Shown here: one piece after another, positions 1 through 64,000 of the stretch | Layout: the number at the start of each line of letters is the position of its first letter | Numbering within the stretch: position 1 is the stretch's first letter | Origin: Dicyema japonicum | Taxonomy: Eukaryota; Animalia; Dicyemida | Length of the DNA stretch: 64,000 bases | NCBI GenBank assembly: GCA_011109175.1 | Contig: RDEW01000027.1 | Coordinates: forward strand, 1-64,000 | Direction: 5' to 3' | Made by a program: the position numbers and the translations under genes | Notes under the pieces: generated by a model | What the model was told of the DNA's origin: nothing | What the model saw: only the letters and a program-made list of their open reading frames with translations | Databases searched by the model: none

Positions 1-25
1 ATAATATAATCGTAACACTTGTCCA

Positions 26-641
26 ATGTTAGTGGTGTTATTGTTAGTAACATTAATCACTAATGAAGATTACTCATTCGAACTGGCGGATGGTCAAATG
101 GAATGCTTTGGTCAGTTCTTAAAGGCTAACATGCCTTTGGAGTTTATTTACCAAGTAAGTATAACATTCATTGTAGGTGTATTCGGGAGTCAACAATGAA
201 TTGGATGTATTCATATACAGACCCGACCATATACTACTAAAATCCTTTAGTAAGGAGTCCTACGGATATCTTGATGATGATATTAAACAAGAGGGATTCT
301 ACAGATTTTGCTTTGACAACAGTTTTTTCCTACAGTTCGCACAAACTGGTGCACTTTAGTTTCAACCACTGGGATCACGAAGATGACGAGGAGTTGAACT
401 CAGTGGGGGTCCTCAGTCAGGCAGAACATAGTTTATCGAAAATGCATAATTTATTGGAGACAATTGGGAGTGACATTAAGGAAATTTCTATTATGGAGAG
501 GAATGATGAAAATTATGCGGATATCATATTTAACTCAATTCTGACATGGGGATGGTTAACTTTGTGGCTATTGTGGCGATTCAGGTGACCTACATTCTTT
601 TTGTGAGGGATTTTTTTAGTGGGAGAAGAAGTTTGGGTTGA
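26..641 (+). CDS. p24/TMED (emp24/gp25L) GOLD-domain cargo receptor
   Basis: ATG26 starts a signal peptide, then GOLD motifs (ECFGQ..., YRFCFDNSFS), coiled coil, TM and a short tail. One 22-nt GT-AG intron at 155-176. Two homopolymer frameshifts (extra T near 325, missing G near 550) are needed to join the frames. Confidence 0.85.
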
Positions 642-1294
642 TTTTTGGGTTATTATTTACTTTTAATGTTTCTATATAAGTTAGTTATATGTGCATGGTT
701 ATGTATTCTGAGGGATAATAGGAAATTATTATTGTCTAAATCCTCTTCTGTCCAAAAAGTGTTCCATGGAGAGTTTTAGTATTCCCGATCTAAACCATAC
801 CTCTATCCTCCTCACTAACTCCTTTAGTCTCCCTTTGAAAGCGCATGTGACTTGGACATATTATGACATCAGCCGCATAAATCAGTGGTCTCGTAGTTGA
901 AAAGGTCGGATTTGCAATTGTCTGAGGGATAATGGAAGATGATGTAGGATTGCTTATTCCCCCTAACTCGTAACGATGTAAAATGTAAACTTTTCTGTGG
1001 TAGCATTCACTAATACAAAATTGCGTGATTTATTATTGGATTTGTAGTACGTACATATTGGGGGTTGTTTATTTATGCCTTAAAGGAATCAAAAATATTT
1101 GTAGATCGGCTTGATATGTTGTTGGCTAGCTCGTTATTTCTAAGACGCTATGTTACATTTTTATGAAAAGATAACAAATTAATAGGTATCTCAAACACGG
1201 GCAACTAGACTTGATCAAAACTGGGGCGGATTACCTTTTCTTTGGTTGATATGAAAAGTAATCCTTGTTGTGTTATGTTCAGTATATAAACGTT

Positions 1295-1500
1295 TTATAA
1301 ACTCCATGTGGTGATCTCAGTCCACTTGTCTAATATTGAAGGCCAGGAAAAACATCGACTGTTTTTTCGAAACCATACAGATTTTTCATCTGTGTATGTG
1401 GTCACTCCCAATATCCGTCGAAAAACTGGATGCTCCGCGTTAGATAAGGTGCGGAACCAGGAAAACTCCTGCCTTGTCTCCATGAAGGTTCATTTTCGAT
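1295..1500 (-). mobile_element. Degenerate non-LTR retrotransposon C-terminal remnant (RTE-like)
   Basis: RRILGVT motif typical of the region downstream of RT; no intact ORF. Confidence 0.4.
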
Positions 1501-1519
1501 AGATTTATTCCCATGCGGT

Positions 1520-1620
1520 GCAATTTATTTAAGTAATAATGGGGTCACCGAGAAAGAAAGACAATAAAAGGTCAAACTATTAGGTGACCCCTTTCACCAA
1601 GATCAGTCATATCATCCTTT
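1520..1620 (-). mobile_element. LINE-D 3-prime terminus (5-prime truncated)
   Basis: Ends ...KGVT-stop like other LINE-D copies; 9-bp stem ggggtcacc (1541-1549) / ggtgacccc (1583-1591). Confidence 0.6.
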
Positions 1621-1628
1621 GTCTAGAT

Positions 1629-1790
1629 CAGTGGTTCTCAACCTTTTTTGGTCGTGGACCCCTTGTGAGTGAATAAAAAAATTTGCGGACCCCAACATAT
1701 TTTTACAAGTTTTTTGTCAAAAAATTATTACTTTTCTAAAAACAATTTATATGTACCCATTTTATTTAACAAACAATAAAAAAGTTAATA
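1629..1790. mobile_element. hAT (Charlie/Buster-type) terminal inverted repeat end
   Basis: CAGTGGTTCTCAACCTTTT preceded by the 8-mer gtctagat (NTCTAGAN target consensus), with subterminal ggacccc repeats. The partner end was not found. Confidence 0.7.
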
Positions 1791-1809
1791 TATTTAATAA
1801 TCAACAACC

Positions 1810-3590
1810 TTCCTAACCTGCCTGTTTGCCAGGTTCGATTCTGGTTTCTGAAACAACTCCGATAGCGATTTGTCCAATTGAACCATCTTCCTATATGGCA
1901 TCTCAGAGTTCTGCCTCTTATACTCCAGTGTCAGGCTCTCTAGGGTCCGCTTTAACACAGTGGACTGTAGATAGGCCTAGAGCTTCCTATCTACCCCCAA
2001 CTGCTTTAGATAACCCTTGTGGTGCTTTGTTGCAATTCCTTCCCACGTCATTACTATAGGAATAACGAGGACCTTGCAACCAAGCATCTGCCCCATCTCG
2101 TTTGCAAGAAAGTAATCTTTCCTTTTTTTCTCCACCTCCACAGTCTGCAAACGGTCTTAAGACGTGATGCCAACCTCTATGATAAGGACTTGGCCAGACT
2201 CCTTATCGTGTACCACAATGTCCGGTTTATTGTGCTTGACTAGCACCGAGGTACGGATAACACTGTCTACCTTAATTTGGACCCTGGTGTTCTCTACTAC
2301 AGATTGCACCTTATGAGTCCGCAACTTTCTGGTGTGGCGAATACTTATTGCATAGTAGAAGACGAAGACTCCTTACTACCTCGTTATGCCTCCACACATA
2401 TTCGTGGCAGAGCATGGATCCACATCGAGTGGCTAAATAACTTACAGTGGGGACATGTATTTGTTGATCGACCCCAAAAAATATTGCGATCTTGCATATA
2501 CGTGTACAGCGCCTCCGATCGAGGTGAGTTGTCACCGTATTTTAGCCATATTGTCGACGGCTTAAGGTCGACATGTGGGTTGTCCAATGCTCTGAAGAGG
2601 ACCTTATGAAGGCTTTTTAAGTTGATCTTTCCATCAAATTATTATATTGTAATTCGATCAACGCCTTCACATTTACTAGCCCACCATCATCAACACCATA
2701 CTTAGCAGATAAAAAAGGTCTGATAGTGCCTAGGTGGGTTGCCCGTAAATTTCTCGGTCGTTATTATGGCGTACTTCCTAGCAGACACACTTGACCCAGC
2801 AATCAGTGTGTCGTGCATTCGCATTAGAATACGCTCACTTAGTTGGACTACTCCACACAGTCCAGGGCCGATTTATCACGGGGTAAATATAGTCTCTCCT
2901 TATTGGCTGCCAGCACATGGACATGGTTCTCTCTGAGTACTCCACGGATCATAACATCCATCTCATCATACTATTTGGCTCAAACTCCACAACACCTATG
3001 TAGTAGTTTAGCACGAGACAGCATACTCATTTAATGCTAGGAACAAATTCCTTGCATTTAGAGACGTCTTACACAATACGCTGCTTTTTACGGATGCCTT
3101 CAGTCTCAGGCATTATAAGGGACTTTGGAGATTCGGTAACACCCAGATACTTATATCCTTCGTGTTCCTCTAGGACTTTTACTAACTCGCTACATACTTG
3201 CGTGTTAGTCGCAGACTTTGAATAATTCAAGTCTAGTCCTATGCTCTCAAAGAATTCCCTGGCACAGACCCCCATGGAGTAGAGCTCCTCGGCTGTTCGA
3301 GCATACATCTTCAGGTCATCAATAATGTATTGGGTTTAATAAGACATCTACGATTAAATTTTCATGCCGGATGACTCGCCTACGTGGTGGCATCGCTCTC
3401 TTGAAGTGTTGGAAAAGAGTCTTAAACTCCCTATCCCGCAACCATGGAGGCGCATATGGTGTCGGATCCTGCTTTTTTCCTGTGGAGATGTGGAGGAAAG
3501 TCCTAGACCAGATCTAGTCATAATACAAATTAACATAAAATTGGAATTCTTAAGGCTTTTACGCACCCATCGTTAGAGCTTCTATACAAA
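1810..3590 (-). mobile_element. R4/Dong-like RLE-type non-LTR retrotransposon, degenerate
   Basis: RT motifs (YIDDLKMYA, YKYLGV), CPHCK...TRC...RHNEVV zinc/RHN motif, and a restriction-like endonuclease (IIEVGIT...EKKRK); frameshifted. Confidence 0.8.
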
Positions 3591-3639
3591 GAATTTGTTC
3601 TACTGAGTATCGAGTGCGCCTGTGCTGCATGGATTATCC

Positions 3640-4110
3640 CTTTATCACTATCTCACAGAGCAAGCTGGAAGTGTTATTTAGGGTCCTGGCTCAATGCCTT
3701 CCCATACGAGCATTTGGTACTCGACTAAAATACAATCCGCGTTTGAATTACTCTTTGGCTAGGCCTTGACGTCTGCTTGCATCACCAATGCCGATGTGAT
3801 GGTTGAAGGGAAAAGATGGGGTGCGTCATACACGGATACTATTAAATGGGAATTTGCTCAAGTCATCGTTGCACACGGTTCCAGAGCAAGCACTGTTGAG
3901 TGTTTGAAAAGCAGAAGGTACCACGGCATCGTTGACCGGTTCATTTTCCAGCCAATCACGTTAAGATATTTGGCGTCATTGGTCCGAGCACGTCTTTAGC
4001 ATAAGAATGAACCTAGATGATGCAATGGCTTTTCCAGAACATTGGGATTGCAGTTATGAGTGGTAACTCCCATTGTGTGCTTAAAGCCTGCAGACCATAG
4101 TGGAGACCTG
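3640..4110 (+). mobile_element. CRE-clade non-LTR retrotransposon, 3-prime fragment
   Basis: GSWLNAFP, CLHHQCRC, ASYTDT...FIFQPI, QNIGIAVMSGN motifs. Confidence 0.7.
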
Positions 4111-4152
4111 TCACAACAACTTTATTTTATTAATAAAAATTAATTTAAATGT

Positions 4153-4635
4153 TCAAATAAAAGCATTACGGAAAGTAGTGTTTGACTGGGCGTAAAATAC
4201 AATGATTGCATTCTTATTGGTAGTATTAGTGAGTGAATATGAGTTACCTAATAATAAATTAATGACTGACCTGCCTTTACGTTAAAATACGAATATTGGT
4301 TTGCCTGTGTTGGAGGACTGTCATTTATTTGTAATTTTACTGATCCTTCGTTTATAACACATGACTATGTTATAATAATAATAACTAGGTCTATGTTGTC
4401 CAAATTGCACATTTCTTTCCTTTTTGAACCATATATTATCATTCCCCTGGAGGCTATTCCATTTCTTCCACTCATGGGAAACATGAATATTTCGTACGAG
4501 TCACATTTGTGGTGCAAATCATTTTTGTTAAGAACGTGACCTGTCAGTTAATCGAAATTACAACATTTTGATGAAATCTTTGTTTTCTTCTTAGACCGTG
4601 CATCCTTCTAAAAATAACAATAATCACACCACCAT
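4153..4635 (-). CDS. CENPC: CENP-C/Mif2 C-terminal cupin-domain protein, apparently cupin-only (about 131 aa)
   Basis: Splicing four GT-AG introns (22, 21, 21, 23 nt) gives a stop-free frame with no frameshift: MVKDARSKKK...GIASRGMIIYGSKRKEMCNLDNIDLSCVINEGSVKLQINDSPPTQANQYSYFNVKAGNSYSLTNTTNKNAIIVFYAQ. This matches the Mif2/CENP-C cupin pattern (ASG.L, V.QG.V.V, F.VP.GN.Y.I.N...A.LFF.Q). Confidence 0.7.
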
Positions 4636-4709
4636 ATTTAAAAACGAACCGCCTTTTATTATTTAAATTATTTAGTATAAATATTATTTAATTAATTATA
4701 ATATATTAT

Positions 4710-4770
4710 TAGCCACGCAGTCAGGGCAGCCGCTAAATAACCGTTTACTCTTTTTTACAAATAAAATCTA
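4710..4770 (+). mobile_element. CRE-clade element 3-prime tail
   Basis: agccacgcagtcagggcagc...accgtttactct is nearly identical to the 3-prime end of the CRE copy at 47570-47620. Confidence 0.6.
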
Positions 4771-4859
4771 CAGAAATCGTCACCTCAATTGACAAGATAT
4801 ATTATTTATCCAAATCATTGAAAATTATCTAATTCAAAATTTCTTGTCTAAAGACATAA

Positions 4860-5660
4860 TACAGACCAATATCCATACTATGTACTTCTTAGATCAAGTT
4901 CACCCACATCTTTCCGTGGTACCATTGACAGCACGGTTTGAAAAAGACTTATCGGCTATTAAACATTATTGAAAAGGGTCAATTTTACCTTGGATGGTCT
5001 CCAATCAAACCTTTGCCTCCTGAAAACTTTAATTTAGTGATTTTATAAGGTTTTTAATTCTGTTTCAGAAAATCTTTATGATAAAGAGTTTCTTGAAATT
5101 CAAAACATTCAAATGATTGTTTGATAACTTAACAACGACCTACTAATACTATTATACAGATGACACGATCCTTACATTGACAACTGTGTCTAACAACCAG
5201 CTGGATATAAAAAACAACGAGATATTTAATTTATTAACTCAGGGAATTACACTAGAGTTTTCTGTAAGGCTTCGATTTGAAGAATGCCTGATTTTACCAA
5301 AAACACATCTGCTCTCATTTGAAGGACCAACCAGTAGGAATTTCGTGGGATCACACAAAGTATATAATAAACGAAGCAGCAAGCCAGTACCTCGGCACGC
5401 GGGAGATGGCCAGTAAGGGTCGGACGACACATACAGAACTAGTAAAGAAGCTAGCAAAGGAGTTAAAAGAAATCCATACAAAAAAAACTAAACGAAAAAG
5501 ACACTCCTCCAATGCAAAACGGTTTCGTGGAAGACCAGAACTACCCTCCCGGTCGTTCTACAAAACGATCTGAAAGCCGTGAAGAAAACATTGGCATCTG
5601 GTGACGATCTGGACTCACTGAGGGACCTAGCAAAGAACAGAAGAGTTTGGAGCAACCTAA
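4860..5660 (+). mobile_element. LINE remnants: RT fragment plus RTE-like 3-prime end
   Basis: LLYTDDT RT motif near 5150. RFRGRPRTTLPVVLQNDLK...DDLDSLRDLA at 5520-5650 matches the RTE C-terminus at 16016-16225. Confidence 0.65.
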
Positions 5661-7428
5661 CTAATTCTCATATTTTTTGCTGCACATAAATATTATGGCT
5701 CTCGTGAAAGTGCTAATAATATCAATTTCTACTTCAAATATAAGGACTTGCGACTGTGAACGTGCTTCACATTACTTTAATATTTCCAAGTGTTGTAGTA
5801 AGAATATTTAATCTTTTAATGACAACCTCTCCGCTGGAGTAAAGAAGAGAAAGATCCTTTTTGGAAACCAGCAGGTAAATGACATTTTTGATTTGTGTGG
5901 ATTCAATGACATTTTTAGGAATTGAAGAAGGCAAGAAAAAAACCCAAAGACAATAAATAAACCCATTTATTGTTAAATATTACTCAAATTCGTTAATTGT
6001 GTAGTTTAAAACTGATTTTTGAATATAATTAAGGGAGTCAAAAAAATCAGAATTATCATAGTTTATTCTAAACAGACCTTCAAATTTTTTACTATTTTCA
6101 ATCAAGTAAATTGCTTTGTCGTATTGCTTGGATTCCACAATATACGATAGGACAGGATTTACATCGTTGTTACATTTTTCCAACATTGTACAGATCCTGG
6201 GAGTTATATTCACCCTTGTGTGTCACAGTTCGAATACCTTTTATTCAAAATTACTTGTTTCAGTAATTTATGATCATTATTTTCAAGTAAGTACTCAACA
6301 AGACACTCTGATAGTTCTCTACTCCACTTTATCTGTTCGTAGCTTCCATTCGCTAGAGCTTCACAATATAGCATCCCCACGTGGTTAGTGTCGAGGCTTC
6401 TAATAATAAGGAAAATAACTACCATTTTTAAATTTATTGAAAATATCAACATTTCTGAGAATAGGACAGTGAACTGCTATTAAAGCAGCCTTTTTGTATT
6501 TTTTACCGTCAAAGTGATGATAAAACAGTTTTATATATTTTTTGATATTTTCCTGCATTTTTTCATAATTTATATCCAATTCGTCTATAATTAATACATT
6601 TTACGCCTATTTCTAGGAGATCCTGGGTTTTTATTGAATCACAGAGTTTACCGACTATATTGATGTTGGATGGAAGCCCACTCTCGATGTGACTTTTAGC
6701 AATATTGATCACATTCATCATCTTTTCTTCTCGGCACTTTAGAATCCGGTTTTGGGCCAACAATTTGTCTCGTTCTTTGGTAGTGTCCACCAAAAAGTCA
6801 ATGCCCGTTGTCCACTCGTCATTTGAAACAAAATATCTCTTCTTAAAATTCAACTTTTCTAACTCCTGGTCGATCCTCACACCTTTTTCGATTAAATACT
6901 CAATGTCAGCGTCTTTCTCATCAGAAATTTCTTAACTAAAGAAACATGGAGATACTTAAGTGACCCGACCCTGACGGATTGTTCCTTTCCCTTCGTAGAT
7001 TGTAAATTTTCTCATTTTGACTGTCAACCAAGTTTTGAACAAACTCACAATCTAGTTTCAGGTTGTTATTCTCAGATTTTAAATCATCATATCTGGTGGA
7101 TGAAGCAAATGTAAACTTTTCTTGTAGGTCTTCATAGGCATCTTGATAGTTTTGATTATTTTGATGATTGAGGAGTATCCTCCGATCCTCCAGGAGCTTT
7201 TCATTCCTTGACTGAATTTCGTTTTTGATGTGTTTGAAAAATTCGTTATACTCGGTGTTGATTTTCTGACATATTTTTTTATAGTTTCTCATTTCATCAA
7301 TCAACTTTGGTAATGTCATGACTTACAATTTCAAATTGTTCGTTTGTCTCAACTATTATTTCTTGATAGTCTTTATCCCCAATCAGGGAGTTTAGGTTTT
7401 CCTGTATTTTGTAGTAATTCCTTAACAT
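5661..7428 (-). CDS. CLHC1: CLHC1-like protein (coiled coil plus clathrin heavy-chain linker)
   Basis: 22-25 nt introns (one GC-AG, 6585-6606) join ORFs 6936-7319, 6563-6880, 6210-6452 and 5980-6213. Contains YKKAALIAVHCPILRN...FNKFK and MLYCEAL, resembling the clathrin linker, and an N-terminal IDEMRNYKKICQKINTEY. One inferred homopolymer frameshift; the 3-prime end is uncertain. Confidence 0.6.
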
Positions 7429-7599
7429 TGCCTATTAGAATCCCCTTGGTTACACTACGATTATTACTTTCTATAATTATTCATAAATTTATTACTGCAT
7501 AGTCCTTGGCAACCACTTGGGTCTCCTGTTCGTAATGGAAACTCACTATTTATTTATTGAAAAACCCAAAGACCACCAATCAATTCGCTAAATTAAGTT

Positions 7600-9470
7600 A
7601 TCTTAGCTTCCAACATATCTCGATTTCTCTTCTAATGCTTTGCCAACCGCGTTCCTGAAGTGTCTTCATTTATTTCTGCAGAGGAATTTTATCGGAGTGC
7701 ACTTTTTAATGCCAATCTGAATTCCTACGCATGAACCGCTCTCTCTGAATGGGATTCCTAGCTCCTTGCATATATGTAGGAAGCTCTGGCCATTTCTTAC
7801 CGTCGCCTTTTCTGAAAGGAGACTGTGGACGGATATGGTGTCTGATTGCATATTTCGCATGATTCTCCGCCTGAGAGAGTTAATACGCTCGACCCTCGTA
7901 GAAGGAATAGCGAATCTCCCAGCATAACAGGCATATTCAACCGTCAGCACAATGACTAGAAGATATAATTTGCTGATACAAGCAGTAGGTGGGAAGGGGC
8001 TCGTCTTTATAATGGCTTTTAATACGTTCCATTTTCAAAGACCTTTGGTTAATAAATAAATAGAGACCCTTGGTTAAAATTTCCTCCATGTGACTGGAGA
8101 ACGTCATAAGAGAGTCGATTGTCACTCAAAGAAGGAGACTTGTCCTTGCAGCAATAATTAGGTCGTCCGCGTAAGATAAAAACAGTGTCCTGATCATGAT
8201 AGTAGATAAACGTGTAGAAATATGTTAAATAAGAGAGGAGACAGAAAGGAGCTTTGTGGGACCCCATTCGGGAGTAATCTTGATTTTGAAGTAATTTTTC
8301 CAATTCGGACTCTTCACGTCGGCCTTTTAAAGAAATTTTCAATCCATAACATGATGTTCGGATGTAAGTTTTTAGTTTAAGATCTTCTTTGTTAGGAGTG
8401 TCATCGGAACCGTGTAGAAGGCTTTCTGTATATCTATAGACATCAGAGCCGTCCGTAAGTGCGTCTTCATGTTGAAGACTTCTGTGATGAACTAGGAAAC
8501 AGATTCCTAATGCGTCGTTGTAGAACGGCTAGATCTGAAGCCATGTTGAAAATCAGGAAATTGTAGAACTGAGGAGATTAACATTAGTACAAGTTTTTTT
8601 AACACTTTTGACAAGGCATAAGTTATAGAGACATGGTGGTAAGAGGATGGTCTTTTGATTTTACAGGCTTGAAGATTGGAGTAATTCTTCCATATATTTG
8701 GTATTGTGTGGGAATTTATAAAATAGTTATACAGTCTTGATAACATGATAAAGTCATTGGTGTTTGATATGAATAGCACAGACACCGTCGGGGCCACAGG
8801 CTCGGGTAGAAATTCTTTTTCACATCGTAGGTAGTGAAGAATGTAGTATATCCTGTCTTTGTGGACCACATCGTTTGTCATGCAGAGAGCAAAAGAATTT
8901 CTGGCTGATCGACAAATAGTATTTCATAAGGTTATTAGCAATTTTCCGTGCGTGTTACGGGACAAGGGTAACGATTTCTACTCCGCCTCCATCTTTCTTT
9001 ATGAGGCTGTTGATACTTCTTAGTGTCTTCCAGAAGGTTCCAAATGTGTTCTTGTGGCATATTTGACTAACAAGCGGCTCCACTAGTGTCCTGGTTAGCA
9101 TGAATTAGTCGGGAAATTCTGTGATTTTGAGAGCGTGTGGACTATATAGAGCCATCTGATTGCATTCCGGTTTTCTTCAAAGCATCCCGTTTCTTGATAA
9201 ATTCCAGAATGCCCGAAAATAGTTTCGGATAGAATTTTATGTAAGAGGATAATGTGATGAACATTCATTTCGAATAACTTGACATTGTGGCTGTCTTGTC
9301 AACAGGGAAGTCTTCCACAGCAAGGCCCAATAGATAATTATTCACATATGTGCTGAATCCAAACCAATTTGCCTTCGAATAGTTTTTGAACTTTGTAGAA
9401 CATCTTGGCAGATAAATAGATCTTTTGAGTTTCAACACAATTGGGTTATGGTCGCTTGTAAAACCATAAC
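7600..9470 (-). mobile_element. LINE-D (APE-RT, Jockey/I/Ingi group), degenerate
   Basis: QHGFRSSRSTTTH RT domain and IGIKKCTPIKFL C-terminal region; many stops and frameshifts. Confidence 0.7.
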
Positions 9471-9860
9471 TTAGGTTCTACATCACCAGACAGAGTAGTA
9501 AAGAGAAAACGGGGGAATTGGTAGGCCACCCTTCTGAAGGTCTTAGAAGGGTAGAGAAGGTCGAACGGTTTTCTTCCATCACATGTTTTGACGTTAAAGT
9601 AGAGAATATAGAAATCATCAAAATCTCAATCCCTGTAACTACCTGTCTGGTAAATGAGCCACTATATAGAAAAATTAGTTTCAAAGAACTGACTGTTTTA
9701 CTCAGAACTCTGTCTACTCAAATATGTTCCCAAAATTATATATTGATGGTTGGACTCTCTCAGAGATCAGTCAGATGTATATGTATGAACTAACTTAATT
9801 TTTAACAAAAAAAGTTAAGTGCATAAAAATATTAGAAAATTTAATTCAAAGTTATAATGT

Positions 9861-10805
9861 TCAATGATGGTGAGATTTCTTGAGATTTTGTTTTTTCTGT
9901 CCCAAATTTGAATCATTGTTACGAATTCTATCAAAGGCTTGGTCCCACGTGTGGGTAGTTGTATTGACAGGTTTTGAATATTTTAGAAATCGCTATGATT
10001 AAATATAATATTCAAACATAGGCTGAGTAATCAATTTTTTGAGATTTGATAAACTGAATCAATATATCTTCCCTCTCCAACCTTTCATCTTCCTTGATTA
10101 CCCGCGTTGTGTAATTGTCTAACGGTTGAAATCCAACATTATCTTGTTGGCCCTACCAATCTCAACCGGATGGTACCGATATTTCATTGTTAAAAACATC
10201 TATGAGGTAATTGATCAAATTATGTGGTAGTTCGTACAGTTTGTCTCCGTTTTGGATCATAAAGTCAACGATATCTATGCAGTCTTTCATATTATTAGTT
10301 AAATCAAATTCAATCTGAAATTAGGATTAAATATACAGGAAATAATGTCGGAGTAAAAACTATGGCCAAATTCTTACTATTCATATTGGGGGACCGATGA
10401 CCGATTTCATGGAGGAAACAAAATAATGCAGACTTCAAAATTTCGAATGACTTTTCTGATAATCTCATTCTTTACAGTGAAGTATCTTTGTCGACATTCA
10501 TACTCAATTTTATTGACTCCTCCGTGTGAAAAATCGTGCAACGATTTCGCAACATGCTCTATTTCGGTTTCATTATCCAGGGATATGACTAACTTGAAAT
10601 CAATTGATTTAAGATAGTCTAAAATTATTGCAAATTAACAAAACCTGTCATTGATAATGGAAAAATTCTCTATCTTCTTTACAAGACTATATTTTCGGTG
10701 CCTCGGAAGATTTTCGAGAAATTTATCATGCAAAGCATCTTTTAAAGTTTGATATTCTTCCACAAAACCCCTGTAAGAAGCCATTGCAACAAAATAATCT
10801 TCCAT
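9861..10805 (-). CDS. RhoGAP domain protein
   Basis: LKSALFCFLHEIGHRSPNMNSKNLAIVFTPTLFP, then after a 22-nt intron IVDFMIQNGDKLYELP (RhoGAP C-terminal signature). Further 24- and 25-nt introns lead to a stop at 9861. The middle exon structure is not fully resolved. Confidence 0.75.
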
Positions 10806-11039
10806 GCTATAAATCACGCTAGAAATCTAGGTTTACCGCTATAAAAAATAAAATCTTTATAATAATAACATTTATGAATAAAAAACTAATTTAACAGGAT
10901 TAAATTACGATGTTAATCGGATATACAAAATTAAATGTCGGAAAATCAAAGACCTTTTCAAGGTCGAAAAAATGTAACAGGCTGCCCATGCGTTACGCGC
11001 CGCCCATGTGACACATTATTCCGTATTGCTAGGAGAACT

Positions 11040-11728
11040 TTATCGTTTGATGGAATCAGGTGACTCATTCCGCGTAGGTTTTGGGGTCAGTGCAGATGCT
11101 TGTTCAGTAAAATATTGTAGGCGTCTGGAGTCGGTTTTTGCCTCGTTTTGACCACGTGTCTTCCTCGTACGGTTAGAAGCCATCGGACAACTGGGATGTG
11201 GATACCTCCCAAAAAAACGAATATTGGTCCTCATGGTGGTAGCGAGAGACTCCTTTCAGTTACCATCTCGATCAAGTCTCAGTGCGGAAGGCGCAAAACT
11301 GAATAAGCGCATCCAATCATGTAGTGCGTTAGTCCGGAGGGCATCTTCGATCGTTTTGGAAAGGATTTCCGCAGCGACAGGCTGTACGGCCTTGTTCAGG
11401 GTCCGTGGTTGATGGGTAATTAACGGAGAGTAGACATTGGCACGGGGAACCTCCCTGCATAGGCCGAGGCATGACTGGCAGTGCCATACTCTAAGCACGC
11501 TCGCTGCGGCTTGGGATAGCTTGATACACCCGTGGTGGAAGAAATCTCCACAAGCAGAGCAGGAGATCCCACGATTCCGAGTTCTGACAAGCCGACAGGA
11601 CGAACACATCTCAGTTGACTTGGTTGGTACCTTTTTCTTCAAAGTGGGAACATTCTTTTCAGGTGCTTTTCTCACAACAGGCATAATCACAGGAATAAAT
11701 TCAGTAATTTCTGGCCCACAAGCGGACG
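11040..11728 (-). mobile_element. CRE-clade element 5-prime region with PHD finger
   Basis: C4HC3 motif CSSC-x11-CSAC-x4-H-x2-C-x15-CQSC followed by the CRE-like N..W..LF.F region. Nucleotides 11040-11170 align with the start of the CRE RT copy at 19270-19400. Confidence 0.7.
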
Positions 11729-11736
11729 ATCTAGTC

Positions 11737-12290
11737 CAGCACTTCTCGATTCGTTTTGAGTTTGCACCCCAAAAATTTAAAAAACCAACCTCGCACCCCC
11801 AAATTTTAAATCTAAGAGAATTCGAATTTTATTCAAAAAATTAGTCTAGTTCCTTGAGACTTTCCTGTCTTTTAGTTTTAATTAATTCTTCAAAGCGTAA
11901 TTTTTTGTTTGATAATGCAATTCTGAGATCGTTTTCTGAGATTAGAGAGTTTCGGTACTTATTTTTTGTATAGTGTTGAGATGAAAATCCAGATTCACAT
12001 AGCCAGATTGTTGCAAATAGAACCAGAACTTCTAGTGCTTTTTTTCAAGGGTCGGAAATCCAAATTGCAAACCGCATCAAAAAACCTCTAAAGAATTTGA
12101 GTCGAACAACATTTTCAGTGATGTAGATGATTGCATTTCAATCAAATTGTCTTTGATGTCTTTTCTATCCTCCATCTGTTCTATTTTGAAAGCAAATGGG
12201 CTAACAATTCAGGTATCAGAATCTTTAATACTTCCGATTGAGAAATACTCATTAAATGAAAGTTTTAAACATTCAAGATGATTGCTGATT
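11737..12290 (-). mobile_element. hAT (Charlie/Buster) transposase C-terminus and right end
   Basis: LVLFATIWLCESGFS...KNKYRNSL...DLRIALS dimerisation domain; terminus cagcacttctc next to the 8-mer atctagtc (11729-11736); gcacccc subterminal repeats. Confidence 0.8.
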
Positions 12291-12309
12291 TCTTTTTTTT
12301 TATTTTATT

Positions 12310-12605
12310 ATTTATTAACCCTGGATACAACGAGAAAGAATTTAAAGTAAACGACTAATTAAGTGTATCCTGTAAGTGAGTCCATTTGGAATCAGCATAA
12401 ATGGTAAGACTTGCAGTTGTGGAAACTCCTCCAGTGGATTAGGGGAGAGCAAATGATCCTTTTTCGTCCGGCCTGGCACTGGGCGCCACCTAGACAGGTG
12501 GATCACATGACGCTACTCTAGTAAAAAGAGAGAAGAGGAACAGACAAGGAAGCATAAAACTTCAACCAAATTACCACGCAGCACCTCATGGCGCCACCAG
12601 GCTAA
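12310..12605 (-). mobile_element. SINE-like non-autonomous element, family S1 (non-tRNA), copy 1
   Basis: Non-coding repeat homologous to 22165-22410, 37880-38070, 38905-39140, 41770-42225 and 45680-45835; ends in a hairpin plus a gggttaataaat tail. Confidence 0.65.
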
Positions 12606-12689
12606 TAAAATTTAATTAAATCTTTTTAATATTTTTATCTAAGTCGAGTTGAATACAATAGCAATTTCATCCAGTGTTGGAAAATTTCC

Positions 12690-12830
12690 AAAATTATTAT
12701 CTTGAATCGAGAAGCGCTGATCTAGTCCGTCGAATCGACTCAATAAGGTCACCAAGAATCCACTTGAGACTGGATGGCTTCTAGAGAGAATCTCGATAGG
12801 TATTGTCAGAGGAAACAAGAATGGTCATTC
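12690..12830 (+). mobile_element. CRE-clade 3-prime fragment
   Basis: WLLERISIGIVRGN motif. Confidence 0.65.
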
Positions 12831-13199
12831 AAGCTCCCTAAATTAATTGTTTCAAATTATTACATACCTATGAACAGGAGAGCGAATCTAACCAATATTT
12901 ATTTACCCTCGGACCCTTCGAGTGAAAGTGGCTAACAAAAACGAAATTTCACATTGCCACAAAAATATCCTATAACTGAACATTATCTTCCTAAAAATAC
13001 TGCTTTAATACAGTGGACATGGGTGTCACGCTGAATATCGAAGATTTGATATTTCTTTAAAGTCCACAGGGGTGAATCTAAGAAAAGTGATGTGGTTAGA
13101 ATCACTTTTAAAAATATTGAAAATTTAATAATTATTTGTTGAAATAAAATATGAGAAACCAGAGATGACTAAAAATTCCCTGAACCATCTAGTTAATTA

Positions 13200-14400
13200 A
13201 TGCACGTCCGCGTTCCCAATAAACATTGTTTATGGTTTCCCCTGTGCCATGTTTTCGACTGTTATCCCGTTAGCCTTCTCCATCCCTTTCGTCGTCTGGC
13301 TCGCCTCCTGATTTCATCCAGATCGTATGCATCCAGTGTTTTGGGAAGGCAACCTCTTGGACGTCTTCTGAATGTAAAAAAATTCTTCCATGGCGGCATT
13401 GCAGGGTGTATCTTCACCCATCCGTAGAATATGTCCAAAAAGGCGCTAACGGGGTTCAAGTACGTTCAGACTTATTGGTCCACAATCAGTCAGTCTGTAT
13501 AATTTATTGTTTGAATTTCCTTTGTCCAAGAGTATCCAAAAAGTTTTTTAGTTGGCCTCTGTGAAACGAGTCGAGTTGTTCCATGTCTCTCTTTGATGTT
13601 CCCCAAGTAGCTGCGAGTCGAGTTGTTCCATGTCTCTCTTTGATGTTCCCCAAGTAGCTGCGTCGTACATGAGTACTGGTCGGATAAATCCATAAGCGTA
13701 ACCGCATCTTAGTAGGAATTTGATTCTTTCTCATCAGAATGGATTGTAATGGTCGTCACTTATTCTATTGTGGCCAATATCTTTCGTCGTGTGATATCCT
13801 CTGAATCGCCAAGTAACGATCCGAGTTTTCGGGTGTTCCTCCACTTCTCCTCGGGTTGGCGTTCTTTCAATAGTGGTTATTTCAGTATTGTCTTCATTGA
13901 CTTTGAGGGACCATTTACTCGAAATTGTTTTCGCTTTTTCCATAATAACGTCTATAAATTCCCGATCTTCCGCGACAAAATCGACATCATCCGCGTAAAT
14001 GAGTTCCATAAAGTGGTTGTCCAGACAACCATTTTGTTCTTATTTCTCAAAGCTGCCTCTAGGTAGATGATAAATAATACGGATGATAGCGTATCCCTTT
14101 GTTGGGTTCCAACATTGGTAGAAAATGGTATAGACTCTTTCAGGCCAACTCTGACGAGTAGTCCAGTTTCGGACAATCGCATGTGTATCATGCGCAGACT
14201 GTCTTCAATGACTTCTTTCAACACGATAAGTAATTAACTCCTGTTGATGCTGTCAAAAGCCTTGCTCATGTCGACTCCCAGGATATGAAAGGATCTTTTG
14301 TACTTCTGACATATATTGCAGTGATCCAGTGATGGCTCTAGACAACATCATCCGTGGATCTTCCATGCCTAAAACCACTTTGACTGCAAGAGAGATATCT
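13200..14400 (-). mobile_element. RTE-like retrotransposon RT remnant
   Basis: VGTQQRDTLSSVLFIIYLEAALR, ELIYADDV and downstream C-terminal motifs; frameshifted. Confidence 0.8.
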
Positions 14401-14475
14401 ATTGAGAAGCATCTATAACAAATAAATTAAAAAAAGTTGTCTCAAAATATCTCCTCAAAAGAACTATTGCTTAGG

Positions 14476-14875
14476 ATGAAAAATTGCTGGTTAGACGTAA
14501 GGATAATGTTTGTNGACTTTAGTTTAACATTAAAGGCTCAATCTGCAACAGATCACATGAACCGAAATTTAACAATTTTCAAATTCATGACGAAGCTTAT
14601 AAAAAGACGTATTCAAATGGGGGAATATGTGTTTTATAAAGAACATAGAATGCTTTTTATATTGATAACAAGACGTGGCTTTCAAGGGTACCTTGTTGTT
14701 TCAAACACCGAATACGAGTTTATGACATAGACCATTCCATGTCAAATATTTATTATATTTTAGCGACATTACTAGCAGAACAGGAATTGCTTCAGCGGTT
14801 GACGTTAGGACTGGGGAAATGCGTGATCTTAATATTTTTTATCTTAAAGAAAAACTTGAAATTTTGACTATCTGA
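14476..14875 (+). CDS. Hypothetical protein with micro-introns
   Basis: Candidate 20- and 23-nt GT-AG introns join a stop-free frame (QMGEY/NAFYIDNKTWLSRVPCCFKHRIRVYDIDHSI/DITSRTGIASAVDVRTGEM). No family recognised; both ends uncertain; N at 14514. Confidence 0.35.
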
Positions 14876-15086
14876 AGGCAATTAACATATTGATGTCTTT
14901 AAATGGTCTTTTTTGGTTATATTGGGGGCACTAGGCACTACCTTAGACATTTTAACTGACTGACATTATTGTAGTTAAATAAAGAAACCATCTACCAAGT
15001 AACCAATAATACATTCGAATTCTTTGAATATTTCATAAATTTGCAAAAAATTATAATTTTAATGGATGACTCATTTATTTTATTAG

Positions 15087-15870
15087 TTAGGAAAAATTCG
15101 AAAATAGAATTTCTACTATGGAATATGTCCTTAGTATGTTTGCTGCTTTTACTTGAATGTTGCATATTTTCTCCAAAATCGTTGCAGTAAGGTTAGATCC
15201 CCAGATAATACATTGTATCTTATTGTAGCATCGATGAACTGTTTGTATATGAAATCCAGACCACTCAGATCTTTTATCTCTCTTAGGTTTCCCAAAAACG
15301 CCTTCAATAAGTTGATTTTCCTCGTACAAGTCAATAACATATTTTCGACATGTTTTGTAAATGTTAAGAAGGTGTCCAAGGTGACTCCCAGGATTTTCTG
15401 GTATTTGTTTGCGGGATAATCTTCTCATCAAGTGTGACGTCAAATGATACTTTCCATAGTCTTCTGTTGTCCAATACTGAAACCTGGGAAACCAAGGGAG
15501 AACCCTGCTACTTACAGGCCTTTTTCTTGTGCGTCCAGACAATTATCATAGAAAGGATGGTTATTGCACTCGCACGACAGTCCCTCCTGGATGCCAGTTT
15601 TCAGCTTGGTTTTAAAGAGGACTATCAACTATCATACGCCTAAATACATTAAAGAAGTTCAAAACAGATTGCCTTGACAAAAGATCAGGACAGAAAAAGA
15701 TGATTGTATGCTCAATTGATATCCAGAAGTTTTTTGACTCGGTTTCGAGGAAGATTGTCAAGCACCTGTTATATTCGTCAACCAATGACGCAAAACTGAT
15801 ATTATTGTTGAGAAATTTCTTGAGTGGTCAACGAGGACGAGTACACCATGGATCGATGATTTTGTTCTAA
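15087..15870. mobile_element. LINE-D with internal inversion
   Basis: KILGVTLD region on the minus strand (15087-15430) abuts an earlier RT region (PILKPGKPRENPATYRP, CSIDIQKFFDS) on the plus strand (15440-15870). Confidence 0.6.
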
Positions 15871-15989
15871 GTCCATTAGAATAACGCGGTCTGTAACGGG
15901 TAGCGCCTGTGATATATTATTATAAGCAACATACTTAAAATCATAATAGTAATGATTTCACTCATATAGCTTTAAAAACAATCCTCCGA

Positions 15990-18600
15990 ATTAACTTAAT
16001 TTAACCTCCTCGATCCTACGGCAGTTTCCTCAGATCGTCCAGGTAGTCTCCACTTCTTAGACTTTTGTCCACGAGCTTTAGATCTTTGTCAAGTGTTTCT
16101 GGTAGTGTAATACGCTGGCGCCCACGAAAACAAGGTCCCTGTCTCATGAAGTAATCCTCCATTGCTATTTTTGCTGGAGCACCCAAGTCCATACGTAAGA
16201 TATGTCCAAATAGCCTCCAACGCATATCAACAATTTCGAGACTCAGTGGACTCGTATAACACCTCTTATATAGTGATTCCTTGTTTACTCTTGCTGGCCA
16301 GTTCAGTCCTAGTAAGGATCTAGTTGTCTTTGATGGAAAGAGTCAAGTCCAAGTTATTAGGTTTTGAACGTCCACCAGGTCGATGAATTGTATATTAGAA
16401 TTGGCTTGACAAAGGCTACATACAGTCTCAAACGAATTGATGTTCAGGACCGTCGTTTGCCAATCCACTCTTTCTTCAAATTGTTCATCTTTACTTTATA
16501 GAAAGCCATTTTTCTGGCTATATCTTGATTGTCTCCAATTAAAGAGCCATGTTTGTTCGTTTTTTGCCATGTTTCACTTGATTTGTCTTCCATTCTTTTG
16601 ATTTCACAATGTCGTTTATTGCGGTGTTCGTTCCAAGAAACTATTAGTTCAGCTCAGCAGTTGCCATCTCGTGGAATCGAAGTACCGCCGAGTTGTAATC
16701 TGAAAACAGTCGACGTTGTCTGCGTAAGCCATTTAGACGATCTTGCAATCATAAAATTTACGAAAATATCGTAATGCCGCCTCCAGATATATGACAAATA
16801 GCAGGGCGAGAGGGAATCTCCTGGAAAGTACCAACATTGCACGTAAATTCACGGGAAAACGTCTTACCGAACCGCACTCTGAGCTTCGTGTTTGAGATAG
16901 CAACACTCTGATTATATTGACAGAATCAGGGTCCAAGAATTGTTCCAGTATCATGAGAAGTAGACCATGCCGGACCGTGTTAAAGGCCATAGAGAGGTCT
17001 ATTTCCAGGACTGTTTTTGCACTTTCAAATCTCTGGTTGAAAGCGCAGCGCCACTTGTGGCTCCATACTACATCCGCAGTGGATCTCCTGTCCTGATCCA
17101 CTGTGACTAAGGGATAGATTGTTGACCACTAGTTCTCTGATTCGGTTCAACGTATCTAATGTCAGAAGTTTCCGTAAGGTGTTTGTTTAGCAGGATTATT
17201 GGACGTAGGTTTTCAACAAGCCCATCATTCTTGTTAGGTTTTTGTATTGGTATTAATAGTCCGGATCCAAGAGCGGGGTATTCTTTTTTTTATAAACATA
17301 GAGTTAAGTATTCCGCCAGTTTGTCTGTTAGTGCAGGCGGTTTTGAAAAGTTCTAAATGGATTCCATCCGGTCCAGGGGAGCGGCCATTTATACGTTTGA
17401 CCTTTGATTTAAGATTTTGCCAGGTATGATTGCTTTATCGAGTTGAGTGGCATATCCACAATTATGATCAGATATTCCTCCGCGGACAGTTAATATATCG
17501 TCGAAATACGACGCAATGTATTCAACCTGATTTTTGAGATTTGTTAAGAATCTTCCATTCCCATCATGGTGTTAGAGTTTGTTTGTTTGTTTTCTTCTGT
17601 TGAGCAGACTGATGGCAGTTAACATTTTTGACGACTCTTTGAACTGTTCAACTTATGCATCTCTTAGATCAAGTAGGTTAGTGGCGTTCTACTTATTCAA
17701 AATCTTTATGGTTTTTTGTGTAGATGTTCTTCTAGACTTTAATATTTGTTTCCTCACCGGATCAGGCGTATTTTTCAACTGTAATCTTAGTTCCAATTGT
17801 TATTTTAATAGGGCAGGAACATCTGGATGTATACATTTTTTAATCAGTGCTGATATCCAGGTTCCGATACTCCCATTTGCTGCCGAAAGTATCCCTTTCA
17901 TTGTATCCGACCAGGTGACTGCTGGAAGAAGTCCGGGATCTAGGTTTCGGAGAAATCTCGTAATTGATATTTGTTAGTTGTCTCTGATCGATGTAGAGTA
18001 ACACAGGTGTTTCATTTTGTAGCTTCTTCTCTACATTTACGTTTAGCTCTTTTCGTCTTAGGTCAGTTAATGTCCTTGTTGTGAACATGGCAGAGACTAT
18101 CTTCTGATCAATGTCAATAGCTGCACCTCCGTAAGACCTTGAGGCACGTAGGAGTGATTTTTCTTCGACTAGTCAGATGATGCAGTCAAATTGGATGAAA
18201 ATGTTTATAGAGCCTTTGAAAGTCATGTCGTTTTATGACGCGCAGGGTGTCGGAAACCAGTACTACATAGGAACACAGATCAAATGCCTTGCAAAATTTA
18301 CAAAAAATTGCAAAATAATCTTTGGCTATAAAGAATTCCATATTTGGTTTCAATTTATGAAAACTAGTTGACGAAGGGAAATTCATTTTGTGGACAGGAT
18401 TTGATTTATTCATATTGATGACAAGAGTCAACTCGAGACAACTGAAGGAATAAGTGGAAATTCTTGGACGCCTAGCTACACTAAAAAGCCACGACGCACG
18501 TGAAACTCGTTGACTTCTTTAGTTGAACTCTGTTGCAATAGTGAGAGGAAACGCAACGTCGATAATGTCGGCGGGGTCCACTTTGGATAATTGGCTGTGT
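15990..18600 (-). mobile_element. RTE-like retrotransposon, long degenerate copy
   Basis: SPGPDGIHLELF, RRSTADVVWSH, IDLSMAFNTV, LFVIYLEAALR, RWRLFGHILRM motifs in the expected order. Confidence 0.8.
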
Positions 18601-18699
18601 TAATTTAATTACATTATCGACGTTTTAAAATAATTATTCTTTTTTATGAAAAACTGAATAAATTTACATTATCGCTATAAGGAAAATATCAATCTGTTT

Positions 18700-19100
18700 T
18701 TATTTTTAACGGTAAAGCAATAGCCTTAAAACAGAAAATCGAATTTTGGAGGCCATCCGTAAATAAAAATAACATTGCATGCTTTGCAGTTTTGCAAGAG
18801 TATCTTGATGAATCAAAATGCGCATTGGACATCAAAGATCATTTGTTAATTTGGATAATATTGCGAAATTATTTCCGGATAAATTTGATGACGGTTGGGT
18901 TCAAAATCCATTCAAAGCTAAAGTGGAGGTTCAACATCAAAGAAGAAAGAGCAGAGGCATTTGGGATTATGTTTTTGGATGTCCAGTCTGCCAGAGAGGC
19001 TTAACTTCAGCTATTTTTGAGTGAATGGAAAAATACTCGTTTTGGTTATTTTGTTGGAAACAACGTACCAGGATGTCCTGTCTAAAGTTATTGAAATTTC
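18700..19100 (+). mobile_element. hAT transposase remnant
   Basis: WVQNPF motif and surrounding Charlie/Buster-like residues; disrupted. Confidence 0.5.
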
Positions 19101-19249
19101 AATGGAAGCTATTTAGTGCTGAATTTATGGTTGTTGAATCCATCCGCAATTTAGTTTGTTAACTTGGTTTGGTGGATTGAGATCAAATTCTTTACGCGGA
19201 AGCTATACTGAGAGCTGAACAGGTTCAGGTGAGGATATACACAATTGAG

Positions 19250-22120
19250 AATGTATCTCTCTAGGGTTTTGATGCAGAGCAAAAAAAATTAACTCCAGAC
19301 GAATACAATACTTTACTGAACAAGCATTCACTGGCACCCCAAAAACCTACGCCAAGTCGCTCCTCCATTTGGAGTGAGTCCCTTGATTGCATCAAACGAT
19401 GAAGTTCTCCTCGCAATACGGAATTTTGCCCCTAGTAGCAGTAGCGGGCTCGACGGAATAAGACCTGGCTACCTGAAGGATCTAAGTTCTTTGTCCGTAA
19501 GAGATCAGGACTTCGTCCTACGAATTCAACTACTTCACTTATGTACCGGATCCTGTCTTGAGTTATTCCCGCCTTTTCCTGTTATCCGCCAATTTGATAG
19601 CCTTCGATAAGAAGAACGGCGGAGTACGACCAATTGCGGTCGGTTTGTCTTCAAAAAAGGGGTTGCTAAAATTACCTCCAGATATTCTATTCCACTCTTC
19701 ACATAATTCTTGAACTCCTCTCAAGTAGGCGTTTGTATTCGCTTGGAATGCGAGGGCGCTGTCCATTAAGTGAGGTCATTCATAAACCGCAGTATAGAAA
19801 ATTCCCGGGCACATATCCTGGTAAAACTGGACATCAAGAACGCCTTTAATAGTGTAAGAAGGGACAATTTCCTGGAGGCGTGTGTGAATTTGCGAATCAG
19901 TCATGCAACCTACCTTCATTTTTACTTTTCGGTGACTACCTAATACATTCGTATTCTGGAGTGCAACAGGGAGATCCCCTTAGACCCCTATTGTTTTGTC
20001 TTGCAAAAGAGAAAATCACAAAACATCCGCGCTCGCTCCTCAGCTTATGGTTTCTGGATAATGTGGTCCTCGGAGGACCTCCGAATACTATTTCTAGGAA
20101 TTTGGAAGTGATAGTTCCATCATTGTTGGTAGCTGGACTAGAATTAAATTACATTTAAATTCGAAATCTACAATTACGGACTTTCAAAAAAAAAGTATTT
20201 TAAAGCTTTATCATGTTTCGAAAATTTACTGCCTGGAAGTATTTCCACACCCGATGAAAAACTTATATTCCTCGGATCCTTAATCACCATAAATGTGATG
20301 GTAATAGCAATGCCTGATAAACGACTGTTACTCGGAGAGACTCTGGACCGCTTGTGTATACTTGACATGCATACTGCATTATTCCTTCTGAAAAACAGTC
20401 TCAACGTACAGAGGCCTACATATGTTGTGAGGACTGTTCCCTAATTCACTCTGTGTGAGCAACTAGTATAGATTAACGAGATCTTCCGTACGACAGCAGA
20501 ACGTATTTTCAACGTCTTGTTCGAAGATTACTTATGGAAGCAGGCCACGCTGCCAGTGAGACTTGGAGGACTTGGAATTCGGAACCTTGTGGAGCTTTTT
20601 CTCCCTTCATACCTATCATCGCTAGTGGCCTGTAGCTCCCATGTCAAAAAGATTCTACACTCTCTACCTGAATTCTCTATTTACAAGAATTCCGGCCATG
20701 CTAGTGAGGCCTGGAGCCGCACTTATCAGCTTTCCCTGCCTTCCTCGTTCTCATAGCGGGGTTTGGACGATGTTATAAGCTGGAATTCTTTCAAAGATTT
20801 GCTAATGTTATCTAACCAACATCTCTGTGCCTGTTTGTTGTCGGGGCCGTCTTCCGAAAGCGGTACCTGGCTCAACGCCATTCCCAATAGAGTTCTGGGT
20901 ACCTTCCAGGATGATGAATGCGTCCGTATGTGATCTCATTGCGACTGTGATTAAAAGTATGTATTCCACATCCGTGCCGATGCAGAGACCAGATTGACTG
21001 TTTTGGCCTACACTTTTTCTCCTCAGGAAGAGTGCATGCTGATTTCTCAGACACATGGCCTTGAACGAAGTTGTTAGACGAGCTTTAGACGCTTCCGAAT
21101 ACCCCTCCATGCTTGAACCAGTCGGTCTATGCAGGCGGGACGGGAGCCAACCATATTGGATGACAATCTTCCGCTTTGAATCCGGGAAATCTCTTGTCTG
21201 GGACGTTACCTACACCGACATGTTTGCCTTTTGCAACCTACTCAAGAGTGCCTCTGGAGCCTGTTGTGCCGCTGAGAAGGCCGAGAAGATGAAGGGAAAA
21301 GTATGCTCTCCTACCCAAGGATTTTTTTGTTTGTTCCACTCTCCGTTAAGACGTCTGGTTCGCTTTTACTCGGAGCGAATCTGGACCGTTTGTGTATACT
21401 TGACATGCATACAGAATTATTCCTTCTGTAAAACAGTTTCAACTTACAGAGGCTTACATATGTCGTGAGGACTGTCCCTACTTCACGCTGTGACAAGATC
21501 TTCCGTACGATAGCGGAAGTATCTTCAACGTCCGGTTCGAGGATTACTCATAAAAGCAAGCAACGTTGCCAGTGAGACTTGGAGGACTTGGAATTCGAAC
21601 CCTGTGGACCTTTCTCTCCCTTCATAACCATCATCGCAAGTGACCTGTAACTCCCTTGTTAAAAGGATTCTAAATTCTCCACCTGAATTTTCTATTGACA
21701 AGGATTCCAGCCATGCTCGTGAGGCCTGAAGCTGCACTTATTAGTTTTCCCTGCTTTCCTCGTTCTCTCAGCGGGTCTTGGAAGATGCTATATACTAGAA
21801 TTTTTTCAAAGATTTGCTAGTGTCATCTAGCCAACATTACTGTGCCTGTTTGTTGTCGGGGCGTCTTCCGAAAGCGGTGCCTGCCTCAACGCCATTCCCA
21901 ATGCCGAGAAGATGAATCGGGAAAAGTATGCGGTCCTACACAAGGATTTTTGTTGTTTGTTCCACTCGCCGTTGAGACGTCTGGTTCCCTTGCGCCTGCG
22001 ACATTGGAACTCTTGAGTCGTCTAAGGAATCGGATCGCTACACGAACATGAGACCCTCGTGAACGATGCTGCCTATTTGAGCAAATCTCGCTCGCCATCC
22101 TGAGAGGAATAGCTCTTTTC
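19250..22120 (+). mobile_element. CRE-clade retrotransposon, two diverged copies in tandem
   Basis: GLDGIRP, GGVRPIAVG, GVQQGDPL, WFLDN, LPVRLGGLGI, GKSLVWDVT, FVPLAVETSG, ISLAILRG. The segment 20340-20890 recurs, diverged, at 21370-21900. Confidence 0.85.
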
Positions 22121-22164
22121 ATTCCTTAATAAAAACTTTTGAATTATATTAGAGAAATTTTCAT

Positions 22165-22410
22165 TTATGGCGTGGCGCCATGTGGTGCTGCGTTGTTACT
22201 TGATTTAATTTTTCTGCTTGCTTGTCTGTTCCTCCTTTCTCTTCCTAATAGAGTGGCGTCATGTGATCCACCTGTCTAGGTGACGCCCAGTGCCAGGCCT
22301 GCATGAAAAAGGATCATTTGCTCTTTCCCACTCTACTGGAGGGGTTTCCACAACTTCACGTAATGGACGTCTTACCATTTATGCTGATTGTGATTTTTAA
22401 CGCGCATTGA
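22165..22410 (+). mobile_element. SINE-like family S1, copy 2
   Basis: Clear alignment to the reverse complement of 12310-12605; the 3-prime end is missing. Confidence 0.65.
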
Positions 22411-22439
22411 TAGCGATGTGTTGGAGAGTAAAAATTTTA

Positions 22440-24300
22440 TCACACGTAATGCATCCTCGTCTAGAATACTTTCTGTACGTGGATTAGCTTTTTTGGGTTG
22501 ATAGAGTCAAAAGCACGAGATGTTTGAGTGAGGTCAACTCCAAAAATTGAGATCTCTTCTTTGTGTTTCTGGCACATTGCACACATCCATATGTGACTCC
22601 ATACAACGTCTGCGGTCGACTTTCCAGGTCTGAATCCACTTTGACTTGCGTTCAGGAACTCATTTACAGAGTCTGAAATACGATTCAGCGCAACAAGGGA
22701 ACGTATTTTCCTTATCGTATTCATTAGTGTAATCGTGAATAGACTGTTTAGATTTCCTCTTTCCTTTCCAGTTTTCTGAATTGGGATCAATGTGCCATTC
22801 TCCGCATCAAATGGACTGTGACATTTGAACAACTGTTCAGGATTTTGCAGATTAACTCAGCCACCCTGTCTTGCGCGTATTTAGAAATTATGGACTCACG
22901 TTGTCCAGTCCAGGGGCTCTGCATTCTTGAGCTTGCCCAAAACTGAAACGATTTCATAATGCATGATGTTTTGACTCTTGGAGTTCCTTCGAATGGTTTA
23001 AGTGTTCATTGAGATTTAGTCGTTTTTGTAGAAAGTTTCAATTTTGTTATCTGCTTTTTATCTAGAAAGTTGCAATTTTGTTTTCTGTTTTTCGTAGAAA
23101 GCTTCAATTTTGTCGTTGGTTACTACTTTTTCTGAATCACCGAAAACTACGATTCTTTTAGATCTAGTATTGTGGGATAATTGTTTAACTGTAGGTTACA
23201 TTCTTACACCATGTTCGTATCGTTCGGCGTATTTTGCCAAGTTATCCATTGTATGCCGGTCTAGGTCTTTCAATATTCTTTTTTATTTGATTCTGTTACC
23301 TTCTCTTTTAAGAGAGTCAGTGAAGCTTGTCGAGTTTGACGACTCAATAAGAGTAGGAAATTCCTTTGGTTTTTTTACCAATTCGTCTATTTAATTGTCC
23401 TTGAACCTCCTAGGATGATTTCTCAGTACCATCCAGAATCCTGCCTGATTCTGTGCTAAATATAATTCCATAGATCACGGGTGACACATTCGAGTACATT
23501 TTCAGGCAGTTTCGATATTTTCTAACAGTACATTTTACGGGTATTGCCGGAAGCATATAGAGCCTGCATGGCCAAGACCTGCTCCTCGTACGATCTGCCA
23601 GTCCTTTGGATTTTCCAAAGTGTCGCATTAGAATGAAACATGCAACAAGTAGTCTGTTATCACTCGAGGTCATCATGCCACTGTACGTACAGGAGTCCGT
23701 GGGTAGCCCCTTCTGTGTTTGCTTGCATAGCATGTAGTCGATTTGGTTAAATACATAACGCGATTTCCACAGGATTCTCTCCTCTACCTTGTCCAAGTCG
23801 TAATATGTCGCGCTGCAAGTCAAAACGCCGTGTTACAGAGGAACAGTTTAAATGACTCGCAGCAATGTGTAAGGGCCTCCCCGGACAGATTTCTGATCCC
23901 TCGAGCGTGGCTGCCTAGATAATTTGATTCGTCCCGCTTTATCCCCACTTTGGAATTCCAGTTTCCCGCTATAAAGAGCATGTAGGAGCAGTATAAATTG
24001 TCAAGTTTTTCTGCGTTAGCGGATACTTTCACTGTGGTCGTTGCATATAAACCGAGGGGTAGTTGGAAGATGGCATTACTGTCGTTGGTATTCCAAGCTC
24101 TATAAGCCACCACAGCTTCTTCCATACGTATAGCGAACCCCATCCCATAATGTCGGCAGTCTGATGGCAACAGGAGCAGCCGACACCCGTTTATTGTTTC
24201 ATCCATGCCATTGGGGACATTAGTCGGCTGGAGAGAGCATACAGATATCCCGTTTCGTTGGAGGTCCGCACATAAGTGTTTTCTTTTTACGTATGATGTG
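22440..24300 (-). mobile_element. RTE-like retrotransposon, APE endonuclease plus RT start
   Basis: IAGNWNSKVG, LFLCNTAF, NQIDYMLC...SDNRL (APE); QSGFRPGKSTADVVWSH (RT). Confidence 0.8.
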
Positions 24301-25755
24301 AGTCCTCTTAATTGAATGATCCAATTAAAAACAAGAAAAACGAGTGCACGAAGAAAAAATTTGTGCAAGAGAATCACGTAATCTCCCTTATTTTCAACTA
24401 TTCTTTGAACATGAATTCCATCCCTACGATTTGGAAACTTTCCCACATAAGCCCAATACCAAAACCTGGCAAAGACAAAAACAATCCCGCTTCATACCGA
24501 CCAATTTCTCTATTATGTTCATTTTCAAAATTATTGAAAAAACTGGTACTTGATTTCATTTCCCTGTCCCTTCCCTTCAGTTCCTCTCAACACGGCTTCA
24601 GAAAGTTCTATTCAACGTCCACCCACCTTACTTCTCTCAATCAATTTATCCTTGATGGCTTCAACTCAAGTCCTCGTCACTTCAAAACCATCGTCTGTTC
24701 TGTGGATCTGCGTAAAGCCTTTGACTCTGTCTCCAAGAAAATCTTAACTAGGAAATTATTTGGACTCTCCATTAATCCCAATTTAAAACTCTGGCTTTCG
24801 AATTTCCTCAGCGGGAGAAGGGCCCGGGTTTGTATGAATGGGACCAAATCACTTTCGAGACTACTTTCCAATGGTGATCCACAAGGCTCTCCTTAGTCCT
24901 TCGCCTTATTTAACCTTTTTATGTTGATTTGCCACGATCAGTTGATAAAGACGATCTTCTCCTCTCCTATACTGATGACATTCTAATTAAATCCCGTGAC
25001 CAGGATCTCCTAAAAGCCTCAGAAAGAGTTCACAAACAACTACACGTGATTCAAAATTGGTTAATCTTTTAAGAAGTCCTCCACATCCCTATTTACCTCA
25101 GACAAACGTCTTGGAAGAATGACCGTTGATTTATTAATCACCAAACTAAAATACCTTTTACGAAGAAATTGAAAATCTTAGGAGTCACCTTTGACACGCA
25201 CATGACCTTCTCCCTTCATGTCCAATATATCTCCGGAACCTGCTCAGAAAAGCTTGGTTTGATCAAATCTATTTTTGGTGGCATCAGAACCCCTTTCCCA
25301 GAATTGAAACTACTACATAAACAATTCATTGAGCCATCTATCAGCTACGCCTGTGCGTCTTGGGGAATCAACCTATCCTGGACGAACAAACAGAAAATCA
25401 GTGATATTCAGTACCTATCAGCTACAACTATCGGCAAGCTCGTGATAACAGTCAGTCTCACATCCACTTCTCTGGAAGACCTTATCAGACAAAATGGGAA
25501 GGGATTCGCCGCTCTGTGCCAAAGATCCAACTTCCTACAATGCTCTAATGGATTGGGTCTTACTAGAAGACTTTACATCACCTCTCTTGTATTTTTTTCA
25601 AAACCCTTCCTTCCTCAGAGAAGCTGTGTTGGATCTCGGAAGGTCCACCGGAAAAAGATGAGAGACCTGATGGAGACGGCCGGGATCACCTAATTAGTTT
25701 AATACAATTAAATTAACTATTGGTGTTCTTGGGTTAAATAAATAAATAAAATAAG
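24300..25755 (+). mobile_element. LINE-D, 5-prime truncated RT copy with intact 3-prime tail
   Basis: PIPKPGKDKNNPASYRPISLL, QHGFR, VDLRKAFDSV, GDPQGS, YTDD, KILGVTFD; ends AGIT-stop, hairpin, and an (aaat)n tail. Confidence 0.85.
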
Positions 25756-25932
25756 AGAATCACGTCACCACCTATAATTTTGTCTCATAAACTTTGTCCT
25801 ATTATTTCCGCCCTAATAATAGTAATCAACAATGACCCCCAAACTATCATTGAATCCAAATAAAATCTTAACTAGTAAGGAAATAACACACGATAATTGT
25901 CAAAAGTCAAAACAGCATTATTATAACCGAAA

Positions 25933-26966
25933 TCATAACAAATTATCATCACTATTGAGTTTTTCACATAATTTCCCCACCAATCTGGTCGTCTGAAAAT
26001 ACTCAGAAATCAAAACCTGTGCCTCAAATCTTCTAAAAGATTTGTGGGCCAATGTTTCACATGCAGAAGACACATCGTAGTCCTCAATTGAGTCAACAAT
26101 GTCAACCAAGACATTTAAACACTCGTCCTTTGGACTAAAAAGTCAGCAAACAAATTTACAAGATCCCTATGTAACGCTCCAGCCCACTCCTGGCTCCAAC
26201 TTGGTCCCCGATAATCAAGTTTAACAAGATCAGGTTAACGATGGGAGCCAAAGACTTTGTTGACTGATTAGCACTGATTCTAAGCTTTATTTCCTCAGTT
26301 GAGCTTAAAATGGCTTCTTTGTATTTCTCGTTTGAAATTAGCGACTTGGATGCGAAACCAAAGCAGTCGCCTGCCTCATTGATCATCTCATCAACCCAGA
26401 TCATAAATTACAGAAACCTGACCCGCTTCTGCGGCACATTTGTACAACTCGAATGCTTGGACAACGTCATATCTTTCACATTCTCTAAAATTTCACAAAG
26501 TAGAACACCTGGCGGCGTTTCGAATGTTCTTCAAAGCCAGTGAATATTTACCAGCAATCTGATAGTCATTTGCCGATAATTTGAAGAATTCGACAGCCTT
26601 TTCTGGAGATTTCGGCAAATACAGGAGTCCAATGGAATACAAATTGCTCAAATGATGATAAATAATACTTTCCACTGTCGACTGAACTAAAAATGCAAAT
26701 ATGAAGTTTTACGGAAGCGAAGACTTGTCGTAGATTTTTTGGAGAGATTCTCTAGCCGTGATCTCTTTTTCCGTGCAGCCAGCATTTTGGTAGCACTCCA
26801 CTTGTTAAGTTATACAATTTTTTACAAGCTTGTTGGTATTGGGAGAACGCCCCTGAAATGTCTGGACTTGGACGAAAAAAGCTCGTTTTTAATCTTTATA
26901 ACTAAATTTTAAGGTTATTTACAATTTTTCAGCTTTAGTCAAATATTTATCACCTTCCAATTCCAT
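25933..26966 (-). CDS. NAPG: Gamma-soluble NSF attachment protein (gamma-SNAP)
   Basis: Seven 22-29 nt GT-AG introns give MELEGDKYLTKAEKLLKTSFFRPSPDISGAFSQYQQA...KAVEFFKLSANDY...ASKSLISNEKYKEAI..., colinear with gamma-SNAP (HLAKAEKYLKTGFLKWKPDY). Confidence 0.85.
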
Positions 26967-27199
26967 TAAATATTTTAGAGATTTAAATTTAAATAAATTA
27001 TATTTTGTGTTTTATTAAATTCAAAATATTATATTCACTCTCCTCGTGGTCCTCATCAAGGATTTTAAGATGATTGGAAAAAAATAAATATTTTAGAGAT
27101 TTAAATTTAAATAAATTATATTTTGTGTTTTATTAAATTCAAAATATTATATTCACTCTCCTCGTGGTCCTCATCAAGGATTTTAAGATGATTGGAAAA

Positions 27200-27620
27200 A
27201 AAACTAAAGAAATCTTATGCAGACACAAAGGAAGGCATTTGGGTCGATAGCAGAACATTCAGATAGAAATCGGGAGATGTTAAAGACTGTGATCACCTAA
27301 TTTGAGAGTTAACCTTTCTTTCTTTGTGGTATTGGTGTGTTAAATAATAATGAATGATTGGAAAGAAACTCGAATTTACAGATGACCCAGAAGATCTTTG
27401 GTCGCATGCAATGGACAGAGTCATATGGAGAAGTGGATTTTATCCAGCAAGAAAAGAGCTTTTAATGTGACAAAACAGTGGAAGTCTGGAGTGAAAATTT
27501 TGGAACTGACACCTCTGAAAGAATTAATTTAGAGGAATGGAGGTACTTGCCTTTTCTGCTCGACGGATCCCCTGTCAGTTCGGACTTGTTTGGAATCAAT
27601 GGAGGAACACCCCTTCATTT
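27200..27620 (+). mobile_element. LINE-D C-terminal and 3-prime remnants
   Basis: MLKTVIT-stop tail near 27280-27345; TPLKEL...PVRTCLE at 27500-27610. Confidence 0.5.
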
Positions 27621-28449
27621 AGCTTAATTAGTTATGGTTTAACAGTGATCTTGTTTTAAAAAAATATATGTCATTTAAACTCTAAAAAACTCTACATAAA
27701 GACTTAGATAAATACAGGAGTCTACACCGGTCAGTGTAGTTTGAGCGTCGTTGATTCTATCACTTAATTTTTTTGTCTAGTAAATCGAACCACTATGTCT
27801 TGGGTTACTTCATAAGGAATAATCTGGCTTCCAATTTATTCCAATACTGGAACATTAATGACAGAATTTGGATGTACGTCTAAAAATAAAAATTCTTCGC
27901 CCAGAGATACCTAAGAATGATAAATGAACTTCACAGTTGTTGGATTGAAAAGAATCAAGAGAAATCGATGATTTTTAAATTGGAAGGCATGGTAGGCTGA
28001 GAAGAAAAATGTCAGGAACCTTATTTGCTAGTTTCTGCCAGGGAATAATTATTCATTTGCAACAAAATATTTATACTCCCATGAACAAGTGGAAGTTTCT
28101 CAGGTTACACATACATTGTTGTGACCAGACCTTGTCATCAGTAAGTTTTTCCTATTAAAAAATGGAAAACAACATTTCTTCAAGCAAATAAGAATTTGAA
28201 AAAATTTCCATCCACATTACCTATTCAGAAAAGATTTTTATATTGCTAAAATTTTTAACACGTTTTATTTCTCTATAAAATATTATTTATCAACAATAAC
28301 GGGAAGAACGGCTCCTGACATTATGGAGNATAAGAATTTGAAAAAATTTCCATCCACATTACCTATTCAGAAAAGATTTTTATATTGCTAAAATTTTTAA
28401 CACGTTTTATTTATCTATAAAATATTATTTATCAACAATAACGGGAAGA

Positions 28450-28560
28450 ACGGCTGCTGACATTACGGAATAAGCGTTTCCGGGGACAACTGCAATTCCC
28501 ATTCGTTGCCTCAGCCATACATAAACTATGGGGCAAAGAGGTTGTGATACTTTCCATAGC
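28450..28560 (-). mobile_element. CRE-clade 3-prime fragment
   Basis: QRMGIAVVPGNAYSVM motif. Confidence 0.55.
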
Positions 28561-28896
28561 ACCAGAAGTATTGCTAAAATAATTTTCTTTTTGAAAAATT
28601 GTTTGAATTACAATATTCTATATTTTAATAAAGTTTGTGGTTTGCTTTTTTATATAAAAATTTTTTCTAGGTAAATTGCCATAAAGTCAAGAAAGGTCAA
28701 AATTTTGAAATTTTAAAGTCAATAAAGTCCATTATTATGTCAAAATTTTGGATTTAGTAAATCAAAAAAATCGCACTACTAACAAGTAAAAATGTTTAGC
28801 GAAAAATAGGACAAGTAATTAGAATAGTTTAGGTTTTCATATAGCGACTCTTGAATCAGAAAAATCACAAGCCAACATCATGGAGTTATTAGGATT

Positions 28897-29490
28897 CTAA
28901 TGAAAATCATCAAAAAAGCCGCTATCTCCTCCAATGATCTTTAGTAGCGGCTCAATCTTGCGATAATTCCATATAAAAAAAGAATATATTCTGTTTTCTA
29001 AACATAAGAGAACTTGAACCTTTTAATTCATAAGCAAATAATTCTCGTCCAGCTCTATCTGCTTTATTGAAAGTACCAATTCTAGCAAACAAGGATGCAT
29101 TAAGCTTAACCTCGTTTTTTTAAAATCCACAAAGTGAAACCCTTTGCATTAAAAGTACATGAGTTCTCAAAGTCAACAAAACATATTTTTTCAGACTATC
29201 AATATCAATAGAATCTATTGGTTTCTCTTCCTGTATGAGAATATCTCAACACAGTGTTGCTGAGTTGAAAGCGATCAATATATGTTGCTTGTACACTATA
29301 ATAATAAATCCATTCTTGTAGGGACAAAGTTTAACACACCTGAATCTCTGAAGTGTAAATATTAAAATCCACTGAAATTCTAAATAATCCACTCAAAAAC
29401 TCCTTTTAGGCAAAGGAGGTAAAATTTTTGGCTAGAAAATCTCGACTGATAAAAACACGAAAAGCACGAAATTAAGGTACATTTTTTCAT
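28897..29490 (-). CDS. Hypothetical protein with micro-introns
   Basis: Candidate 22-30 nt GT-AG introns join EWIYYYSVQATYIDRFQLSNT/EEKPIDS...LLMQR/VKLNASLFARIG...YELK/ENRIYSFFIWNYRKIEPLLKIIGGDSGFFDDFH-stop. The 5-prime exons are unresolved. Confidence 0.45.
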
Positions 29491-30099
29491 TCCTAGAACT
29501 TAATTTTGGAGTTAACATATGTGATATTAAAGGATTTTCTGGGATCATGGGAACTCGATATATGTTGTTAACTATTAACTTTTTACTTGATGAGTGGGTT
29601 AATAAATTAAATTAATAAAAAATTACGATTGAACCCCAGAAACACTGAAAAAAAGATAAAGTATAATCAAACAGTTAAGTGATCCCAGTTCCCGCGATTA
29701 GCAGCGCCATTTTACGTCTGTGTCTTATACCCATAGCTGCTCGGAAGGGCCATCTCTGGTGCTCGCACGTGAATTTGATTCTGGGACGATCGACTTTCTT
29801 TTGCCTGGAATAGATTAGTTTCTGCTTTCTTCACAACAAAGCGGAGGAAACCGACTCAGCATCTAACTTTATGATTTCTGTTAAGTATATCTTATATGCC
29901 ACAGCAATCGAAGGCGAGGCCTGACGATTGATCTAAGCAAAGAGAGAGCGTCAGAGTGAAGCACCAGATCGGTAACTCCACTTCTAATGGGGGAATGGTT
30001 TATTTATTTAGAATCAGGGGATCATCGGGTAAAAAAGACACAAATAACGTTAGACAGTTAGGTTATTCTAGTTCCCAGAATCAACTGCGTCATCTAAAC

Positions 30100-30480
30100 T
30101 TTTTTGGTCTACCAAGGCCCAGCATACGAGTTGAGTATGTGGAACATAGTCTCCGAAACGACGCAACAGAGACATACTCTAAAGATAGTTGCTGGTAGAG
30201 TGTTGCAATAGAATTATCCAAATTTAAAGAGGTCCTCTGAACAAGTTGACACAGAACGTTCATCTCATGAAGGCCTTTGGTGAACGCGGAGCATCCAGAG
30301 CAGATTAGTCCTCCATGGCCACGTTCATTAGGATGCTCAGGTGCAAACGAAGTACATGTCCAAACAGCCTCCATCTTGCTACTAGGATCTCCCTGACGTT
30401 GAACCCCAAGAGGGATAAGTCTAGTAATTGAATTCCGTGTTTTCCAGATATAGGAAAGTAATTTTATGATAAGTCCATAA
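30100..30480 (-). mobile_element. RTE-like C-terminal remnant
   Basis: ARWRLFGHVLRL...AMED motif. Confidence 0.6.
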
Positions 30481-30839
30481 CTTGTACATATCGATGAGAC
30501 TTAACTTTAGAGAAGAGGGAAACTGGATAACTTTCCAAGCCTTGTGATAAAAATATAAATACTTTACCCTCCGACTAACTCCTAACTTCTGTTCATTAAT
30601 AAACTAATTGCTTGCTTAAAAATTAAAACTGAATCTTAGTAATCGCCAAGTTTGTCTTTCTGTTCCGAAGAACTAATTACAACGATTATTAAATAGCGAG
30701 TTTTTACTGTTCGTATTCAACCGTATTTCATTTCCATTTGGTCACATTAATTCAGTAAAGTCCCTTGAATTGGCCCGAAATTGTTCCTGAACTATTTGTG
30801 GCCAATTTGGGAATTTGAAACATCAGGGTACTTTTTTTA

Positions 30840-31640
30840 ATTTTAATTTAAAAACCAAGAATCACCGACAAAACAAAGAAAGGTGATCTCGGCCCTTTTG
30901 AGCAGCCGCCTTATTTTTCCTTGGTGTTCCTCCCGAGTGCCGACNACTATTTGTGGCCAATTTGGGAATTTGAAACATCTGGGTACTTTTTTTAATTTTA
31001 ATTTAAAAACCAAGAATCACCGACAAAACAAAGGAAGGTGATCTCGGCCCTTTTGAGCAGCCGCCTTATTTTTCCTTGGTGTTCCTCCCGAGTGCCGACA
31101 CACATCCTGTATGGACGAATCACTTTTCGGAAGTTTAGGGGTTTTGGCTGAGCCCCCTTTCTCCTCACAAGTTTCTCGAATGGGCTTGGTTTTAATGACG
31201 ACAAGGAGGATCTTCGTAGGGTTTTTGTTACTTTCTCTTGGAAAGAGTTTAATTTCTTTAGGTTGGTGTAGGATATGTTAGTACACCATGCCGTGCAGCA
31301 GTAGCTGATTGATGGAAGTTTGTATTGGTAGTAAAGTTGATCTACTATTGGGTGGAACTATCTCTTGTAGTATCTAAGTAGCGTTTTTACAAATTTTCCT
31401 ACTGAACAGTTTCCTCGGTATTGAGTCAAAAGCCTACTGTATGTCAATGGAACACATAATGGTCTTTTGATGCCGAGGTTTACGTTAAAGGCCTTCTTTG
31501 ATGAATTTTGTCAGGCAGGTAAAATGGGTAGTTGTGGAACGAGCCTTTTTAAATCCATGTTGGAAGAATACGTCTGGGAGAGAATGTTTAATCTGATTAA
31601 GAATGAGTTTATTCAGGATTCTAGAGGTGTCCTGTCATAA
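30840..31640 (-). mobile_element. LINE-D 3-prime fragment (end duplicated across the N at 30945)
   Basis: RPYRMCVGTREEHQGKIRRLLKRAEIT as in other LINE-D ends; stem agatcacc/ggtgattc. Confidence 0.7.
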
Positions 31641-33214
31641 AAAAACTTTATTTTATTAATAAAAGATTTAAATAACAAAAAAATTAAAACTGTTAGAAAA
31701 TTAAAATCATTTCGGGATTTGTCTTTATTTTCACTAATAAATTCATCTATTTTCTGGCCCAAGACAACGCACAGGTTTACGTCGCTGCCCGTTTGCTGAG
31801 GCGAACAAACCGAAGTCGACTAACCAGTTTACTTAACTTCATGATTGATAAAACCCCTTGTATACTTTCTCGTGAAAATGCACGAGGTGAAGAACCCGGG
31901 AAGCATTTGAAGCTAGAAATTCTGAATATATAAAATGTCAGATGCATCTTCTTTATTTAAAGTTCGCTTATCGAATATCTAAAGATTCAGTAAAAGGGGG
32001 GACAAAAGGTTATATCATCCACGAAAAAAGTGAAGACATTAAATGTACTAAGATCATAAAAGGAAAAATGGTTTACGGTGTTAAAATCACTTCTACCTTT
32101 TGTTTGAACCTGAAAACGCCCCTCTACATATACAGGTAGTTTTGGCCACTTCACTTAGAAGACGCAGCTGGCAGATTCAAATATTGTATTCTAGTAACGA
32201 TTTATGAGGAATTAAAAATAACCTTCCTGATTTTTATGAATTCTTGGTTTTTTCTGCCATCTCATTAATTAGGAATGGAAAAGACTATGGGCTGCCAGAC
32301 TGACCATCAAGTCCAAAGCAGAGACAACTTGTTTCTCAATTGACTTTGAGAAAATACTCTGTGAATGAACTCGGAAGCCAACAGTTAGCAAAAGCAACAA
32401 CAAACCCAACCCCCATGAGTCCTAAAAAAGAAGCTGACCACGGAACTAACCGGAAGAAACCGAAAGGGTCTTGGACGATATACTGATAGAATGTTTCACA
32501 ACAATAAGATTTTCCACAGAATCCTCGGAATCGAAAAAAGATCCTATTGAATGGATTCCAGTCTTGCAATCATTTTTAACCATCACTCCAATCTGACAGA
32601 TGATAACTCTGAGTGAGAACGACCTGCCATCGATTAAAATTTTACTAACAAAATTCATGCCGTAACGTCTGATGACATCGGATCTGTAGCTTGTGGGTTC
32701 GAATCCGAAATATGGAGTTTTCAGCGAAGGTCAATTCTTGTCAAACAGATCTCACCCATGAGGCGACGAGTCGTTTTGGCACGACACAGTAGTTAAAAGG
32801 GATCTTCCTACTTTTCTTCCTGACCAAATTCTTTGATAAAGATTGCATGATGAAAACTATTCCGCTAAAGAATAAAGTGATGTCCGCGACGGTAGAACGT
32901 GGGATAAAAATGGAAGAGGACGGACCTACTTCCCCATCTCTCTTTGGAAGCCGAAGCCTGTAATAAAGAATTGGAAGATGGATTTGGTCGGCGCAAGCAG
33001 ATGTTTTCACTTTGGTTTTTTTTTTGGATTAGTTAGTTATGACTGTTTGTGCTGGGCTTACAATGGTAAGCCTGGAAGCCGAAGCCTGTAATGAAGAATT
33101 GGAAGATGGATTTGGTCGGCGCAAGCAGATGTTTTCACTTTGGTTTTTTCCTTGGATTAGTTAGTTATGACTGTTTGTGCTGGGATTACGATGGTAAGCC
33201 TGAGGTTAATAATA

Positions 33215-33270
33215 ATGCCAATGAGTAGACGATCTGGGTTCGAGTCTCGCTGCTATCCTTTCGTCCACGC
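33215..33270 (+). mobile_element. Head fragment of tRNA-derived SINE family S2
   Basis: gggttcgagtctcgctgct matches the B-box region of the copies at 40017 and 46021. Confidence 0.35.
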
Positions 33271-34079
33271 TGTTTTTTTGCTGGCTAGTTTACTGTCGTT
33301 ACTTGTCAAACTTATCCCTAGTATTTGTCGATAATTTCAACGCGAGTAGTTATTTGGGAAAATGTTAATGCTACTTATCATGGTAGTTAAAAAGTTTAAC
33401 GTTGACTTCCAGTCTGAGAATTCAATGAGTGGACTAATTACTACTCGAATCATACATTTAAACATTTTTTCTTGCGAACGAAAAAATTATGATTTCGCTC
33501 CTATAATTTCGTCCATAAATAAAGCCTTCGTTAGTNNNNNNNNNNNNNNNNNNNNNNGGTAGTTAGAAAGTTTAACGTTGACTTCCAGTCTGAGAATTCA
33601 ATGAGTGGGCTAATTACTACTCGAATCATACATTTAAACATTTTTTCTTGCGAACGAAAAAATTATGATTTCGCTACTATAATTTCGTCCATAAATAAAG
33701 CCTTCGTTAGTTGCACGGAGTTTTTTTGCAAAGCGTAGAAAGAAGTAAGATTATATCCAATACATTCAATTCTTCTAAGTAGTGACCTTATTGATCCTAG
33801 AGTTGGTAGATGGAATAAGAAAATCAGATATTTTTACAGTAACACCTGTGAAATAGTAATAAAAATGATAAATCTTCTAGTTTAAAATGTTTCTTAAACG
33901 AAAAATTCTCCAGGATATTTTATAATATCAGCCTTTTCAATGACGTTCCTAATTGAACTTGGAATAACAGATGACATGTTAGTATTTTATTCAAAAAACC
34001 AAAAAATAATATGTCACAGGCGCTTATTCATCTTTGTAATGATCATGGAAGGTTGGGAAAACTAATAGGTACGGCACCA

Positions 34080-34320
34080 GGCCTCATAAACATGAACGAC
34101 GTCCTGGTATAGAGTGTAGAATCCTATTGTGTTGCAAGCCAATAGCGACGATAAAAATACAGAGAGAGAAATGTCTATAGAGCTGTGATTTTAAGCTTTC
34201 CAAGTCTGATTGCCAGTTTGGCCTGCTTCCGTGAGTATTCCTCTAGCCGGAAGTTAGAGATACACTCCAATATCGAACGGAAGATTCCGTCAATATGTGC
34301 GATTTGGTCGAATTTTCGCT
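34080..34320 (-). mobile_element. CRE-clade RT C-terminal fragment
   Basis: FRSILECISNFRLEEYSRKQAKLAIRLG motif. Confidence 0.55.
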
Positions 34321-34379
34321 CGTTGTATTGTCGTGCATTGAATCAATTACCAGTAACTTCACGTCCACTCCATACATAA

Positions 34380-34870
34380 TTCCACTCCAACTGCTTCCTT
34401 TATGTTTTTAGTCCAACACTTATCCTCGGACATCATCTTAGATAGTGATCTTGTGATTGTCTGATTGAAGCGTTCGATTATCCTTTCACTCATTGGATTG
34501 TTAGGCCTACTATGAATTTGTTAGACGTTGAAGCAGTCACATAATGCTCTTACATGAAATATCTCATTCTGACACCACTTTCCGAATAATTTCTCTTCTC
34601 ACGAAAAAATATCTTTCATTGCAATATTGTTCCAATGTGTTGTGTCCATAATGGGTCAATTGATGAATTTGCGAGGCCACTAATTATTAGAGAAAATGAC
34701 AATTTTGTGGTTTCCATTTGTGTATTTAAGGTATAACCTCCCATTGATAGATGAAAATTGTTTGACTTTTGAGTTAATCGGTATTTTTTGTTTTGTCATT
34801 AGATCGAAGATCCCCTTCTCTTCCATTATTTTCATTATATCAATTTATTCTTGGGTTGTTTCAACGAAAA
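34380..34870 (-). mobile_element. Gypsy/Ginger-like integrase remnant
   Basis: THYGHNTLEQY (zinc-binding region) and IIERFNQTITRSLSKMM...W (rve catalytic end); internally deleted; no adjacent RT seen. Confidence 0.6.
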
Positions 34871-36079
34871 ATGGAGCCATCAGCTTAAGCTTATAAAACA
34901 CGCCTGTATTATGCTATTTGAAATTTAAAAACTGTTGCGCCTTCCAAAAATATTTAAATTGGAATTTTTTTAATTTTAAATATAATAAATGAGAAAAACA
35001 TGTGTAAAGTTTAGTAAAAAAATGCTTGAAATTGTAAATTTGAGCATTATGTAACACGTAGCGCTCGGTAACGCGCGTGTGACATAATAAATAAAAAATC
35101 AATAAAATATTTGGCTATTACTTTTTATTTATATAAATTTTTGACTTTATTGCAATTTCCATGTCTGAAAACAAATCACCTATTTCAATGTCATGAATTG
35201 GCACGACGTTTTTCTACAATGCCGGAACTGACCGATCTATGAGAGCGACCAACATCTGCTGCCTCCTATTAGCTGCTGGCCTCCTACGAGTTATTGAAGC
35301 TGGAGTTACTTAAATAACTAACTAACTGTATTGAGAAAAATCGCCCTAATGATTAGTTTACAAGCCGGAACTGACCGATCTATGAGAGCGACCAACATTC
35401 GCTGCCTCCTATTAGCTGCTGGCCTCCTACAAGTTAGTGAAGCTGGAGTTACTTAAATAACTAACTAACTGTATTGAGAAAAATCGCCCTAATGATTAGT
35501 TTACAAGCAAAAAAAGTACATGTCTTTCTTCCCGTGAGCATATACGGGGTAGCAAACTCAGGAGACTAAAGTTGTTAAAAAATCGAGTGTCGGATGGACA
35601 TAAGATTCAGGTTCGAATTTCGGGCATCCCGAATTTGAAAGAGCTTAAATTACAATTTCTAAGTACCATTGTGCTCGAAAGGTTAATTTAATTAAAAAAT
35701 TTTTACTGAGAATTTAAAAGCTCATTGTATCTTAAAGGTATTCTGATCTGATTCCTACCATAACAGATAATTCAGATTGGACAGGTTGAAATGTGTACTA
35801 AAAGATCCTTTCTCGTTTCCAACAGACTGTCGCAAATTCTGTTGATTTTCCCTGCCAGATTCACAATCGAACATGTCTCCGAAAAAATGTGCTGTCCGAT
35901 ATGTAGATGAAACTTTCCGAATAATACTGATTTTAGTTAAATAAAAATCACTGTAGGACTCTCAAAGATAATCTTAAATTGATGGAAGAAATAATTTGTT
36001 ATTCAGGTTCACTTGAATGTCACTCGGTACTTAGTGTTGTGATTAGTCGATCCAGGAAAAGTGTCACAAAGAACACAAA

Positions 36080-36790
36080 TAAATTTATTATTTTATTTAA
36101 CACCCAAGACCACGGTAAAACCAAACTAACTATCACGTGATCCCGATGCGTTCCACCAAAATCCTCATCTGTGCTCCTCCCTCGTGCCCACACAAGCTCG
36201 TACTGGGCGGCTGACTGTATTTGCAGGGCCACCTTCCCGCATGCCGGAGTTTAGTTTTATGAAGGCCTCCAGAGTAGTCGGTCCGGTTCTGTGTCTCCCA
36301 CAAGTCAACCGCTCCGTGACTCTGAAAGCCTTCTTTTGTATGTCCTCGATTTTCTTAGTATTCGTCCATGATAATGAAGGTCCCCACGAAGCACACGTGT
36401 ACGAGAAGCATGGTTCAATGTATTGTTTGTAAATATTCATCAAGACCGGGTGGGTACCGGTCTTACATATTCCTGATAAACAATTCAAAACGTTTATTTT
36501 CTTCTCGCACTTTAGAACAATGTTTGTCACGTGTAGTGACAAACATAAGTGCGCATCCAGTGTCACGCCCAGGATCTTCTGACATTTGCTGAAGGGAATT
36601 TCAGCGTTGTCCAATTTTAAGGTGACAGTCTTCTTCCCCAACCTTTTGTCCGAAGTAAACATAGACGTGACCGACTTTCTGGAATTTACCGTGAGTCGGT
36701 TCTTCATTATCCAGGCGTTGAGTCGGTCCAGGTTAATTTGTAATCTTTCTGTAGCATTTTGGATATCCCGATAACGCGAGGCCAAAACAA
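36080..36790 (-). mobile_element. LINE-D 3-prime half, young copy
   Basis: The 206-aa frame is highly similar to 55564-56211 (ATERLQINLDRLNAW.MKNRLTVN, ILGVTLD); intact tail. Confidence 0.85.
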
Positions 36791-36855
36791 TTAAAATTTG
36801 AATTATTATTATTAATTAAATTAAAATTATTGTGATTAATAATTATTAATTTATA

Positions 36856-37553
36856 TTATCTAGTAAATTGAGAAGAATAGGAAAAGAGAAGGTCATACAA
36901 TCTATTGTACGCAACATCAAAGTCATCATTAACAATGAAAGAATCAAATAGATCCTTATTGGACTCAACTGCAATTAAAAATGTTACCAAACTCATTTTT
37001 AAGTCATTTTCTGCTGCCTTCATCCGATTCTCTATACTCTCCTTACTTTCTGTCCCTCTCATTACCAGACGTTCCCTCTAGTGATGTGATACTTCTTAGT
37101 TACAAGAATTTTAAGATTTGGAGGAATTATGAGAATATATTTGCATGGGAAGTTTTCAAGTTGCCTTAATGAACGGACTCCGTTAAGTTCAACGTCTAAA
37201 ATGCACGTTTTTCCTGAATCATGCACTTTCTTGATCGCATTTCGACTGAAATGGTATAAAAATCTTGCCTTGTCCCGTAAAAATAACCGGAAAATTCGGC
37301 TGTCTCTACAAACCGGTTTTCCGCAATCATTCCTTCTATCGTTTTTTTGTTAGTAAAATTGTAGTCTCGAATTAAAATTTTATTACCTATTCCGTCAATT
37401 TCTCCTTTTCTTGGGTTTCTTGTTGTGTCTAGATATCGCCAAAAGAGTACGTGAGACGCTGAATGCGAATAAATCTCCGTTTTTGCTTAGAAATTTTGAC
37501 AGAAGAGTACTTTTTCCACTCCCAGAAGGACCACTGACTACAATTGACAACAT
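36856..37553 (-). CDS. GUK1: Guanylate kinase
   Basis: [11 protein letters not shown]-loop, [44 protein letters not shown]. Five 22-26 nt introns including a GC-AG at 37246-37268. One missing A in a homopolymer near 37350. Confidence 0.92.
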
Positions 37554-37879
37554 TTACGAATACGCACTGCACTGATTTAAGGATCACAATCAATCAGAGT
37601 TAACGAAGATATGAAATGAAGTAAATTAGTAAACGTCACACGATTTCGCAATATTTTGTCAAATGCTAAGCACCTCTACATATCATCGGATTTTTAAAAT
37701 TAGTTGTAATGCGTTAACGAAGATATGAAATGAAGTAAATTAGTAAACGTCACACGATTTCGGAATATTTTGTCAAATGCTAAGCACCTCTACATATCAT
37801 CGGATTTTTAAAATTAGTTGTAATGTGATCGCAGAAGCAGAGACCTTCCAATATCACAAGAATTCACCCAGAACCAATA

Positions 37880-38070
37880 GAAAGGGAATAAAAAGTTCAG
37901 TTCTCGGATCTGTGAAAACTCTTCCAGTGATGTAGAAATAGTAAATGATCCCTTTCCCCGGCAATCTGCCATCGAGCGCCATCTGAGACGAATGGATTAT
38001 ATTATGCCACTCTTGTAGAACAAGGAGAAGGAACAAAGATGATTGGAATCAGTTCGAAGCACATGGTTAG
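37880..38070 (-). mobile_element. SINE-like family S1, diverged copy 3
   Basis: aaactcttccagtg...aaatgatccc...gcgccatctgag...gccactct aligns to 12420-12545. Confidence 0.55.
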
Positions 38071-38399
38071 GGTTATTTGATATAATTTTCATAATTTTTA
38101 CTCCACGATGCTGTCAGGGTTGTTCCAAATAGAATAGACTTTAATAAAAATCGGAGTGAATCTGAAAAGAATGATGTTAAACCAGATGAACTCAACATGT
38201 CCAAGATATAAAAATCTAAAATTATGAAAAATAGCTAGTACTAATAACTTTTAATTAGTTCCGCAGTTAAACCAGATAAGGTCAACATGTCCAAGATATA
38301 AAAATCTAAAATTATGAAAAATAGCTAGTACTAATAACTTTTAATTAGTTCCGCAGCAATAACTGCTTAAGATTTGAAATTAATGAGTACCACGACACC

Positions 38400-38600
38400 G
38401 AGGACCAGTTCGTTTTCAAGCCAATCTCCATTGAAACGTCTGAAATTGTTGGCCCCAGCACGTCTGAGTTTTACAGGTTAATCGGACGGCTTGCAGGGAA
38501 GCGGAGTGGTGAACTTAGAATGACGCGATTGTTTTTCCAGAACATTGGACTTGCAATAACTCCCATTGCGTGATCAATACCTGCAGGCCAAAGTAAATAA
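38400..38600 (+). mobile_element. CRE-clade 3-prime fragment
   Basis: FKPISIETS..VGP...FQNIGLAI; similar to 3940-4090. Confidence 0.6.
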
Positions 38601-38904
38601 CTTAAAGCTAAATTTGTACATTTTATGTCCCATATAAACTGTATTTAGTGCAGAAAGGTTTCATATACGATCAGGCAGCTTTCTATAAGGCAATGGAGTG
38701 GTTAGTGCTATTGCTCTTGTAGCTGTGAATTTAATTTCCACATCGCTACTTACCTAATCAATAGATTCCTTTCTGTTGTATGCCTTTTTACAGCTTTCTA
38801 TAAGGCAATGGAGTGGTTAGTGCTATTGCTCGTGTAGCTGTGGGTTTAATTTCCACATCGCTACTTACCTAATCGATAGATTCCTTTCTGTTGTATGCCT
38901 TTTT

Positions 38905-39140
38905 AAATTTAAGAGGCGTCATAGGATCTACCTAACTCAGAAGACACCGAAATCCAAAAGATCCGTCTCTTTCTCTTTCTAGTGGAAAAGTTTCCCACAA
39001 TGGGGGATATTAATGGAAGTGATATTTGGAAAGGATGCATATCTCTGTGACTATAGGAACTGGGTATATCCTAATTGTATGTTGATAAATTCTTAACTTT
39101 TCCGAGTATAACCGGGGTTTTTAAATAAATAAAAATAAAT
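38905..39140 (+). mobile_element. SINE-like family S1, diverged copy 4
   Basis: ggcgtcataggatctacct...gatcc...ctagtggaaaagtttcccacaa...ccggggtttttt plus an (aaat)n tail. Confidence 0.55.
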
Positions 39141-39199
39141 AAACTATATTTACTAGAGAGCTTTCAAATTTATTTCAAATTTTTTTTCTTTTGAAAAGT

Positions 39200-39540
39200 G
39201 CACATATTCTTTTATTCTCATGCGCGTATAGCAAAAGTAATATTTTTTGCGGAACTACACTAGAAATTTATAAAATTGAATTTTACAATTTCTTCAGTGT
39301 CTTCCAACAAGGAATTCTTTACTTTTTTGCGATAAAATCCTCGAAAGGAGTTTGTCTGAGCAAAAAAGTGAGAAAACCTTTGTAGAGCCCTCGTGACTTT
39401 TAATTGACAGTCATCGATCTGCTTTAGATTTTTGGATAGATTTTTACCCCATACAACACAGCCACTTTTTTGGTGCATGAAGTAAGTTGGTTGGTCGGAT
39501 CTGCAAATGAGGCACAAGAGAAATATTAATGATTAGTATT
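39200..39540 (-). CDS. Possible small hypothetical gene
   Basis: Candidate micro-introns join AVLYG/QIDDCQLKVTRALQR/QTPFEDFIAKK; no family recognised. Confidence 0.25.
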
Positions 39541-39959
39541 TTTGAACAAGGCATTTAATAATTATAATGCAGCACATAGCTGGTAGTCGGTTGTGTGAAT
39601 CGCGCCTAGAGTCATCTTAATGTTATAAAATTTTTGTTCAATCCAGCACATGCAGTCTCATGAACTTGACGTGGTCGAAACGTTTAAAAAGGTTACAGGC
39701 AGGATTTGATAAATGATGGTTGATTTGCATTTAAGATGGTGCCCTCATCACCTCATTAATAAATTGGAGTTAAATTTTCCGGATTTACTAAGTTTCTACT
39801 ATCAGCTTCTGAGAGTTGTCAGACATTCCAGTTTTTAAGAGAAGCCCACGACTTTCTGTTCATACCTCTAGTTACTTCGAAGACAATTGGGTAGAACGTG
39901 AACCTGACCAGGAGCCCTTCTTATATCTTATCGAGGGTCTTCTCTGCCTTTTTTTCGCC

Positions 39960-40265
39960 AGCTAACGAGTAAAAATTGCGCAATGTCATAAATGCAGGAC
40001 AAATCCAAATGTTCCCCGGTTCGAATCTCGCAGCTGTTGTATTCCGGGTGAAGACTCAACACATCTACGGTGCTTCTTGGGTTGACAAGTGATGCCGTCA
40101 TCAGTGTTACCTCAGTGAAAAGCCAGATCGTCTACAGGGACCCATTCGCAACGAAAACAAAGTTAAGAACATGCCCCCCTTTAACGATAGATACCATAAC
40201 TGTTCTTTACTCCAAAAATAAAGTGTGGCATGCCCGTGCAGAGCTATAAGTATTATGACTTTCTT
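39960..40265 (+). mobile_element. tRNA-derived SINE family S2, copy 1
   Basis: B box ggttcgaatc; body (catctacg.tgct, gtga.gccgtcatcag, ggaccca, taactgttctttact, gcagagctataa) shared with 45973-46270. Confidence 0.65.
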
Positions 40266-40546
40266 GAAGGTGCTGTGTTTTTTATAACTTTTTTTCGGCG
40301 CTGCCGATAATGCTGTTTGGAGAGGAGTGGATTCTTCAGATCCTAATTTAGTCGTTCGAATTGCATGCTAGTTAATTACAAGCAATTAAATATAAATTAA
40401 CAATTCATAGAACAAATCAGCAATTATTAGATCATACATGGAGTCTTAATGTACGTTAGGAAATAANTTAGTCGTTCGAATTGCATGCTAGTTAATTACA
40501 AGCAATTAAATATAAATTAACAATTCATAGAACAAGTCAGCAATTA

Positions 40547-41288
40547 TTAGATCATACATGGAGTCTTAATGTACGTTAGGAAATAATCATTCATTCTCGC
40601 TCTCCGGAAAATTAAGATGAGGTCAGTTATCCACAAAAGCGTATTTAGGTAGCAAAATGCCTGAAATAAAAAGATGATTACTTCAGAGACTAAAATATGA
40701 GTAACGTCGATTGGAATGATCATTTCACATTTGTGGTCCACAACTTGACAAAAATTTATATGGTCAACTCGCAAGGTCTTCTTTATATTGATGACTTGAT
40801 TACTCCAAAGAATGCATGCCAGAATCCATAGAATTACCATAAATGAGGAGATGAACACATTCTACAATTTTATAAATTATTTTAACTATTTTTTTCTTGC
40901 AAAAAACGTGGTAAATATCTGAGAATACGAGTAATATGGTAAACAGGGAGATGCATGATAATAGACTGAGAATACAAACGAACATGAAGTAGTATGATGC
41001 TGATGAATCGACCTTCTCAAACTTGAGCAGTTCGCTTATTCCACTGCAATCTACTCTAGAATGAAATCCAATTCTAAATGAATATTCGGACAAACTGATA
41101 TGGAAATTTGAAGTCAAATTTGTAAATTTGGGGAATCCCATCCGCGCATTTGAGTTCTATGATGAGTACTTTATTATTTGATAACTCCAAAATGAGTGCA
41201 GTCAAGGCAAAAAGCTTATTTTAACAAATAAATCAACCGCGATGACAAGCTGAATAATAAACTGGTGGGTGAAAATGTTATGTATCAT
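40547..41288 (-). CDS. SYP: Synaptophysin/synaptoporin-like MARVEL protein
   Basis: Four introns (23, 22, 25, 21 nt) give QLVIALFALTA...LKCADG...FKFPYQ...DSSASYYF...ILWSNQVINIK...FCYLNTLLW, colinear with synaptophysin TM1-TM4. Confidence 0.8.
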
Positions 41289-41419
41289 TTATAATTTAAA
41301 TTTTTTAAATTTTATTATATCGTCTTCAAATTAAAATTTATTGTTATTTAACCAAAAAAATAATTTTCTGATTTATATCTCAAATATTTTCCTAACTAAT
41401 TTATATGATAATTGATTTA

Positions 41420-41570
41420 TTAAGACAACCTCCAAAAGAGTTCTCATGGAAGATACTTCTTTTAAGTCCGAGCATGCGAAGACTGTTGAAGGAGGTCGGG
41501 ATCACCTGAATTTTTTCATTCTCGATATGACGGTGTTTTCTGGTTCAATGAATTTAAATTTAATTTAATG
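41420..41570 (+). mobile_element. LINE-D short 3-prime end
   Basis: MRRLLKEVGIT-stop plus hairpin; similar short ends at 51670-51760 and 52930-53030. Confidence 0.65.
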
Positions 41571-41769
41571 ATGCATGGGTACTTGGATTCATGATGGATG
41601 AAAATCTTTATCTTCCTTCGAAGTGACGGACTAAAGATACATTAGAAACTCGAAGTTCTGAACAAAGTAAATGCTTGGAACCCTTTGTCGAAATAGAAAA
41701 CACGAGATTTTAACCAGGAACCATCTGAATTTGATCAAGCACGTAATACAGTGAGCTACGATTTTTTTA

Positions 41770-42225
41770 TTATTAACCCCGGATACACCTAGAAAAAAGT
41801 TAACAGTGAACAATTAATTAAGTGTATCCTGTTTCCACTGTTACAGAAACAGAGTCCTTAAATATTACACAAGTCCATACAAAACTACGATAAAAGGTAA
41901 AAGACCCCCATTCCTTGCAGTTGTGGAGACTCCTCCAGTGGAGTGGAGGAGACCAAATAATCCTTTTTCGTCCCGGTCTGGCACTGGGCGCAACCCTACG
42001 ATAAAAGGTAAAAGACCCCCATTCCTTGCAGTTGTGGAGACTCCTCCAGTGGAGTGGAGGAGACCAAATAATCCTTTTTCGTCCCGGTCTGGCACTGGGC
42101 GCAACCTGAAACTGGTCGATCACATGACACCATTCTAGTAAAAAAGGGAAGAGGGGAAACAGACAAAACAAACAAAAATCTTCTACAAATTAGCCACAAG
42201 CACCACATGGCTGAAAAAATCAAAG
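41770..42225 (-). mobile_element. SINE-like family S1, copy 5 (internal 111-bp duplication)
   Basis: Aligns to 12310-12605; 8-bp terminal stem ggatacac/gtgtatcc. Confidence 0.65.
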
Positions 42226-42319
42226 TCTGGATTTTTTCCTGCACTTAATAAACTTGCCAGGGTTTGGGTTATCCCCCAATTAATTTATTTTTATTATTAA
42301 AATAATGCTAGTATATCAT

Positions 42320-42845
42320 TTAATTTAATAACACTGAAGGCAAACAATGAAGCTATTCCTTTCAGAAAATCCCAAAGGATCCTTGGAGTGACTTTTGACA
42401 TACATATGTCATTCTCGCACCATGTTGAAAACTTTATTACGAAATGCGATAGAAAACTAATGTTTTGAAATGCATCACATGCTTCTGAAAAATCGAAAAG
42501 CATTCTGTTTTGTATACTGTATATAAACAATTAATTAAACCATGCATCTCTTAATCCTGTGGTATATGGGACTCATTCATCTCTTAGACGAATATCTTGA
42601 ATACCGAGACTAGCCAGAAAAGAGCCTCCAAAATCACGGAACACAGGATTTCTAAAAAGTTCCAGCTACCAATGCTTCCTGAAGCCTTGATACGAAAGAA
42701 CAATGGAACGCGCCGTCGTGACTGCGAAGGTCCAGTCACTCGACCGATACGTGCTTGTTTGGAGACGAGGAAGGAGCATTCGGGATCACGTGAATATTTA
42801 GTTTGTGTAACCGTGGTCTATGGTGTTATTATTAACACAAAAACT
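42320..42845 (+). mobile_element. LINE-D 3-prime fragment
   Basis: ILGVTFD...HV; RPIRACLETRKEH; ggatcacg/cgtggtct stem. Confidence 0.7.
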
Positions 42846-42849
42846 TACA

Positions 42850-44220
42850 GTTAGCAAATGCTGGCTGCTCTCATAATTGAGAACGCATTTCCCTTTACGA
42901 TTTTCAAGGAAATGCGCTCAATGAGCCAGCTCCTTTCGCTACTATCGTTTTTATTCTTCGCGATGAGCGAGCCGATTCTGTTTAGAAGGGCAGTGACCTG
43001 CTTCCAATTATTCATGTGTTTTCGACTGCCACTGGTTCGAAAATAAATTATCCTCCAAGACATGCGTATTTTTTTATCTTCAGGGTCTCAGCCTTCTCCG
43101 AAACTGAGCCTGAGTTAGTTGCTGTCGTTGAGAGGTTAGTGGGAGAGAGGCTATCAACACAGGTGGCGTCCCAGGCGTGAAGACCTTTCGCGTTGACCGT
43201 TCCACCACATCTACACCGATGGGTCTTGATAACGTCCATTCCGAGGCGGACAAAAACCCCAATCCTCGTCGCGTTGTCATCCAATAGTGTCCCAAGTGAG
43301 GTACATGGTAATGCTCTGAGCCAGGCTCCACTCTCGTTCGTCGATGCAGAAGCCAGACAAGCCAGACGATGCTGTTCAAGCACAGGTTTTATCTCTTCTA
43401 TGATCTTTGAGCATAAAAGCTTGTTCCATTCTCGTTGTTTATTAGCGTTCTTCGGAAATCAAACACCCAGTCGCGTCTAGACTTCCTGAGCCATGCATAC
43501 CACTAGTTCAACGTCCGATCCGTTAATGTAGCGTATGATCTGGCACGGCTGAAGTCTTCCTTTCAGCAAGCAATGTTTTTAATTTCATATTTATACGAAT
43601 TCGGTTCCAACCCTAGTGCCGCAAGTGCAGAGATGGCGGACTCGACTTCCGATTCGACTTGGAGTTCGCATCGTCGATGTTGCACAGTCGATACCCAAAG
43701 TTAAGAGCAGGGGGCCAAGAGGGTCACCTTGTTGAACTCCGGTCTTGGATTTGACAATTTGTTGCCCGAATATTAAGGTACATAAGTGCAGAGATGGCGG
43801 ACTCGACTTCCGATTCGACTTGGAGTTCACATCGTCGATGTTGCACAGTCGATACCCAAAGTTAAGAGCAGGGGGCCAAGAGGGTCACCTTGTTGAACTC
43901 CGGTCTTGGATTTGACAATTTGTTGCCCGAATATTAAGGTACATGGGGAGCCGTATGCAAATTTCACCGTTCTGCTGATATCCGGTATCCTTGAGATGTA
44001 TGCTTTATGATTCTATCTCTGCGGATGTCCAGTTTGACTATTATAGCATTCGTAGTGTCTGGCGGACTGGTAGCGAAGTTCTTGATTGAGTGGACTACTG
44101 CCTCGCATCCATGAAGACTTCCATCCCATAGTTAAGTAGGGTTCAGTTGGGGACTTATAGTCTTGCTCGCTGCTCTGGAAGCAAGGCTTCTGAATACGTT
44201 GCCTATAGCGATGATCAGGA
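42850..44220 (-). mobile_element. CRE-clade retrotransposon remnant
   Basis: GVQQGDPLGPLL, ESGAWLRALP...GTLLDDNATRIGV..RLG, CRCG, WDATC, WLIERISLKIVKGNA. Confidence 0.85.
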
Positions 44221-44348
44221 AGGCAATTAGTATTGATAAAATTTTGTAAGATATATTAATATTATGGAAATGATAAACGATTGATAACAAATTAAAATTA
44301 TTATAATTGATGACAAAGTAATAAAATTCTTAAAGATATATTAATACT

Positions 44349-45182
44349 ATGGAAATGATAAACGATTCATCACCACCTCGTATTGAAATTGACGAAGACT
44401 TTACACAAAATGAAAATTTGGAAACAAATACAAATGAAACTTCTTCGGTAAATACAACATTGAGTATTACAAATAACTTATATTGAGGCTCAGCTCAATT
44501 CGAAGACCAAAGTGAAGAAGTTTTGACAGGCTGGGAAAAGTGGTACTTAAAAAAACAAAAAGAAGCCGAAAAACTCAAACTTAAACAGCGCAAACAGAAG
44601 GAGAAAGAAGAAAATAACAGATTACAAGAGGAAAAGCTACGAAAAGAATCCGAAATTAAAAATAAAATGAAAATTTTGTACTTTTAATTTAAAACTGCAG
44701 AGAGTGGTGGCAGTCAAAAAATGAACATACATTGGCTAAGGAGTTAGTGGAACAACAACGAAAAAAAATAGAACAGAATTTGCTAGAGGCTGACATAGAA
44801 GAGCGACGAATTAAAAATAGGCAAAAATACGGACAATGGATGAACAAGAAAAAATTGGAAAGAAAGCAAATTCAAATTGAAAATGATTTTAAAAATTTAA
44901 AAATTGAAGAAAATAAGTTTACTTTCTTAGTATTTTGAAGAAATCAGCGAAAACAGAAAAATGAGTTGGCATATAATGAATGGCTCAAAAAACACCCAAA
45001 AGTTCCCTCAAATCACGTGAATTATGCAAAAAGCAATTCTGCTGTTTTTTGTATTTTTTGATTTTATTTTATTAGGTTACTATGACAGGAACATTCAAGG
45101 TCTCCCAAATTATTATAATGATATTCCATGGAATTCAAACGTACCAGATGTTGAGAAAAAGCCAAATTCGATCAAAAAATAG
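44349..45182 (+). CDS. CCDC34: Coiled-coil domain-containing protein 34 (DUF4207)
   Basis: LTGWEKWYLKKQKE, KYGQWMNKKK, YNEWLK, GYY...NYYNDIPW match the CCDC34 pattern; short GT-AG introns join the frames. Confidence 0.8.
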
Positions 45183-45679
45183 AATTGAGACAATTTAAAA
45201 GATATATTAAATAAAATTGACTGTTATTCTTGAATTTAAAAATTGGTTTAAGAAATTAAAAACGAAAAATCCCAAACCATGGTAAACCAAAATAAATAAT
45301 AATGCAATCACAACACGTTGCAGTATCAGTGAACGCATGTTAAGAGAAGAGTATTGTCTCTTTGAGCGTACTAGAAACCCATGAGAACCATCAGAGCTGT
45401 TGAAGCACACGGTGCTTTGCTAAACGTCCAAGCTAGATTCATTTTAAAATAAAACCACGGTAAAATAAGAGATTACCGTTTAAATGACATTATCAATAAA
45501 GAAACGTGGATAATTGTTCGAAAATATGGGATGGAAACCATCGTTGACCAGGTAGCCTACTGTTTTTGCTGTCGCTCACGTCACTTTTAACATTGGGCTG
45601 GATTAAATAACGATTTACTTGGTAAAGGATATCTTTTCTGCTTTTGATTTTTTAAATTTTTAGAAGACTCATTGGATTT

Positions 45680-45835
45680 ACCTTACCAAGGAGATCCCTT
45701 TCTTTTATACTCCAGTGGTGAGGTTCCCATAATGGCGGATACTTTCTGGGAAAGGATACGTCTTACTTAGACCAAGGGAACTGGATAAAACCCATTTCAA
45801 ATATATCCTGGGTTAAATAAATAAAAAGCCAATTT
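45680..45835 (+). mobile_element. SINE-like family S1, 5-prime truncated copy 6
   Basis: gatcc...ctccagtgg...gttccca.aatgg...ggaaaggat...ggaactgg...atcctgggttaaataaat; closest to 38970-39140. Confidence 0.5.
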
Positions 45836-45972
45836 TTGAGGTAATTCGTCAGAGAACTGTGTCATAAAATAGTTATATTTTAGATAATGACTGTCACTTT
45901 CCCGCGATTTTAGTTAAAAAGTAAAAATATTTAATTAATTTTTTTGATTTTTTATCCACAAATATTCCACTT

Positions 45973-46270
45973 AGCTGGGTGGCGTAGTGGTTAGGTGTTG
46001 GGCTAAAATGACTTATGTTACGGGTTCGATTCTCGCTGCTGTTCACCTGGTGGAAGGTTCCACGCATCTACGATGCTAAAAAAGCTTGATGAGTGACGCC
46101 GTCATCAGCGGATACTCACTGCGGAACTGGATTGTCTAGAAAGGACCCACACACAAGAAAAAGAAAAAAAGAAGTGAAGATCATTCCTTGGTTTTACGAT
46201 TAGTTAAAATTAACTGTTCTTTACTTAAATAAAGTGTGTGTCCTGCCTATGCAGAGCTATAAATACTATG
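45973..46270 (+). mobile_element. tRNA-derived SINE family S2, copy 2
   Basis: A box tggcgtagtgg, B box ggttcgattc, no foldable anticodon or acceptor arms; body shared with 39960-40265. Confidence 0.7.
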
Positions 46271-46329
46271 TCTCTCGTGAAAAGGCTATTCTTATCATAT
46301 TCCACGTTATGATTACTGCTCATGTGGAA

Positions 46330-46660
46330 ACAACATAATCTCTTTAATCTAGTTCAAAATAATGAGGAATCTATTAATTTTTTACAAGAAAGGGTACTTT
46401 CTCGATAAAGATATTGTATATCGGTATTTTGTTAATCAACGATAGGTGGTGAATTTATGATCGTAGAATTAGACGAAAGTATATTTTCTAAACGAAAAAA
46501 TAAATGTGACGATTATTTACCCAACAATGGACTTTTGGTGTAATTTGCAGGGAATCTAAAGAATGTTAGAGATTCCACATCGCACGATTGAAACACTTAA
46601 AAAAGCGATAAACGACAATGTGGTAGTCGACTCAAAACTTGTATCAAACTATTGGAATGA
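46330..46660 (+). mobile_element. Merlin/IS1016 (ISXO2-like) DDE transposase remnant
   Basis: IGGEFMIVELDESIFSKRK...WTFGVICRES...RTIETLKKAI...SNYW. Confidence 0.75.
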
Positions 46661-47150
46661 TATTCTACCAACAATCTTCAAAGGCGGAGTGTTTGACGTT
46701 GAAGTCTCCACACAGTATCAGTTTTTGTGGTTGTCTTGCTTGGATAGGTTTAGCAAGAATCCTTTTTTGGCATGAAGATGTGGGAGACGAAGATAGTTGG
46801 AATATTGAAAGCTTTAAAACCGCTTTTAATGGAAATTGAGGATATTTCTGTAGTCCCATTGTTTATTAGTAATTGTAGTTTTGCGGAGATGTCAGTAAAT
46901 CTAATGTTATCCTGATAACGATAAAGAGACCCCCCACCACAACGGTCTGGGAGGTTCAGGCGAATGCAGTGGTGTCCTGGAAAATTTAGGGTAGATGAAA
47001 ATGTAGTAAGTCTGCTTTCTTTAAGTAAAATCGGGTCAATGTTCTTTTTTGTTTATGAAAAATCATAGTTCAAAGATTCCGTTGATACTTATTTGCAAAA
47101 TTGAGAGTTGGGGCCTGGATAAAGTTATATGTCACCGGGGAGAATTATAG
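46660..47150 (-). mobile_element. LINE APE endonuclease remnant
   Basis: RCGGGLFIVIR, LILCGDFNVKH motifs. Confidence 0.7.
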
Positions 47151-47319
47151 AATCCCATTTAACCGAAGCAAATTAAGAAGGGATAGGCCTTTGTCCAAAG
47201 AGACCTTTTTTCGAATTAGGAGTAGCTAATGTTACTTTTTCGCGGTGCATTAGGTACGACATGAGCGCCTCCAAAATTTTGATAAGTGGTAAACCACATG
47301 ACGTCACTTATTTTTCTGA

Positions 47320-47620
47320 TAATTAATAAAGCCTCTGGAGCATGTTCTGCCGCTGAGAAGGCCGAGAAGATGAAACGGGAAAAGTACGCGGTCGTACCCA
47401 AGGATTTTTTGTTTGTTCCACTCTCCGTTGAGACGTCTGGTTCTCTTACGCCTGCGACGCTGGAATTCTTGAGTTGTCTAGGGAATCGGATCGCTACATG
47501 AACAGGATACCTTTGTGAGCGCTGCTGGTTATTTGAGCGAATCTTGCTCGCTATCCTGAGAGGGAATAGCCACGCAGTCAGGGCAGCAGGTATATGACCG
47601 TTTACTCTCTTTTCTTTAAT
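47320..47620 (+). mobile_element. CRE-clade 3-prime end
   Basis: AAEKAEKMKREKY, FVPLSVETSG, ERILLAILRGNSH; near-identical to 21250-21360 and 21905-22100. Confidence 0.8.
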
Positions 47621-47678
47621 TTTAAAAATCTACTTCTAAAAAAATAAATATTAGTCATAAAAATTTAAATATTTATTA

Positions 47679-49327
47679 CAGTCGGACCCCTGGAGAGGTA
47701 TTCGAGTGCTCCAAAAAGTGAAGATAACTTTAAAATATTTATTTTTGATTTATCTACATTATTTAAAAAATGAAACTGTATAATTTTGAAAGAATTCTAA
47801 ATTGTAGTCATTTATTTTGCACAACCATATCCGAAAAAAATCATTTGTCATCCATGCCTTTTTGGAAGAATATAAAATCCCATATTTTTCGCAATTAAAT
47901 CCTACAAAAAATTATTATAAAATTGTTTTAAAAAACCTTTCATACAACGAAGAGACTTAAACTTTCCTATTACGAGAGGTTTTAACTTTTCACCCTCAGA
48001 GCTGCAGCAAAGGAGAACCGTTACATTCTTTTCACATTGTTTCGTTCCGAAGCAGTTATCGGTATTTTCGACAAAAGATTTTGTTTGAATTTTTTGACTT
48101 ATAAAGCTGTTCGTCACAATCAAATATATTATTGCGACCAAATGATCGATAGTAATAATTCAAATTATCTAAGAAATCTGGTAAATTTCTTTTATCCGTA
48201 GAAGAGTTTTCCCCACTAATTGTTTTAAATAATTCATATATCTTCTTGAACCAGTCAAGCCATCCATTTGAAGTTTTGAATTGGGTAAAATTTATTTTTT
48301 GAAATGTTTTTCGCAATCCCTTTTATTGTGGTTCCAGAAACTGGAAAGTAATTTTCTCTTAAACGGCGAAAAAAACTATACATTAGGTCATCCAATAAAT
48401 AGCATTGATTTGAGGACTTTGAATTTAAAACAAATTCAGTTTCTTGATCTTGAACTGCTCCCGTATTCAGAAATGAACTAATATTTTTCTTTATTCCAAT
48501 AAATAGCATTGATTTGACGACTTTGAATTCAAAACAAATTCAGTTTCTTGATCTTGAACTGCTCCCGTATTCAGAAATGAACTAATATTTTTCTTTATTC
48601 CCGAAATGGTTGCTAACAAATACAAAATTAAAAATGGACTTTTGCAAGTTTTATATTTCTTGACAAGTTCTCTCAGATAATACATTATTTTGTAATGATT
48701 TGGCAATTTTAATTTTAGTGTCAAAACTTATTTAACAGCCATCTAATACTAACCACAATGAAAAATAATTTAAAAAGTATATTACAAATAAAATAATTGT
48801 TTAATCAAAANATCTTGAACTGATCCTGTATTCAGAAATGAACTAATATTTTTCTTTATTCCCGAAATGGTTGCTAACAAATACAAAATTAAAAATGGAT
48901 TTTTGCAAGTTTTATATTTCTTGACAAGTTCTCTCAGATAATACATTATTTTGTAATGATTTGGCAATTTTAATTTTAGTGTCAAAACTTATTTAACAGC
49001 CATCTAACAATAACCACAATGAAAAATAATTTAAAAAGTATATTACAAATAAAATAATTGTTTAATCAAAAAAGAGTCCACGGGAGGGACTCTGGTTGAG
49101 GCAGAATTTCAAAATAGAGATTATCAAAGGTAACGCCTTCGCCATTCTGTCGTCCTAGTTATTGCCTAAATTTCATTATTAAATTAAAAAAAATAAATAA
49201 ATTAAATAAATTTTGATGTCCAAAGCGGGATCATTAAATTTGCCCATAAATTCAAAAATTGGTAGGAAATTCGTCATCAGAAAAAATGCCCCAAAATGCG
49301 GGTGTGCCCCAAACCGGGGTCCAACTG
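47679..49327 (-). mobile_element. pogo/Tigger (Tc1-mariner superfamily) DNA transposon with both ends
   Basis: TIRs cagtcggacccc (from 47679) and ggggtccaactg (to 49327), each flanked by TA. CENPB-type HTH (FKTSNGWLDWFK) and DDE_1 (NIFDCDE, VTVLLCCSSEGEKLKPLVIGK) fragments. Partly duplicated around the N at 48811. Confidence 0.85.
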
Positions 49328-49879
49328 TATTAAATTTTATTATTATTCGTAAGGTATTTTTCAATGATAGATTCTAAATTGTAGACTATTTAAAATTTGA
49401 AGACCATCAACTCAAAATTTAAAAACAAAAAGTTGTTTGCTCTGAACGGAATAATAGCTTTTATAGGGATTATATTCTCACCCTCTAAATTAATCTAATT
49501 CTTCTTCTGACATTACCCAATCTCCGATTGAGAAAATCTTCCTTATTTGAATTTCGTGTTCATTATCATCAACCTAGTCACTCCTTACTGCCTAAAATAT
49601 GTACATCTCCCTATTTGAAACTCTCTGATTTTTAAAGGTAAAAATCGACAGAATTTATTTCCAGTGGAGCATAGAAATTCTGGCCTCTCTCGTGAAAAAG
49701 ACTGAAATTAATTATCTAACCAGATTTTAATCGACAAATCAATAATTTGATGATTCACTCAATCACAAAAACTTAACCACCGTGGAAACGAGAATTCACA
49801 TTCAAAGTCGCAGATCTTTTATTCACAATTTAATAAAAATCCTGCAACTCTCCTGTCTAAAGTTCCGAAGGCGTTGAAA

Positions 49880-50750
49880 TTTCAATCTGAAGTGTCGTAT
49901 TCCACACAGACTCCAGACTCTCAAAACCATCTGCAAATTCACGATAGATTTATCCCTCTGTTCCATAGTTGTTACGTCATCCATCCTCTTGCCATCGCTA
50001 TCCCACCACAGCTGCATTGGTGTGCCAAGCAGACGTCAAGGTCATGCGGTCACGTCTGAGGGAATTGAATGCATTGGAGATATTTAGCTTCAGAAGTAGT
50101 TTGCCCTCTCAAGGATTACAGAAGGAGGCAAACAAACGTGTTGAATGACTGACGGTCTCACATTTTCAACGGCAATTGGACGAATACCACCGTCCGGTTT
50201 GCTAAATGCGTGTAAAGAGCATTGAAGAAAAGCTTCCTCGCGAAAAGGTCGATGACACCACTGATTGTCTGTCGACCGATTCTTGTAACAGATCTGATTA
50301 AGTTTATCCCTCCTCGGCAATGCTTCCATAGATGAGATCTTAAGAATCCAATACGCATTCATTATACAAAAAACTACATAAAAAAAATGGGGTTAAGCTA
50401 TTGGAAGACGCCCTCGACAACTAAAGGGCACGGCGATATTGGTTAGATGCCACCAGCAGATCTTCAAAAGACTTCTAGAATACAGTATCGTACAGACCCC
50501 GTTGAGAGAACATGGATAGTTGTTAAAACTGATAAGTACGGTTCCAGGCCTCACGAGAAGATATACCCCGCTGTTTAATGGAAGATCCCGTCAATCTGTG
50601 CTAGTTGGTCACATTGGGTGAAATAGGGAGCAGTCCTCGACATATGCAAACCTCTTTACGTTGAGGCTGTTCTTTAGGAGGAATAATGATGTATGCACGT
50701 CAATTAGACACAAGCGGTCTAGATCTCTCCAGTAACAGTCTTTTTTACCG
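49880..50750 (-). mobile_element. CRE-clade fragments with internal deletions
   Basis: LFLLKNSLNV, FSKPDGGIRPIAV, LDVCLAHQC.CG motifs. Confidence 0.7.
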
Positions 50751-50929
50751 TATAGCTCTCTCCCATTACATTGAGGAATATAAAGCCTTCATTTGGCTTG
50801 GAAATAGATGACACAGCATTTGAATACTTTTCATCTGAAAGTCCGAAATTTCAGATTTCGCATTTACTGTAATTTAATTCCAGTTCAGTTCCTGACAAAG
50901 CTCATCTTTTTCCTAATATTTATAGCCGC

Positions 50930-51500
50930 ATGTGGAGCAAATGAAGCAACTTCAGATGTCGATTTCTTCCACGCACCTCTGTTATTAGTTTTAACTCTAA
51001 TAAGTTCAGGTCGTCAGCGGATTTGTGTTTTAGTTTTACGTTTTTCGGGTCCTTTTTAATGACGACTGATAATGTTACCTTAGGCCATCTTGACAATCAT
51101 AGTAGTCTTTCATATCCCTTCGACGGGAATATTAATTCTATCCTCAGGATGAGCTCGAATAGTCTCCAGCGAGACATCATAACTTCCAGACTTATTGGCT
51201 TATATCAGCATTTCTTGTAAATTCCTTTGCATGAGATTTTTGTCTACCAGTCCATTCCTGTTATTTTTCTCATATGGTTCCTGTAAAACGAGTCCAGCCT
51301 ATCAACTTCCTCTTTTAGGTAGCTCAGGTTCCAGCGTATTATAGCAGAATTGGTTTAAGGGATTTGTATAGCATTATCTTACCTTTATGCTGATTCCTTT
51401 TCGTTTAAGCCATAAATTCTTTATTTTATGAATAGCTGAATTTTCCAAGGTTTTTCTTAGTAGAATATTCTCACTATCTCATAGAAGAGAACCGAGTTTG
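50930..51500 (-). mobile_element. RTE-like 3-prime remnant
   Basis: RLDSFYRNHMRKITG, SRWRLFELILR motifs. Confidence 0.65.
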
Positions 51501-51817
51501 TTGTTGTTACAATGTTCAATCAAAAAGATTATTCATCAAAAATATAAAGAAAAATATTTTTAGCATAAGAGACTAATCCTAGCCATCCCAATTCCCCCTG
51601 GACGGCATATCCTCTACGTTCGAGCATTTTTCTGGTGGAGACTCGTCATTTCTGGAGATAGATATGAGGACTTCTAAAGGAGCCGTGATCACCTGAATTT
51701 TTTCGTTTTGGTTATGACGATGGTTTTCTGGTTTAATAAATTTAATTAAATTAATTGAGGCATGTACGACAACTAAAAGCCCTACGATAAACAAGTCACA
51801 AAAAAACAAAAAAAAAC

Positions 51818-52814
51818 TCAAATAAAAGAAATAGCGGAAATAAATTCCAACAAGTCCAAATATATACGTCCATCACCACCATCAGAAACACTCATATTCC
51901 CATCACTGCTTATCGATACACCACCGATTTCCACTTCTTGCAGATTAAACCCCTAAATACAGCTAACTTCATACTTCCAAGCCAAACTCCGTCTCGGTTA
52001 TCGCCAGACCTACAACGGCGTTAAAAAATGTCAGCACAGTCTCAAGCTCCAGGAGACGCATCCCAGACTCATTCGGAACACATGTGTCCTTCCATAAATC
52101 TGCCAGTTGACGGGTACTCAAAATTCCAGTCGTCTCAGCGAGCTTTCCGGAACAGGTTTTCATGGCCAATTCAATCCTGTTGACACAGTCAAAAGATTCC
52201 TGTAAATAATGAACTCCAACAGTGAAGAGGTAGAACAAGTTAATTGAAGATATTTTCAGAAAAAACATGCAAGCCAGAAATGTGGTCTAATTCGTAAATT
52301 ATGCATACTTTCAACCATTTTGTGACAACAGTGCACATTATTTCGTCACCTTTGAGCAAAAGGAGAGGAAAAAAGAGAATTTGGGGGTTATTTGGATTTT
52401 TATTTCGCTTATTTGAGTACATCAAGGCTGTCGCGATCATGTTTTTTGAATCCTCGTTCGTTACCTCGACTTTTATCTCAAGGAAAGCAACACTTTCATG
52501 CTCGGTGTAGTTAATTTGAACAGTTGGAAGACAAATTTCAACTTTTTTGGAATAATGATCCATTAAATTTGTCAAAAAAGAATAAATATCAAATTTTAGG
52601 GAGTTTTCAAGCGCTTTTATTTTGCTGGTAAGGCTTCCTCCGACACAAATCAGATGGGAAAGTGAGTATAATTGCCAATCTCCAAGCAAACAATCTGCAC
52701 TACAGTTGGAAGCAATTTCTGAGTTATTTTAAATTCAAAAATACCATTTAATGCCCATTCCTCGATTATTTTGTAATAATTGGTATTAGGAACACATCGG
52801 AACGAAATAACCAT
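51818..52814 (-). CDS. CENPL: Centromere protein L
   Basis: GDWQLYSLSHL, FFPLLLLKGDEIMCTVVTKWLK, RQLADLWK, FFNAVVGLAI, EVEIGGVSISSDGNM follow the CENP-L pattern; four 21-26 nt introns. Confidence 0.75.
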
Positions 52815-53199
52815 GTAATTTAAATAGCCTGGGTATCTTATTTTAATATTAAATAAATTTTTTATTAATTAATATTCAATCTTTTTTATTTTTAAGTAAC
52901 TTAACTTATATATATATACAAGAACGCAGTCGGAACACAGAGAAAAGATGCGGAGACTGTTGAGGGAGGCTAGGATCACCTGAATTTTGTTTATTTTGGA
53001 TATGACGGTGGATTTCTGGTTCAATAATAATTATATGAAACTCTTTGGCCTTCATAGTCAAACCCATCTCGCTTTGAAAGCCTCATTTATAATAATTTCT
53101 AATCAAGGGAAGATTAGTTCTAATATATTTTTTAGAATTTATTTATTTATTATAATGAAAAACCAAATATAAGAGAAACTTAATTATTTGATCACAACC

Positions 53200-54100
53200 C
53201 TTAAATTTTGGTGAGAGTACTTCCAGAGGATTGAAATCTTTTTGGATAAAATTTTGATATATCGGGCTCAGCTATTCTTGTAGTTCCGACTGGTCTTTGG
53301 TCTCCCTGAAGGGTCGACGAAAAGCTAGATGAAGATGAAAATTTGCTAGTAATGTTGATCAGAGATGCATCAGAAAAAAAGATGGAAATTTTTCTAAAAA
53401 AGATGCCATCATTGGCTTTTATGTTGCAGCACAGAATAAACGATAAGAAAGGTTTGAGAGCGCAGAGAAGTCCAAGCGTTTTCAGAACTTGCAGCATGAG
53501 GGCAACTAACTCCTTCTTTAATTTTCCTTGCTAATAAAGTTGCTAAAGTAGTTCCGACTTTAATTAAAGCGGATAAATTTTCATTAGTGAGTCTTGTTCT
53601 TTGAGCATTTTTTGTTATAATAAAATCTTGCAATGGTACCAGTTCGAGAATTTCTTCATAAATATTAAAATCTGAATCACATGCTCTAACAAAGAATGCT
53701 AATTGTGCAATTCCCACAACTGCTGTTTCATCTATGGANTGACTCTTATGTTGCAGCACAGAATAAACGATAAGAAAGGTTTGAGAGCGCAGAGAAGTCC
53801 AAGCGTTTTCAGAACTTGCAGCATGAGGGCAACTAACTTCTTCTTTAATTTTCCTTGCTAATAAAGTTGCTAAAGTAGTTCCGACTTTAATTAAAGCGGA
53901 TAAATTTTCATTAGTGAGTCTTGTTCTTTGAGCATTCTTTGTAATAATAAAATCTTGCAATGGTACCAGTTCGAGAATGTCTTCATAAATATTAAAATCT
54001 GAATCACATGCTCTAACAAAGAATGCTATTTGTTTAATTCCGACAACTGCTGTTTCATCCATGGCAATTGAAAAATAGTAGAATTTTAGCATTCAAAATA
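53200..54100 (-). mobile_element. hAT (SPIN/GTF2IRD2-like) transposase, internally deleted, with nested insertion
   Basis: FSIAMDET...QIAFFVR...EDILELVPL fused directly to TKNAQRTRLTNENLSALIKVGTT...PDI...KRFQS. A 257-bp insert sits at 53291-53547; the overlap duplication at N 53739 is an artefact. Confidence 0.75.
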
Positions 54101-54410
54101 AAATTGGTGTTCCAATTGAAATAGCGTCAGGAAACAGTCGGACAACATTCTAACCCAAAGTTATAGTGAATTCAAAATTGGTAGATCAAGAACGGAGGTA
54201 CAACAAATATAAAACTTTTGAAATAGTGATGTGACAAAGCTAAATCCATTTATGCTGACAAATAGAATTCATATTAAGGTATAGAATTATTAAGCTTAGC
54301 CTATTGGGAATGGGTCCTAACGATGATTTTTCTTCAAAACGAAAGAAATGGAGAAGATAAAAATAGAAATCGGTAGGGTCATTGATGAATGAAAAGATAT
54401 AAATGAAAAT

Positions 54411-54492
54411 GGCGATATGGCCGAGTGGTTAAGGCGGCGCACTCAAGATGCGTTGGACTATGTCCGCGTGGGTTCGAGTCCCACTGTCGCTA
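54411..54492 (+). tRNA. tRNA-Leu (CAA)
   Basis: Acceptor GGCGATA/TGTCGCT, D arm GCCGAGTGGTTAAGGC, anticodon stem GCGCA/TGCGT with loop CTCAAGA, long variable arm, T arm GTGGG-TTCGAGT-CCCAC; no intron. Confidence 0.95.
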
Positions 54493-55199
54493 TTTATTAT
54501 GTTTTTAAGTTCAATTTATAAATGTCTTAAATTATGTTATGATATCATATCAGCCTAAGTAGATTTTTAATTTAAATAATTTCCTTGCAAATCGTCAGGG
54601 GAATTGCATTCTCAATTATGAGAGCAGCCATTAGTTATCGACTGTTAGTTTTTGCGTTAAAAAAAATTGTTTTATTAAAAAATATTAAATTATTAACCCC
54701 AGTTTTGCTAATGTCCAGGACGCCCCAGAGATCCATTACTTTTACGCCCTGGTAGTTATGGGTAAGCAAAAAGATCCCAAACTACTTTTCAAGCCTGAAA
54801 CGGATATTGTCAAATTGTTAAAAAAGTTACTCTTTAACGGCCCTCGGAAGAGGCAGTTCTGAAGCCCATATTTGAGGAGGTCAGCTCTCTAGTGTCTTGT
54901 TCTCTTAAATGGTTCGTAAGGAATGGGTAGACACAAATCATGTATACTTTTGATCTGTTTTACAAGCATAGTGGAGTCCAATCATATTAACAAAAACTAT
55001 ACATTTTCCGATTTTGGACCAGAAAGTACCACGAAGAATCGATACTTTCCTAGTTCAAACACCAGATGTCCCCAGTGTAGGAAAGAAAACAGTGGACGTT
55101 CTAAAGGCTACCATAATAAAGAGCCCACACAAAATATTTTGAGCACTAAACATTAACTTAAAAAATAAGTAATTTATATCATAAATTAATAAATTTGTG

Positions 55200-56270
55200 C
55201 GTATGACTACCTCAATTAACCAACTTCATTAGAGATGATTTTTCAAACAAACCAAGGCATTTGAAAACAGTATTATGTTCCATTGACATTAACAAGGCCT
55301 TTGATTCTATTTCGAGAATAATATTATCAAAGAAAATTTTTTAGTCCAAGATCCCGTGGAAGCTTAAACTTTGGATAACAAATTTAAGTGGACGAAGGGG
55401 ACGTGTATGCCTCGGAGGACTGAAATCAGTATCACGTCTTCTCCCAAACGGTGTCCCCCAAAGATCTCCATTATCCCCCGCCTTATTCAATTTATACCTG
55501 GCAGACCTCCCGACACCGGAATCTAATAACAATGTTCTACTCTCATATGCGGACGACATTGTTTTGGCCTCGCGTGATCGGGATATCCAAAATGCTACAG
55601 AAAGATTACAAATTAACCTGGACCGACTCAACGCCTGGGTAATGAAGAACCGACTCACGGTAAATTTCAGAAAGTCGGTCATGTCTATGTTTACTTCGGA
55701 CAAAAGGTTGGGGAAGATGACTGTCAAGTTAAAATTGGACAACATTGAAATCCCCTTCACCAAATGTCAGATAATCCTGGGCGTGACACTGGATACACAC
55801 TTATGTTTGTCACCACATGTGGAGAACATTGTTCTGAAGTGCGAGAAGAGGATCAATGTATTAAAATGTTTATCTGGGATATGGAAGACAGGTACCCATC
55901 CAGTCTTGATGAACATTTACAAGCAATACATCGAACTATGCTTCTCGTACGCGTGTGCTTCGTGGGGACCTTCATTATCATGGACGAACACTAAGAAGAT
56001 TGAGGACGTTCAAAAGAAGGCTTTCAGAATGACGAGCGGTGGTCTTGTGGTAGACATAGAACCGGACCGACTACTCTGGAGGCCCTCATTAAACAAAACT
56101 CCGGCATGCGGGAAGGTGGCCTTGCAAATACAGTCAGCCGCCCTGTACGAGCTTGTGTGGGTACGAGGGAGGAGGATTTGGCGGAGCGCATCGGGATCAC
56201 GTGATAGCTAGTTTTGGTTTTACCGTAGTCTTAGGTGTTAAATAAAATAAATAAATGTCTGAGTCAGTCC
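55200..56270 (+). mobile_element. LINE-D RT and 3-prime end, young copy
   Basis: SIDINKAFDS, GVPQ, YADD, ILGVTLD, then tail; paralog of 36080-36790. Confidence 0.85.
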
Positions 56271-56879
56271 AAGTCGATTTGTTGCATAAGACAATTACAT
56301 GGATCTAAAATAGGTTAAAATTGATTTTTATAATATTAAGGTCAAAGAAGAAAGAGACCATAAGAGACTGGTCACAAAGTTAAATGAGGTCGAAAATATA
56401 ATATCTTAAGATTTTGTAAGTCAACTGAGGATTATGGATCATAAGAACTGGTACCCAAATTAGAAAATATCGAAAAACTGTTTTGGGGCGAAAGAGTCTT
56501 TGAGTCACAAAGGCTGGTACCCAAATTAAAAAATATCGAAAAACTGTTTTGGGGCGCTGTCTTATCCATTCTCTCAACCTTTGCGTTGGTTTCGAATGCA
56601 AAAAGATCACATTAATATAAGTTTAGTGACCTTAAGGTCCTGGAAACTGATGACAGTGTTGAAATTATGGCTCAAGCAAAACCCGATCTAGTCAGGGCAA
56701 CGTGAACGAGCTTTTAACGAGTTAACTAATGACCTTAAAATTGTATTGTCTGTGATTATAAATTTTTAAAGTCGCATGCCATTACGGTTACAGTGGTAAT
56801 TAAGGTCGGTCAGTGACGCTGTATTAACTTTTTATTTTTTTGTATTAACAGTAAAAATAATAAGAACCACTTCCCATTT

Positions 56880-57570
56880 TAGCTCTGACTATAAAACAGT
56901 TGGAAACTTATGTCAACTCGAACTGGTAAGATCCAGATGTGAATTTCAACTCCGTAGATCTGATTCCATGATTTCCTGATGTTAAGACTGTTCGGCGCAT
57001 CTACGATATGAACAGAATTCATGCGCAAGAATCCTCCGCCGTAAATTTGTTCAGTCGCATTAATCATAGTTCCAAAGCTTCCGGTTTGGATTTCCTTGTA
57101 AGAAGACTTCCTAAATAGTTTGGCCGCCTTTGATTGAAAGTTATAGATCTTGGTCAAATTCGTTGCGGTAAGGTTTGTCACCCAAGCAGGACATACTTCC
57201 TCGTACAAGCTGTTACTGCCTTTTCCTAATTGGGTTGAAAAGGTTAAGAAGGCATCGAAGGTAACTCCGAGAATCTTTTGGGTTTTGTTTTTCGGACAGT
57301 ATTCCCGTCTAACTTGATGTCAATTAATAGTTTCCCCAGTATTTTGTTTGACGTGAAAAGGGTAAAACTGACATGCCCGGGCTTGCTCTCAAATGATTTA
57401 TATAAAGCCACAAACTCAGATTATTCAGGCTGTCTGTAATGTTCGTGTCTCTTAGGATAAATCTCACATCCTTGAAAGGTCGATCGGATAAGATGGGTGA
57501 TAATAAGGAACCCTGAAAAACGCCATATTTTAATAACCTTACTGCAGAACATCGACTACCCTGGCATACT
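56880..57570 (-). mobile_element. LINE-D RT remnant
   Basis: YGVFQGSLLSPIL, QKILGVTFDAFL motifs. Confidence 0.7.
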
Positions 57571-57603
57571 CGTCTCGGTCGACCGCTTAATAAATATTGA
57601 GGC

Positions 57604-59366
57604 TTAAAAAAATTTATTTTTATTAGAATAAAAGATAAATATAAAATCACTAAAAAAGTTTATTTTTCTTGGAAGAAAACTTCATTTTAATTTTATCAGC
57701 AATTTTGTCGACTGACTCTTTTTGAGTAGCAACGTCAGCATTATCACCCATTTTGGATTTATAGGTAATGATATCATCACGAAGCACACTGTAAAACTGA
57801 GAGGACTTGAATTCATGAGAAGATATGTCGATATTGTATTTCGGATCACTGAAAAGAGACTGGAACCGAGGATCTCCGGTTATTTCGTCCTACAATAAAA
57901 GACCAACAATAACCTTCAGTTTGTCGATATTCTCGTCCACTTCCTCCTTTCCCCCTGAAAATAATCAAATCAGCACTCACTCTTTGACCGCTTATTTTTC
58001 CGTACTTTCACCTCATCCACAGAAGAGATCTCCTCTCCAGAATCCTCAAAGACAAGTTCTTTACCAACGTGATCTTAGAATGACGAAAACACAGACCTTT
58101 TGTGGTCTGCCCATTTTCACCAATTGATTCTCGGGTTTTGATGAGATTTTCGCAGTCCTCACTTTCAGAGTCCTCTCCGGAAGCTAGAATTAGAATAAGA
58201 GAAAACCAAAATGCCAGGAAAAGTCCATTTTTACAGGTTCTTTATATTTGAATTTATAATTTGAGTCCGGAGGATCCTCCCCCAGCAATAATTCCCGTTC
58301 TCTCCTAATTTCATTCTCACCAGCAGATTCTAACATAACAACATCCTAACAACCATCTGAAGACCGACTTCCAATCAATTCTCTAAAATTGGGTTCCTTC
58401 CCGTTGTTATCAGACTCAAGCAAGTGGAACGCTTTGAATAGAAGATCTTCTCTTTTAGCATCATTTCGATCCCAAAGAGGAACTTCCTAACATTAAGAGA
58501 ATCTGACCTTTGATTGGATCGACGACTTTGATGGCTTAGAAAGAAGGTAATCATCCAGTTTTTCGACAGATTCTGAACATGTATCAACGTGAGGTCCATC
58601 AAACTTTACCTCATCCTCAACAAATCTGAAATTGTCTACCAAAATACCTCAAATCTATGGTAAGGCCTGTCAGCTCCATTTCTTTACCATCACATTCTTC
58701 ATAGACTGCATTGGCACTATCAGGCGAGTCAAATTCGAGAATGGCATAATAGTAAAACAGCCTTTCTCGCTCATATCTCCGAAGTCTTTTATTGGCTTCC
58801 TTAGCTAGAAATCACCACAGCAAAATTTACAATTTGGCGCCCCTAAACCACTTTTATTGTCTTTTTCTTCTCTTTTTAATCCAAAATCTGATTTATAAAT
58901 CTAAATTTTAAATAATTTTGATTACATTCACACTGATCAGATTTCCCTCTTCAGGCAGGAATGACTTAAAAAGATTCATGCAGACTTTGGCGGTCACAAT
59001 ATCCCAGTCAACTCCACAAAGGGCCAGTCGACGAGTGGCTTCAGTCACTTTTTTAGTTGTGGCTTCTGTCGGTAGGTCAGAAATGGCAGAATCCTCAGAA
59101 CTGCAGGTTTGCTCATCTGGACTAGCATCACTCTCTGATGAAACGGCAGAAATGATGTCGTCTTGTATTTCGTAATATTTTTTGAGGTCATTAACATTCT
59201 CAGGTTGCAAAGTTTTCCCTCGACTATCGTATTTGGAAAAAGAATTGAATCTCTTGTCCTTTAGAGCTGACTTGAATCTCTTTTCTATCAAAATTTTCTT
59301 ATTCTTTTTAGATGTTGGCTTGAAGATTGGATCTGTAAAAACATGCTTGAATCTATCATCATCCAT
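57604..59366 (-). CDS. ESF1: Pre-rRNA processing protein ESF1
   Basis: DDRFKHVFTDPIF, RRLALCGVDWD, LRRYERERLFYYYAILEFDS, YEECDG, and NUC153 DPRFQSLFSDPKYNID. Many 21-26 nt introns; probable homopolymer frameshifts near the 3-prime end, so the end coordinate is approximate. Confidence 0.9.
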
Positions 59367-59519
59367 GTCGAACAGATTTTGTAAACACGTGCTTTTAAAG
59401 TTTTAAATTTCAAATATTTAAATTAATTTTATAATTTTAAAATTTAAATAATTAAATATTTTTATGCGAGAATTCTCGTAATAAAACTTATTTTATATGT
59501 GCAACTGTGGGAATGAGTC

Positions 59520-60100
59520 AGATATCAAGTTCTGTGTTCTGGTATTTATCGTCGTGTCAAAATGGATTTAGACGGGGGAGGTCAATCGCTGATATCTTCT
59601 GGAACTATCGTTGGCTTCACCTATATGTTTATAACGCAGAAAAATGATACAAATTCTGGGAGTTGACTTCGAGAACCATTTCGATTTTATTTTCGAAATA
59701 AACTATTGCCTGTTTCCGAGGACATTGTTAACGAAAACTGCCTAAGGATTATGTAATTTTTGCTTTCACTTACTTGTTTGTAACTGAAGGTAAGTAAAAG
59801 TTATTCGGAAACGTTCACAACCAATATTGGTATTTCTCAGGGTGACTCACTTTTGCCAATTCTCTTTGTAATTTATTTGGGAGGTGCTTTGGGGACGTTT
59901 GGAAAGAATTGGGTTACCTAAACGAACTTATAATCGCAGATATTTTGGATAGATGGTAATTGAAAATTAAGGAAAACCGAGGCGATGTCGATTGAACGGA
60001 TGCCTGAAAAGTGGAGGGCCGTTTAAAAAATAAAGCTCGACTCCGTCCTGGGAAATGCTGAAAAAATTTCTCTCAGCAAAATGCTAGGTGGGAAGCATTT
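59520..60100 (+). mobile_element. RTE-like RT remnant
   Basis: QNGFRRGRSIADIFW, IGISQGDSLLPILFVIYL motifs. Confidence 0.7.
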
Positions 60101-60975
60101 CTAGACACTGAACAGATTTATTTAGACAGGTTATAAGTACTACTGCTTATTACGTTTATATTTTGACGACTCAAATCAATATAAAGAGCTTCACAAGCGC
60201 AAAACACAGTGGGCATTACTTGTATATTGACATTTCCTAAATAACGTCGGAACCGTGAGTCTTCAAACCATACAGTGATTGTGTTCCTGATCTAGAAACG
60301 AGATTTTCACTCAAAACTCGATAGACAACGCTCATTCAGATTTAGAATGAGTAGCTTATCGACGAGTACAGATTCTANGCTTCACCAGCGCAAAACACAG
60401 TGGGCATTACCGACATTTCCTAAATAACGTCGAAACCATGGGTCTTCAAACCATACAGTGATTGTGTTCCTGATCTAAAAATGAGATTTTCACTCAAAAC
60501 TAGATAGACAACGCTCATTCAGATTTAGAATGAGTAGCTTATCGACGAGTACAGATTCTATCTTAATGTGATTTACCCAATTTTTTAAAAAAATGGCTAA
60601 ATATAATAGTCTTAAAGGTTTCGCAGAATTAACCTGTTAAGCGTCAGCAACGACAAGTGTAGTTTCTAAGAAATTTATCCTGAGCAAGGGGAATGTGATA
60701 TTTTGATGCACCAAGTGACTTTAGCGATTTTGAGGATGAAAGCGCTGGAAATCAGTGACGAATCATCCAGCGCGTTAAACAGAACTTCTAAAAAATATAA
60801 AATTCCACAATAACGTGACAATTTGGGGAAGACCAACTAAAGTAGGAAATTGATTTTATTCAGTATTGATTTGATAATGGAAAATCGCACATATCAAGTA
60901 CTTACTGAAATCTATCGATTTAATTTCAAAATTCACAAATAGCATATATAATTTTGACACGTGCAGGTTTTTGAA

Positions 60976-62016
60976 ATGAATGAAAGAATCACAATTAACG
61001 TAAGTGGGCGGAGATTTGAGATTCTCAAAAAATCCATAGATAAATTTCCAAATAGTTTGCTCGGGAATTTTGCTAAATCAGAAAAATACTTCGACAAGAA
61101 AAAAAATGAATACTTTTTTGATCGTCATCGCGACAGTTTTGAAGCAATCGCCGAATATTATCAAAATAACGGAAATTTGAAAAAGCCAGATGACGTCTCA
61201 TTCGACATTTTCTCACGAGAAGTGATCTTCTTTGGAATAAATGAAGTCGATATTACCAAACTGTATTTAAATGAGGGAATATGTCCTTATAATCCCATTA
61301 AAAACCCAATCTTTCCAAAAAACAAGTTTTTGAAAGCGGTTTGGATTACAATAGAATACCCTGATTTTTCGTTGATCGGATATTTCTTCAAAATAGTCTC
61401 TATTTTAATTACCATGCTGTCTTTCGTAAATTTATGTTTACGATCTATTCCAAAATATGCCCAATCCAAAGAAAACATTAAAATAATCGACTTTATATTT
61501 ATAATTGAAGCATTCTGCTCAGGGTTTTTTGCATTTGAAGTAATTGTTCGGCTTATAGCCTGTCCGAATTTTGTCCCAATATTGACTAGTTTTGTGTTTT
61601 TTATTGACGTTTTGACTATGATTCCGTTTTATTTACAGATTTTAATCCAAATGTTACATAACCGAGGATATTTGTCTTATCAACCATTCGCTGCGATCAT
61701 CCGAATTCTCCTATTAATTCAAATTACCCGAGTTTTGAAGCTGGCAAGGTATTTTAAAATTTTCAAATTGTTGAAACACACTTTTCATGCGTCAATCAAG
61801 GAATTATCTTACGTCCTCATATATTTTGTAATCGGCGTGATATTTTTTTCCTCGTTCATTTATTTCGTTGAGTCTGGGTTTGATAGTATTCCGGCAGGTT
61901 TTTGGTGGGCCGTGATTACAATGACCACTATTGGATATGGAGATATGAAGCCAAGAGGAATATACGGAAAGATAGCAGGTACAATGTGCGCCATTTCAGG
62001 AATACTCATAATTTCN
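60976..62016 (+). CDS. KCNA: Voltage-gated K+ channel, Kv1/Shaker family (C-terminus cut at the N gap)
   Basis: T1 domain (ERITINVSGRRFE, NEYFFDRH), S1-S6, pore FWWAVITMTTIGYGDM; uninterrupted ORF; sequence breaks at N 62016 just before the S6 PVP motif. Confidence 0.92.
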
Positions 62017-62179
62017 CGAAAGGAGAAATATCGACTGTATTAATGAGTAGACTAAAAAAAGTTACTTAAATTTAATTTTTTGTGGTTAATAAATCATTTA
62101 TAAAATTAATTGAAGTTAATCTTGGTTCAAGGTTAATGTAACAGGCTGCCCATTGGCCCATGTGACATAATATGTAATC

Positions 62180-62950
62180 TATTTGATTGAATATTTGAAG
62201 TGATTTCCGTGTTTATCTCTTCTTGATCCCACTCAGGTTGTCTTATGTCTTGCAGAATATTTAAATGCTGTATTTCTGATGAATAGGTCAAAAGACGAGC
62301 AGAATTGGACTAGTGATTCGCCAATTCCTGTCATGAGATCTTATCTAGTACTCATCAAGTATTGCTTCTCCAGTACTGGCATTCCAATCACCAGCAATTA
62401 ATATGAGGTAAGACTAAGAAATAAAATTGAACGTTTCAGCTACAGTTGAGTATAAACTCTCTTGTTCTTAGAAGTTGGATGAAACTCTGACTCCTGTTAA
62501 GGCATAACATTCATTATAGAAATGACAGAATTCAGTTTATTCCCGCATCTGATTTTCATAACAGCAACTCGATGACCAGATTCGAGTTACATGACTGTAA
62601 AGACTGTGATGGATAACTAATCCAAGTCCATGGTATCTACATGGTGTTGGGAGTGTAATTTTGTAGTAATCATTATACCTTTTGGTGCAGTGTTCTGCAG
62701 TTTTCGTTTTTTGTAGACAACAGATTTATTACTGGAGAGATCTCGTTAAGTTAGTATTTTTTAAGGGTACAATTCATTCTTGCAAGGAACAATGTGGATC
62801 TTGTGAATGAACGCCTCCATTCCAAAGAGTACGACCTCTATTCCAAAGAGTTGGAGTGATACATCATGGGATGGTCATATTGCCTCGGTAGTACTCACCT
62901 GAGCTGATCGTGTGACAGCACATTCCTGTCAGTCATTGAAAATCAATTAT
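62180..62950 (-). mobile_element. RTE-like APE endonuclease remnant
   Basis: LIAGDWNASTG, DLFIRNTAFKYSARHKTT motifs. Confidence 0.6.
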
Positions 62951-63301
62951 TCAATCGCTGTTAATAAAGAAAACTTTGGAGAGTATGAGTGTTTCATATA
63001 GAAACCAAGTCGATCCTTAATGAAGGGATCGGTGAGATCCATCCCCCATTAGATAGCAAAGAATTCCTTGAGGATAGCACAGGAAGGCTATTGGGTTTTT
63101 CAAAGTTGAATATGAGGAGGTAGTGTGTCGTGATGAAATGATCAAACCACATTACTGATCAAAAAGGAAACTTCTACCTTAGAAAATATTTTAATTTTTG
63201 AATTGAGTGTTCTATCAAAAAAAGTAATATTTTATTTAAAAATAATTATTTTTAAGAAAACATTTAAATTCAAATTTGAATTGACTAAATAACTCGAATT
63301 A

Positions 63302-64000
63302 ATGCACCCTATGCTTCGTACAATATTAAGGAATCATTCATCATCAATTCACGGCCAAACCGAATCAATATTCCGCCAAGTAAACCAAATTTGGCTATAA
63401 AGCTTTTCGATCGTGTGAGCTGCACTTACACCTACATAATTGGAGATCCAAAATCGAGGTCAGCGATCATAATCGATCCTGTTCTCGAGAACGTGGACAG
63501 AGATGAAACAATTCTCAAACAACTCAATCTTGACTTAAAATATGCAAGTTCTAGTGTACTAATATGCAGTAAACACGCACGTGCACGCTGACCATGTGAC
63601 CGGCAGTGGCCTCCTTAAACAGCGCTTTTCTCACTGTAAAAGTGTCCTCAGCCAGGAAAGCCAGGCGAAGGTTGACATGACAACAAGAGATGGTGACATT
63701 TTACATTTTGGGGACGACTCGGTACAGCTGATTTCCACGCCTGGTCACACTCCGGGTAACGAACGTAAGTTAGCTAGGGTGTACCTCTATTGTGTGGCAA
63801 CGTGGGCGGAGTGCATTTACGGGGGATTGTCTCCTCATTAGAGGATGCGGCAGAACCGACTTCCAACAAGGAAACTCGGAGAAACTTTATAATTCAGTCC
63901 ACAAAAGACTGTACATCCTGCCACGTGATTATTTAGTCTTCCCAGCTCACGACTATAAGGGTCTACGTGTGTGCATATTTTAGGACATTGTGTGTCGACT
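63302..64000 (+). CDS. ETHE1: Persulfide dioxygenase (metallo-beta-lactamase fold), runs off the window
   Basis: [70 protein letters not shown]; introns of 23, 22, 22 and 23 nt. Confidence 0.95.

Follow-up and report, generated by a model that had tools for sequence, protein, structure and literature searches.

Positions 4153-4635 of the window (the whole 64,000-nucleotide stretch of Dicyema japonicum DNA that was analysed, on contig C190) hold a minus-strand open reading frame for 130 amino acids, which runs from the ATG at 4635-4633 to the TGA at 4155-4153 once four GT..AG introns are removed (Table 1). This model was rebuilt from the coordinates, and it bears out the earlier note, which had described four micro-introns and an open reading frame of about 131 amino acids, an in-frame stop just upstream of the ATG, and a gene that the ORF track misses: the stop is a TAA at 4663-4665, in frame with the ATG and 30 nt before it, and the list of open reading frames contains only fragments of the gene. 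Without splicing, the longest open reading frame of the segment has 39 codons. The acceptor of exon 2 carries a TAG, and no in-frame upstream extension of that exon is possible. The predicted protein consists of an N-terminal tail of 17 residues, which opens MKDARSKKKTK and does not resemble a signal peptide, and a beta-rich domain of about 110 residues. The two overlapping hexamers past the stop codon probably serve as the poly(A) signal. The locus is thus best read as a real, very small protein-coding gene of five exons and four introns of 21-25 nt, whose product would join a Lys/Arg-rich tail to a domain with the signature of a CENP-C/Mif2-type cupin in its C-terminal strands.

Table 1. Features of the candidate gene, of its surroundings in the window, and of related loci on other contigs (positions without a contig name refer to the window)
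Feature	Position	Strand	Remarks
Exon 1	4633-4635	-	start codon only; GT directly after the ATG
Intron 1	4608-4632	-	25 nt; GT..TTTTTAG
Exon 2	4562-4607	-	basic tail KDARSKKKTKISSKC; at its 3' end, the alignment with the C45 paralogue continues over the splice junction
Intron 2	4541-4561	-	21 nt; phase 1; terminal CTGACAG
Exon 3	4386-4540	-	51 aa; first half of the putative beta-barrel
Intron 3	4365-4385	-	21 nt; phase 0
Exon 4	4271-4364	-	SCVINEGSVKLQIN...YFNVKA(G)
Intron 4	4248-4270	-	23 nt; phase 1; within a Gly codon
Exon 5	4153-4247	-	(G)NSYSLTNTTNKNAIIVFYAQ...; TGA at 4153-4155
Two overlapping AATAAA hexamers	4121-4131	-	22-34 nt past the stop
Repeat and LINE 3' debris between the gene and the next gene	4710-5720	+	read depth; LINE tail ORF
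Coiled coil and clathrin-H-link gene, CLHC1-like	5767-7319	-	micro-intron gene, separate
C46-type copy	C46:64709-64798 (gene 64.0-64.8 kb)	+	intact-looking
C46-type copy	C46:55861-55950	+	one TAA
C46-type copy	C317:214354-214392	-	broken after 13 residues
CenH3-like H3 variant L013	C223:2077145-2077414	+	out of frame with ATG at A8/A7 run
CenH3-like H3 variant L014	C46:34382-34639	-	out of frame with ATG at A8/A7 run
CenH3-like H3 variant L015/L021	C168:221424-221834	-	ATG in frame; 67-aa in-frame internal tandem repeat
CenH3-like H3 variant L028	C146:178228-178461	+	has stops

The published genome of D. japonicum comprises 67.5 Mb in 377 scaffolds, with a GC content of 36.7%, 49% repeats, a heterozygosity of 1.24% and a mean intron length of 38 bp (PMC6736024), so that tiny introns are expected and are no finding by themselves. 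All four fit the dicyemid micro-intron pattern (GT-AG, about 20-40 nt, one long frame restored), and conserved histone H3 sequence of the same genome is broken by introns of 21 and 24 nt, which are thereby validated by homology and indicate that introns of this type are real there. An open reading frame of at least 131 codons with at most four micro-introns arose in 0.5% of shuffles of the segment, a proportion to be read together with the fact that other segments of the window reach 131 codons more often and that many of those are real genes. The junction at intron 2 has independent backing from a paralogue on another contig (C45:24815-24970), where an open frame of 95 codons matches residues 12-68 of the protein at 30% identity and runs uninterrupted across the position of the junction (tblastn E 3e-7 within the C45 locus); this paralogue is decayed downstream of its open frame.

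The sequence of the gene is confirmed by four DNA runs from one sample, apart from positions 4443-4449 in exon 3, where all four runs and the copies on C101 and C146 read ASGEM versus ASRGM in the window. The discrepancy consists of four in-frame base differences (T>C, C>T, T>C, G>T) that form a compensated shift pair and replace Arg-Gly by Gly-Glu. The runs, all of them DNA, contain no splice joints. The locus itself is assembled three times, on C190, at C101:1115827-1116309 and at C146:4090-4572, in copies that are collinear over 3.5 kb with 97-99% identity; positions 1-6135 of the window match C101:1114327-1117809, an internal part of that contig, and C146:2590-6072, at a contig start, again collinearly and with 97-99% identity. 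The three copies are most likely allelic or redundant scaffolds that are residual in the haploid-merged assembly.

Upstream of the ATG the gene is bounded by mobile-element sequence. The bins 4602-4835 and 5304-5771 reach depths of up to 8e5 in the DNA runs and are therefore high-copy repeats, and between them lies a diverged single-copy stretch that reads as a plus-strand LINE tail; the retroelement debris that had been reported from 4710 to 5660 was found again in this way, slightly extended (Table 1). Beyond it stands a separate micro-intron gene, in which the open reading frame at 6400-6579 matches PF13838 (Clathrin_H_link) with E 5.8e-4; an additional weak match of the same gene is to TSNAXIP1_N. 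That this minus-strand neighbour supplies N-terminal exons to the candidate gene was considered and rejected, given its CLHC1-like, Clathrin_H_link character and the 1 kb of LINE debris in between. Because the debris and the neighbour bound the locus, there is no room for further upstream exons, and the claim of a short gene that stands by itself and carries a basic N-terminal tail is upheld.

Parts of the gene have been copied elsewhere. Degenerate, unspliced copies at C5:7689-7859 and C350:92367-92464 match positions 4462-4697 of the window at 78% identity and span the promoter, exons 1 and 2 and the start of exon 3, the ATG region of exon 1 being kept in the copy on C350; their boundary is the edge of the high-copy repeat near 4700, and they look like products of flank transduction that a retroelement brought about. 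A second branch of the family was reached through exon 5, to which the last exon of a gene on C46 has 43% identity (E 0.08 genome-wide); a profile search then finds three copies of the C46 type (Table 1). Removal of three GT-AG introns (37, 25 and 29 nt) from the C46 copy yields a stop-free C-terminal part of 86 amino acids, ending ...VFQKADVFFIPG / GSYSITNSTRRTATLTYVF..., and the model covers this part, brute-force enumeration of spliced open reading frames being too permissive for the 5' part of the gene. The last intron, of 29 nt, lies in phase 1 within a Gly codon, at the same codon position and in the same phase as intron 4 of the gene on C190, and the intron after ..IDLQC matches the place of intron 3 (after ..IDL). 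Local alignment of the C190-type and C46-type proteins scores 57, a value reached by none of 2000 shuffles. Both copies on C46 open MSVKKS[TK]R, and the branch ends ...ADVFFIPGGSYSITN... Between the paralogues the protein is conserved and the DNA is not; this protein-level conservation, the shared intron position and the decay of sister copies together argue that the intact loci are real genes. The gene on C190 is one branch of a lineage-specific family of mini-proteins, with the copies on C46 and C317 as the other.

The same surroundings can be given a less constructive reading, in which the locus would be what is left of an older and longer gene: transposon insertions and duplications severed its 3' end, which codes for the cupin, and the open reading frame survives there unused, as a relic. 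Repeat and LINE debris directly upstream, a first exon whose coding part is the ATG alone, the partial unspliced 5' copies on C5 and C350 and the decayed copy on C45 are what such a history could leave behind. Set against this, the locus has its four splice sites, open reading frame, start codon and poly(A) hexamers all undamaged while its sister copies have decayed; an open reading frame of this length is rare in shuffles; and the C46 branch, which is independent, shares the short architecture and has an N-terminus of Met and basic residues of its own. Together these points make a relic improbable.

CENP-C usually links CENP-A chromatin to the remainder of the kinetochore, and the animal protein is long, with multiple motifs. 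The cupin of CENP-C, Mif2 and Cnp3 (PF11699) is a beta-rich domain of about 85-110 amino acids at the extreme C-terminus, with the motif order G-x-hydrophobic strand, I/V-x-x-G-x-V-x-L, and F-x-V-x-x-G-N-x-Y-x-L-x-N ... A-x-hydrophobic-x-F-x-Q. The C-terminal end of the predicted protein, with I-N-E-G-S-V-K-L-Q-I, about 15 further residues, and then Y-F-N-V-K-A-G-N-S-Y-S-L-T-N-T-T-N-K-N-A-I-I-V-F-Y-A-Q, presumably corresponds to the second half of this cupin in both order and spacing. The C46/C317 branch has the more canonical FFIPGGSYSITN motif, and with F-F-I-P-G-G-x-Y-x-I-x-N the C46 branch is, we take it, nearer to the cupins of CENP-C than the gene on C190 is. The Dicyema protein has 130 amino acids versus several hundred in CENP-C, and it is without the Mis12-binding N-terminus, the CENP-C motif and the Pro before G-N.

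Family and structure searches returned nothing that would tie the gene to CENP-C. In a six-frame search of the whole genome, PF11699 (cut-off for membership 29 bits) has no match at the locus; its one match genome-wide, on C318, is antisense to a LINE reverse transcriptase and was judged spurious. A Pfam search with exon pieces found 0 families, and phmmer searches of the PDB with the exons, with a 42-aa frame that retains the G-N-S-Y motif and with two family profiles found no CENP-C chain. A search of the ESM Atlas with exon pieces and a word search with the family alignment found nothing, and phmmer with exon 3 against 1.84 billion proteins gave 0 matches, so that the gene's own exon-3 open reading frame is apparently missing from that library. 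Peptide-word searches of the literature for CENP-C sequences found none, and a literature search found no paper that joins Dicyema with the kinetochore. The blank results from exon pieces are weak evidence against CENP-C, because in the six-frame genome search even Ndc80 was silent, with 0 matches as for Mis12, CENP-N and CENP-L.

Two readings of a real gene meet at this point. The one that we prefer, with a confidence that falls a little short of even, is that the locus encodes a reduced, CENP-C-derived, CENP-C-like cupin paralogue. The other is that the gene belongs to a lineage-specific family of small beta-rich or cupin-like proteins that has neither CENP-C ancestry nor a kinetochore role, its likeness to CENP-C being a coincidence of short motifs. 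The latter would account for the blank outcome of all family and structure searches, for a protein rich in N-x-T/S and Cys, which is atypical of CENP-C, and for the existence of multiple copies with decayed members beside repeats; a multi-copy family with broken members among transposons is unusual for CENP-C. It is nevertheless the less likely of the two, since two diverged paralogues agree with the cupins of CENP-C in how the motifs are ordered and spaced and in their location at the extreme C-terminus, the N-terminus does not resemble a signal peptide, and blank searches are expected from exon-sized pieces when Ndc80 is blank too.

The reduced CENP-C paralogue that we prefer would have retained the dimerising cupin together with a basic patch, and would have lost the Pro and the aromatic residues that read the tail of CENP-A. 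The N-terminal tail, ARSKKKTKISSKCC, has the spacing of the CENP-C motif with the P and the YW both missing. The earlier note had stated that no CENP-C motif lies nearby, and regular-expression searches with R..[RK]....P..[YFW]W and with looser forms agree, finding none in 4636-5800 and none within 13 kb of the gene. Across the whole window the looser forms match once, at 17593, and that match is interrupted by a stop. The Mis12-complex-binding N-terminus and the long disordered middle of CENP-C are likewise absent, as 17 residues precede the domain and a stop lies 30 nt upstream. The proposal of a minimal CENP-C holds in so far as the gene is short and without the motif; that it is the single minimal CENP-C of the lineage is weakened by the paralogous family on C46 and C317, which has a basic N-terminus of its own. 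We infer a cupin fold, CENP-C ancestry and dimerisation for the protein, along with a kinetochore role: it would pair either with itself or with a protein of the other branch, and act in this form at the inner kinetochore.

Cupin paralogues of this kind have precedents. The apicomplexan proteins AKiT9, AKiT10 and SEA1 are CENP-C-derived cupin paralogues without a CENP-A-binding motif, a heterodimer has been proposed for them, and the orthologues of AKiT9 are short (Brusini et al. 2022, PMC9418836). These proteins are tied to CENP-C by HMM (e-8 to e-28) and are localised to the kinetochore; the Dicyema lineage is an animal one, and its family includes broken copies. Duplication of an inner-kinetochore gene within an animal lineage is known from Cenp-C of Drosophila, where the paralogues are described as duplicates of the whole of Cenp-C, versus stubs of 130 amino acids in Dicyema (bioRxiv 10.1101/134817). 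The 'cryptic' CENP-C of Tetrahymena, KiTT8, was found by HMM-versus-HMM comparison and a predicted cupin fold, and so sets an example for the use of profiles and folds in such cases; unlike the Dicyema gene, it has retained both a CENP-C-like motif and one that binds Mis12 (bioRxiv 10.1101/2025.11.28.691167). If such a protein works at dicyemid centromeres, a basic patch and a cupin in 130 residues would mark the minimum for the CENP-C part of an animal kinetochore, in parallel to the motif-less cupin paralogues of apicomplexans, and would offer a compact system for what the cupin does alone. If the CENP-C label holds, the loci would form a minimal animal CENP-C paralogue family; if it does not, they would be one more lineage-specific family of micro-intron genes in a genome whose tiny introns are already on record.

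The earlier note had also entertained a kinetochore independent of CENP-A, and the histone complement speaks against this. A search for the Histone family found, besides a group of H3 variants, canonical H3 clusters, one divergent H3 (C5:31774) and an H3.3-like gene. A longer loop 1 and the absence of Gln68 are hallmarks of CenH3, and H3 variants with both hallmarks occur at at least four loci (Table 1). L013, L014 and L015 have a two-residue insertion in loop 1 relative to solved H3 in the PDB alignment, LPLARVV or LPFARVV in place of LPFQRLV (Ala for Gln68), and a short non-H3 tail, MRTKR... The presence of these variants makes a CENP-A-free kinetochore unlikely. The corresponding account, in which CENP-A has been lost and the kinetochore works without it on only the cupin stub of CENP-C, would draw on the absence of the canonical CENP-C motif and on the condition of the CenH3-like copies, of which the two cleanest are out of frame at poly-A, one has stops and one is internally duplicated. 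It is very improbable, given that the loop-1 insertion and the replacement of Gln68 recur at at least four loci, one of them with an ATG in frame, and that the frame problems fall in homopolymer runs, which are prone to assembly errors.

The CenH3-like variants terminate at ...AQRLR or ...AQRLRF, without a C-terminal tail, and histones that end in this way would give an aromatic CENP-C motif no such tail to read. A far-reaching, and quite improbable, extension of the preferred reading is that dicyemid CENP-C as a whole has shrunk to proteins of about 130-200 amino acids, each with a basic Arg/Lys anchor of the [KR][KR]S type and a dimerising cupin, in two branches that may heterodimerise, and that the YW reader and the tail of CENP-A were lost together.

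The suggestion that CENP-L is kept fared less well. The 149-aa open reading frame at 52240-52689 (minus strand) does match PF13092 (CENP-L), but with E 0.0086 and 15.8 bits the match lies under the cut-off of 24.4 bits, the six-frame search for CENP-L gave 0 matches, and a single-sequence AlphaFold model of the frame has a pLDDT of 43.5, too low to be of use; a possible CENP-L at this position is a hint only. The divergent H3 variant at C5:31774-32154 (plus strand, L012) is not CenH3-like: it has a 21-nt intron, an H3-like N-terminal tail (..TARKSTGGK) and a loop 1 of normal length.
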